IMG/VR virus record: IMGVR_UViG_3300023283_000182
Coordinates: 1 to 41,994 of that record
Direction: 5' to 3' (one strand)
From: a virus
Taxonomy: Duplodnaviria; Caudoviricetes
DNA: 41,994 bases
Shown here piece after piece: positions 1 to 41,994 of the stretch. A program made the position numbers and the translations under genes. Positions within the stretch are counted from its first letter, which is position 1. Each line of letters opens with the position of its first letter. A model generated the notes under the pieces. It had not been told where the DNA came from, searched no databases, and saw only the letters and a program-made list of their open reading frames with translations.

Positions 1-66
1 GTCAGCGAAAAAGCTGTCTTCGAGTCCTCGCTGCGATGGTGGCGATGGCGATTCCGACACGTCTGA
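1..66 (+). CDS. 3' end of an unknown ORF truncated by the window start
   Basis: Frame 1 is open from base 1 to TGA at 64-66 (VSEKAVFESSLRWWRWRFRHV*). It is on the same strand as all other genes but too short to verify. Confidence 0.3.
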   Translation, partial: VSEKAVFESSLRWWRWRFRHV

Positions 67-80
67 ATCACCGGGTACTG

Positions 81-248
81 GCCCCACGCGGGGCCGCGTG
101 GGGCCGCGTAGGGCCGCGTGGGGCCGCGTGGGGCCGCGTAGGGCCGCGTGGGGCCGCGTGGGGCCGCGTGGGGCCGCGTGGGGCCGCGTGGGGCCGCGTG
201 GGGCCGCGTGGGGCCGCGTGGGGCCGCGTGGGGCCGCGTGGGGCCGCG
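81..248. repeat. 10-bp G-rich tandem repeat (GGGCCGCGTG)n preceded by one inverted unit
   Basis: 15 full units at 91-240 (two with G>A, at 110 and 140) plus a partial unit at 241-248. Bases 81-91 (GCCCCACGCGG) are the reverse complement of the unit. Confidence 0.97.
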
Positions 249-292
249 AGCCGTTATACGGCATCTGTGGGCTCGTTCGCGTAACTACAAAG

Positions 293-486
293 TATATCGG
301 CACTTACAGAAACGTCCCTGCCCAGCCTCGACGTAAGTGCCGATATATCTGGTATTTAAGAAATCGCAATTTTCTTCAAATTGTCGCTGGCAAAGGCAAA
401 TCCCGTAAGTGCAGGACAAATCGGTACTTACGTGAACCTCAGCTTTGCCCATTTCACGTAAGTACCGATATATGCGGTATTTAAGA
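293..486. repeat. Two inverted-repeat pairs plus a 30-bp direct repeat (operator/iteron-like)
   Basis: TATATCGGCACTTAC 293-307 has its exact reverse complement at 333-347. ATCGGTACTTACGTGAA 420-436 has its exact reverse complement at 453-469. 332-361 and 457-486 are near-identical direct copies. An extra half-site CGTAAGTGC lies at 404-412. Confidence 0.92.
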
Positions 487-510
487 TTTTCCTGCATTCC
501 GCCGTCCGCA

Positions 511-519
511 TGGTAGAAT
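511..519 (+). promoter_or_regulatory. Extended -10 promoter candidate (TGnTAGAAT)
   Basis: TGGTAGAAT lies directly after the operator-like repeats and upstream of the first gene. No good -35 is visible. Confidence 0.5.
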
Positions 520-576
520 GACTCACAATAAAGCGGCAGCGGTCCGCGACGTGTTCATTGTCGACTAAACCGCCTC

Positions 577-628
577 GCGCCTCGCGCCGGAAACGGCGTG
601 AGGCGCTTTCGCGTCCGGTGTCGGGCGC
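577..628 (+). other. Structured 5' leader: 13-bp GAAA-tetraloop hairpin plus a second 7-bp hairpin
   Basis: GCGCCTCGCGCCG-GAAA-CGGCGTGAGGCGC (577-606, one G-U) is followed by TTT. GCGTCCG-GTGT-CGGGCGC (611-628) has one G-U. Confidence 0.6.
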
Positions 629-659
629 ATTTCATGAACCTCCTGAAAGGAGACTCACA

Positions 660-1130
660 ATGGCAAGGACCACGAAGAAAGTCGGAACGGGAACGAAGGC
701 AGGACAGAGCGCCGAACAAGCCGAAAAGCCGAAGCAGAGAAAGCAGCGGAAGAAGAAGGCGCAGTACCCGATCCAAGGGGCGATGGACGCCAAGGGGAAT
801 CCGGCTCACGATGAAAACGGTAAGTTGACGGCAGTTCCCGCGACGCCGGAATTCAACGCTCGTGAACACAAACCGATGACGAAGAAGAACTTTGCCGACG
901 AAGCCACCTTCTTCGATTTCAAAGCTCACCTTGCCGACCAAAACGCTGAAAAGGCGAAGGAACTGGCCGAATCCTACCGGAAGAAAGCCAAGACGCTTCG
1001 TCAGTTCGGCGATGAGAAGACGCGGAAGAAAGCGTCGAAGCTGCAAAAGATGCAGGAGATGGCGCAGAAGCTGCAAGCCGAGCTCGAGTCGGAAGGCATC
1101 GACGTCGCCGAACTCCTCGAAGAGGACTGA
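660..1130 (+). CDS. Hypothetical Lys-rich basic/coiled-coil protein (156 aa)
   Basis: A strong SD (AAAGGAG) precedes ATG 660, so this start is preferred over the track's 558. Followed by a terminator. Confidence 0.85.
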   Translation: MARTTKKVGTGTKAGQSAEQAEKPKQRKQRKKKAQYPIQGAMDAKGNPAHDENGKLTAVPATPEFNAREHKPMTKKNFADEATFFDFKAHLADQNAEKAKELAESYRKKAKTLRQFGDEKTRKKASKLQKMQEMAQKLQAELESEGIDVAELLEED

Positions 1131-1149
1131 ATCCTACTTCGCCCAAAGG

Positions 1150-1180
1150 ACGATCCGGCTTAGCGGCCGGATCGTTTTTT
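1150..1180 (+). terminator. Rho-independent terminator
   Basis: Perfect 10-bp stem ACGATCCGGC-TTAGCG-GCCGGATCGT followed by a T tract. Confidence 0.85.
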
Positions 1181-1211
1181 CCCGACAACCTCACAGCGAA
1201 AGGACACAGTG

Positions 1212-1562
1212 ATGGCGAAGAAGAAAGAAATGACCCCGGCCCAGAAGAGGCAGCGACTTGAAGAGCTCGCGCAGCAAGAAGCCCAGACGATCGCGCTCCG
1301 CCACTACTTCGAGCAGTGCATCCGCGATCACGACGAACGTGTCGCCAGAGTGACCGCTGCACTGGAGAAGGCGCAAGCTAATTACGACCAAGTATTCAGA
1401 GACTACGAGAAAGCGCCTACGGCCATCGACAGTTGCGGCAAGGCGATGGAGCGCATCGCCCGGGAGCGTAAGCGTATCACTGTGGATCCGAAACTGGCGA
1501 AGCTGTCCAAGCTGCTAGAGGAAACTGCGAAGCTTCGCAAAGAGCTTAACGGCGACGGTTAA
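1212..1562 (+). CDS. Hypothetical coiled-coil protein
   Basis: AAGGA SD upstream; helical charged sequence. Start is ATG 1212 or GTG 1209. Confidence 0.8.
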   Translation: MAKKKEMTPAQKRQRLEELAQQEAQTIALRHYFEQCIRDHDERVARVTAALEKAQANYDQVFRDYEKAPTAIDSCGKAMERIARERKRITVDPKLAKLSKLLEETAKLRKELNGDG

Positions 1563-1580
1563 CCTGCTGACATAGGACCT

Positions 1581-1616
1581 AGGCCGGCGCTCCAACAGCT
1601 ACGAGCGCCGGCCTTT
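1581..1616 (+). terminator. Intergenic hairpin, possible weak terminator
   Basis: Perfect 12-bp stem AGGCCGGCGCTC / GAGCGCCGGCCT with a 10-nt loop and only a short T run. Confidence 0.5.
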
Positions 1617-1619
1617 GAC

Positions 1620-2042
1620 ATGCGCATGATTTATCTAGGCCACCATCCTGACGCCGGGCTCGCGCACGACGGTCGGATGAAAATTGAATACGCGCTGAAT
1701 CCGCGCTTCGACCTCGCGAACTACCTCTACGCTTGGAAGAAGGACCACGACTTCGACTGGGGGCCGAAGCTGAGCCTCGGACACTTCCAGCTTGCGCTAG
1801 CACTAATCGCCCGCGCAGGCGGGGACGACGAACAAGCTATTCGGCTGCACAAGAAATTCGCGACAGAGATCTGCACTAAGATGGGCTTGCAGTGGAAGCT
1901 CAACGATGCCGCGATGGAGAAGCTCATCGTCGTGCGGTACGGCGGGATCATCAAACCGAGGACATCTCGGATAACCACGGCAGAGTCGCCCGTCCTGAAG
2001 AAAACGAAACGACGACAGCAAGAAAGAGAGGCATACGTATGA
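1620..2042 (+). CDS. DUF6166-like protein
   Basis: The pattern LNPRFDL...FDWG...QLALALIA...GDDEQA..LHKKF...W resembles recalled DUF6166 proteins. Confidence 0.65.
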   Translation: MRMIYLGHHPDAGLAHDGRMKIEYALNPRFDLANYLYAWKKDHDFDWGPKLSLGHFQLALALIARAGGDDEQAIRLHKKFATEICTKMGLQWKLNDAAMEKLIVVRYGGIIKPRTSRITTAESPVLKKTKRRQQEREAYV

Positions 2043-2239
2043 AGTTCAAGCTCCTGCTCCTCGCACTGGTCATCCTCGTGTTCGCGGCGTACACTTATGT
2101 CGCGCACAAGAAAGCTACGTCCATCGACAGGAAGGAAGTCTTCACGAGCGAAGCTCTTACTCGGGACTACGAAGCCAAGATCACTTATGATGGCGAAGGC
2201 AACTACGAAGTCATCGTAAAGGAAGGCAAAGATGATTGA
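2039..2239 (+). CDS. Small membrane-anchored protein (66 aa)
   Basis: ATGA overlap with the upstream stop. N-terminal hydrophobic segment MKFKLLLLALVILVFAAY. Confidence 0.7.
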   Translation: MKFKLLLLALVILVFAAYTYVAHKKATSIDRKEVFTSEALTRDYEAKITYDGEGNYEVIVKEGKDD

Positions 2240-3008
2240 GCTCCGGTACCGGCTTGACAAAGGTGAAATGTATCTCGGCCGTGCCGAGGAGACCCTGAAG
2301 AAAATGGCCGGAGCTCGGCTCATCTTCATGGACCCGCCGTTCAATCAAGGCGAGGCCTACGATACTTGGGATGATGACATGGATGACCATCTCTACGAAC
2401 GCTTCCTGGAAACGTGCATCAAGCGCGCCGGGGCTTCGATCGCAGGCGATGGATCTCTTTGGGTGCACGTCCCGGATCGCTGGGCGGCGAATGCTGTGTG
2501 CTACGCTCGGGACCGCCTCGGGATGCGGCTGGAGAACTGGGTCATCTGGCACTACCGGTTTGCCGTATGGCAGCCGAACCGATTCTTGAAGAGCAAGTGT
2601 CACGGGTTATGGTTCTCCTGGGGGGACCCTGTCATCAACCGCGAAGCTGGCCTTGTTCCGTCGGACAGGGCCTCCATCTACAACGACGGAAGGGCTGCAA
2701 CCTCGAGCGATTCCGGTCTGCGGATGGACTTGGATGTCTGGGGATTCGACCGCTATTGGGGTCGGGTCCAAGGCAATAACCAAGAACGACGATCGTTACA
2801 CCCGAATCAGCTTCCGGAGAAGTACCTCAAACGGATTATCGGCGTACTAACTAACGAAGGCGATCTCGTCGGAGATCCCTTTTGCGGGAGCGGGACTACT
2901 GCCGTAGTGGCGGGGGCTCTTAACCGTCGGTTCATTACGGGCGACGTCAGCGAGAAATATCTCAATAGCGCTTGTGCGCGCCTTGAGAAAGGAGCGGTTC
3001 GGGTATGA
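2232..3008 (+). CDS. Orphan beta-class DNA amino-methyltransferase (N6-A/N4-C)
   Basis: Catalytic motif IV (DPPF) precedes SAM-binding motif I (DPFCGSGTT); HPNQLP motif present. Confidence 0.92.
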   Translation: MIELRYRLDKGEMYLGRAEETLKKMAGARLIFMDPPFNQGEAYDTWDDDMDDHLYERFLETCIKRAGASIAGDGSLWVHVPDRWAANAVCYARDRLGMRLENWVIWHYRFAVWQPNRFLKSKCHGLWFSWGDPVINREAGLVPSDRASIYNDGRAATSSDSGLRMDLDVWGFDRYWGRVQGNNQERRSLHPNQLPEKYLKRIIGVLTNEGDLVGDPFCGSGTTAVVAGALNRRFITGDVSEKYLNSACARLEKGAVRV

Positions 3009-3796
3009 AATACCTCCCGAAGATCAAGATCCACGACTACCGAGGTGAAGACGTCAAGTGGGCGCAGCATAAAGCAGACGGTCATTACGTCGAAGTCTAT
3101 CGGGAATCCGAAGGCATCTTCGCTTTCAAGAAGAAACGTGAAGTAAACTACGCGCCTAAGTTGATGCACCTCGGATTCGACCGGATACCCCTCGGCTTTG
3201 CAGTTCGGGGGGAACTCCATGCTGACGATGTCCAAGCGACCAGTATCCCGACCCTCATCAATGAGGCAAGCCCGAAGCTACAGTTTACGCCGTTCGCAGT
3301 AGATCGCCTAGGCGATGTCCCACTGCAAGAAGTCAACTCATGGCTGAGAGCGCATGGGTTCGAGCCCCCGACGACGTTCAGCGTATCCCCGCCTTTAGAT
3401 GTTCAGAGATGCCTGAGAGACATCCAAGCAGAGGGTATCGAGGGGTACATCCTTAAGGACGGCCACCTCGGTCCGTGGTACAAGTTGAAGCCGGTCAAGA
3501 CCGTCGATTGCATTGTTCTCGATGCACCGATGAGCTACAGCACCTCGTTCTTCGGCGGCCTGAAGTGTCTGATCGTCGGTGCGTACGTAGGGGGTGAGTT
3601 GAAACAGATCGCACGTGTGGGGACCGGCTTCGATGCCGAGTACCGAATGTCGCTGGATACAGATGAAAAGCGGGAAGCCTTGGTCGGGCGCGTATGCGAA
3701 GTTGAATACCAAGACATGGGCGCTAAGGGGCATCTTAAGTTCCCCCGGTTCCTGCGCTGGCGAGAAGATAAACCGAAGGAGGAATGCATACTGTGA
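3005..3796 (+). CDS. Minimal ATP-dependent DNA ligase
   Basis: Motif I KADG, RGEL, motif IV EGYILK, motif V KLKP, and an OB-fold with VGTGF and LKFPRFLRWREDK. Confidence 0.88.
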   Translation: MKYLPKIKIHDYRGEDVKWAQHKADGHYVEVYRESEGIFAFKKKREVNYAPKLMHLGFDRIPLGFAVRGELHADDVQATSIPTLINEASPKLQFTPFAVDRLGDVPLQEVNSWLRAHGFEPPTTFSVSPPLDVQRCLRDIQAEGIEGYILKDGHLGPWYKLKPVKTVDCIVLDAPMSYSTSFFGGLKCLIVGAYVGGELKQIARVGTGFDAEYRMSLDTDEKREALVGRVCEVEYQDMGAKGHLKFPRFLRWREDKPKEECIL

Positions 3797-4089
3797 AACG
3801 AGGGACGGACATTACACAATCAGAAGCGGGCGTTACGTCGTTGAAGTCGCTTACCAAAGTACTCAAGCCAACGAAGCCCCACAGGATGTCCGGGCGTTGG
3901 GATGCTGCAATCCAGGATCTCTATGAAACGCAGAACACGTGGCTTCCTGTGCAAGACGGAGAAAGTTCAGCGCAGGTGACCCGCCTCAGGCTCCGGAGCG
4001 CTTGGCATATGCTCCCCCGACCGTTTCGCCTGGAAACTAAAGTCGTTAACAGCGTGTGTTACGCCAGATCAATAACGAGGAGCGCGTAG
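3793..4089 (+). CDS. Hypothetical protein
   Basis: GGAGG upstream and a GTGA overlap with the ligase stop; fills the gap. Confidence 0.55.
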   Translation: MKRGTDITQSEAGVTSLKSLTKVLKPTKPHRMSGRWDAAIQDLYETQNTWLPVQDGESSAQVTRLRLRSAWHMLPRPFRLETKVVNSVCYARSITRSA

Positions 4090-4139
4090 CTCCTAAGCCG
4101 CGGACGGTCCGCGACGAAATCACCTAGAAAGGAGATATC

Positions 4140-4379
4140 ATGGCAAGCTCAGTATCCACCATCGTGAACCGTGCGAAGAAGGCGATCGCGGCAGAAGAGA
4201 AGGCGGAGAAGGTCAGGCGCAAGGACGCGCTGACGCTCATCCAGAAAGGCATCGAGACCTACGGATCCAGGCGTGCCTACGCTCTGGAGTGTGAGATGAC
4301 TCCGGTGTCCCTCAAGAAGATCGCGAACGGCGGTCCGGTCAGTAATGAAGACATCGTTCTGCTCGGATCCGCGCTGTGA
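4140..4379 (+). CDS. Small protein, possible HTH DNA-binding
   Basis: Strong SD AAAGGAG. GSRRAYALECEMTPVSLKKIANG resembles an XRE/Cro helix-turn-helix. Confidence 0.75.
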   Translation: MASSVSTIVNRAKKAIAAEEKAEKVRRKDALTLIQKGIETYGSRRAYALECEMTPVSLKKIANGGPVSNEDIVLLGSAL

Positions 4380-4385
4380 ACACTA

Positions 4386-4415
4386 CTGCTTCGACGGGGA
4401 GACCCGTCGAAGCAG
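4386..4415 (+). terminator. 13-bp perfect hairpin with GAGA tetraloop (terminator or mRNA stabiliser)
   Basis: CTGCTTCGACGGG-GAGA-CCCGTCGAAGCAG, intergenic, without a real T tract. Confidence 0.55.
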
Positions 4416-4418
4416 ATT

Positions 4419-4850
4419 ATGCTATTGTCCGTAGAAACAGAGTCCGGCATCCAGAAAGAACGTGCGGTCGTCATCGGTGACTACCTGCATCTACCTGATT
4501 TGCGCCTGCGAATCCGCGTCACTGATCTCGACTACCCTATTCATGTCGTGGGCACCCACAAGATATTGGAGCTAGATCCCGTGATGTCAGCCGTCGCTAA
4601 GAGGGAACCGGTGATTCTTCAGATCCCCGACTTGGATGAACTGGAACTGCTTCTACAGGACCGGCTAGTTGCAGCGAGATACGGCCCTACACTGGTAGTC
4701 AGGGCGAAATCACGATTCTCCCTGAAAACGGTTGCCGACTACCTTCAAGTCTCTGAGACATCGTTGCGCTTCATCATGAATGGCGAAGTAACGTGTACTC
4801 CGAGCCTGGCGATTCGATTAACCTCCATGGTAAGGGATAACGATGAGTAA
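4419..4850 (+). CDS. Protein with C-terminal XRE-type HTH
   Basis: SLKTVADYLQVSETSLRFIMNG...TPSLAIRL fits an XRE/HigA-like HTH. Confidence 0.7.
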   Translation: MLLSVETESGIQKERAVVIGDYLHLPDLRLRIRVTDLDYPIHVVGTHKILELDPVMSAVAKREPVILQIPDLDELELLLQDRLVAARYGPTLVVRAKSRFSLKTVADYLQVSETSLRFIMNGEVTCTPSLAIRLTSMVRDNDE

Positions 4851-5694
4851 GAAAGATTACAACTTCGGGTCTAGCTCCGTTGGTGACTTCTTTGGCTGGA
4901 TAAACGAAAGACATCAGATATACTTAAACAAGATACAAGGATATCCGAAACCGTGGACGGATGATCCGGTTCTCCGCCGGTACAAGTTCACGAACGTATT
5001 CCGACAGCTTGACAGGACAACAGTTGCGTTGAACAGGGCTATACGCTACTCTGAACCGCCCGAAGACGTCGTATTCAACATCTGGTGGATGCGGCTATTC
5101 AACCTCTCAGATCACATGGAAAATCTCGGATTTGTCCCGATCTCTGAGCACCACAGGGTGTTTGAATACATCCGATCTCGTCACGCAGAGGGCAAGAAAA
5201 TCTTTTCCGGCGCTTACATGACAACCGGAGAAGCCGGACGGCCGAAGCATGAGACTTATCTTGACGCGGTGAAAGATGCCGTCTCGGAAGCGTCGAATGT
5301 CGTCGAGTTCTGCAAAGAAGACGGTACGATGCAGAATCTTTGCAGTGAGTTGACGAACTGCTTCATGGTCGGCAAGTTCGTCGCGTACGAATTAGCTTGC
5401 GACTTCAGGTTCGTGACGAGCCTGTGGTCTGACGACAAGCCTACAGATACGATGACGTGGGCGAACATCGGCCCCGGCGCGAAGCGGGGCATGGAGCGTC
5501 TCGGTATGGAGCCTTCGGTTGAATCCATGCGCAGGCTGCTTCGCCGCAGCTTTGAGGCGTTGGATGCTCATGTCCTCCTCTGCGCTTGGCCGTTCGAACT
5601 CCGGGAGATCGAGCATTGTCTCTGTGAATTTGATAAGTATGAGCGAGCCCGTACCGGCGCAGGCCGCCCACGTTCCACGTATCCAGGAGAATAA
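4843..5694 (+). CDS. DNA base hypermodification protein, aGPT-PPlase clade 1 family
   Basis: ERHQIY..K..G.PKPWTDDPVLRRYKFTNVFR..DR, GKFVAYELACD, GPGAKRG and EIEHCLCEFDKYER are the recalled signature of this family. Confidence 0.88.
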   Translation: MSKKDYNFGSSSVGDFFGWINERHQIYLNKIQGYPKPWTDDPVLRRYKFTNVFRQLDRTTVALNRAIRYSEPPEDVVFNIWWMRLFNLSDHMENLGFVPISEHHRVFEYIRSRHAEGKKIFSGAYMTTGEAGRPKHETYLDAVKDAVSEASNVVEFCKEDGTMQNLCSELTNCFMVGKFVAYELACDFRFVTSLWSDDKPTDTMTWANIGPGAKRGMERLGMEPSVESMRRLLRRSFEALDAHVLLCAWPFELREIEHCLCEFDKYERARTGAGRPRSTYPGE

Positions 5695-5697
5695 ACT

Positions 5698-6045
5698 GTG
5701 TGGATTTTCACTCGCAACGGATTCTGTAGTGTCGTGCAACACAAGCACGCTTCGACCGTCCTGATCGTTCGGTGCCGATGCAAAGAAGACGCGGATAAGC
5801 TGCGACGAGCCTGCAATGGCACTGCGGTTCAGGACACCCCCGAATCTGACTACCGGTACCGATTCCTTGCGGATCGCAAGGAATTCGCCGCCTTCGCGGC
5901 CAAGCTCGTCGAAGAAATCGATTACCCTAACTTCAAGGATGAGGTCCACGCCGTGGATCCGTCGAAGGAACGATCAGAAGCCTACCTTGAAGTTTGGTCC
6001 AGCATGTACAACCTCCAACAAAAGAAATCAGGAGCCACAGTATGA
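5698..6045 (+). CDS. Conserved phage hypothetical protein
   Basis: GTG start with AGGAG SD. The MWIFT..GF.S.V...VR.R...SDYRYR...IDYPNFK pattern is familiar from phage proteins; function unknown. Confidence 0.8.
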   Translation: MWIFTRNGFCSVVQHKHASTVLIVRCRCKEDADKLRRACNGTAVQDTPESDYRYRFLADRKEFAAFAAKLVEEIDYPNFKDEVHAVDPSKERSEAYLEVWSSMYNLQQKKSGATV

Positions 6046-6578
6046 TCTTCAATATACGCGGGACCAACGGATCCGGGAAGAGTCACATCGTCCACCGGCT
6101 CTTAAAGAAGTATGACCATGAGACGATCCTCGAGGGCGAGAAGGTCATCGGATACTACCTCCCAGACCTGGACCTCCACGTCGTAGGGGCGTATCAGACG
6201 GTTTGCGGCGGATGCGACCGCATAGCAGATCAGGATCGGGTTGAGGAGCTCGTTCGAGAGTTCACATGCGGGCACGTTCTCTTCGAAGGCTTGCTCGTAA
6301 GTCATACGTTCCAGCGATGGGCGGATCTATTCGAAGAACTCGGAGTGGAGACCCACGTCTTATTCCTCGATACCCCGATGGAGGAATGTATCGAGCGGGT
6401 GAAACAGCGCCGCTTGGCACAAGGAAACGAAAAGCCTTACGATCCCAAGAACCTGATCAAAGACTGGCACTGCGCCCGTCGGGTCGCGGCCCGGTTCACA
6501 GAAACGGACTGCAAGGTCTATTGGATGAACGGGGATCAAATCCTCCAGCACGTAGAAAGGGCGATCACTGATGTTTGA
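6042..6578 (+). CDS. P-loop nucleotide/DNA kinase of hypermodification clusters (5-hmdU DNA kinase-like)
   Basis: Walker A IRGTNGSGKS, G.Y...CGGCD motif and VLFEG Walker B. AGGAG SD and an ATGA overlap support the start at 6042. Confidence 0.85.
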   Translation: MIFNIRGTNGSGKSHIVHRLLKKYDHETILEGEKVIGYYLPDLDLHVVGAYQTVCGGCDRIADQDRVEELVREFTCGHVLFEGLLVSHTFQRWADLFEELGVETHVLFLDTPMEECIERVKQRRLAQGNEKPYDPKNLIKDWHCARRVAARFTETDCKVYWMNGDQILQHVERAITDV

Positions 6579-7620
6579 GTTACGACAGCGCCAACCGCCG
6601 GCGCTCCGCCACGTACTCAATGAGATGTTGCCGCTGACGGACGGGCCGATTGACCGTGTCATCAACATCGTCTGCTCAAGCCGAAGCGGCAGTTCTCTTT
6701 TCAAGGAAGCCCTGTCTCGGCTCCCCGGGGTGATCACACTTGCAGGTGAAGAGGAGCCGTATTGGCGTTTAAGCGGCAATGGCTATCGGCTCACAGGTTA
6801 TGATGATAGCTTCACGAACCCCGCAAACCCTGAGCTCATGCGTCGCCTCATCGCGGATGAACTCTACGAAGAAAACGCTGAGAAACGATGGCGGAAGCGG
6901 CTGCTCATGCAGTTCGGCCGTTGGGACGGACCGATCGGTCGCTGGGCTGATTTATCCTGGCTCGGTGACAAAATCGGATACTATGATGGGTACCGTCGGC
7001 CCTGGGATCGGTTCTTCAAGCTCGAAGAACCGCCGTTCGTCCTTCCCAAGCCTTACGAAAATCCTCGCGGGAAGGCACTGGTCCTCAAAACCCCTCAAAA
7101 CGTGTATCGACCCGGCGCGCTTGAGAAGGTCTTCCCGAACATTGAAATCGAGCATATCTACCTCACGCGAAACTTCGCCAGCACAATCAACGGCCTAATC
7201 GATGGATGGTACTGCGATTTCGGATTCTTCGCCCACCCGGTGCCGACCCATCGTGGATGGCGGTGGTGGAAGTTCGATATGCCGCCGGGGTGGTCCTTTG
7301 ATATGAGCATCGAAGAACGAGCTATGTTTCAGTGGAGATCTGCCCATCTTTGGGGCCTGTCCTACTGGAAGTCGGCTGAAAGAGTAAAGTTCGAAGACCT
7401 GCTGGTCGATCCCGCCGCCGTCGTGAACGACATCGGCCGCAAGTTCAATCTCGGCCAAGTATCTCCGAAATCTTTTGACCTCCCATCCACGATGACTACT
7501 GACCAGCCAGCTCCATTCCGCTGGGTGCGCCGGAAACAGAAGGTCCTCCGGTTTCAAGCTGACGCCAAGCTGATCATGGAACGCCTCGGATACAAGATGG
7601 AGCCTGAGACATGGTTGTGA
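6571..7620 (+). CDS. PAPS-dependent sulfotransferase family protein
   Basis: 5'-PSB-like loop CSSRSGSSLF, LKTP, 3'-PB-like IYLTRN, and VKFEDLLVDP. Confidence 0.75.
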   Translation: MFELRQRQPPALRHVLNEMLPLTDGPIDRVINIVCSSRSGSSLFKEALSRLPGVITLAGEEEPYWRLSGNGYRLTGYDDSFTNPANPELMRRLIADELYEENAEKRWRKRLLMQFGRWDGPIGRWADLSWLGDKIGYYDGYRRPWDRFFKLEEPPFVLPKPYENPRGKALVLKTPQNVYRPGALEKVFPNIEIEHIYLTRNFASTINGLIDGWYCDFGFFAHPVPTHRGWRWWKFDMPPGWSFDMSIEERAMFQWRSAHLWGLSYWKSAERVKFEDLLVDPAAVVNDIGRKFNLGQVSPKSFDLPSTMTTDQPAPFRWVRRKQKVLRFQADAKLIMERLGYKMEPETWL

Positions 7621-8447
7621 GAGACGATTTCCTGCTCTTTGCAGAGAGACAACTCATCACCGGCGGGTTCGATGCGGTCCATCCGTTGTTCCTAGAGGCG
7701 ACCAGAGGGTGGACCAAGTCGGATCGTGCTTGGTTAACGATGCTCTATATGACGTACTATAACGATGCCTGCGCATGGTACGTCTTCCATCGGAGCGACC
7801 CGTGGACAGTACAGCAATGGCCGAGTCTCAAAATTGATACTAACCGGCGATGCCTTCGTGGCGGCGCGCATCAGGAACACCTTGAACATGTCTGCGAGGT
7901 GGGCTGGGATACGTTGATCTCAGGCTTCAGTGACGACCGGTGCGATAACTGGGCCTTGCTGGAACATCGCCTCGAACGGATCCGCTGGAATGGCGCGTGG
8001 GCATCTTATACGACTGCGGATATGCTCGGCCGCTTGTGCGGGCTGCCCATCGACGCGCCGGACATCGGGACAACCGGCAACCCGATCGATGGGTTTAAGT
8101 ACGCTACGGGCGAAGAGCCGGATCCCTGGAATTGTGCAGAGCTCCTGAGTCGCGTGGAACAGTGGGCTCCGGCATACATGGAACGCTGCGACATGCAAGC
8201 GCTCGAGAGTATATGCTGCGACTACTGGTCCTGGGTCAAGCGGCGGTTCTACGTCGGCAGGAGCATCGACCGGCAGCAACGGCGGATCGGGGATTTCGAG
8301 GAGGAACACGACGTTGACATGGGGACACTCTGGAAATCTCGCAGAAGAGCCTTCGATGAACGAACACTCGGAGAACTTAATGGGTGGTACGGAATTCAGA
8401 AAGACAGACTGGGATTGTACCCCCGATGTCCTTGGCGTCATGCGTAG
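7611..8447 (+). CDS. Amino acid:DNA transferase-like protein (aGPT-PPlase clade 2 family)
   Basis: F..F.....TGGFD.VHP, W...Y..YYN, NRRCLRG, GAWASY..ADM and LESICCDY...FYVGRSID resemble the family, though divergent. Confidence 0.7.
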   Translation: MVVRDDFLLFAERQLITGGFDAVHPLFLEATRGWTKSDRAWLTMLYMTYYNDACAWYVFHRSDPWTVQQWPSLKIDTNRRCLRGGAHQEHLEHVCEVGWDTLISGFSDDRCDNWALLEHRLERIRWNGAWASYTTADMLGRLCGLPIDAPDIGTTGNPIDGFKYATGEEPDPWNCAELLSRVEQWAPAYMERCDMQALESICCDYWSWVKRRFYVGRSIDRQQRRIGDFEEEHDVDMGTLWKSRRRAFDERTLGELNGWYGIQKDRLGLYPRCPWRHA

Positions 8448-9099
8448 GGCCGTCTTCGCACCCTACTTCGTGTTCCGTCACGTAGAAGTCAGCGTCCCGA
8501 ACGTCGTTGAAGTGAGAGGCGACGGCCCGGCGGAGCTCTTCCAGGCCATCATTGCGCACAAGCCGCGCACCCTGTTTTCTCTGGATTGCGTGAACACGAT
8601 TGCATTCCGCGCTTGTTTGCCGGACGATCTGAATCTCGTCTGGTTCGACAGCCATGGTGATTTTAATACTGAGGAAACGACGGAAACCGGTCACCTCGGC
8701 GGGATGGCGCTGGCGAAATTGACGGGCCGGGGCGATCAATTTCTCATGGAGCTTGCAAAAGCGAAGACGATCCCGGACGAAAACGTGCAGCTTGTCGGCG
8801 GTACTGTCCTGGATCCTCTCGAAGCCCGGGCTCTCCTGCAAAGCGGTATCCGCCACGGTATGTCCTGCAAGCAACCAGAGGGGTTCACTTGGGTTCACCT
8901 GGATACAGATATCGTCGCTGACTGGGAATGCGCGATGGATCACCCCAGCGCGGGGCTGCCCTTGCAGGAAATCGAGCGGCAGATCAAGGGTCTCCGATTC
9001 GACGCGATTTCATTTTCTCTGTGGAACCCTCGACGTGATCTCCATCACACTGTTGGTCAGCGGTTCTATGAGTTCCTTCTCGGAGCCGTGATGAGATGA
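8440..9099 (+). CDS. Arginase/ureohydrolase family protein (219 aa)
   Basis: Metal motifs WFDSHGDFNT and HLDTD, plus GHLGGMALA. The GGDH position reads SLDC. Start 8440 is inferred from the overlap with the upstream stop. Confidence 0.85.
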   Translation: MRRAVFAPYFVFRHVEVSVPNVVEVRGDGPAELFQAIIAHKPRTLFSLDCVNTIAFRACLPDDLNLVWFDSHGDFNTEETTETGHLGGMALAKLTGRGDQFLMELAKAKTIPDENVQLVGGTVLDPLEARALLQSGIRHGMSCKQPEGFTWVHLDTDIVADWECAMDHPSAGLPLQEIERQIKGLRFDAISFSLWNPRRDLHHTVGQRFYEFLLGAVMR

Positions 9100-9572
9100 A
9101 GACCCTGTATTCTCCTTACAACGATTTCATACTCCGCCGGGTGAAGCTGCGAGTGCCTCACCTGGATCTGCGGGATATGCTCCGATTGGATGCCCCGCCG
9201 ATCACGCGGTATTACGATACCGTCAGGGAAATCGATTTCGACGTTTTTCTCTGTCATGACCACCTATCAACGATGGGCGTCCTGGCATCCTTGCCGCCGG
9301 TAGCGACTGTTCAATGGATCGCCGATGAACCTAACTTTCCGCTGGAAGAGAACCGCATGATGGCGATCGCCGGCGCGACACCCGCGATTCCGAAGGTCGG
9401 CGATGTCGATTGGATTCACCTGGATCTTCTCAAGGTCTTGCGAAATCCGGCTAAACTTGCTACAATACGGAAGTTTCGGGTCTTGTCTGTACAACTCTGG
9501 GACTCGATGGACAAGCGTGATTACAACCGTGAACTTCAATCTCTATTGAAAGGACTAGGGCTATGGAAGTAA
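9096..9572 (+). CDS. Degenerate arginase-fold paralogue of the upstream gene
   Basis: Collinear similarity to 8440-9099 (PY...V.L.VP, DH..T....A.LP, W.HLD, F...S..LW), but DxHxD and DxD are lost. Confidence 0.65.
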   Translation: MKTLYSPYNDFILRRVKLRVPHLDLRDMLRLDAPPITRYYDTVREIDFDVFLCHDHLSTMGVLASLPPVATVQWIADEPNFPLEENRMMAIAGATPAIPKVGDVDWIHLDLLKVLRNPAKLATIRKFRVLSVQLWDSMDKRDYNRELQSLLKGLGLWK

Positions 9573-11782
9573 TTAAACGAGATGGCTCTCGCCAGCGCTA
9601 TGATTCCCGCAAGATCGAGCAAGCTGTGAAGAAGGCGGGCGGTGACGGGACAGCGGTCGCGAACGCCGCGCTGCGCGAAATCACCGGTAAGGATGAAGTC
9701 ACTGTTCAGGACCTTCACCGAATCGTTGAAAACCAGTTGATGAAGATTGATCCGGATTCGGCGCGGCGATACATCGAATACCGCAGTGAGCGTGACCGAG
9801 AACGTGCTGCAAGGCAGAAGCCGGACCCGGGTGCGATCTCCGGCTACATCCACGCGGCGAAATACGCCAAGTTCACCGGTACGCGGCGTGAAACATTCCT
9901 CGAGACCGTCGCGCGCAGCGAAAAAATGCACTCTGACCGCTGGCCAGAGCTTGCGGATGAGATCCATGCCGCCTTCGAGTTCGTCCGGCAGAAGAAGGTC
10001 CTCCCGTCCATGCGTTCGATGCAGTTTGCGGGGTACGCGATCGAGAGGCACAACGCGCGGATGTACAACTGTTCGTTCACGTTCGCGGATCGTCCGCGCG
10101 TCTTTGCCGAAATCTTCTACTTGTTGCTTTGCGGCTGTGGCGTCGGATTCTCCGTGCAGACTCACCACGTAGAAGCGATCCCGGAGCTCGTCCCTATCGA
10201 CCGATCCCGCGTTTATCACCATCACGTCGAAGATTCAATCGAAGGGTGGGCTGATGCCGTGGACCGGTTGTTCCATTCTGTCACGCAAGGCTACCACGTG
10301 GAATTCGATTATTCACAGATCCGTCCAGAGGGAGCGCCGCTTAACGCCGGAGGCAAAGCACCGGGTCATATTCCGTTGCGCGACTGTCTGGAAACGCTTC
10401 GTGAATTCTGGTCGCACCCCCGGAAGCTGCGACCCATTGAGGTCTGCGATTCCATCTGTCACATCGCTGAAGCGGTCCTTGCTGGCGGTATTCGTCGATC
10501 GTCGCTCATCTGTCTCTTCAGCCCTGAGGATTCAGAGATGATGGAGGCGAAGGCCCCAGCGAACTTTGAATGGACCGGAAAGAACAAGCAACGAGCGATG
10601 GCGAACAATTCCGCGGTCTTCGTCCGTGGGCGCTACGATCAAACGAAGTTCAAAGAAGTTGTCCGCCGGGCGCGGACAGAGTTTGAGCCCGGCTTCTTCC
10701 TTACGCCATCGACCGAATACGGAACGAATCCCTGTGGCGAAATCGGATTGGACCCCGTTCGGCTCGGCAGGACCGGTTTCGGGTTCTGCAACCTCACAGA
10801 AGTGAACGTCGCGGCTTGCCGCGACCACGCGGAGTTCTTTGGCGCATGCCGCGCCGCCGCGTTCATCGGGACGCTGCAAGCGGCGTACACAGATTTTAAG
10901 TACATCGAGACAGAGACCGCCTCACGGGATGCGTTGCTCGGTGTCAGCTTGACGGGCATTATGGACAACCCAGAGATCGGTCTATCCCCGGCGGCGCTGC
11001 AGCCGGCGGCTCGTATCTGTGTTGAAGAAAATCGCGTCATCGCCGAGCGCATTGGCATCCCTCCGGCGAGACGCATCACCTGTGTCAAACCTAGCGGCAC
11101 GGCGAGTCTCGAATTCGGCGGCGTCAGCTCGGGCATCCATCCGCAGCACGCGCGACGATTCTTCCGACGCGTGACTGCGAATAAAAACGAGCCCATCGCG
11201 AAGGCGTTTCGCGAGATCAATCCGCATATGGTTTTCGATAAAAGCCGCACGGACTGGTCCATTACCTTCCCCATCCAGGTCCCCGACGATGCAATCACCC
11301 TCAAAGATATCAGCGGGCAGGAGTTCATGGACGCGGTTGCTACCGTCTATGACCATTGGGTCAAACCCGGTACCCGGTTCGGGAAGCTCACGCACAATGT
11401 CTCGTGTACAGTTGCGCTTGAAGAAGACGAGGAATTCACCGTAGATGCCTCTCGGGTTGCTGCAATGTCATTCGCGCCGAAGGGGAATGACCGGCTCCCG
11501 TTCATGCCGCGCCAAGCCGTGGCGACAGAAGAAGACGAAGCGCTCTGGCGGCGGTTGATCCGCGAGTACACGCCCGTTCCCTACGACGAGCTCCAGGAGG
11601 ATGAAGACGGTACGGTACATGTTCTCGCTGCCGCTTGCGCCGGTGGGCAATGCGAAATCGAACACGCGTCATCTGCCTCGACAGCGGATGGCGGGCAATA
11701 CTTCAAGGACGTGCCTGAGGGATACACCGTCATAGCGAAGTTAGGAGATCTATCATGGGCTCGCCCCTCACCGAAAAGCTGA
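9563..11782 (+). CDS. nrdJ: Class II (cobalamin-dependent) ribonucleotide reductase with N-terminal ATP-cone
   Basis: VIKRDG ATP-cone start, PSMR, YNCSF, GCGVGF, GGIRRS, NPCGE, CNLTE, TCVKPSGT and C-terminal CAGGQC. No radical subunit gene nearby. Confidence 0.92.
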   Translation: MEVIKRDGSRQRYDSRKIEQAVKKAGGDGTAVANAALREITGKDEVTVQDLHRIVENQLMKIDPDSARRYIEYRSERDRERAARQKPDPGAISGYIHAAKYAKFTGTRRETFLETVARSEKMHSDRWPELADEIHAAFEFVRQKKVLPSMRSMQFAGYAIERHNARMYNCSFTFADRPRVFAEIFYLLLCGCGVGFSVQTHHVEAIPELVPIDRSRVYHHHVEDSIEGWADAVDRLFHSVTQGYHVEFDYSQIRPEGAPLNAGGKAPGHIPLRDCLETLREFWSHPRKLRPIEVCDSICHIAEAVLAGGIRRSSLICLFSPEDSEMMEAKAPANFEWTGKNKQRAMANNSAVFVRGRYDQTKFKEVVRRARTEFEPGFFLTPSTEYGTNPCGEIGLDPVRLGRTGFGFCNLTEVNVAACRDHAEFFGACRAAAFIGTLQAAYTDFKYIETETASRDALLGVSLTGIMDNPEIGLSPAALQPAARICVEENRVIAERIGIPPARRITCVKPSGTASLEFGGVSSGIHPQHARRFFRRVTANKNEPIAKAFREINPHMVFDKSRTDWSITFPIQVPDDAITLKDISGQEFMDAVATVYDHWVKPGTRFGKLTHNVSCTVALEEDEEFTVDASRVAAMSFAPKGNDRLPFMPRQAVATEEDEALWRRLIREYTPVPYDELQEDEDGTVHVLAAACAGGQCEIEHASSASTADGGQYFKDVPEGYTVIAKLGDLSWARPSPKS

Positions 11783-12123
11783 ACGAATTGCGTGATATCT
11801 GCGGACTTACAGCCGTAAGTGATACTCCGGGGAGCGCGATCTCTACACTCCTGCGGTTCCAGGCGGCGCAACGACCCTTCTGTGCTTACAGGGAGAAGGA
11901 TGGTCTGGCGGTAACAGTGCGCGCTCTCAACGCGCGCCATGCCGCATACGTCGCGGCGCTTTTGCATGGCGGTGAATGGGTAGCCCGTGATCACTTCATC
12001 ACTGTCGTGGACCAAGACGGGGTTCGGCATTACGGCGCTGCGGACTTTGTCGATTCTCGCGCCGCTGTAGTCGACGGAACCATCATCGTAAGCCCGAAAG
12101 AGGTGATCCTTGAATCTATCTGA
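11755..12123 (+). CDS. Hypothetical protein
   Basis: AGGAG SD; fills the gap and overlaps both neighbours. Confidence 0.65.
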   Translation: MGSPLTEKLNELRDICGLTAVSDTPGSAISTLLRFQAAQRPFCAYREKDGLAVTVRALNARHAAYVAALLHGGEWVARDHFITVVDQDGVRHYGAADFVDSRAAVVDGTIIVSPKEVILESI

Positions 12124-12742
12124 GGCGCGTGAAATTCTTGGCCCCGGTGATCCGAAGGAGGCTTACCGCCGTCGTGCAAAAGAGCTTCACCCGGATCGCG
12201 GTGGAAGCAACCGCGATATGGCTCGGCTAAATGAGGCGTACCGCGTTCTCACGAAAACGAAGACCGACACTCGCAGCTTCGAGCTTTTCGTGCGGACATG
12301 GGGCGCTGCTTACGGAGAATCGCTTATGACTGAGTCCCGTTTTCAAACCGTACTGAAGAAATTGCTTACTCAGGACACCGGCGCAGAAGTTCTGAACATC
12401 CACGGGCATGGGATGCAGGCACCAGGATGGCCTGATCTGCAAGTGTTCCACCCGAAATGGACCGGGTTTCTTGAACTAAAGGTCACTGCGAAACCAACGA
12501 AATTGCAGAAGGCGAGAATCGCGAAACTCATCAGGCGTGGTACTCCCGCGTTCTTCCTGCAACTCAGCGGAGAGGAGTTGATCCTGCGGGACAGTGATTT
12601 CACTGAACTATATCGCAGGGGGTGGGTGAAAGACGGAAAGAAGATTCTACAGTGGCTCGTCGATTGCACGAGGTCGGAGGCTGCAAAGCTCAGCCGATCT
12701 CTGTGGATCTACGGTTTGTCGGGCGGGACTGGTGGGACTTGA
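12110..12742 (+). CDS. DnaJ (J-domain) plus VRR-NUC/PD-(D/E)XK nuclease fusion
   Basis: AREILG...AYRRRAKELHPDRGG...LNEAY (HPD motif), then GWPDL...FLELK...TKLQ. GAGGTG SD precedes the TTG start. Confidence 0.8.
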   Translation: MNLSEAREILGPGDPKEAYRRRAKELHPDRGGSNRDMARLNEAYRVLTKTKTDTRSFELFVRTWGAAYGESLMTESRFQTVLKKLLTQDTGAEVLNIHGHGMQAPGWPDLQVFHPKWTGFLELKVTAKPTKLQKARIAKLIRRGTPAFFLQLSGEELILRDSDFTELYRRGWVKDGKKILQWLVDCTRSEAAKLSRSLWIYGLSGGTGGT

Positions 12743-13575
12743 GAGTCGTAGCGAACATGTTTGGGCGTATGAGACAAATCGCCCTTGCGTGACACCCCCT
12801 AATTGGAAAACTTTGGCGGTCCAAAGTCGATAGTGGTTTGATGCCGAAATGGGGGTGTCACGTAAGGGCGATTCGAGGAATTGGCTCAATAGGAACTTGT
12901 GTGAGAATCACGGCGGATAAACAGGCGTTAAAAGGAAATCCTGTGGTGGATGGCTCAGACGTTGTAAACCTCTTCAGACCGGCGGTTTGGGCAGGTCTTG
13001 AGAATCGAAGTAGTAGATGGTCAGGGCTGCAAGTTCAGGTCTTCGGGGTGGTTTGGGCGAGTCTTGAGAGTCGCAACAGAGGCGGCCGGGCGCGTGAGAC
13101 AAATCGCCCTTGCGTGACACCCCCTAATTGGAATCAAGGCCCTTCGACTTTGGCGGTCCAAAGTTATGCCGAAATGGGGGTGTCACGTAAGGGCGATCGG
13201 AATCAAGCGAGTCGTTTGTCGGTCGTGTGAGAATCACGGTCGGCGGTTTAGAGGGTATGTGAGAATCGAAACTGCAAGTAATTGGGAGTATGAGACAAAT
13301 CGCCCTTACGTGACACCCCCTAATTGGAAATGGGGATGTTCCACAGGCCCCTTATTCAATTCCGGGTTATATCGTGCGACTCCCCCGGGAGGAATCATTG
13401 CCATGGGATCTTGGGTTAGGAGATGAGAATGAGAGAATGAGAGGTCCTGTGAGAGGTAGCCCTTTTAGGGCTTGAATTGAGTAAGGGGCTGGTAGGAATC
13501 CCCCATTTCCAATTAGGGGGTGTCACGTAAGGGCGATTTGTCTCATGCGCTTTGGTAGTGTAAGTTGAGAATCAC
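12740..13575. repeat. Non-coding array of three inverted-repeat units plus short same-strand direct repeats
   Basis: TGAGACAAATCGCCCTT(G/A)CGTGACACCCCCTAATTGGAA at 12770, 13095 and 13291. Inverted partners lie at 12851-12873, 13176-13197 and 13501-13546, the last perfect over 46 bp with 13290-13335. Confidence 0.95.
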
Positions 13576-13595
13576 AGCTACAGAAAGGAAACACG

Positions 13596-14159
13596 ATGGC
13601 CGAGAAATCAGAACAGAACATCTTTGCAGAGGCACGGATCCGCTTAGACGAGATAGAGCGTATCTACGAGCAGAAGTGTGACTGGCAGGATCCCGAGGAT
13701 GTCGCGTTTTACAAACACGAGAGGCGGCTGAATGAGAGAATCGAGGTACTATCCAAGATCGCTCCTTCACGGGTCTGTCCCGGCTGTGGAGAATTTCGTG
13801 CGTCGCACCGATCGTGGGTCATTTCGCTCGACGGGAAGAAGGCGCTTTGCAGATCCTGTTTCTCACGAGCAGTCTATAAATCTACGACCGGTTTGCAGAT
13901 CGCGAGTCAGGCCGTGGTTTGTAGGAAAGAGATCTTCCCTGTCCGTGAGCTGAGGTATTGCATCGACCCGTTCTACCTATGCCAGATACGAGAAGAGCTA
14001 GGAATTTCGAGAAAAGAATTCGCCACGAGGTGTGGCTGGCACGTCAGTTATCAGCGAAAGCTCGAGTCCGGCATAATTAAAACAGTCGGATTGGACAATG
14101 CGGAGGTCTTGCTTCAGGCGATTCAAGAGCTCGGGGGTGAGACTCAAGATCTACTCTAG
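13596..14159 (+). CDS. Zn-ribbon plus XRE HTH transcriptional regulator
   Basis: CPGC...CRSC, then IREELGISRKEFATRCGWHVSYQRKLESG; AAAGGA SD. Confidence 0.8.
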   Translation: MAEKSEQNIFAEARIRLDEIERIYEQKCDWQDPEDVAFYKHERRLNERIEVLSKIAPSRVCPGCGEFRASHRSWVISLDGKKALCRSCFSRAVYKSTTGLQIASQAVVCRKEIFPVRELRYCIDPFYLCQIREELGISRKEFATRCGWHVSYQRKLESGIIKTVGLDNAEVLLQAIQELGGETQDLL

Positions 14160-14196
14160 GTGGGTTTTTTGAGATCCTCAAAATCGAATTCGAGTC

Positions 14197-14225
14197 TTGT
14201 CAAAGAGAATCGGTTCAACTATAAT
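14197..14225 (+). promoter_or_regulatory. sigma70-type promoter upstream of the packaging genes
   Basis: TTGTCA (14197-14202), 17-bp spacer, TATAAT (14220-14225). Confidence 0.75.
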
Positions 14226-14269
14226 GCTCAACCGTTGTGGTCGGAATTTGAGAACTTCGGTGAAAAGAA

Positions 14270-14776
14270 ATGGATCACTTCACAGGACAGCGAAATCCGT
14301 CTTCGTTCGGATCCCGTTCCGTTGTGAATCTTCTCACAGAGGAACAGCGGTTGAAGAAGCGGAGTGCCAAAGAAGCACTGAACCAGTATCTCGACGACTT
14401 CGTTATACCGATCGTCATGGAACGGCTATCCCAGCAGTGCAGCACTGCCACGATCTTTGAAGAGATTCGCCGTACGCTGAAGCTTGAGCGACCGCTGAGC
14501 CAAGCCTCGAAGAATTACATACTGTCGGAGTCGAGGAAACGACTGATCGCCGCGCTTGACAAAACGGTTGATGAAGTCAAGGGCGAAGCCATCGAGGTCT
14601 ATAACTCGATTATCCGCGACCCGGAGTCCAAGTCGCAGGATGTTATATCTGCGCAGCAACGCAAAGATAAGCTCCTCGGCCTTGAGCGAGCCCAGAAGAG
14701 GATCAGTGCCGCCGGGGTGCGAGGCTTGATGGAACAACTTGAGATAGCAGAGGTTGACGTTGAGACCGATGATTGA
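14270..14776 (+). CDS. Probable terminase small subunit
   Basis: Helical 168 aa protein overlapping the terL start, with a KDKLLGLE C-terminal pattern. Assigned mainly by position. Confidence 0.6.
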   Translation: MDHFTGQRNPSSFGSRSVVNLLTEEQRLKKRSAKEALNQYLDDFVIPIVMERLSQQCSTATIFEEIRRTLKLERPLSQASKNYILSESRKRLIAALDKTVDEVKGEAIEVYNSIIRDPESKSQDVISAQQRKDKLLGLERAQKRISAAGVRGLMEQLEIAEVDVETDD

Positions 14777-16253
14777 CATCGCGGAGCCGCTTGCAGCGCC
14801 GGTCGGGGAGTTCGAAGGAGACGCCTCCTTCGAACCACGTGAAGCCCGATCGGAAGCGCCGGTGGCGATGATTGAACGGCCGACACGTTGGTCGACGATG
14901 CACCTTCATCCGAAGCAGCGAGCATATCTTGATTCCAATGCGCGGCTGAACATCGTGCCGGCGGGGCGGCGAGGCGGGAAGTCTGAGATAGCAAAGCGTC
15001 GTGGGCTCCGGAAAGCGTTTCGGTGTCAGTACCCAGACGGATGGGTCGTGTTCGGCGGACCTACTCATGCGCAGGCGAAGCGCATTTTCTGGAACGACTT
15101 GAAGGCGATGATTCCGCCGGAGTTCATAGCGAGTGACGGTGACATCAGCGAATCTGACCTGAGCATACTTCTCTTTAACGGCTGCTTGGTCCAGGTTCTC
15201 GGCATGGACGTTGCAGAACGTGCCGAGGGTAAGCCGATGGATCATATCGTCTTGGACGAATTCGGCAACGTCAAGGCATCTGTCTGGAGCGAACACGTTC
15301 GACCGATGCTGACCGACCGTTTCGGTACAGCGGATTTCATCGGCGTTCCGGAGGGTCGGAACCACTATTACGAGCTTGATCAGATAGCACGGTCTGATGA
15401 GTCCGGCGAATGGGCTCGTCACCATTGGACAACTGCAGAGGTCCTTCCGCTGTACCTCGGTTTCCGCGCGAAGCGTGAGGTCTGTGTCAGTAAGGAAGAA
15501 GTTGCGGCCTTTGAGGCAAAGGATTGGAAGACACTCGGTCGGCTGCTTGCGGAACGAGAGCTTGAATCGGCTCGCCGGAGCATGGATCTCCTCACCTTTC
15601 AGCAGGAGTACGAAGCGTCGTTCGTTTCTTTCGTCGGGCAAGCATACTACCAGTTCTCCGAAGCGAACATCGGCGAGCCCCCGTACGTTCGAGGGGATCC
15701 TCTACGGTTTTCTTTCGACTTCAACGTTAATCCCGGGACGGCGGTCGTCCTGCAGGATTACCCGCTTGTGACGAATGTCATCGGAGAGGTGTATATTGAG
15801 AACGATAGCCGGACGGCGAAGGTCTGTGACAAGCTGATCCTCGATTGGGGGGACCATCCGGGCGATGTTATATGCTACGGCGATGCGACCGGCGGCGCGC
15901 GGAAGTCAGCAGCAGCCGGCTCTGATTGGGACATTGTTCGTGATAGATTGAAGTCGGTCTTTGGTTCGCGCTTGAAGTTCCGAGTTCCGGCGAATAATCC
16001 ATCAGAGCGCTCACGGGTCAACGCGGTGAACAGCCGCCTGCGATCTATGGACAACGTTCACCACGTCTGTGTTCACAAGAGATGTCGATATCTGATCCGG
16101 GATCTAGAGGGTGTCCGGGTACTCGAGGGGAGCGCTGGAGACATCGAGAAGAAGAAGGATCCAATGCTCACGCATATAAGCGATGCGTTCGGGTACTTCA
16201 TCGCTCATGATCACCCGATCCGGAGAGGCCGGGCCGGAAGCCGCCAGATATAG
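14769..16253 (+). CDS. terL: Terminase large subunit
   Basis: Walker A AGRRGGKSE, Walker B IVLDE, FQQEYEASF, nuclease FDFN and HISDAFGY. Start is ATG 14769 or TTG 14754. Confidence 0.95.
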   Translation: MIDIAEPLAAPVGEFEGDASFEPREARSEAPVAMIERPTRWSTMHLHPKQRAYLDSNARLNIVPAGRRGGKSEIAKRRGLRKAFRCQYPDGWVVFGGPTHAQAKRIFWNDLKAMIPPEFIASDGDISESDLSILLFNGCLVQVLGMDVAERAEGKPMDHIVLDEFGNVKASVWSEHVRPMLTDRFGTADFIGVPEGRNHYYELDQIARSDESGEWARHHWTTAEVLPLYLGFRAKREVCVSKEEVAAFEAKDWKTLGRLLAERELESARRSMDLLTFQQEYEASFVSFVGQAYYQFSEANIGEPPYVRGDPLRFSFDFNVNPGTAVVLQDYPLVTNVIGEVYIENDSRTAKVCDKLILDWGDHPGDVICYGDATGGARKSAAAGSDWDIVRDRLKSVFGSRLKFRVPANNPSERSRVNAVNSRLRSMDNVHHVCVHKRCRYLIRDLEGVRVLEGSAGDIEKKKDPMLTHISDAFGYFIAHDHPIRRGRAGSRQI

Positions 16254-16261
16254 GAGATACC

Positions 16262-17119
16262 ATGAAGCCTTTCATCATCACCGCGATCGTCCTTTTCGTG
16301 GCGGTCCCGCTACGTGCCGCCATCTTTACAGGCGTTGAGCCTCCGACTCATGAGATCGGTTCGTCCGATATCTCGTTCAGCCTTGAGGAAGGCGAGCCAG
16401 TCCCCGATCAGGTAATCTGGCAGCTTTGGAACGAGGATCAGGGGGTCATCGCCAGCAAGTTTCAGGGTGATCCTCCGTTCGTTTGGAAGGCTGAAGAACT
16501 CGACGCTGCGCTGAGTGAGGAGGTGGACGTTAGCTTGCAGGTTCTGTTCCGGGACCAGGATGAAAGGATTTTCCACACAGAGAAGCTCGACATTACGATG
16601 GTCCCTGCGAGTAGCGAACCAGCGCCTGAACCAGCGCCCGAGGTTGATGCAGAGGCGATCCTGCTACGGGATGACGAAGTGGCAACGGTCCATCTATTGA
16701 TTCAGAAACATCAGCCGGGCGAAATGGACGTCGCGTTTACCGGGAAGTTTACAGACGAGGACGGAGAGACTGTTATCCTATTCCCCGTCGGTGGAATAAC
16801 GATCGACGACACTGAGTTGGTCGAGAGCTTGGAGTCTATCCGTAGCCGGTTGCGTAATATCGAGGACAAGCTCGGTGAATCTGAGATGATGCCCAAGAGG
16901 CGAAATATCAATACGATCACAGAGCAGGAGCTCTTCGCACTGATGAATACTGCCGGAGTCTGGCAACCGAGGAGTAAGGCTGCCCTTGTCTGGTGGAGCA
17001 TACACCCGGAGGATGGAGACGAATCGCCTGTCCGTAATCGTGACGATCTTCTTGCCATCAAGGGCATCGGTGAGAAGACAGTAGAAGATCTGGAGCCCTA
17101 CATCAAGTATGAGGATTAA
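16262..17119 (+). CDS. Exported acidic protein with C-terminal ComEA-like helix-hairpin-helix domain
   Basis: Signal peptide MKPFIITAIVLFVAVPLRA; NINTITEQEL...DDLLAIKGIGEKTVEDLEPYI. Confidence 0.75.
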   Translation: MKPFIITAIVLFVAVPLRAAIFTGVEPPTHEIGSSDISFSLEEGEPVPDQVIWQLWNEDQGVIASKFQGDPPFVWKAEELDAALSEEVDVSLQVLFRDQDERIFHTEKLDITMVPASSEPAPEPAPEVDAEAILLRDDEVATVHLLIQKHQPGEMDVAFTGKFTDEDGETVILFPVGGITIDDTELVESLESIRSRLRNIEDKLGESEMMPKRRNINTITEQELFALMNTAGVWQPRSKAALVWWSIHPEDGDESPVRNRDDLLAIKGIGEKTVEDLEPYIKYED

Positions 17120-17121
17120 CT

Positions 17122-17715
17122 ATGAGGTACTTCTTCATCGCCGCAGCTTTCCTTCTCGCCGCTGTTCCAGTCTTCGCTCAGAATGCAGCGCCAGATTCGC
17201 CGTACCCAGAGCTTGCCACGATGTCTGGCATCGTCGCTTCCACTGCGCTCGTAGTGGAAGTCCTGAAGCGTCTGTTTCGCAGCGTCCCCGCGTTTAGGAT
17301 GGTCCCGATTTGGGTCTATGCGATGATCGTGTCTACCGGCCTTGTACTGTTGGCGCGATTCGGGCTGAGGACGATGGAGGGTGACATCGGTCCGATGGTG
17401 TGGAAGGCCGCTTTGCTCGCGGCGTCTTCGTCTGGGTTCTTTACCTGGCTCCGCAAACCCGAAGCGTCACCGAAGAACGTTGCGCCGATGCTGCTCCTTC
17501 CGTGCATCTTGATGGTGGGGTGCGCCGATAAAGCGTTCCTTCACGCCGCTGACGCTTACCATAAGTCCACCGAGTCCTGGCTCACGTCTGTTGAGAAGGA
17601 CCCGGATCTAACCGAAGAAGAAAAGGATCTCCGACGTGAGAATTGGGAGGTTCACGGCCGACTGATTGAGGCGAAGAAGGAATCTGATGCTACGGTTCCG
17701 CTGTTCAACCCCTAA
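17122..17715 (+). CDS. Multi-pass membrane protein (holin-like) with an internal lipobox-like segment
   Basis: Signal-like N-terminus, about three further hydrophobic segments, then LLLPCILMVG-C. Confidence 0.6.
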   Translation: MRYFFIAAAFLLAAVPVFAQNAAPDSPYPELATMSGIVASTALVVEVLKRLFRSVPAFRMVPIWVYAMIVSTGLVLLARFGLRTMEGDIGPMVWKAALLAASSSGFFTWLRKPEASPKNVAPMLLLPCILMVGCADKAFLHAADAYHKSTESWLTSVEKDPDLTEEEKDLRRENWEVHGRLIEAKKESDATVPLFNP

Positions 17716-17727
17716 CCTGGAGCTCCT

Positions 17728-18018
17728 ATGTCATTCGAGAGCATGGTAGAAGAACTGAAAGCCGAGTTCCAAGAAGAACTCGACCGCGTGAATTCTGAGA
17801 CCCGCGTCAAGCTTGAGGACGTCATACAGCGCATCACCAGTGAAAGCGTCAACTTGCTCACGTCCGGTGATCAGAGACACGCGGAGAACATCAAGCAACT
17901 GAACTCAATCGGAGCGTCTCTGGTTGCCATGGAGGTGGTTCAGTTTCAAGCGAAGGTGCGCGATGGGTTCAGGCGCGCTGCTCAAGTAGCAGTCTCTACT
18001 GCTCTCGCTGCTCTGTGA
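17728..18018 (+). CDS. Hypothetical helical protein
   Basis: GGAG SD; compact 96 aa ORF within the operon. Confidence 0.75.
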   Translation: MSFESMVEELKAEFQEELDRVNSETRVKLEDVIQRITSESVNLLTSGDQRHAENIKQLNSIGASLVAMEVVQFQAKVRDGFRRAAQVAVSTALAAL

Positions 18019-18036
18019 ACCGAGGAGAAATCCTCA

Positions 18037-18549
18037 ATGGCAAAGGCCACAAAACGTGCAACTACGCGCTCTACATCTAGTTTTCGCGATGAACAAGATA
18101 ACTTCGAAGTTCGCATTACGCGACTCGAAGAAGGGCTCACTAACCTCACTGACCTCGTCGTCAAGCATGTCGAGCAAGCCGACGAACGCGCTCAGCGAGA
18201 GGACGATCGGAACCGAGAACGGCACGAGGAATTACGAAGAAGCATTGCGGAGACTGGAAAGCAAGATCCAGCGCGGCTGAGGTGGATCGTAGGCTTAATC
18301 GCGACAATCGGGCTCGCGGTCTCGGGCATCCTCGTCACGGTCACGCTTGCAGGCGTGGCGGGGATGCTCTGGACAAACCGAAACGTGAGTATCAATACTA
18401 TCAAGAGTGAGATGCTTGAACAGGGGATCAACCATGCTGAAGAGAAGGCGGAGATCTGGGGCGACCGCTTGCGTGAGCAGGAGGCGGTGATTGACGAATT
18501 GGTTGAATTCCGTGGGTACGTGAAAGGGCGCGAAGATGCCTACGACTGA
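18037..18549 (+). CDS. Coiled-coil protein with a central transmembrane segment
   Basis: GAGGAG SD; hydrophobic stretch WIVGLIATIGLAVSGILVTVTLAGVAGMLW. Confidence 0.75.
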   Translation: MAKATKRATTRSTSSFRDEQDNFEVRITRLEEGLTNLTDLVVKHVEQADERAQREDDRNRERHEELRRSIAETGKQDPARLRWIVGLIATIGLAVSGILVTVTLAGVAGMLWTNRNVSINTIKSEMLEQGINHAEEKAEIWGDRLREQEAVIDELVEFRGYVKGREDAYD

Positions 18550-19948
18550 AAAAGAAAGCGTCCGAACTCCGAGCGTGGCCTACCGCAGGATGAACGAGAC
18601 GTGGAAGCTTCATCATGCCCTCCACGGAGGGACTCCGGCTATGCGGAACGCGGGAGAGGAGTATCTACCGCGAGAAGACAAAGAAGAGCCTTTGCGATAC
18701 AAGGCTCGTCTTGCTCGATCGGTTCTGTACTCCGCTCTCAGCGATACCGTCGATAAGTTGACTGCGAAGCCTTTCAGCCGACCTATTGTTGTAGAATCTG
18801 AGCTCCCCGACCCTCTGAATTCTCTGCTTCCTGATGCGGACGGCACTGGTCGGAGCATCACCAACTTTGCAGCGGACGTATTCTGGGACGCGCTGGCTTA
18901 CGGCAAGAGTCACGTCCTCGTGGATTTCCCCGATGCCTCCGGAGTCCGTACCCTTGCAGAGGAGCGTGATCTCGGGCTTCGGCCAACTTTTACGCATATC
19001 CGGGCAAGAGACCTCATCGGATGGCGGGAAGAGAACAATTCGCTGACACAGATACGTTATGTCCGGTGGGTGATGCGACCGCGAGGCGAGTTCGGAGACC
19101 AGGAGGTGGAGCAGGTCGTCGTCTGGACGCCAGAATGGATCAGCGAATATGAACAGAACAGTGAAGGAAAGTGGGTCCAGGTATCGCAGAAGGCGAACAC
19201 CCTCGGGAAGATCCCCCTCGCTACCCTCTACACGAACCGCGTCGGATTCATGGAATCAGAGCCACCACTGGACGATCTTGCGTGGCTGAACCTCCTGCAC
19301 TGGCAAAGCTCATCTGATCAACGAAACATCCTTCGGTTCGCCCGGATGGGTATCCTCTTTGCGAAAGGATTTACTCAGGAGGAAATAGACGACGGCATCA
19401 CTGTTTCGGTCAACTCTCTGAACTTCAGCACTCGGGCAGACTCAGACCTGAAGTGGGTAGAGCACCGGGGAACGGCGATCGAAGCAGGCGCTAAAGATCT
19501 CCGTGAATTGGAAGAACGGATGGAGGTCTTGGGGCTGCAACCTCTGATTGAACGATCATCGCATACGACGGCGACGGGGATGGCGATTAATGAAAACAAG
19601 GCTCACACGTCTATCCAGGCTTGGATCACCAGTGCAGAAGCCCTGATCCGCCTTGCCTTTGAGTACGCGGCGGATTGGTCCGCAGTCCAGCTCCCCGAGG
19701 ATGCAAAGTTCGACATCTTCAGCGACTTCGGCATCTCTGTCCGTGCGGCGAACAACGTTGCTCACCTAATTGCGGCAAGGAAGGCCAGAGAGATCACCCG
19801 CGAGACCTTTCTGCAAGAGTTGAAGCGGTACGCAGTCCTAGACGAGAGCCTGGACGTGGGCCTAGAAGCCGAACGTCTGGACGAGGAGGGGTCAGATCTT
19901 AGCTTTGCGGGAGTACCGGTCGATGACCAAGGGATCGACGAAGAGTAA
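18536..19948 (+). CDS. Portal protein (DUF4055 family)
   Basis: GGTPAMR.AGEEYLPR...Y.ARL, YGKSHVLVDFP, PPLDDLA.LNL.HWQ.SSD; lies downstream of terL. Confidence 0.9.
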   Translation: MPTTEKESVRTPSVAYRRMNETWKLHHALHGGTPAMRNAGEEYLPREDKEEPLRYKARLARSVLYSALSDTVDKLTAKPFSRPIVVESELPDPLNSLLPDADGTGRSITNFAADVFWDALAYGKSHVLVDFPDASGVRTLAEERDLGLRPTFTHIRARDLIGWREENNSLTQIRYVRWVMRPRGEFGDQEVEQVVVWTPEWISEYEQNSEGKWVQVSQKANTLGKIPLATLYTNRVGFMESEPPLDDLAWLNLLHWQSSSDQRNILRFARMGILFAKGFTQEEIDDGITVSVNSLNFSTRADSDLKWVEHRGTAIEAGAKDLRELEERMEVLGLQPLIERSSHTTATGMAINENKAHTSIQAWITSAEALIRLAFEYAADWSAVQLPEDAKFDIFSDFGISVRAANNVAHLIAARKAREITRETFLQELKRYAVLDESLDVGLEAERLDEEGSDLSFAGVPVDDQGIDEE

Positions 19949-20135
19949 GTACCGTGCCGAAATCCGGTGGATCGATGCCGCCGGGTTCAGCCAGTGGCAG
20001 GAAGTGACTTCCTCGGAATACGCGTCACTCCGGAGCAGGGTCCGAGCGGAATGCAAAGACATCGCTTCGCTGAACGGGAAGGTGCATAACGTAAAGTACG
20101 GTCCGCACGATGTCAAGAGGAACGCTGAATCCTGA
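19905..20135 (+). CDS. Possible small hypothetical protein
   Basis: Fills the 160-bp gap between portal and MuF, but has a weak TTG start and overlaps both. Confidence 0.3.
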   Translation: MREYRSMTKGSTKSKYRAEIRWIDAAGFSQWQEVTSSEYASLRSRVRAECKDIASLNGKVHNVKYGPHDVKRNAES

Positions 20136-23100
20136 TATCTTCACCTCCACCGGAGGCACGGCTAATGAAGCGCTCGTGGATTCCGCGATCAAGCACGCGG
20201 TTAACCTCGAGCGGTTCAAGAATGGCGAAGTCGCCGGCGTTATGCGGATTTTGAACGAGCAGGTCATTCCGGACCTCGCCTCTCAAATACAAGCAGAGCT
20301 CTCTCAGATCAGCGGTACAGGGAGCGTTCCGAAGAAGGTCGCCCGGTTGCAGAAGAAAGCGGCGGCGATCAAGGGGACCATGATCACCGGGTTGAAGAAA
20401 GTTTCTGACGACAAGCTGAAAAAGAGCCTCAGTGCTTTCGCGACTACTGAATCCGAGTGGCAATCGCGAATACTCAAGAAGTCAACCGGCCCGCTTGCGA
20501 TATCCTTCACTCAGCCGTCTCCGGCGACCCTAAGATCTCTTCTTACGAGTCAGCCGTTCCGTGGGCGGCTCTACGGCGAATGGTGGTCCGGACTTGCAGA
20601 AGGGACGGCTACAGAGGTTTCCAGGCAACTGAATATCGGTGTTACGCTGGGCGAAAATAATGATCAGATCATGCGCCGGATCATCGGGACAAAGTCTGTT
20701 CCCGGCGGAACGATGCAGCAGCTGAGGCGGAACGCACGAACACTTGTCCAGACCTCGACGAACCACGTTTCTTCGCAGGCACGTAACGAGGTCTTCAAGC
20801 AGAATATGGACGTCATTAAGGCGGTTCAATATGTCGCAACACTCGATGCTCGAACCACTGATATCTGCATGTCTCTGGATGGACGAACTTTCGAGGTCGG
20901 TACGTCGCATCCGACGCCACCGATGCACCATAAATGCCGATCCACGATTGTTCCCGTGTTGAAGAGCTGGAAGGAACTTGGGATCGATTTGAAGGAGGCC
21001 CCGGAGGGGACCCGCGCATCAATGGACGGGCAGGTCCCGGCAAAGATCACGTACGGGGAATGGCTGAAGAAACAACCGAAGAAGATCCAAGAAGAAGCTC
21101 TCGGTGTACGGAAAGCAGCGCTATTCCGCGAGGGGAAGATCACGGTCCGTGGTCTCGTAGATCAGAATAACAAGAGCCTGACCCTGAAGCAGCTTCGCAA
21201 GAAGGCCGGGCTGCCCGTCTCGCCGGAAGCGAATGCGGTTTCGTCTCCGCTCCCGGTGCCAAAGCCCCCTCGGGTCGAAGGACAGAAAGTTTCGCCTGAG
21301 CAATTCGAAGATATCGAGTCCCGCGTAACTCTGTTCAAAGAGAACGTATTAGACGGGGGAAAGGCGAATGCTTCTCTGCGCGCTGCGGGATGGGATGGTT
21401 CAAGCACACGAGTCATCAGTGGTTCTTCGAATCTCAAGGTACCGGATGAGGTTGTTGCATCAAATCCGCCCGTGCAGACTTTTGTCGTGACGACCACCAC
21501 AACGGACGATGCCTTGAGGATTTCGGATGCCCTGCTTGACTTTAATCTCAGGAACGTCGATCCTGCAATCACCAAGAAGAAGCTTCTCGAGGCGGGTTGG
21601 GACGGAAAGAGTGTCGCGATATCGCTCAAGAGTCCACAAGGCGCGGTGTTGAAGTTGATCCCGGACGACGTGATCCTCGCCAAGAAACCGAAGGTTGCGC
21701 CGAGGCCTGCGACGGCGGGGGCGAAGATTGAAGGGGAGAAGGCGCTTGTCCCGGTTGCCGCATTGGATGAAGCAGATGTCCTGATTTCAGAGTTCAGTGA
21801 GCTTTCCTCGAGTAACAAGAAAGAGATCATTACTGCGCTGAACAGCAAGGCGGGTGTGAAAGTCGTGGACCCCGGGAGTGGTAAATTCCTGGTGTCTGTT
21901 CTTGTTGATAAAGACGGCGGCTCTGATCAGGTTGTAGTACCGAAGCAACTGATAAAGGGCGCGAAGAAACTCCCCAAGGGGGCCGTCGTGGTGCCGGCTG
22001 ATACAGTGGATGCTCTGCAAGATATTTTCGAGTCCCGGACGCCGATGGGTAGTTCCGATGCGTCGCTGGTGAACGCAAACGTCGGAAAGAAGATCATCCT
22101 CCCTGACGGCAAATTCACGGTCGGTACTCGTATCATCGTAAACGCTGAGACCGGGGAGGAGATCCGGATCCCGGAAGCGTACCAGATAAATCCCAAGAAG
22201 AAACGGCTCCCGAAGCCGCCGGTCAAGAAGGATCTGAAATTCGGGGGTGTCATTCCGAGCGATGTCTTGGACCTAGCGAAGCAGATTCATCAAGATACCG
22301 TGAACGCTTTTAAGGGAATCGGCGGAAAAATTGCCAGTGCGGATGACATCGCTCGGATTAACTCACGTGCGGGAAAGAAAGTCCTGGATGAGAACGGGTA
22401 TTGGGCCGGTCGGTTCCGCAGAAGCAAGAAAAGCCGCAAGTCCACGTTCAAAGACCCCGAACCCACAGGACCGGTCCCTGACCCGTTTCCGAACGAAGCA
22501 AGTTTCCCAGAGGATGGTCTGAACCTCCGCAAAGTCCAGGACCTTGGCGGTTCCACAGGAGCCAAACTGGTCGAGGACTCTTCCGGCAAGCGATGGGTCC
22601 GCAAGTACGGCGCAAACGAGGAGCAGCTTAGAGAGGAGTTCCTGACCGAGGAACTCTACCGACTTGCAGGGATCCGTGTTCCGCCGTCACGTCTCTACAA
22701 GGATGCCGGTGATCAAACCTTTAAGCTAAGTGAGTTCGTCGAAGGGAAGACAATCGGCGAGCTTTCGGGCGAAGCGAGGGAAACAGCGTTCAAGGAAGCG
22801 CAGAAAGGTTACGTCGCGGATGCGGTATTCGCGAACTGGGATTCCGCCGGTCTCTCCGGAGACAACATGCTCGTTGATGCCGCCGGACGGGTGTGGCGCA
22901 TTGATGTCGGTGGGTCTCTGAGGTTCAGGGCTCAGGGTACTCCAAAAGGTGATACGTTTGATCGGTTCCCCATCGAGATCTGGAGCCTCCAGAAGCCGGA
23001 GCTCTTTCGCTTGCAGGGGAATTTCGGTGTTGAGGTGTTCCAGGGTATGAGTCATACGGATAAAGTCACCCAGATCGAATCTCTCGTGACAATCCGTGCG

Positions 23101-24042
23101 AAAATCCTGAGACAGATCAAGGATGAGGACCTCCGAAATACTGTTGCTCAGCGGATTGATGAGGCAGCGGACGTCGCATCTACGAGTCGTGATTTTCTGC
23201 GAGATCGATTTATCGATAGTTATGTCAGTGAGCTAACCCGGCATCAGATGGGGATCCGGAAAGCCGGAGCAATTGATCGGATTTCAACAATCTTGAAGCC
23301 GAAGGGGGGGTTCGGTACAGAGGCAGCAACCACCTTGGTCGACGATAAGGGGAAGGAGTGGGATCTCATTAGCGGCGAGGGGAGTTCGACTGAAGTAGTA
23401 ATCGATTATATCAATTCTGAGGGAGGAGACTATTCCTTGATATCCTCGTGGCAGCAAGCTCAGGGGGGTAGTAGCTGGATGCCTGCTGCGAGAGCCGCGA
23501 AGTGGTTCTGGGCCTCGAAGACGGGAGACACGGATCAGTTTTATTGGATGTCGGGATGGGGGGAGGAAGGAAAAGAGGCATCTAAGGCTGTGTTTGAAGA
23601 GAGAGTTCGATCATTCGGGAAGCAAACGGTTGAGACATCTTTTACAGCGTGGCACGCTTATACCCACGAGCTCTTGAAGAAAGTGAAGCTCCCATTCGGT
23701 AGTCGTTCACAGAAGACGATCCGACTTCTTAGAACAGAGAAAGAAAGTGTTCTGCGCGAATATGATATGCTTCGAGAACGCTCAGGCGGGAGAATCACGA
23801 GGGGTGCATGTGAGTCTTGCTCCTTAGTTCGTACGATTGCGATATACGGTACCAAGGAGTTTGTCACTGTTCAGGAGGTGCCTCACACACGAGTCTTCGG
23901 GACGTGGTTCCAGGGGCGGAGAATCGGAGGCGTGTGGAAATCGACGTTCTTGAGCTCAAAGGAAAACGAAATAACGGCGATGCTTCGAGATTTAGATGTA
24001 ACTACGGTGAAGCAGGTGGAGTGGAATGATACAAGTGACTAA
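20110..24042 (+). CDS. MuF/SPP1 gp7 minor head protein fused to repeats, an atypical kinase-like domain and an ADP-ribosyltransferase-like domain
   Basis: MuF: YVATLDARTTDICMSLDG...PPMHHKCRS. Kinase-like: LGGSTGA..WVRK..E..ANWD..DN..RIDVG. ART-like: LLR...ESCS...ENE. Confidence 0.88.
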   Translation: MSRGTLNPDIFTSTGGTANEALVDSAIKHAVNLERFKNGEVAGVMRILNEQVIPDLASQIQAELSQISGTGSVPKKVARLQKKAAAIKGTMITGLKKVSDDKLKKSLSAFATTESEWQSRILKKSTGPLAISFTQPSPATLRSLLTSQPFRGRLYGEWWSGLAEGTATEVSRQLNIGVTLGENNDQIMRRIIGTKSVPGGTMQQLRRNARTLVQTSTNHVSSQARNEVFKQNMDVIKAVQYVATLDARTTDICMSLDGRTFEVGTSHPTPPMHHKCRSTIVPVLKSWKELGIDLKEAPEGTRASMDGQVPAKITYGEWLKKQPKKIQEEALGVRKAALFREGKITVRGLVDQNNKSLTLKQLRKKAGLPVSPEANAVSSPLPVPKPPRVEGQKVSPEQFEDIESRVTLFKENVLDGGKANASLRAAGWDGSSTRVISGSSNLKVPDEVVASNPPVQTFVVTTTTTDDALRISDALLDFNLRNVDPAITKKKLLEAGWDGKSVAISLKSPQGAVLKLIPDDVILAKKPKVAPRPATAGAKIEGEKALVPVAALDEADVLISEFSELSSSNKKEIITALNSKAGVKVVDPGSGKFLVSVLVDKDGGSDQVVVPKQLIKGAKKLPKGAVVVPADTVDALQDIFESRTPMGSSDASLVNANVGKKIILPDGKFTVGTRIIVNAETGEEIRIPEAYQINPKKKRLPKPPVKKDLKFGGVIPSDVLDLAKQIHQDTVNAFKGIGGKIASADDIARINSRAGKKVLDENGYWAGRFRRSKKSRKSTFKDPEPTGPVPDPFPNEASFPEDGLNLRKVQDLGGSTGAKLVEDSSGKRWVRKYGANEEQLREEFLTEELYRLAGIRVPPSRLYKDAGDQTFKLSEFVEGKTIGELSGEARETAFKEAQKGYVADAVFANWDSAGLSGDNMLVDAAGRVWRIDVGGSLRFRAQGTPKGDTFDRFPIEIWSLQKPELFRLQGNFGVEVFQGMSHTDKVTQIESLVTIRAKILRQIKDEDLRNTVAQRIDEAADVASTSRDFLRDRFIDSYVSELTRHQMGIRKAGAIDRISTILKPKGGFGTEAATTLVDDKGKEWDLISGEGSSTEVVIDYINSEGGDYSLISSWQQAQGGSSWMPAARAAKWFWASKTGDTDQFYWMSGWGEEGKEASKAVFEERVRSFGKQTVETSFTAWHAYTHELLKKVKLPFGSRSQKTIRLLRTEKESVLREYDMLRERSGGRITRGACESCSLVRTIAIYGTKEFVTVQEVPHTRVFGTWFQGRRIGGVWKSTFLSSKENEITAMLRDLDVTTVKQVEWNDTSD

Positions 24043-24253
24043 CGAATTCGAGTGGGTTGATAAGGACGGGTATTCGTTCCTCGTTGTCCAGGATGAGGAG
24101 GGCGAATTTCTCACGCTTCCCGCGGAACAAAAGCCAGAGCTTTTGAGCGAGGGGAAGATCTTCGTTTTTGAGCGAGGCCTTTTGCAGGATCGGCCTCTCA
24201 CGGATCGCTTTTTATCATGGCGGTCTGGTGAGAGAACCGTCGCTACCGGTTAG
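24026..24253 (+). CDS. Small acidic protein coupled to the MuF fusion (candidate immunity/partner)
   Basis: GGAG SD, 17-bp overlap with the MuF gene end, 75 aa. Confidence 0.6.
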   Translation: MIQVTNEFEWVDKDGYSFLVVQDEEGEFLTLPAEQKPELLSEGKIFVFERGLLQDRPLTDRFLSWRSGERTVATG

Positions 24254-24390
24254 GACGAAACATCGGTTTCGCGCGCGTGAAAAACCGCATAAACTTTGTT
24301 TGGTGATAAGCGGGATGCTGAGCATACGGCGGGATGTCGGATGCGAACACCTGAATCGAGTTCGGCGAGAAGCCGGAAAGGATGAATGCG

Positions 24391-25242
24391 ATGGCATTGA
24401 AGGCGCAATTGGAAAGTCTGGACGGGCTGGACGAAAACGTCGCAGCGCTCTACAAGAAGCAGGATGACGAGACGTTTGTCCTTGACGTGGAGCCGGCTAA
24501 CGGGGTCGAGCTCGCTGATACGCAGGGTCTCAAGAAGGCTCTCGAATCAGAACGGTCGGCGAAAACCAAGGCTGAAAAAGCTCATAAGGAGCTTCAGTCG
24601 CGGGTCGGCGATCTGGATCTCGAAACTGCCCGCGAAGCGGTTAAGAAGATCGAAGAACTCGGCGATGACGCGGATGTCGAATCCCGCGTTAGCGCTGCGA
24701 TCGAGCAGCGCCAACAGCAACTCCAGACCAAGTTTGAAAACGAAGCCAAGAAGCTTCGCGAAGATCTCGAGGCGGAGCGTGACAACTTCAAGACCGAAGC
24801 CGAGACGCTGGAATCTCAGCTTGGGGAAGTCATGGTCCGGAACGAGGCGATCACTGCGATCAACGAAGCGGGTGGCTCCGTCCATCTGCTCCTACCCCTC
24901 ATCGAGCGGTCGGTGCAGATGAGAAAGAATGAAGAAAACGGTAAGCGTGAAGTGGTCGTCTTGGACGAGAAGACGGGTAACACCCGTCTCAGCACTTCAT
25001 CGGGATCGACGAATAATATGTCGATTCCGGAGTTCGTGAATGAGCTCAAAGCGAAGCCGGAATTCGGCGCGGCCTTCAAGCCGAGCGGCTCTTCCGGAGG
25101 CGGATCCTCCGGAAGCTCCAGTTCAGGCCGTTCGAATGGTGACTCGTATGTCATCAGTCGGGACGAAGCAAAAGACGTTTCAAAGTACCGCCAAGCGCGA
25201 GCAGAAGCGGAGAAGAGCGGTCTTGAACTGGTGATCCAGTGA
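24391..25242 (+). CDS. Capsid scaffolding protein
   Basis: MALKAQLESLDGL...GLKKALESER coiled coil and a Ser/Gly linker; directly upstream of the capsid gene. Confidence 0.85.
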   Translation: MALKAQLESLDGLDENVAALYKKQDDETFVLDVEPANGVELADTQGLKKALESERSAKTKAEKAHKELQSRVGDLDLETAREAVKKIEELGDDADVESRVSAAIEQRQQQLQTKFENEAKKLREDLEAERDNFKTEAETLESQLGEVMVRNEAITAINEAGGSVHLLLPLIERSVQMRKNEENGKREVVVLDEKTGNTRLSTSSGSTNNMSIPEFVNELKAKPEFGAAFKPSGSSGGGSSGSSSSGRSNGDSYVISRDEAKDVSKYRQARAEAEKSGLELVIQ

Positions 25243-25271
25243 TCATTTGACTGCAATTCAAGGAAACGACA

Positions 25272-26435
25272 ATGCCCAATACTCTCGGCTTTTATAATCC
25301 GGAATTCTATGCCCAAGAGGCGCTGATCCAACTGGAAAAGGCGCTCGGTATGGCAGGACGGGTTCACCGCGGATACGACGAAGAGCGACGAGCCTTTCGT
25401 CGTGGCGAATTCATCAACATCAGGAAGCCCTCGACCTTCACGGCTCAGGACGCTCCGTCGAGCTCTCAGGACGTGGACACCGAGTCCCTCCAGATTCAGC
25501 TTGCTTACTGGCGCGAAGTGAAATTCGAGCTGACCGACAAGGAGCTGAGCTTCACGCAGAGCCGCATCATCGACGAGCATATCCGTCCCGCGGCGTTTGC
25601 TCTCGCTGATGACATCGATCAGAAGCTGGCGGGGCTCTACAACCGCGTCCCGTGGGTCTACGACCTGACGGGAACTCTGTCCAGTCCCCAGACTAGCGAC
25701 ATCACCTCGCCGCGTCGAATCCTGTTCGATGCGGAAGCGCCGGTGCGTGAGGTTGATCGGATGCACTATATGATCGACGGGACGCTTGAGGAGACTTTCC
25801 TCAACAACGCGTCGTTCAGTCAGCAGCAAGGCGCTGGTGACATGGGCATCCAGACCCAGACAACCGCCGGAATGGGTCCGAAGTTCGGTGTGAACCTTTT
25901 CGCGAATCAGAACGTGCAGGGTCACACAGCGGGTTCTTTGAGCATCGGCACGGCTGCTCAGGTCAACGCGACCGTCGCGGCGGGTGAAACTCAGCTCGTC
26001 GTGAAAGACTCGAGCGGTTCGTTGACCGGTGATGTCAACGAAGGTGATACGTTCATCATCGCCGGGAACTCCCAGCGGTACGTCATCACCGCCGACGCCT
26101 CCGCGTCCGGCAACCTCCTGACGATCAACTTCACTCCTGCTCTCGCGGCGGAAGCGGCGGAAGACGACGGCATTACGTTTGATCAGACGACCACGGTCGC
26201 TGAAAACCTGATGTTCCATCGCAATGCTTTCGCCTTGGCGATGGCTCCTCTCTCCGATCTCGGGAACGAGCTCGGGGCGAGGATCGCTCCTGTTACCGAT
26301 CCGCGAACCGGCCTCGCTCTCCGGAGCCGCCTGTTCTACGATGGTGACAACTCGGCGGTGAAGGTCGCGTTGGACGTGCTGTTCGGATTCCGTGAGCTCG
26401 ATCCGAACCTCGCGTGTCGTGGCCGTCGGACGTAA
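25272..26435 (+). CDS. Major capsid protein (P22 coat-like, HK97 fold)
   Basis: 387 aa; G..INIRKP, IRPAAFALADDID, NLMFHRNAFALA, LDVLFG. Confidence 0.92.
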   Translation: MPNTLGFYNPEFYAQEALIQLEKALGMAGRVHRGYDEERRAFRRGEFINIRKPSTFTAQDAPSSSQDVDTESLQIQLAYWREVKFELTDKELSFTQSRIIDEHIRPAAFALADDIDQKLAGLYNRVPWVYDLTGTLSSPQTSDITSPRRILFDAEAPVREVDRMHYMIDGTLEETFLNNASFSQQQGAGDMGIQTQTTAGMGPKFGVNLFANQNVQGHTAGSLSIGTAAQVNATVAAGETQLVVKDSSGSLTGDVNEGDTFIIAGNSQRYVITADASASGNLLTINFTPALAAEAAEDDGITFDQTTTVAENLMFHRNAFALAMAPLSDLGNELGARIAPVTDPRTGLALRSRLFYDGDNSAVKVALDVLFGFRELDPNLACRGRRT

Positions 26436-26452
26436 CGCCGGTCCGAAATAGG

Positions 26453-26483
26453 AGCTGAGGGCCTGACGGCCCTCAGCTTTTTT
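26453..26483 (+). terminator. Rho-independent terminator after the capsid gene
   Basis: AGCTGAGGGCC-TGAC-GGCCCTCAGCT followed by a T tract. Confidence 0.9.
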
Positions 26484-26513
26484 GATATCTTTCTTTTAGC
26501 CTGGAGAACCGAG

Positions 26514-26813
26514 ATGCCGAAGCCAATCCCCACCGTCGAACTTCAGAAAGATGGCGTCGGGAAGATTCGTGTAAACGAATCCGACAAAGAGCTCTACTTG
26601 AAGAAGGGCTACACCTACGTCGGTGACTCGCCGCCGGAAAGCACTGTGCAGAGTCCGAAGCCCATCGAGATCGGTACGAATGTGAAGGTTTCGGACGGCT
26701 CCCTCGGTACTGTGATGGCGCTTTTCGATGACGGGACCGCAGAAGTCGGCTTCGAAGACGAGGACGATACGTTGGTCGTCGATTTGGTCGACCTGCAACT
26801 CGCACCTGAGTAA
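26514..26813 (+). CDS. Small acidic virion-associated protein with a KOW/SH3-like C-terminus
   Basis: GGAG SD; IEIGTNVKV.DGSLGTV pattern. Confidence 0.65.
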   Translation: MPKPIPTVELQKDGVGKIRVNESDKELYLKKGYTYVGDSPPESTVQSPKPIEIGTNVKVSDGSLGTVMALFDDGTAEVGFEDEDDTLVVDLVDLQLAPE

Positions 26814-26816
26814 TCC

Positions 26817-27326
26817 ATGAGTTTCGTAGTGGAAGACGGATCCGGGCTGGCGAACGCTAATAGTTATGCGAGCGTCGCCGAAGCGGATACGTATCACTCG
26901 AATCACGGAAATCCCTCGGCCTGGACGAATGCTACGACTGCAGAGAAGGAGGCGTCGCTACGGCTGGCGACTCAAGCTCTTGACGTGGATAACGCAAGTC
27001 GGTGGAGAGGCCGACGAGCCTTTGAGTCCCAAGGTCTCGATTGGCCGAGGGTGGGTGTGGTCGACGAAGATGAGTTCATCGTTTCGACTACTGTGGTCCC
27101 TAGAGAAGTGAAGGACGCGACCGCTTACCTAGCGCTCGCGTCCATTAACGGAGACACACTGATCCCGGATGAAACAGAGGCTCCGGTGGAATCAGAGCTT
27201 GTGAAGGTGGGATCGATAACCATTGACACGGAGTTCGCTGGTTCGAACCCGTCGAGAAAGCGGTACCCGTTGGCGAGGAAGCTGTTGAGGCCATTCGTTG
27301 ATGTCAGTGGAGTAAATCGCGGATGA
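26817..27326 (+). CDS. Head-tail adaptor (DnaT-like family)
   Basis: VVEDGSGLANANSYASVAEAD...GRR...QGLDWPR...VP.EVK.A. Confidence 0.85.
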   Translation: MSFVVEDGSGLANANSYASVAEADTYHSNHGNPSAWTNATTAEKEASLRLATQALDVDNASRWRGRRAFESQGLDWPRVGVVDEDEFIVSTTVVPREVKDATAYLALASINGDTLIPDETEAPVESELVKVGSITIDTEFAGSNPSRKRYPLARKLLRPFVDVSGVNRG

Positions 27327-27985
27327 CCACTGTTCTTGACACTAAGATTGAGCAGAAGCTCGGGCCGATATTTTCGAAATACGGAACGGACTTTACGTTC
27401 CGTACCCAGGATTCCAGTTATAACGTAGAAACCGGAAAGGTCTCGACTGGTGTCCTCGGAGAAACGTCGGTTGCGCTGGGGGATGCAGTACCCGATTTCT
27501 GGGACGATGCGAATACAGTTGATTGGGCAAGCAGTGAATCGGACCCCGGAGTTGTCAGCAAGACAGATGAGGAGGTTCTGGCCGGCGCAAATCGTATCCA
27601 AGTGGGCGATGAAGTTCTGGCCTTCGCGACGGTGCAGACGACGGGCAGCGGCCCGTTTCTCCATCGCTTATCGCGTCTTCTGAGAGGGCTGGATGGAACG
27701 GATGACGAGGTCGACGGCCACGTAATCGGTGAGACGATCCAATTCCTGGGCGAAACGTTTACAGTGAAAGGGACTCCGCCCTCACCCGTCAAGAAGCAAT
27801 ACGTCAATGGCGAGACGATAAAACTGGATGACATGGAAACAGTGATTCAGAACCCCACGAACTTCACGCCGAAAGTGAATATGGAAGTCGAGAACGCGGG
27901 GACGAAGTACCGCATTGTCAGCTTGTCCCCGCTTCACAGCGGAGACAGGGTTGCAGCGTGGGAGATACGAATGCGGAGGCAGTGA
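27323..27985 (+). CDS. Head closure protein with an inserted tail-tip-like domain
   Basis: Position and N/C-terminal patterns (KYG...YNVETG; YRIVSLSP) fit a head-closure protein. The central ~95 aa resemble part of 38578-40893. Confidence 0.7.
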   Translation: MTTVLDTKIEQKLGPIFSKYGTDFTFRTQDSSYNVETGKVSTGVLGETSVALGDAVPDFWDDANTVDWASSESDPGVVSKTDEEVLAGANRIQVGDEVLAFATVQTTGSGPFLHRLSRLLRGLDGTDDEVDGHVIGETIQFLGETFTVKGTPPSPVKKQYVNGETIKLDDMETVIQNPTNFTPKVNMEVENAGTKYRIVSLSPLHSGDRVAAWEIRMRRQ

Positions 27986-28458
27986 TGGCCGATGCGCTGC
28001 AGAAAAACCTCGAGCAGTTTAACAGGGAACTCAGCAAAGAGGCGAAGAAGCTCACAGAAGACCAAGTCGTCTTATTCATCAAGAAAGTGGCTCTCGAAGC
28101 GCTGAGACGTGTCGTCATGAAGACTCCGGTCAATGCGCAGACAGGGAAAGGCGGTCGAGCGAGAGGTAACTGGCAGGTAACGCTGAATGCTCCTGCAACT
28201 GGTCAGTTGAACGTAACGGATAAGTCCGGCACTACGACGATAACCAAAGGATTCGAGCAGCTTGGAAGCCTCAATAGCTTAATAGCGTCGGGCAACTTCC
28301 CAGTCGTATGGATAACGAATAACGTCGATTACATCGAAGTCCTGGAGTTCGGACTGTATCCCGGTAGCGGTCCGAATACAATCGGGGGGTTCAGCAAGCA
28401 AGCACCGAAGGGGATGGTTCAGGTTACGCTTGGAGAACTGAGAGAGATGTTCAAATGA
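27985..28458 (+). CDS. Tail completion protein (HK97 gp10-like)
   Basis: TPV...GRARGNWQV, NNVDYIEVLEFG, SKQAPKGMV. TGATG overlap gives the start at 27985. Confidence 0.85.
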   Translation: MADALQKNLEQFNRELSKEAKKLTEDQVVLFIKKVALEALRRVVMKTPVNAQTGKGGRARGNWQVTLNAPATGQLNVTDKSGTTTITKGFEQLGSLNSLIASGNFPVVWITNNVDYIEVLEFGLYPGSGPNTIGGFSKQAPKGMVQVTLGELREMFK

Positions 28459-28856
28459 CCCCGGATGAGCTTGTCAATACGGTTCAAAGCCGAATGAAGA
28501 CGCTCGTCCAAGATGTCTTGAATATAGCGGGGACGTTCGACAACGTGGAAATAGATCCCCCTGACGGGGAGCCGATGTTTGAAGCTCATGTTCTACTGGG
28601 GGAGCGAACCTTAGCTCAACTCGGCAACCCGAGAACGTTCAGAACCACAGGATCGTTGATGGTAAATATCTATGCTCCTGTTGGGGAGGGATCGGCTTCG
28701 ACTGGAGCTATTGTGAATAAGATAGACGAGGTTTTCAGAGGTGTTACGGTCGATGCCGTTGTTTACCTCGTCCCGCAGATCCAGCGTCTCGGCAGGCAAG
28801 GAACAAGACACGTAACCAACGTCTCGTGTCCGTTTAGACACGACGACACAGAGTAA
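28455..28856 (+). CDS. Tail terminator protein
   Basis: Position before the tail tube; G.L.VNIYAP.GEG pattern. Confidence 0.75.
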   Translation: MTPDELVNTVQSRMKTLVQDVLNIAGTFDNVEIDPPDGEPMFEAHVLLGERTLAQLGNPRTFRTTGSLMVNIYAPVGEGSASTGAIVNKIDEVFRGVTVDAVVYLVPQIQRLGRQGTRHVTNVSCPFRHDDTE

Positions 28857-28866
28857 GGAGCTCGCT

Positions 28867-30045
28867 ATGAGCAACGCAGATAGAGTCGGACTAGCTTTCT
28901 TTGAAGAAACAACATGGGGCGAGTTACCCGGCAGTGCTCCGACCCTGCAAGACCTCCGGTTCGTTTCGGAGTCCTTGGCGCAGGAAACAGGCACGACTCG
29001 TTCGCCTGAGATCCGGGACGACCGACAAACTTCGCATGTCCATCGGACCAGCGTAAATGCAAGCGGGGACATCAATTTCGAACTGTCATTTGACGGGTTC
29101 GATGCCTTTCTGTCTGCTGCGCTTGGATCCGCGGATTTTACTCCTGACGACAGTGTTACGAGCGATGACACGGATGTCGTGTTCGTGGCCGCAACATCTC
29201 AGATCAACAGTATGGGCGCATTTCCTTCAGTCCCGGCCGTCGGCTCGTGGATCAAGGTATCCGGGGCAGCCGAAGATGCCAACAACGGATTTTTCCGCGT
29301 GACATCGTCAAGCAGCACCTCCATTGAAGTCCACGTCCCCGCCGGTACTCTGGTGGATGAAACCCCCGGTGCATCTGTCACCATCCTCGAAGGTGGGCAG
29401 GCGGTCAACGGGGTAGCTCACCGATCCTTCGGTATCGAGAGAACCTATGAAGACCTCGTTTCGGCCGATCGATTCGTTTACTACCTCGGCATGATGGTGG
29501 ATACGCTTTCTCTGAGCATCGCCTCAGAATCGATCATCTCCGGCGTTCTTGGCTTCAGGGGTAAGACGGAGAATGACGGTGGCGGTTCCACCATCGGGGA
29601 CGGCTCCAATATCGCCGCACCTTCCAACATCGTGATGAACACGGTTGATCACGTTGCTCAGATACGAGAGGGCGAGTCGGGAATCGGCGTACTGTCCTTT
29701 GACATCAACACAGCGAACAACCTGAGGTTGAGGCCCGAGGTAGCGTCTCTCGGTCCCATCTCGCTAGGTAAGGGCAAGTTCACTGCCTCGGGTACGCTGC
29801 AAGCGTATTTCACGACGAAGGCGCTACTCGATAAGTACCTGAACTTCACGACTACCAGTTTGGAGCTCGCAGTGACCGACATCGCTGGGAACTCATATGT
29901 CTTCGAGATGCCCAGTGTGAAGTTTACTCAGGGCCGTCGAGTAACCGGCGGCGAGAACACAGACATCATCGCGGATCTGCAATGGGAGGCTTTCATGGAT
30001 AGCTCTTTGGGCTATACTATGAAGATTGCGAAGTTTGCCGCGTAA
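28867..30045 (+). CDS. Major tail tube protein
   Basis: EETTWG..P, SPEIR.DRQ, GDINFELS, SGTLQAYF; AAGGAG SD. Confidence 0.88.
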   Translation: MSNADRVGLAFFEETTWGELPGSAPTLQDLRFVSESLAQETGTTRSPEIRDDRQTSHVHRTSVNASGDINFELSFDGFDAFLSAALGSADFTPDDSVTSDDTDVVFVAATSQINSMGAFPSVPAVGSWIKVSGAAEDANNGFFRVTSSSSTSIEVHVPAGTLVDETPGASVTILEGGQAVNGVAHRSFGIERTYEDLVSADRFVYYLGMMVDTLSLSIASESIISGVLGFRGKTENDGGGSTIGDGSNIAAPSNIVMNTVDHVAQIREGESGIGVLSFDINTANNLRLRPEVASLGPISLGKGKFTASGTLQAYFTTKALLDKYLNFTTTSLELAVTDIAGNSYVFEMPSVKFTQGRRVTGGENTDIIADLQWEAFMDSSLGYTMKIAKFAA

Positions 30046-30057
30046 CGAGACCGGTCC

Positions 30058-30093
30058 GCCCGGTCCGGGACGCCTCCACCCGGATCGGGCTTT
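30058..30093 (+). terminator. Hairpin after the tail tube gene, possible partial terminator
   Basis: GCCCGGTCCGGG / CCCGGATCGGGC (one G-U) followed by TTT. Confidence 0.55.
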
Positions 30094-30110
30094 CAGAATA
30101 GGGCATTCAG

Positions 30111-30566
30111 ATGGATATCAGGCAGTTCGGAACGAACCAAGAAAAAGAGACCTCGGGCGTGTGGGTCCCGATCGGCCACGATCTGCAGGTGAAGATCTGC
30201 CGGATCGGGAACGAAAGGTACGAGTCTTACCTTCGGCAAATCGGGAAGCCGATGAAGCATCAGCTTCGCCGAGGGGACGCTGATCCGAAGGAGTCCAAGT
30301 CGCTGCTGATTCGGGCGATCGCTCGGCACGTTCTGGTTGATTGGGACGGCTTGGAAGAGCCGGACGAGAACGGCAAGCTCCATAAGATCGAGTACAGCGA
30401 GAAGAAGGCCATCCAACTACTCGAGGACTACCCTGAGTTCTACCGGCTCATCCTCGACCTCGGGAATGACCCCTCTCTTTTCAAGGACGACGATGAGGGA
30501 AACTCCGAACCTTCCTCAGATGGTCAATCGAGTATGGGCAGCACGAGTCCAGCCTCCGCCGACTGA
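30111..30566 (+). CDS. Tail assembly chaperone (G)
   Basis: Lies between tube and tape measure; GVWV...LVDWDG...YS. Confidence 0.85.
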   Translation: MDIRQFGTNQEKETSGVWVPIGHDLQVKICRIGNERYESYLRQIGKPMKHQLRRGDADPKESKSLLIRAIARHVLVDWDGLEEPDENGKLHKIEYSEKKAIQLLEDYPEFYRLILDLGNDPSLFKDDDEGNSEPSSDGQSSMGSTSPASAD

Positions 30567-30958
30567 GGAAGACCAGAATAGAGGTTCCGGCGCTAGATAA
30601 CAAGCCGGAGCTACACGATGACCTCGTGCCTATTTTCAATGCGTTCCATTCTCTGAGCGCAACTCGGACCTATGGATACGGCATTGCGAACCCGCTTCAG
30701 CCATCCGAAGTGATAGCGTGGCTGGAATTCCATGGCGTAGAGCTAAGCGAACGAGAAGAGTGGTTCGAACTCATAATGGCTATGGATCGTGAATACTTGA
30801 CGATCATGGCTGATAAGAGCAAGCGGTCGCAGCATGGCAACCCTCCCCCTAGCAATCGACGCTCGCAAGATGCGCCAGGGAAGTCGGGAAGCAACCCGAT
30901 CTCTGGAGTCGGTCCGCAAGGGATCCAAAGAAGCCGTAACCGGTCTGCGAGGCGTTGA
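30497..30958 (+). CDS. Tail assembly chaperone -1 frameshift extension (GT)
   Basis: In-frame slippery heptamer G GGA AAC at 30497-30503. The -1 frame is open (LRTFLRW...PEL...AFHSLSATR) and continuous with track ORF 30626-30958. Confidence 0.85.
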   Translation, partial: GKLRTFLRWSIEYGQHESSLRRLRKTRIEVPALDNKPELHDDLVPIFNAFHSLSATRTYGYGIANPLQPSEVIAWLEFHGVELSEREEWFELIMAMDREYLTIMADKSKRSQHGNPPPSNRRSQDAPGKSGSNPISGVGPQGIQRSRNRSARR

Positions 30959-33900
30959 TCGCAAGATGGATCAAACCGGCCGCACAGCGGCTACGCTGAA
31001 AAGAGCGTTCGTCGGTTTATTCGCGGGCATCAGTGCTACAGTCGTACTTCAGAAAACTATCTCCGTCTTCGGCGACTTCGAATTCACGATGCAGACCGTC
31101 CGTGGCGTCACACAAGCCACGGATGAGCAGTTCCAACGGCTGGAAGAAACAGCGCGTAGCTTAGGCGCGACGACAAGGTTCAGCGCAAACCAGTCTGGTG
31201 AAGCGCTGTTATTCTTGTCTCGGGCCGGGTTCGATGTTGATGAAGCTATCTCAGCGCTACCCGCTACGCTGAACCTTGCAGCGGCAGGGAACATCGACCT
31301 CGGGCGAGCGGCGGACTTCGCGTCTAACATTCTGAGCCAGTTCGGCCTTCAGGCAGAAGAGACGGTCCGTGTTGCAGATGTCCTCGTCGCTGTCAGCAAC
31401 CGCGCGAACACAGATATCACGCAACTGGCAGAAGCGATGAAGTTCGCTGGTCCGGTTGCCGGTTCCCTCGGTAAATCCGTTGAGGAGACTGCGGCTGCAA
31501 TCGGTGTCCTTGGCGATAGCGGCATCCAAGCATCTCTCGCTGGTACGAACCTTCGAGGTATCTTTGCCGGGCTGCTCGGGCCGACCAGTCAAGCGTTGGA
31601 TGTCTTCGATGAGCTGAACTTGGAGCTTGAAGACGTTGATCCCGCGGTTAACTCACTAGTCGAGATCTTCCGTCGGTTCCGAGAAGCGAACCTCTCAGCT
31701 TCGCAGGCGGTTGAGATCTTCGGTCGGAGGAACGCCAGCGCCGCATTGATCCTTACGCAGAACGTCGAAAGGTTGGAAGAGCTAACCGAAGAAGCGGATA
31801 ACGCCGAAGACGCTTCGCAGAACATGGCGGACACCATGAATGACTCGCTGAACGCGAGTCTCTTGGGCCTGACTTCAGCGCTGCAAGAAGCCATGCTCGC
31901 CACGGGTGATGCGGGTCTCGCCTCGGCTTTCAGGGATCTCGTGACTACCGCGACCGGCGTGGTTCGGACACTTGCAGGCATGGGTGATTCTGTTGAGCAG
32001 AACAAGTTCCTGATTGAAGCGCTTGCGAGAGCCACGATTGCGTTGAGCGCAGGGATATCAGCGATATTGATCTTGAGGGCCGCGTCCTGGTTCATCGGAC
32101 TTACGGCCGCCATACAAAGCACGACGACAGCGGTACAAGCGCTCCGGGTAGCGCTCTTGAAGAACCCGATCACCGCGATCGGCGTTGCTGTGGCTGCGCT
32201 GGCAACGGCATTCGTCGATTTTTCATCTGATACAGACAGGCTCACAAGCTCCCTAGAAAGAGCGAAGGAACAGGGTAGAGAATTGGCCGCTACCCTGGAT
32301 CGTTTGCGAGAAGCAACTCAGAAAACAATCAGAGCCGGGGTAGTCGGGGATGAAGAAAAAGAAATTAGCGCCCGAGCGGCTGCAATCCAAGCCTTAGAGG
32401 ATCAGATAGATTCGCTGGTGGCTAAGCAGGAGGAGCTCGGCACAGATCGGGAACTCGTGCGGCTTAACCGAGACTTCGAAAATGAAGATCTCAGTAGTCG
32501 GTCGTCCCTCGGGCGCACTGAACAGCAGCTAGTTCGATTGTTGGGGGAGGATGCGAAATTCCTGGATGATCTTCTCAATTCACTCGGGACGGAGGTCTCA
32601 TTTCTCGGGGATTCGAGGGTTGCGTTCATCCAAACAAGTGAGGCCGTCGAAGCCCTGCAAAGCAGGCTAGAGGAGCTCCGGAAAGTTCAGGCAGCATCTG
32701 TAACTTCCTTTAGAGTGAACGAAGAGGCCGCTAGAAAAGAAGCCAGAGGCGTAGAGCTACTAAACGATGAGCTTGACAAACTGGTTTCTAAGCGCGGTGA
32801 GCTACTGCGAGAGCTCGAAGTGGGCGGGTTCACCGAAGAGGAGCGCCAACGTCAGGCGTCTCTTCGAAGAATCCGGAGCGCGGCAGAAAGAGCGAACCTC
32901 CCCGAATCCGAAATCAACCTTCTCCTCGAAGGTGCTAGGGAAGAGCTTGACCAGTTGCAGGAACTTGAACGACAGATAAAAGAAGTGACTGAGGCTCGTG
33001 AAGCAGAAACACGAGCTATGGAAGAGCAGCGTGAAGCCCGACGAGAAGCCATCACTGACCTCGACGAGATGGTCGACAGCCTGCAGCGTGAAAATGCGCT
33101 TTTGAAGATCGACGAAGACCAGCGTGATCGCGTATCTCGGAAGCTGGAAGCGCAGGCTCTCGCGACCGTCGCGCTCCAGGGTGCGACCGAAGAGCAAGCG
33201 GAGACCATCCGAGTCACGCTAACAGAGATTAATCGTCTGATCGACGCCAACGATGCGCTTGAACGGAGCCAGAGGGGTGTCACCGATGCCGTGCGTGACG
33301 ATATCGAAGTTCAATCAGAAGCTGCGAGGCGTCGCAGAGAAGCGAGGCAAAGCCTGGAAGAAGGATTCGGAATTCAGGAGCGAACCGAGGAAACGCAGTT
33401 CCGTCGATTTGCTTTGCAGTCTGGATTTTCTGAACAAGAAGCTTCTCTTTTGTTGGAAACCAAGCGCATACGGGATGAAGTTAATTCTGCAATCAGGGAT
33501 GCAGACTTAGATGCAGACCAAGTGGCAAAGGTCCGAGAAGAGTACTCACTCCTGATCCAAAGATTCCACGATGCTGAGATTGCGCTACTTTCCTTCAGAG
33601 AGGAATCGGAGAAGACACGAGCGGAACAAGAGAGGCAACAACGCGAAGTAGAACGGTTGAGCCGAAGCATGGCAGAAGCCACGACTGCCGCGTTCGGGGA
33701 CATCGTCACGGGTGCGGAAAGTGTTGAGGATGCTTTCCGAAACCTCGGATCCCGGATGATCGATCTGGCGCTGCAAGCAGCCGTGCTGGCTCCTCTGTCA
33801 GGACTGTTTCAGAACTTCTTCCAACCGTTTGCTGGTGGTCTCCTGACAGGTCCGCCTCAGGAAGTCGATTTCTTTGCTTCCGGCGGGGTCGTGAACTCAC

Positions 33901-34130
33901 CAAAGGTCTTCCAGACAGGCAGAGGAACAGGCGTTGCAGGCGAAGCCGGTCCGGAAGCAATCCTTCCCTTGAAAAGAGGACCAGACGGGAACCTTGGCGT
34001 TCAGGGCGGTCAGACAGTCAATCAGTTCATCACAATTCAGACACCCGATGCAGATAGCTTTCGACGTAGTCGGGCTCAGGTAGCAGCGGCTCTTCGCTCT
34101 CCGGTGCGGCGCGCGGCAGGTGACGTATGA
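30834..34130 (+). CDS. Tape measure protein (TP901 family core)
   Basis: 1098 aa helical; ARSLGATTRFSA, AGTNLRG and C-terminal FASGG...GEAGPEAILPL. Confidence 0.95.
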   Translation: MATLPLAIDARKMRQGSREATRSLESVRKGSKEAVTGLRGVDRKMDQTGRTAATLKRAFVGLFAGISATVVLQKTISVFGDFEFTMQTVRGVTQATDEQFQRLEETARSLGATTRFSANQSGEALLFLSRAGFDVDEAISALPATLNLAAAGNIDLGRAADFASNILSQFGLQAEETVRVADVLVAVSNRANTDITQLAEAMKFAGPVAGSLGKSVEETAAAIGVLGDSGIQASLAGTNLRGIFAGLLGPTSQALDVFDELNLELEDVDPAVNSLVEIFRRFREANLSASQAVEIFGRRNASAALILTQNVERLEELTEEADNAEDASQNMADTMNDSLNASLLGLTSALQEAMLATGDAGLASAFRDLVTTATGVVRTLAGMGDSVEQNKFLIEALARATIALSAGISAILILRAASWFIGLTAAIQSTTTAVQALRVALLKNPITAIGVAVAALATAFVDFSSDTDRLTSSLERAKEQGRELAATLDRLREATQKTIRAGVVGDEEKEISARAAAIQALEDQIDSLVAKQEELGTDRELVRLNRDFENEDLSSRSSLGRTEQQLVRLLGEDAKFLDDLLNSLGTEVSFLGDSRVAFIQTSEAVEALQSRLEELRKVQAASVTSFRVNEEAARKEARGVELLNDELDKLVSKRGELLRELEVGGFTEEERQRQASLRRIRSAAERANLPESEINLLLEGAREELDQLQELERQIKEVTEAREAETRAMEEQREARREAITDLDEMVDSLQRENALLKIDEDQRDRVSRKLEAQALATVALQGATEEQAETIRVTLTEINRLIDANDALERSQRGVTDAVRDDIEVQSEAARRRREARQSLEEGFGIQERTEETQFRRFALQSGFSEQEASLLLETKRIRDEVNSAIRDADLDADQVAKVREEYSLLIQRFHDAEIALLSFREESEKTRAEQERQQREVERLSRSMAEATTAAFGDIVTGAESVEDAFRNLGSRMIDLALQAAVLAPLSGLFQNFFQPFAGGLLTGPPQEVDFFASGGVVNSPKVFQTGRGTGVAGEAGPEAILPLKRGPDGNLGVQGGQTVNQFITIQTPDADSFRRSRAQVAAALRSPVRRAAGDV

Positions 34131-35098
34131 GTTTCTACGAAACCCTCTTTCCGACGGATATCAGCTACGGCTCCGCTGGTGGCATCGGATTCCGTACGGT
34201 CGTGCTTCCTCTGGACAGCGGACACGAAGTACGGTTCTCACGATGGAGTTCTGGACGGCATCGCTATGATGTATCCTATGGGATCAAGACGTGGGAGCAA
34301 CTGACGACGCTGAAGAATTTCTTCGTGTCGATGCAGGGCGCAGCGCACGGGTTCCGATTCAAAGACTTTCTGGACTGCACAACCGCCGGAACATCGGTTG
34401 CGCTGGAACTTAGCGGGGACGCTCCAGCGCATGACGATGAAGTCCTGGTCGAGGTGGAGGCCGGATTAAAGTATCAGCTTGTCAAGAGGTACTCTGAAGG
34501 GACGGTCACGAGAGTTCGGAATATCAGCAAGCCGGTAGGAGGAACGGTGAGGATCGGTGTGAACGGAGTAGATACAGGCTCCGGGTGGTCGGTGGACACG
34601 ACCACAGGGATCATCACTTTCGGGGCTGATCAAACGGGCAATGCAATTACCGGCGGGTGCGAGTTCGACGTTCCTTGTCGGTTCGGTGAAACGTCCGATG
34701 AGGCGTTGAAGGCAGCGATCTCTGAATTCGAAACCGGTGGGATAAATACGCCCGTCGAGATCGTCGAGATACTTGACACTGGACCTGCGACTGATGACAT
34801 GTTCTTCGGCGGCGCGGTGGAGCTCAGCATCAGCGAGAACACGACCCTGGCGCTGGGGAACGGCCGGTTGCAGGTGATCGATGCCACGGCAACAGGGTTA
34901 GACATAGATCTCCCCGATCCGACGGATCTCCCAACAGGGTGGCCGTTGATGGTCGTGGTGAATATCGGATCCAACACGTTCACCTTGCGGGACCACCTTG
35001 CAGCCACTGTCATGACAATGGGATCAAACGATCTCGTTGAATTAGGGATTACTTTGGATTCTGGTGGATCCAAGATCTGGATGGGCGCTGGCCGATGA
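34127..35098 (+). CDS. Distal tail protein (DUF2460, GTA-like) with C-terminal extension
   Basis: FPTDISYGS.GG..F.T, GFRFKD..D, EFDVPCRF. Confidence 0.88.
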   Translation: MSFYETLFPTDISYGSAGGIGFRTVVLPLDSGHEVRFSRWSSGRHRYDVSYGIKTWEQLTTLKNFFVSMQGAAHGFRFKDFLDCTTAGTSVALELSGDAPAHDDEVLVEVEAGLKYQLVKRYSEGTVTRVRNISKPVGGTVRIGVNGVDTGSGWSVDTTTGIITFGADQTGNAITGGCEFDVPCRFGETSDEALKAAISEFETGGINTPVEIVEILDTGPATDDMFFGGAVELSISENTTLALGNGRLQVIDATATGLDIDLPDPTDLPTGWPLMVVVNIGSNTFTLRDHLAATVMTMGSNDLVELGITLDSGGSKIWMGAGR

Positions 35099-36408
35099 TA
35101 TCTCAGAAATCCCACTATGGCGGCGGGGTGTGGGTCGGAAATAGCGATTACTCGCTCAGTCCGCATAACGATAGGGGTCTCATCCTTGCGCAGACTGCAG
35201 GAATCCGCAAGCTGATCATGCCGGACGCGCGGGATCTCCTGCTTGGCTTCGAATTCACGGTCATGGACCCCGACGGTACGGGGGGGATTGTGTGTCGTCG
35301 GTTCGATGATTCCGCTTTTTTCGATGAGACAGATGTTTTGAACTATAAAAGTCCGGCAAGTCGTAAAGCCGATTCGGCATTCGGACTGCGCATGTGGCTT
35401 GCTCGAAATGACACGGGATTCGGGAAATGGGTGTCCACTGTTCTCGAGTACTCGGATCCATCTGTCTTACGATTCGGGTCACACGGCGTTGTTAAGACGA
35501 CTCTCGTGTATCCCCGGCCAGCCTTGGCGACTCCGCCATGCGGGTTCGCGTCCTGGAAGCTAGTGGACTGCAACAATTCGTTGAGCGTAGTGTTCAGCAA
35601 TTCAGAACTTGCGGACTTCAATGGCAAGGTTGTAAAGAGCGCTGATCTACCGAACAGCAACTGTTGGGCTGTGAGCGATCACAATGACTTTGAGGACGTC
35701 GTACAGTCCGTGGCAGTGGATGAGAGCTACGATGATTGCGACGTAGTGGAATGTTCAGAACCTGTACCTCAATCTTGCATAGTGACTGCCGACGGAACAG
35801 ACGACACTCCGTTCCATACTTACTGTCTCCAAAATCTTCCGACTAACACAGTTGGAAGTCTTGCGAGTGATCCAGAATTCGGGTTCGTCCATTACGAAGA
35901 TTCTCCGATTCTTTCAACCCTCGGTCTTCGGTGGCAAGATCCAAACGAACCGAGCGGAGTTATTCAGGAGGGGGATGTGGACGTATGTGATGCCGTTCTA
36001 CGGCCCCTCTATAAGACAGAATGGGATACTCCGTGGGCAGGTCAGTTGAGAGTGGCGCTGTCCGGACGGTGGCTGTTTACGGCGCTTTGGGCCGAATCTT
36101 TTGCTCCGTCTTTTGAAGGCGTAGAAAACGGCGCATACTACGACATTGACGATAAGCTCTGGCATCTGAAGATCAGAGGGTGGGCGGGACCGTGGAAGGG
36201 GGAATTCAATGAAACGAATGCTCCGATGATATGGCATGGAACGAAATCATACGGCCCCACCCCTGCTGGGACGTACTCCCGAATCGGCGGGGCAGATACG
36301 GGTACTCCTACAATCAGTGTTGTTCGAGGCATTGATAATGACGAAGCGCAGGCCGCAGAGGGTAGCTTCGTCTGTAACTATCTCTATGGTCCGCCGCTGG
36401 GAGTCTAA
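35095..36408 (+). CDS. Uncharacterised Cys-containing tail accessory protein
   Basis: 437 aa with an ATGA overlap. The N-terminus resembles the C-terminal extension of the preceding gene. Confidence 0.7.
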   Translation: MISQKSHYGGGVWVGNSDYSLSPHNDRGLILAQTAGIRKLIMPDARDLLLGFEFTVMDPDGTGGIVCRRFDDSAFFDETDVLNYKSPASRKADSAFGLRMWLARNDTGFGKWVSTVLEYSDPSVLRFGSHGVVKTTLVYPRPALATPPCGFASWKLVDCNNSLSVVFSNSELADFNGKVVKSADLPNSNCWAVSDHNDFEDVVQSVAVDESYDDCDVVECSEPVPQSCIVTADGTDDTPFHTYCLQNLPTNTVGSLASDPEFGFVHYEDSPILSTLGLRWQDPNEPSGVIQEGDVDVCDAVLRPLYKTEWDTPWAGQLRVALSGRWLFTALWAESFAPSFEGVENGAYYDIDDKLWHLKIRGWAGPWKGEFNETNAPMIWHGTKSYGPTPAGTYSRIGGADTGTPTISVVRGIDNDEAQAAEGSFVCNYLYGPPLGV

Positions 36409-36410
36409 TT

Positions 36411-37220
36411 ATGTTTTACCACGTATTCTGGTCGCCGCCGACTCATCGCCCAGAATCTCGCTATGCGCGATTCGATAGCTGGGAGGCGTTACGCGCTTCG
36501 TTCATGTTGTCTGCGGACTGCGTTCATCGAATCGGAGGAAACATAGAACTGATAACTGATGCTCCTGGAAGCTCACGAGTAAACGCTCGCCCGTACTCCG
36601 CAGTGAGATTCTGGCTCGACGATCTGGCAGAGGATCCTCGGTTATTTATGGTCGGAAAGCTAGCAGCGTGGAGGAGACTTCGAGCCCCCTTTACTCTGAT
36701 TGATGGAGATGCGTTTCTGACAGAGCAGCTTCCGGATACGGACTTCATTCGTGTTCAGCATATCGAACGAGGTGCCGTCTTCAACCGCGTCTACACAGAA
36801 ACAGTGAAAGAGCTCTCGAAGGATGGACTGAAGGTACCGGATGTTTGGGAACGTGCGATAGAATTCGGCGGCTCTGTGAACGTAGGAATCGTAGATCTTA
36901 GATCTGAGGCTATTCGCGAGCAGTTCGTAAACGAGATATCTCAGATCTTGAACCCAGAGATGCGAATGTTCTTGGACCGGCAACTGAAGTCCAGTCGAGC
37001 TACATACGTCAACTGTTGCGTAGAACAGTTGACGCTCACGGGCGTTCTGCTGCGAAGCGGCGTAAAGATAGATACGGTTTATCGCAGCAACGATTATGGA
37101 GCTCTCAAGGAAGAAGCCAAAGCTCGACCTCGACTAATACATGCGATTGGACCGAGTAAGTCAGGAGAGTACCTCAAAGCTGTAAAGGACAGAGTAGATG
37201 AGTGCGCCGGTACCGCTTAA
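36411..37220 (+). CDS. DUF6734-like putative GT-A glycosyltransferase
   Basis: LITD, GKLAAW, PF.LIDGDAFL (DxD), NVGI, EQ..L and H.IG..K. Confidence 0.55.
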   Translation: MFYHVFWSPPTHRPESRYARFDSWEALRASFMLSADCVHRIGGNIELITDAPGSSRVNARPYSAVRFWLDDLAEDPRLFMVGKLAAWRRLRAPFTLIDGDAFLTEQLPDTDFIRVQHIERGAVFNRVYTETVKELSKDGLKVPDVWERAIEFGGSVNVGIVDLRSEAIREQFVNEISQILNPEMRMFLDRQLKSSRATYVNCCVEQLTLTGVLLRSGVKIDTVYRSNDYGALKEEAKARPRLIHAIGPSKSGEYLKAVKDRVDECAGTA

Positions 37221-38088
37221 CCTGTTGAACAGGCTTACGACTGAAACGGTGAAGCACCTTGCTCGTCTTTACGAAGTGACGCGCACGGACGGGGTGGTCC
37301 TGCGTTTCACCGATACAGATCGTCTGATCATCTTTGAAGGCGAAGAGTTTACGCCGGTCGGTGGAGTACAAACCTCAGCGCTCCAGCACAAGGGTGGCCT
37401 CAAAGAACGAAATTCTGAGATCGTCGGCGTTCTCTCCTCAGATAGCATCACATTCGATGACCTTCGGGCTGGTCGGTACAACGACGCTCGTATTCGGGAG
37501 TACTTCATAGATGCGAGGTACCCCTTCGCCGGCGCACTGTTTTTTGTGGACTTCTGGGTCGTCGAGACTGTGTGGTCAGGGGAGCAGTGGAACGTCCAGA
37601 TTTCTACACTTCCGACAAAGCTTCGACGTGAGGTCGGCGACGTCTATGGGAAGACTTGCAGGTACGACCTGGGAGATAGCCGGTGTCAGGTAGATCTGAA
37701 CCTCATGACCCTGACATCCAAGCAGGTGACTTCCGTAAATGACCCACGCTTGGAATTTGAGCTGAACGTTACAGATGTCCTGGATGTCACCGGAAGCAGC
37801 GCCCCAGATGAAGACGGGTGGTTCAATCACGGGAAAATTACGTGGACATCCGGGAATAACGTCGGGTTGGTGTCTGAGATCTTGGATTGGAACTCAGTCA
37901 CGAAAATCGCGATCCTGAACCTCAAACTGCCCGACGATGTTCAGACCGGTGATCAATTAGACATCAGTCCGGGGTGCGATAAGCTCCTCAGCACGTGTCG
38001 TGATAAGTTCAATAATGTCGAACTCCACGGAGGCTTCCCGACGATTCCCGGTACCGACGCTATGATGGATACTCCTGATGCCAAGTAA
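37198..38088 (+). CDS. Baseplate hub (DUF2163/BR0599, GTA-like)
   Basis: RTDGVVLRFTD.D, DLRAGRY, CRYDLGD.RC, GCDK...C..KFNN...GGFP.IPG. Confidence 0.9.
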   Translation: MSAPVPLNLLNRLTTETVKHLARLYEVTRTDGVVLRFTDTDRLIIFEGEEFTPVGGVQTSALQHKGGLKERNSEIVGVLSSDSITFDDLRAGRYNDARIREYFIDARYPFAGALFFVDFWVVETVWSGEQWNVQISTLPTKLRREVGDVYGKTCRYDLGDSRCQVDLNLMTLTSKQVTSVNDPRLEFELNVTDVLDVTGSSAPDEDGWFNHGKITWTSGNNVGLVSEILDWNSVTKIAILNLKLPDDVQTGDQLDISPGCDKLLSTCRDKFNNVELHGGFPTIPGTDAMMDTPDAK

Positions 38089-38578
38089 GGCAGACCTAGT
38101 TCGTGAAGCACGAGAATTCCTCGGGACACCGTTTCACCACTGTGGACGAAGCAGGCTCGGCATAGATTGCGTAGGTCTGTTATCATGTTCATTCAAGGCG
38201 GTCACGGGCCACGTTAAAGACATCCGGTCGTACGAAAGGACAGCTTCAGGAGAAAAGATGCTGAAGGTCATTGAAGCGAACGGACTCTTTCGTACGGAGA
38301 ATCCTGAGATCGGTGACGTTCTGATCCTCTGGATAACGAAGCGTTGTAACGCTGAGCACGCCGCGATCCTCACAGATCGTGGGATCATTCACGCGACGCA
38401 ATTGGAAGGACGTGTCGTAGAACACAACCTGAACGACTGGTGGGCAAGTCGTATTATCCGGGCATATTCAACTGGCTGGGCTTCCGCAGGAAGCCCACAG
38501 GCTTCGTTTAAGCCGTCCGTAGCGGCGAAGGCGGGTTTGGTCCGGGCAAAGCGTAGGCGGGGCTGCAAGGGCTGCTAA
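38078..38578 (+). CDS. NlpC/P60 tail peptidase
   Basis: GTPFHH.GR...GIDCVGL, HAAI, IIHA. Confidence 0.9.
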   Translation: MPSKADLVREAREFLGTPFHHCGRSRLGIDCVGLLSCSFKAVTGHVKDIRSYERTASGEKMLKVIEANGLFRTENPEIGDVLILWITKRCNAEHAAILTDRGIIHATQLEGRVVEHNLNDWWASRIIRAYSTGWASAGSPQASFKPSVAAKAGLVRAKRRRGCKGC

Positions 38579-40893
38579 TGGCGACTATAGGCTTGGCAAT
38601 CGTGGGGTCTGCAATAGGGCCGTCCATCTTCGGTGGCGGGTTCCTCGGATTCACCGGTGCGCAGCTTGGAGGGATTATCGGTGGTCTCGCCGGTTCAATT
38701 ATTGACCAGACTCTTTTGCTTCCCGCCGCGCAGCGAGGCCAAGACATCCAGGGTCCTCGGGTTGACGATTTACAGTTACAGACGGCAAGCGAGGGATCCC
38801 CTATACGGAGATGCTTCGGAGCTCAGGTTCGTGTCGCCGGGAACCTGATCTGGCTATTCGAAGATTCTAACGGCAAGCGGTTTCGCGAAGTCTCATCTAC
38901 ACAGAAGTCCGGCGGAAAGGGGGGTGGCCCCGAAGTATCCCAGACAACGTTCACGTATTTCACCGATGTCGCGATCGGGGTCTGTGAAGGCGAAATCGAG
39001 GGGATCCAGCGAGTCTGGGCGAACGGGAAATTGATCTTTGAACAGGGCGGAGAGCCCGATGCACGGTACACTTCCCTGACTGTGTATCGAGGGACTGATT
39101 CTCAGAACGCAGATCCGACGATCCAAGCTAATGAAGGCATTGACGATACTCCGACTTACCGAGGCCACGCTTACGTCGTCATCAAGAACCTGGAATTGAG
39201 CGATTTCGGCAACAGACTCCCGAACTTCGAATTCGAAGTTCGGGAGAAAGCGAGCAAGCCGCTGCGGGAGGCCATCGGGGACATCCTCGAATTCGGCGGC
39301 CTTGATTCCAGTCGATACGACGTAACTCGGGTGAATCAATGTATCCGCGGATACGCTGTTGCAGGCCCCCAGAGTACGGTCAGGACCCTGGAACCACTGC
39401 TCTTGTTCTACGACCTATTAGTCCAAGAGATCAACGGCACACTGTTCTTCTTTCATCTCGGAGATGAGCCTTCTCAGGCGCTTGATCCGAAAGATATCCT
39501 GGACGTCGAGATGAGCCCATTCGAGATGAGCTCTGTTAGTGGTCTCGATTTGCCCAGAGAAGTGAATGTTAATTATCTCGATCCAAAGAGAAGACTGCAA
39601 CGGGGGAGCCAGCGGGAGCGCAGGAACTCCGGACCATCTGAGGTAGTAGAAACGGTGGATCTCCCGCTGGTCGTGGCAGCGCAGGAAGCGAGAAACTTCG
39701 CAGCGCGGAGGCTTTGGCGAAGCTGGTCAGAGCGTGTGCAGGTGACGATCAAACTTTCGTCTCGATTTCTCCACCTTCTTGAGTCAGACAGTGTCGCGTT
39801 TACTCATGAAAATGAATCCTTCACGATGCGGGTGCTTGGCATCGAGAAGGGTAACGATATGTCCATATCGTTGCAGGGCCTCTTAACAGAATCGCAAGCG
39901 CTGAATCAGAACATCCTCGCTGAAGAGGGCGACTTTAGCTTCGGGGAGACGTATATACCTCCGGAAGTCGAGTTGCTGATAATGGATCTTCCGCCTATTA
40001 GGGATGGCGATGCTGTATCCGCAGGGTACTACTTCGCTGCAAGCGCCAAGGACTTCAATGCGCTCTGGAGAGGCGGAGTCCTGTTCGAGAGCTTTAACGG
40101 CAGCACGTTCGACAGGGTCCGGGGCTTCCCTGCTGAAGCTGTGATTGTTCAAGCCAACACGGCACTTCCGGATGGTCCGGTTGGTGTGTGGGATCGCGGC
40201 AGTACAGTAGAGGTCACAGTCCTTCACGGAGAACTTGCCAGCGATTCAAAAGACAACGTACTGAACGGGAGTAACGTTCTCTTACTCGGGCAGGAAATAA
40301 TCGCCTTCCAGACAGCGACGCTTATCGATACTAACAAGTATCGACTGAGCAACCTGATTCGCGGTCTTCGAAATACGGAGGAACACACGGATGCGCATAC
40401 TTCATCAGATCGTGGAGTGTTGTTGACCGGCGGGGGCGTAGCGTTCATCGCTATCTCCTCTTCTGCGATTGGGACCATAAGAGAATTCAAGGCTATCGGT
40501 AGTGGCGGAGACGTTAGTGTCGCTGATTCCGAAACGGAAGAGCTCAACGCTGAGACGCTGAAGTCTTTTTCTCCCGCGAATATAGAAGGCGAACGCGACG
40601 GTTCGGACAACCTGACTATCTCATGGCAGAGGCGCAGCAGAGCGATCACCACTGTGATCCCCGGCCCTGGATCTGCCCCGCTGATGCCAGATGAGAATCC
40701 GGAGGCGTACGAAGTGGACATTATGTCCGGCTCCACGGTTCTCAGAACCATCGAAGCTGATTCTGAAACAGCGGAGTACACAGCAGCAGAACAGACTTCA
40801 GATGGTCTGACACCCGGCGACCCGGTTACTGTTCGGATCTACCAGATCAACAGTTCGGTCGGACGAGGCCGAAAGGGAGAGGCGACAATATGA
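38578..40893 (+). CDS. GTA-type central tail/host-specificity protein
   Basis: GPRVDDL, G..RVAGNLIW, PTYRG.AYVV..L.L.DFGNRLPN..FEV, YRLSNLIRG, ISWQRRSR, YEVDI. Confidence 0.9.
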   Translation: MATIGLAIVGSAIGPSIFGGGFLGFTGAQLGGIIGGLAGSIIDQTLLLPAAQRGQDIQGPRVDDLQLQTASEGSPIRRCFGAQVRVAGNLIWLFEDSNGKRFREVSSTQKSGGKGGGPEVSQTTFTYFTDVAIGVCEGEIEGIQRVWANGKLIFEQGGEPDARYTSLTVYRGTDSQNADPTIQANEGIDDTPTYRGHAYVVIKNLELSDFGNRLPNFEFEVREKASKPLREAIGDILEFGGLDSSRYDVTRVNQCIRGYAVAGPQSTVRTLEPLLLFYDLLVQEINGTLFFFHLGDEPSQALDPKDILDVEMSPFEMSSVSGLDLPREVNVNYLDPKRRLQRGSQRERRNSGPSEVVETVDLPLVVAAQEARNFAARRLWRSWSERVQVTIKLSSRFLHLLESDSVAFTHENESFTMRVLGIEKGNDMSISLQGLLTESQALNQNILAEEGDFSFGETYIPPEVELLIMDLPPIRDGDAVSAGYYFAASAKDFNALWRGGVLFESFNGSTFDRVRGFPAEAVIVQANTALPDGPVGVWDRGSTVEVTVLHGELASDSKDNVLNGSNVLLLGQEIIAFQTATLIDTNKYRLSNLIRGLRNTEEHTDAHTSSDRGVLLTGGGVAFIAISSSAIGTIREFKAIGSGGDVSVADSETEELNAETLKSFSPANIEGERDGSDNLTISWQRRSRAITTVIPGPGSAPLMPDENPEAYEVDIMSGSTVLRTIEADSETAEYTAAEQTSDGLTPGDPVTVRIYQINSSVGRGRKGEATI

Positions 40894-41392
40894 GCTCTAC
40901 ACCGAATCTATTGATCAACCGGTTCATCGAAGGCGTCTTAGCCCACGTCACGCTAAATGATGCGATGATGGTTCTGGACGTCTTTGCGATCCTGAACATC
41001 CTCGATCGCGACCTCACTGGACCTCCCGGGGGAGAATCCGAAGGGGACGCGTATATTGTTGCTGCAACCGCGACCGGAGATTGGGACGGTGAAGACGGAA
41101 CGTCGCGTATTTCAACGGCGGTGGATGGAGCTTCGTCCCTCCGAAGGAAGGCATGAAGGCATGGATCGCTGATGAGGATCTATTGTTGGTTTATGACGGA
41201 TCTGCGTGGATTCGACCGCCTCTTGCCATGCAGGAACTTAGTTCTGATCCAGCGGATCCGCCTGCGGGTTCATCCATCATCTGGCAATCTGATGGGACAG
41301 GCAGTGGAGATGATGGGGACATTATGGTCAAGATAACAGACAACGGCGGAACTACGAAGACAACGACCCTCGTTGACTTCAGCGCTATTTAG
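40890..41392 (+). pseudogene. DUF2793 tail protein split by a single-base frameshift near 41099
   Basis: Frame 40890 reads ...GDWDGEDG. The -1 frame continues NVAYFNGGGWSFVPPKEGMKAWIADED, matching the intact paralogue downstream. Confidence 0.8.
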
Positions 41393-41400
41393 GAGAAGGC

Positions 41401-41994
41401 ATGAGCTCGACATCCAAATTATCCATCGTTCGGCTGGTCGAGGACCAGAAGTCTCCTGAGGTCCCAATCAATGAGGCTCTGAATAGGCTTGATGTCGCAG
41501 TTCAGATGAGTGTGATCGACCGGGATCTAACCCAAGCTCCTCCGGATCCTGCAGACGGAGATGCGTATCTCGTCGCGGTGGGGGCTACGGGTGAATGGGT
41601 ATCTCATGATGGAGAGATAGCGTACTACTCGAACGGGTGGCGGTATATCGTTCCGAAGGAAGGAATGCGCCTGTGGGTAGATGATGAAGATATTGCGCTG
41701 AATTTCAACGGATCGACCTGGAGCCAAGCGGATACGGGACTAACCTCCATCTCCCAAGATGAATCCCCTGAACTCAGCGAAGACTTGAACGCTGCCGGGA
41801 ACAGGATCACTAACCTTGAAGATGGGGCTGATGACCAGGATGCGACGTCTATAGCACAGCTTTCTTCTCATACCGGCCGGACCGACAACCCTCACGGAGT
41901 TACTAAGGGTCAAGTCGGCTTGGGGAATGTCGATAACACCGCTGATGCGAACAAGCCGGTTAGTACGGACCAACAGACGCTTCATGACTCACAC
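41401..41994 (+). CDS. DUF2793-domain tail fibre, truncated by the window end (absent from the ORF track)
   Basis: AGGAG SD. Open for 198 codons: MSSTSKL...NEALNRLD...GDAYLV...W..HDG.IAYY..GW...PKEG, then NPHGVTKGQVGLGNVDNT.D..KPVST. Confidence 0.88.
   Translation, partial: MSSTSKLSIVRLVEDQKSPEVPINEALNRLDVAVQMSVIDRDLTQAPPDPADGDAYLVAVGATGEWVSHDGEIAYYSNGWRYIVPKEGMRLWVDDEDIALNFNGSTWSQADTGLTSISQDESPELSEDLNAAGNRITNLEDGADDQDATSIAQLSSHTGRTDNPHGVTKGQVGLGNVDNTADANKPVSTDQQTLHDSH

What the first reader, a model, noticed from the sequence alone, without database searches (positions are those of the whole stretch)
4843..9572. DNA hypermodification operon with tailoring enzymes not in the known thymidine pathways
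Seen: seven abutting or overlapping genes. They encode a clade-1 aGPT-PPlase-family protein, an unknown protein, a P-loop kinase, a sulfotransferase, a clade-2 amino acid:DNA transferase, an arginase and a pseudo-arginase, running straight into nrdJ. Established: in phiW-14, SP10, ViI and M6-type phages, the kinase activates 5-hydroxymethyluracil in DNA and the transferase attaches an amino acid. PLP decarboxylases, radical-SAM, flavin or acetyltransferase enzymes then tailor it. Inference: sulfotransferase and ureohydrolase genes fill the tailoring slots here. This predicts an undescribed base, for example an arginine/ornithine/putrescine-derived and/or sulfated thymidine. I know of no characterised phage pathway with this combination.
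Basis: partly seen in the sequence, partly recalled or inferred. Interest (0 to 1): 0.92.

Follow-up and report, generated by a model that had tools for sequence, protein, structure and literature searches.

The report
Phage pathway for N-sulfonated thymine DNA
This uncultured phage carries the kinase and transferase genes known to decorate thymine in DNA next to a sulfotransferase and an arginase-like gene, a pairing also found in 12 other phage gene clusters, and it likely makes a small sulfur–nitrogen compound from arginine and attaches it to its DNA, which would give a base not found in the papers searched.

Summary
Observation confirmed, except the 'pseudo-arginase' label. The window is a 65%-complete phage contig. 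It encodes a 5-hmdU kinase, its helical partner, a sulfotransferase (ST), a clade-2 transferase (AADT; catalytic Glu/Cys kept, best fold match PaMx11 gp46) and an arginase.

The combination is conserved: 12 other phage clusters pair this ST with an AADT. Across phages and bacteria, 116 of 121 ST groups lie beside either a DcsB-like arginase or a DDAH-like hydrolase, never both, and one ST–hydrolase fusion exists. Both closest solved enzymes cleave N-substituted arginines.

The pair also occurs without DNA genes, and two AADT lineages carry an anion transporter instead. Best reading: PAPS + arginine → N-sulfo-arginine → sulfamate or sulfo-urea → transfer to 5-phosphomethyl-dU. The AADT pocket argues against putrescine or glycine. 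Nucleocidin's NucO shares the family's C-terminal motif, tying this to the unexplained S–N bond of sulfamate antibiotics.

No chemistry is shown, the 5-hmU source is missing from the contig, and no cultured phage has this ST. The scan noted the cytosine-type sister cassette before (e1-6107244).

The parts
4843..5694 (+).
   Evidence: Pfam E 2.9e-46; phrog_2396 1.6e-53; 474 cultured-phage records match
5698..6045 (+). 115-aa protein of unknown function; passenger, not in related cassettes
   Evidence: no family hit; hypothetical homologues in 7 cultured phages; none in the ST loci
6042..6578 (+). P-loop 5-hmdU DNA kinase (5-HMUDK), 178 aa from ATG 6042
   Evidence: PF18748 E 4.1e-13; 51-52% identical kinases in two related cassette phages
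6571..7620 (+). PAPS-type sulfotransferase, 349 aa, of a family tied to guanidino hydrolases; predicted arginine N-sulfotransferase, probably NucO/AcmO-like
   Evidence: PF13469; SSRSGSS loop, invariant E60 and R200; model pLDDT 84 with best folds 4GBM/3RNL/4GOX; neighbourhoods
7611..8447 (+). Clade-2 aGPT-PPlase / amino acid:DNA transferase (AADT), 278 aa, with catalytic E199 and C203 and an altered donor pocket
   Evidence: PF18724 25.6 bits; Foldseek best hit PaMx11 gp46; E199/C203 align with gp46 E243/C247
8440..9099 (+). Arginase-fold ureohydrolase, 219 aa, DcsB-like (Cys in place of the first metal-binding His; DxHxD and HxDxD kept)
   Evidence: the family profile's best PDB hit is N-omega-hydroxy-L-arginine amidinohydrolase, E 3.6e-25, with the Cys aligned
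9096..9572 (+). 158-aa orphan; arginase-like fold not established
9563..11782 (+). Class II (B12) ribonucleotide reductase, overlapping the cassette; also adjacent in L023 and L027
   Evidence: TIGR02505 E 4.9e-56

Best explanation
The cluster encodes a 5-hmdU DNA kinase and an intact DNA transferase beside a sulfotransferase and a DcsB-like arginase, and it likely works by sulfonating free arginine, cutting off a small N-sulfonated fragment, and attaching that fragment to thymine positions in the phage DNA. Steps: (1) 5-hmdU enters the DNA from a hydroxymethylase or TET/JBP gene presumed to lie in the missing third of the genome (inferred from relatives). (2) The kinase makes 5-phosphomethyl-dU (family function shown for homologues in PMC8989533). 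(3) The sulfotransferase uses host PAPS to make N-omega-sulfo-arginine (inferred). (4) The arginase releases ornithine plus N-sulfo-urea, which may lose its carbamoyl group to give sulfamate; DDAH-like relatives would release sulfamate directly (inferred). (5) AADT Cys203 adds to C6, phosphate leaves, and the small anion adds to the exocyclic methylene (mechanism shown for homologues, donor inferred). Predicted base: 5-(sulfoamino)methyl-dU (C10H15N3O8S, about 337.06 by hand arithmetic) or the sulfo-ureido form (about 380.06). The presumed purpose is to block host nucleases.
For: (a) 116 of 121 ST groups have an arginase (87) or a pentein hydrolase (29) within 2 kb on the same strand, never both; the 5 misses lie at contig ends. 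(b) A 766-aa ST–hydrolase fusion exists (P0205). (c) The best solved relatives of both hydrolase types act on N-substituted arginine: DcsB E 3.6e-25 and DDAH E 1.5e-26, ahead of ADI and amidinotransferases. 84 of 87 ST-linked arginases carry the DcsB-type Cys, while 65 of 66 control viral arginases have His. (d) Closely related STs swap hydrolase type (L072 arginase with L011/L016 pentein, support 98). (e) The pair occurs without DNA genes (78 bacterial groups with a methyltransferase; APS kinase nearby in 20 groups), which points to a small-molecule substrate and PAPS. (f) In 3 of 11 loci from the reciprocal AADT scan, a DASS-like anion transporter abuts the AADT in place of ST plus hydrolase. 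These AADTs nest among ST-linked ones (96/99) and share their pocket. (g) Pocket in gp46 numbering: E92 to N/Q/A, K150 to T, K248 to D/N and E265 to R in 11 of 12 ST-linked AADTs, and Y/F257 in all 12. The diamine enzyme needs Asp at 257 and the glycine enzymes use K248 (PMC13458397 section 38). (h) Nucleocidin sulfamylation needs the ST NucO and the 'amidinotransferase' NucN (PMC10946740 section 7). NucO's reported closest folds, 4GBM and 4GOX, are ranks 1 and 3 for this ST, and its primer-derived C-terminus fits a motif that ends 310 of 362 family proteins against 5 of 933 other ORFs. (i) Five of five related cassette phages tested have a 5-hmU source candidate: four TS-fold, one TET/JBP.
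Against: No enzyme was assayed and no DNA was analysed. Arginase and DDAH chemistry give different primary products (sulfo-urea versus sulfamate), so a single donor is not assured. Sulfamate is a weak nucleophile (general knowledge). No hydroxymethylase or TET gene is in the contig (65% complete). The transporter phages are 20-63% complete, so an unlinked ST is not excluded, and the transporter's substrate is unknown. The pocket is not simply more basic, since K248 becomes Asp, and L018's AADT lacks the signature. The window's ST has pI 9.1, compatible with DNA binding, and the charge comparison did not discriminate. The loci are a biased sample (best 80 of 255 and best 80 of 215). More distant members differ: two haloarchaeal loci have CysC plus a YqcI/YcgG hydroxylase and no full-length hydrolase, and a Streptomyces plasmid copy sits in an NRPS cluster. 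The full NucO sequence was never seen.
Confidence: 0.5

Rival explanations
1. On-DNA tailoring. The AADT attaches arginine through its guanidino nitrogen, the hydrolase trims it to 5-aminomethyl-dU (DDAH type) or 5-ureidomethyl-dU (arginase type), and the sulfotransferase N-sulfonates the base in DNA. The end product could be the same N-sulfonated base by a different order of steps.
For: Both hydrolase types are best matched by enzymes for N-substituted arginines, which a thyminyl-arginine also is. Known pathways tailor on the polymer (PMC8989533). The window's ST is basic (pI 9.1).
Against: The same ST–hydrolase pair works in 78 bacterial groups with no DNA genes and in a nucleotide-level cassette. 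Transporter replacement beside nested AADTs fits a diffusible donor. AADT-linked hydrolases are as acidic as the bacterial ones (median pI 5.4-5.8; weak evidence). The AADT pocket gains Arg and loses two Glu, which is poor for a cationic donor.
Confidence: 0.2
2. The ST acts on N-hydroxy-arginine (O-sulfation), and the hydrolase releases hydroxyurea-O-sulfate, hydroxylamine-O-sulfonate or a breakdown product, giving an N–O-linked or plain amino/ureido base.
For: DcsB, the best match, hydrolyses N-hydroxy-arginine. Haloarchaeal family members sit beside YqcI/YcgG guanidine N-hydroxylases (PMC12866846 passages). L075 has a haem-oxygenase-like redox gene right after the arginase.
Against: No hydroxylase was identified in the window, and no shared hydroxylase family appeared in the clustering of the first 98 loci. 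The nucleocidin product has an S–N bond.
Confidence: 0.12
3. The arginase simply supplies ornithine or putrescine for the AADT, giving a phiW-14-like base, and the ST adds sulfate separately or not at all.
For: The arginase fold and most metal ligands are intact. Putrescine and diaminopropane transfer by AADTs is known (PMC8989533, PMC13458397).
Against: Y/F at the column where diamine enzymes have Asp; the D238Y mutation abolished diamine transfer in PMC13458397 section 38. Eight AADT clusters use a DDAH-like enzyme, which would not release ornithine. The Cys ligand marks a non-standard substrate.
Confidence: 0.08
4. The ST–arginase pair is an auxiliary small-molecule module that happens to sit among DNA-modification genes and does not touch the DNA; the base is a known one.
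For: The pair exists on its own in many bacteria. Cultured actinophage AADTs related to this one have no ST.
Against: ST and AADT occur together in 13 distinct phage clusters with different gene orders, abutting in most. A distinct AADT pocket tracks with the module. A second phage cassette couples the pair to TS-fold and kinase genes in 21 groups.
Confidence: 0.08

Closest known systems
5-HMUDK/AADT thymidine hypermodification of phages M6, PaMx11, ViI, phiW-14, SP10 and SH-Ab 15599 (PMC8989533, PMC11472151, PMC13458397)
   Same: P-loop 5-hmdU kinase, helical-domain gene, HhH-fold AADT with catalytic Glu/Cys, location beside ribonucleotide reductase genes.
   Different: No PLP, radical-SAM, flavin or acetyltransferase gene in the cluster. 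A sulfotransferase and a guanidino hydrolase instead. The AADT lies outside the branch of characterised enzymes (100/100) and has a different donor pocket. The donor is probably made by the phage, not taken from the host pool.
Sulfamate module of nucleocidin/ascamycin biosynthesis (NucO/AcmO sulfotransferase, NucN/AcmN amidinotransferase; PMC10946740, PMC4257720, PMC9113183)
   Same: A weakly annotated Sulfotransfer_3 protein with the same closest folds, paired with a guanidino-modifying enzyme (acmN and acmO are consecutive in the ascamycin table), PAPS-dependent, with a matching C-terminal motif.
   Different: The product there is a 5'-O-sulfamoyl ribonucleoside needing at least nine genes, including sulfatases, a second ST and methyltransferases. 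Here the predicted acceptor is the C5-methylene of a base in DNA. Homology to NucO rests on fold and an 8-residue end, not on the full sequence.
DcsB, N-omega-hydroxy-L-arginine amidinohydrolase (PDB 6LUG), and DDAH (PDB 3RHY)
   Same: Best solved matches to the two interchangeable hydrolases; shared Cys ligand and HxDxD with DcsB; catalytic His and Cys with DDAH.
   Different: Neither is known, in what I read, to act on a sulfonated arginine or in DNA modification. No DcsA-type hydroxylase was identified in the window.
ParB/TET/AADT/kinase clusters of actinophages Tonitrus, Wooper and Kozie (PMC11955845 passages)
   Same: Nearest cultured AADT homologues (26-30% identity).
   Different: No ST in the two genomes searched; they keep E92 and K150 and have a Rossmann-type gene instead.

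Membership tests
5-HMUDK/AADT thymidine hypermodification system | P-loop 5-hmdU DNA kinase gene | tested here: met
   PF18748 E 4.1e-13, 49.7 bits over cut-off 27
5-HMUDK/AADT thymidine hypermodification system | Clade-2 AADT with HhH fold and catalytic Glu...Cys | tested here: met
   Foldseek best hit PaMx11 gp46; E199/C203 align with E243/C247; Pfam score 25.6 is just under the cut-off of 26.2
5-HMUDK/AADT thymidine hypermodification system | Source of 5-hmdU (dUMP hydroxymethylase or TET/JBP) in the same genome | tested here: inconclusive
   Absent from the 65%-complete contig; a candidate is present in 5 of 5 related records
5-HMUDK/AADT thymidine hypermodification system | Hypermodified thymidine in virion DNA | not testable with these tools
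   Needs LC-MS; no cultured phage carries this ST or the pentein partner
Glycine:DNA transferases (M6 gp51, PaMx11 gp46) | Glycine-binding K150, W146, D24 and K248/Y257 | tested here: not met
   D24 and W146 kept; K150 is T, K248 is D, Y257 is F
Diamine:DNA transferases (phiW-14 gp109, 15599 DADT) | Asp at the Y257-equivalent column and Gly at the K248-equivalent column | tested here: not met
   Window has F213 and D204; phiW-14 has D and G (PMC13458397 section 38)
PAPS-dependent sulfotransferases | 5'-phosphosulfate loop, 3'-phosphate Arg, P-loop-like fold | tested here: met
   SSRSGSS and invariant R200; PF13469 over cut-off; all 15 Foldseek matches at E <= 0.001 that are listed are sulfotransferases
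NucO/AcmO sulfamate-pathway sulfotransferases | Full-length homology to NucO/AcmO | tested here: inconclusive
   Sequence not obtainable. Indirect only: same top folds (against PMC10946740), C-terminal motif, 442-aa Streptomyces member 30% identical to the window ST; no protein named NucO or AcmO among the 120 listed
Canonical arginase (RocF) | His as first Mn ligand; equivalog score | tested here: not met
   Cys at that site; TIGR01229 36.4 bits against cut-off 227.6
DcsB-type amidinohydrolase | Cys ligand, DxHxD and HxDxD motifs | tested here: met
   alignment
DcsB-type amidinohydrolase | Activity on N-hydroxy-arginine with a DcsA partner | not testable with these tools
   No YqcI/YcgG hit among the window ORFs scanned; activity needs an assay
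Arginase-fold pseudo-enzyme (9096-9572) | Detectable arginase/deacetylase homology | tested here: inconclusive
   0.0 bits, 11 of 500 shuffles as high; TM 0.51 to UPF0489 on a pLDDT 0.35 model

The most novel reading that the evidence does not exclude
Phages install a sulfamate (S–N bonded) group on pyrimidines in their DNA. An arginine N-sulfotransferase plus either of two unrelated hydrolases is the general biological route to sulfamate, the same one that builds nucleocidin and ascamycin. Phages have coupled this module twice: to thymine after replication through an AADT (this window), and to a nucleotide before replication through a repurposed thymidylate-synthase-fold enzyme.
Probability: 0.35. 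Interest if true: 0.92.

Novelty: new variant of a known kind. Interest (0 to 1): 0.8.

Why it matters
If true, it adds an anionic, sulfur-bearing base to the known DNA alphabet, made by a transferase that uses a phage-synthesised donor rather than a host amino acid or polyamine. The stripped-down phage cassette also isolates a two-enzyme module, sulfotransferase plus guanidino hydrolase, which offers a direct test of how the S–N bond of sulfamate antibiotics is formed; the reviews I read call that mechanism unknown (PMC9113183 passages). Four small genes and a 5-hmdU DNA substrate are enough to test it. It would also give a function to an orphan three-gene cluster common in Oxalobacteraceae, and possibly a new DNA-labelling enzyme.

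Tried and rejected
Cultured phages: no match to the ST or to the pentein partner; the arginase matched only two partial hits in Staphylococcus records. So no isolate is available to test.

Single-sequence searches with the AADT found nothing but itself; the alignment-based scan was needed. A PDB sequence search with the ST found nothing meaningful.

Tying the family to the nucleocidin cluster by sequence failed. A genus-wide Streptomyces search could not be centred, because the plasmid record has no relatives. Cluster look-ups and a homologue search gave Streptomyces members but none named NucO or AcmO, and no fetched protein carried the primer-derived NucO ends.

The charge (pI) test for DNA binding did not discriminate, since gp46 itself is acidic.

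'Pseudo-arginase' for 9096 was tested and not supported. Putrescine and glycine donors were rejected on pocket residues.

Iyer et al. 2013, the paper that defined these families, is not held, so I could not check whether it lists sulfotransferase neighbours. No complex prediction and no read mapping were run.


Full report
The window and the observation. The window is a whole virus record of 41,994 bases, estimated 65% complete. It has siphophage-type head and tail genes from 14.7 kb onward. Pfam gives HMUDK_hel for 4843 (E 2.9e-46), 5-hmdU kinase for 6042 (4.1e-13), Sulfotransfer_3 for 6571 (3.7e-6), ADDT for 7611 (1.2e-5, just under cut-off) and arginase for 8440 (1e-5). Folding settled the two weak calls. 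The 7611 model (pLDDT 84) matches only PaMx11 gp46 glycinyltransferase at E below 0.001, and its E199 and C203 align with gp46's catalytic E243 and C247 (PMC11472151 passages). The 6571 model (pLDDT 84) matches sulfotransferases, with 4GBM, 3RNL and 4GOX first. ORFs 5698 and 9096 have no family hit and no homologue in related clusters. The label 'pseudo-arginase' is not supported by sequence (0.0 bits; 11 of 500 shuffles as high) and is only faintly hinted at by a poor model.

The combination is conserved. I collected loci for the sulfotransferase (ST) family from three collections: 18 viral loci, the best 80 of 255 metagenome stretches and the best 80 of 215 genome stretches. With the window these 179 loci fall into 121 groups at 90% identity. 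With a strict rule (hit over 250 bases, within 2 kb, same strand), 116 of 121 groups have a guanidino-cleaving neighbour: an arginase in 87, a pentein-fold enzyme in 29, never both. The five misses have only 212-353 bases downstream or 16 bases upstream. The neighbour profiles were built from these same loci, but their identities were checked independently against Pfam. Three contexts appear. A: phages with an AADT, usually also the kinase and helical gene (12 groups with the window: 4 arginase, 7 pentein, 1 cut off); a thirteenth, with TET/JBP, came from the reciprocal AADT scan. B: large phages with a nucleotide kinase, usually followed by TS-fold genes and an APH-type kinase (21 groups with the pentein enzyme); this is the cassette the scan noted earlier as e1-6107244. 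C: bacteria, mostly Oxalobacteraceae, with a HemK-like methyltransferase and the arginase (78 groups); APS kinase lies nearby in 20 groups. As a control, none of the best 80 of 137 viral loci with ordinary arginases has an ST, AADT, kinase or helical gene nearby. A 766-aa protein fuses the ST to the pentein enzyme. The wider family is larger (366 clusters at E up to 1e-30) and its contexts were mostly not examined. The three distant loci I did read differ: two haloarchaeal ones have CysC and a YqcI/YcgG guanidine hydroxylase, and one Streptomyces copy lies in an NRPS cluster.

What the hydrolases cut. A profile of five cassette arginases matches DcsB, the N-hydroxy-arginine amidinohydrolase, best (E 3.6e-25), and shares its Cys at the first metal site. 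By a motif search, 84 of 87 ST-linked arginases have that Cys (2 His, 1 unread), whereas 65 of 66 distinct control arginases have His. A profile of eight pentein partners matches DDAH best (E 1.5e-26), ahead of arginine deiminases and amidinotransferases. All 27 long enough to read have no Asp two residues after the catalytic His; that ADI has one there is recalled. Two unrelated folds, each closest to an enzyme for N-substituted arginine and each tied to the same ST, point to a sulfonated arginine as the shared intermediate. Closely related STs swap hydrolase type (L072 arginase with L011 and L016 pentein, support 98).

Donor supply rather than DNA tailoring. Three results favour a diffusible product. 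First, the pair works in bacteria with no DNA-modification genes. Second, context B suggests chemistry on a nucleotide. Third, 3 of the 11 loci from the AADT scan (L189, L190, L191; two distinct lineages) have a DASS-like anion transporter abutting the AADT in place of ST and hydrolase. Those AADTs nest within an ST-linked clade (96/99). No ST was found in their records, which are only 20-63% complete (the positive control rang). The AADT pocket also differs: in gp46 numbering E92 becomes N/Q/A, K150 T, K248 D/N and E265 R in 11 of 12 ST-linked enzymes and in both transporter-linked ones, and position 257 is Y or F in all. PMC13458397 section 38 shows that diamine transfer needs Asp at the 257-equivalent and that K248 with Y257 gives glycine transfer. 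The donor is therefore probably neither a diamine nor glycine, and the gain of Arg with loss of two Glu would suit an anion. Against this: K248 becomes Asp, L018 lacks the signature, I had no coordinates to inspect the pocket, and a charge comparison did not discriminate (the window's ST has pI 9.1).

The sulfamate link. Sulfamylation of nucleocidin needs NucO, a weakly annotated Sulfotransfer_3 protein whose closest folds are 4GBM and 4GOX, and NucN, an 'amidinotransferase' (PMC10946740 section 7). In the ascamycin cluster acmN (319 aa) and acmO (444 aa) are consecutive (PMC4257720 Table 1), and the S–N step is described as unknown (PMC9113183 passages). The published nucO reverse primer translates to YTDPAHWI at the C-terminus. 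A Tyr-x(3-8)-Trp end is found in 310 of the 362 proteins of 300 aa or more fetched in the ST searches, against 5 of 933 other ORFs. A 442-aa Streptomyces member is 30% identical to the window's ST over its length. I never saw the NucO sequence, so membership is likely, not shown.

Mechanism. Shown here: the genes, their folds, catalytic residues and linkage. Shown for homologues: phosphorylation of 5-hmdU, and Cys-mediated displacement through an exocyclic methylene that even accepted mercaptoethanol (PMC8989533). Inferred: 5-hmdU is supplied by a gene in the missing part of the genome. None is in the contig, but four of five relatives have a TS-fold gene and the fifth a TET/JBP gene; the TS motif in the records of L004 and L025 matches PaMx11 gp51. 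Also inferred: the ST makes N-omega-sulfo-arginine from host PAPS; the arginase releases sulfo-urea or, after loss of the carbamoyl group, sulfamate; and the AADT transfers it, giving 5-(sulfoamino)methyl-dU (about 337.06) or the sulfo-ureido form (about 380.06; masses by hand). I put this at 0.5. On-DNA trimming and sulfonation, which could end in the same base, gets 0.2; an N-hydroxy-arginine route 0.12; ornithine or putrescine supply 0.08; an unrelated passenger module 0.08. A sulfur-bearing base of some kind is therefore the majority outcome.

Prior knowledge. Ten full-text searches found no paper joining a sulfotransferase, arginase or sulfamate to phage base modification, and none giving an arginine N-sulfonation route to sulfamate. 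PMC8989533 has no occurrence of arginase, amidino or transporter, and its 'sulf' hits are unrelated, though its discussion mentions unnamed further enzyme families; I did not see its Figure 2 or supplements. PMC13458397 and PMC13229309 have no occurrence of arginase or amidino, and PMC7824862 none of sulfotransferase, arginase or amidino. Iyer et al. 2013 is not held and could mention such neighbours. Subscription journals are mostly outside the library. What I saw: PMC8989533, abstract, sections 16, 17, 21, 23, part 3 of 9 and passages; PMC10946740, section 7, passages, supplement part 3 of 3 and supplement passages; PMC13458397, abstract, sections 33 and 38 and passages; PMC9113183, PMC4257720, PMC11472151, PMC11955845, PMC13229309 and PMC12866846, passages only; PMC7824862, an empty term search.

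Verdict. A real, recurrent variant of thymidine hypermodification with a chemistry not found in print, and a testable lead on natural sulfamate formation. No cultured phage carries it, so reconstitution is the route. Novelty: new variant of a known kind. Interest 0.8.

Noticed in passing
L189/L190/L201 and L191 (for example L190:7899-14834): Phage clusters with AADT, a 474-aa DASS-like anion transporter, one or two 5-hmdU kinases and the helical gene (plus an HD-type protein and a TS-fold gene in L190); the transporter stands where ST and hydrolase stand in relatives.
   Followed up: partly
L001:9417-14616 and 20 other groups: Large phages with nucleotide kinase, ST, DDAH-like enzyme, an atypical TS-fold protein, an APH-type kinase and often a second TS-fold protein; looks like a nucleotide-level counterpart of the same chemistry.
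   Followed up: partly
L036, L100, L102, L146 and about 75 other bacterial groups: Orphan methyltransferase–ST–DcsB-like arginase cluster, mostly in Oxalobacteraceae, often next to an NMT1-type binding protein, two-component genes or APS kinase; product unknown.
   Followed up: partly
L180:6932-10031 and L181:6971-10050: Haloarchaeal plasmids carry ST, CysC and a YqcI/YcgG guanidine hydroxylase in a row; L181 also has a short pentein-like ORF.
   Followed up: partly
P0205: 766-aa fusion of the ST with the pentein hydrolase; genomic context not seen.
   Followed up: no
L075:7047-7556: A haem-oxygenase-like iron redox gene (PF14518) directly follows the arginase in this AADT cluster.
   Followed up: no
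L018:7796-9007: Two tandem kinase paralogues and an HD nucleotidase precede a divergent AADT that lacks the pocket signature of the other ST-linked enzymes.
   Followed up: no
L182:3761-4642 and L183:3054-3926: Cultured actinophages Tonitrus and Wooper have an unannotated gene of about 290 aa with a weak Rossmann-type N-terminus beside their TET/AADT/kinase genes; their base could be measured directly.
   Followed up: no
window 36-300: Tandemly repeated sequence at the left end, seen as repeated peptides in three reading frames.
   Followed up: no
window 20110-24042: 1310-aa head-morphogenesis (MuF-like) protein with about 900 residues of unannotated C-terminal extension.
   Followed up: no
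window 2232-3008: An N6/N4 DNA methyltransferase lies 1.8 kb upstream of the cassette, next to an ATP-dependent ligase.
   Followed up: no
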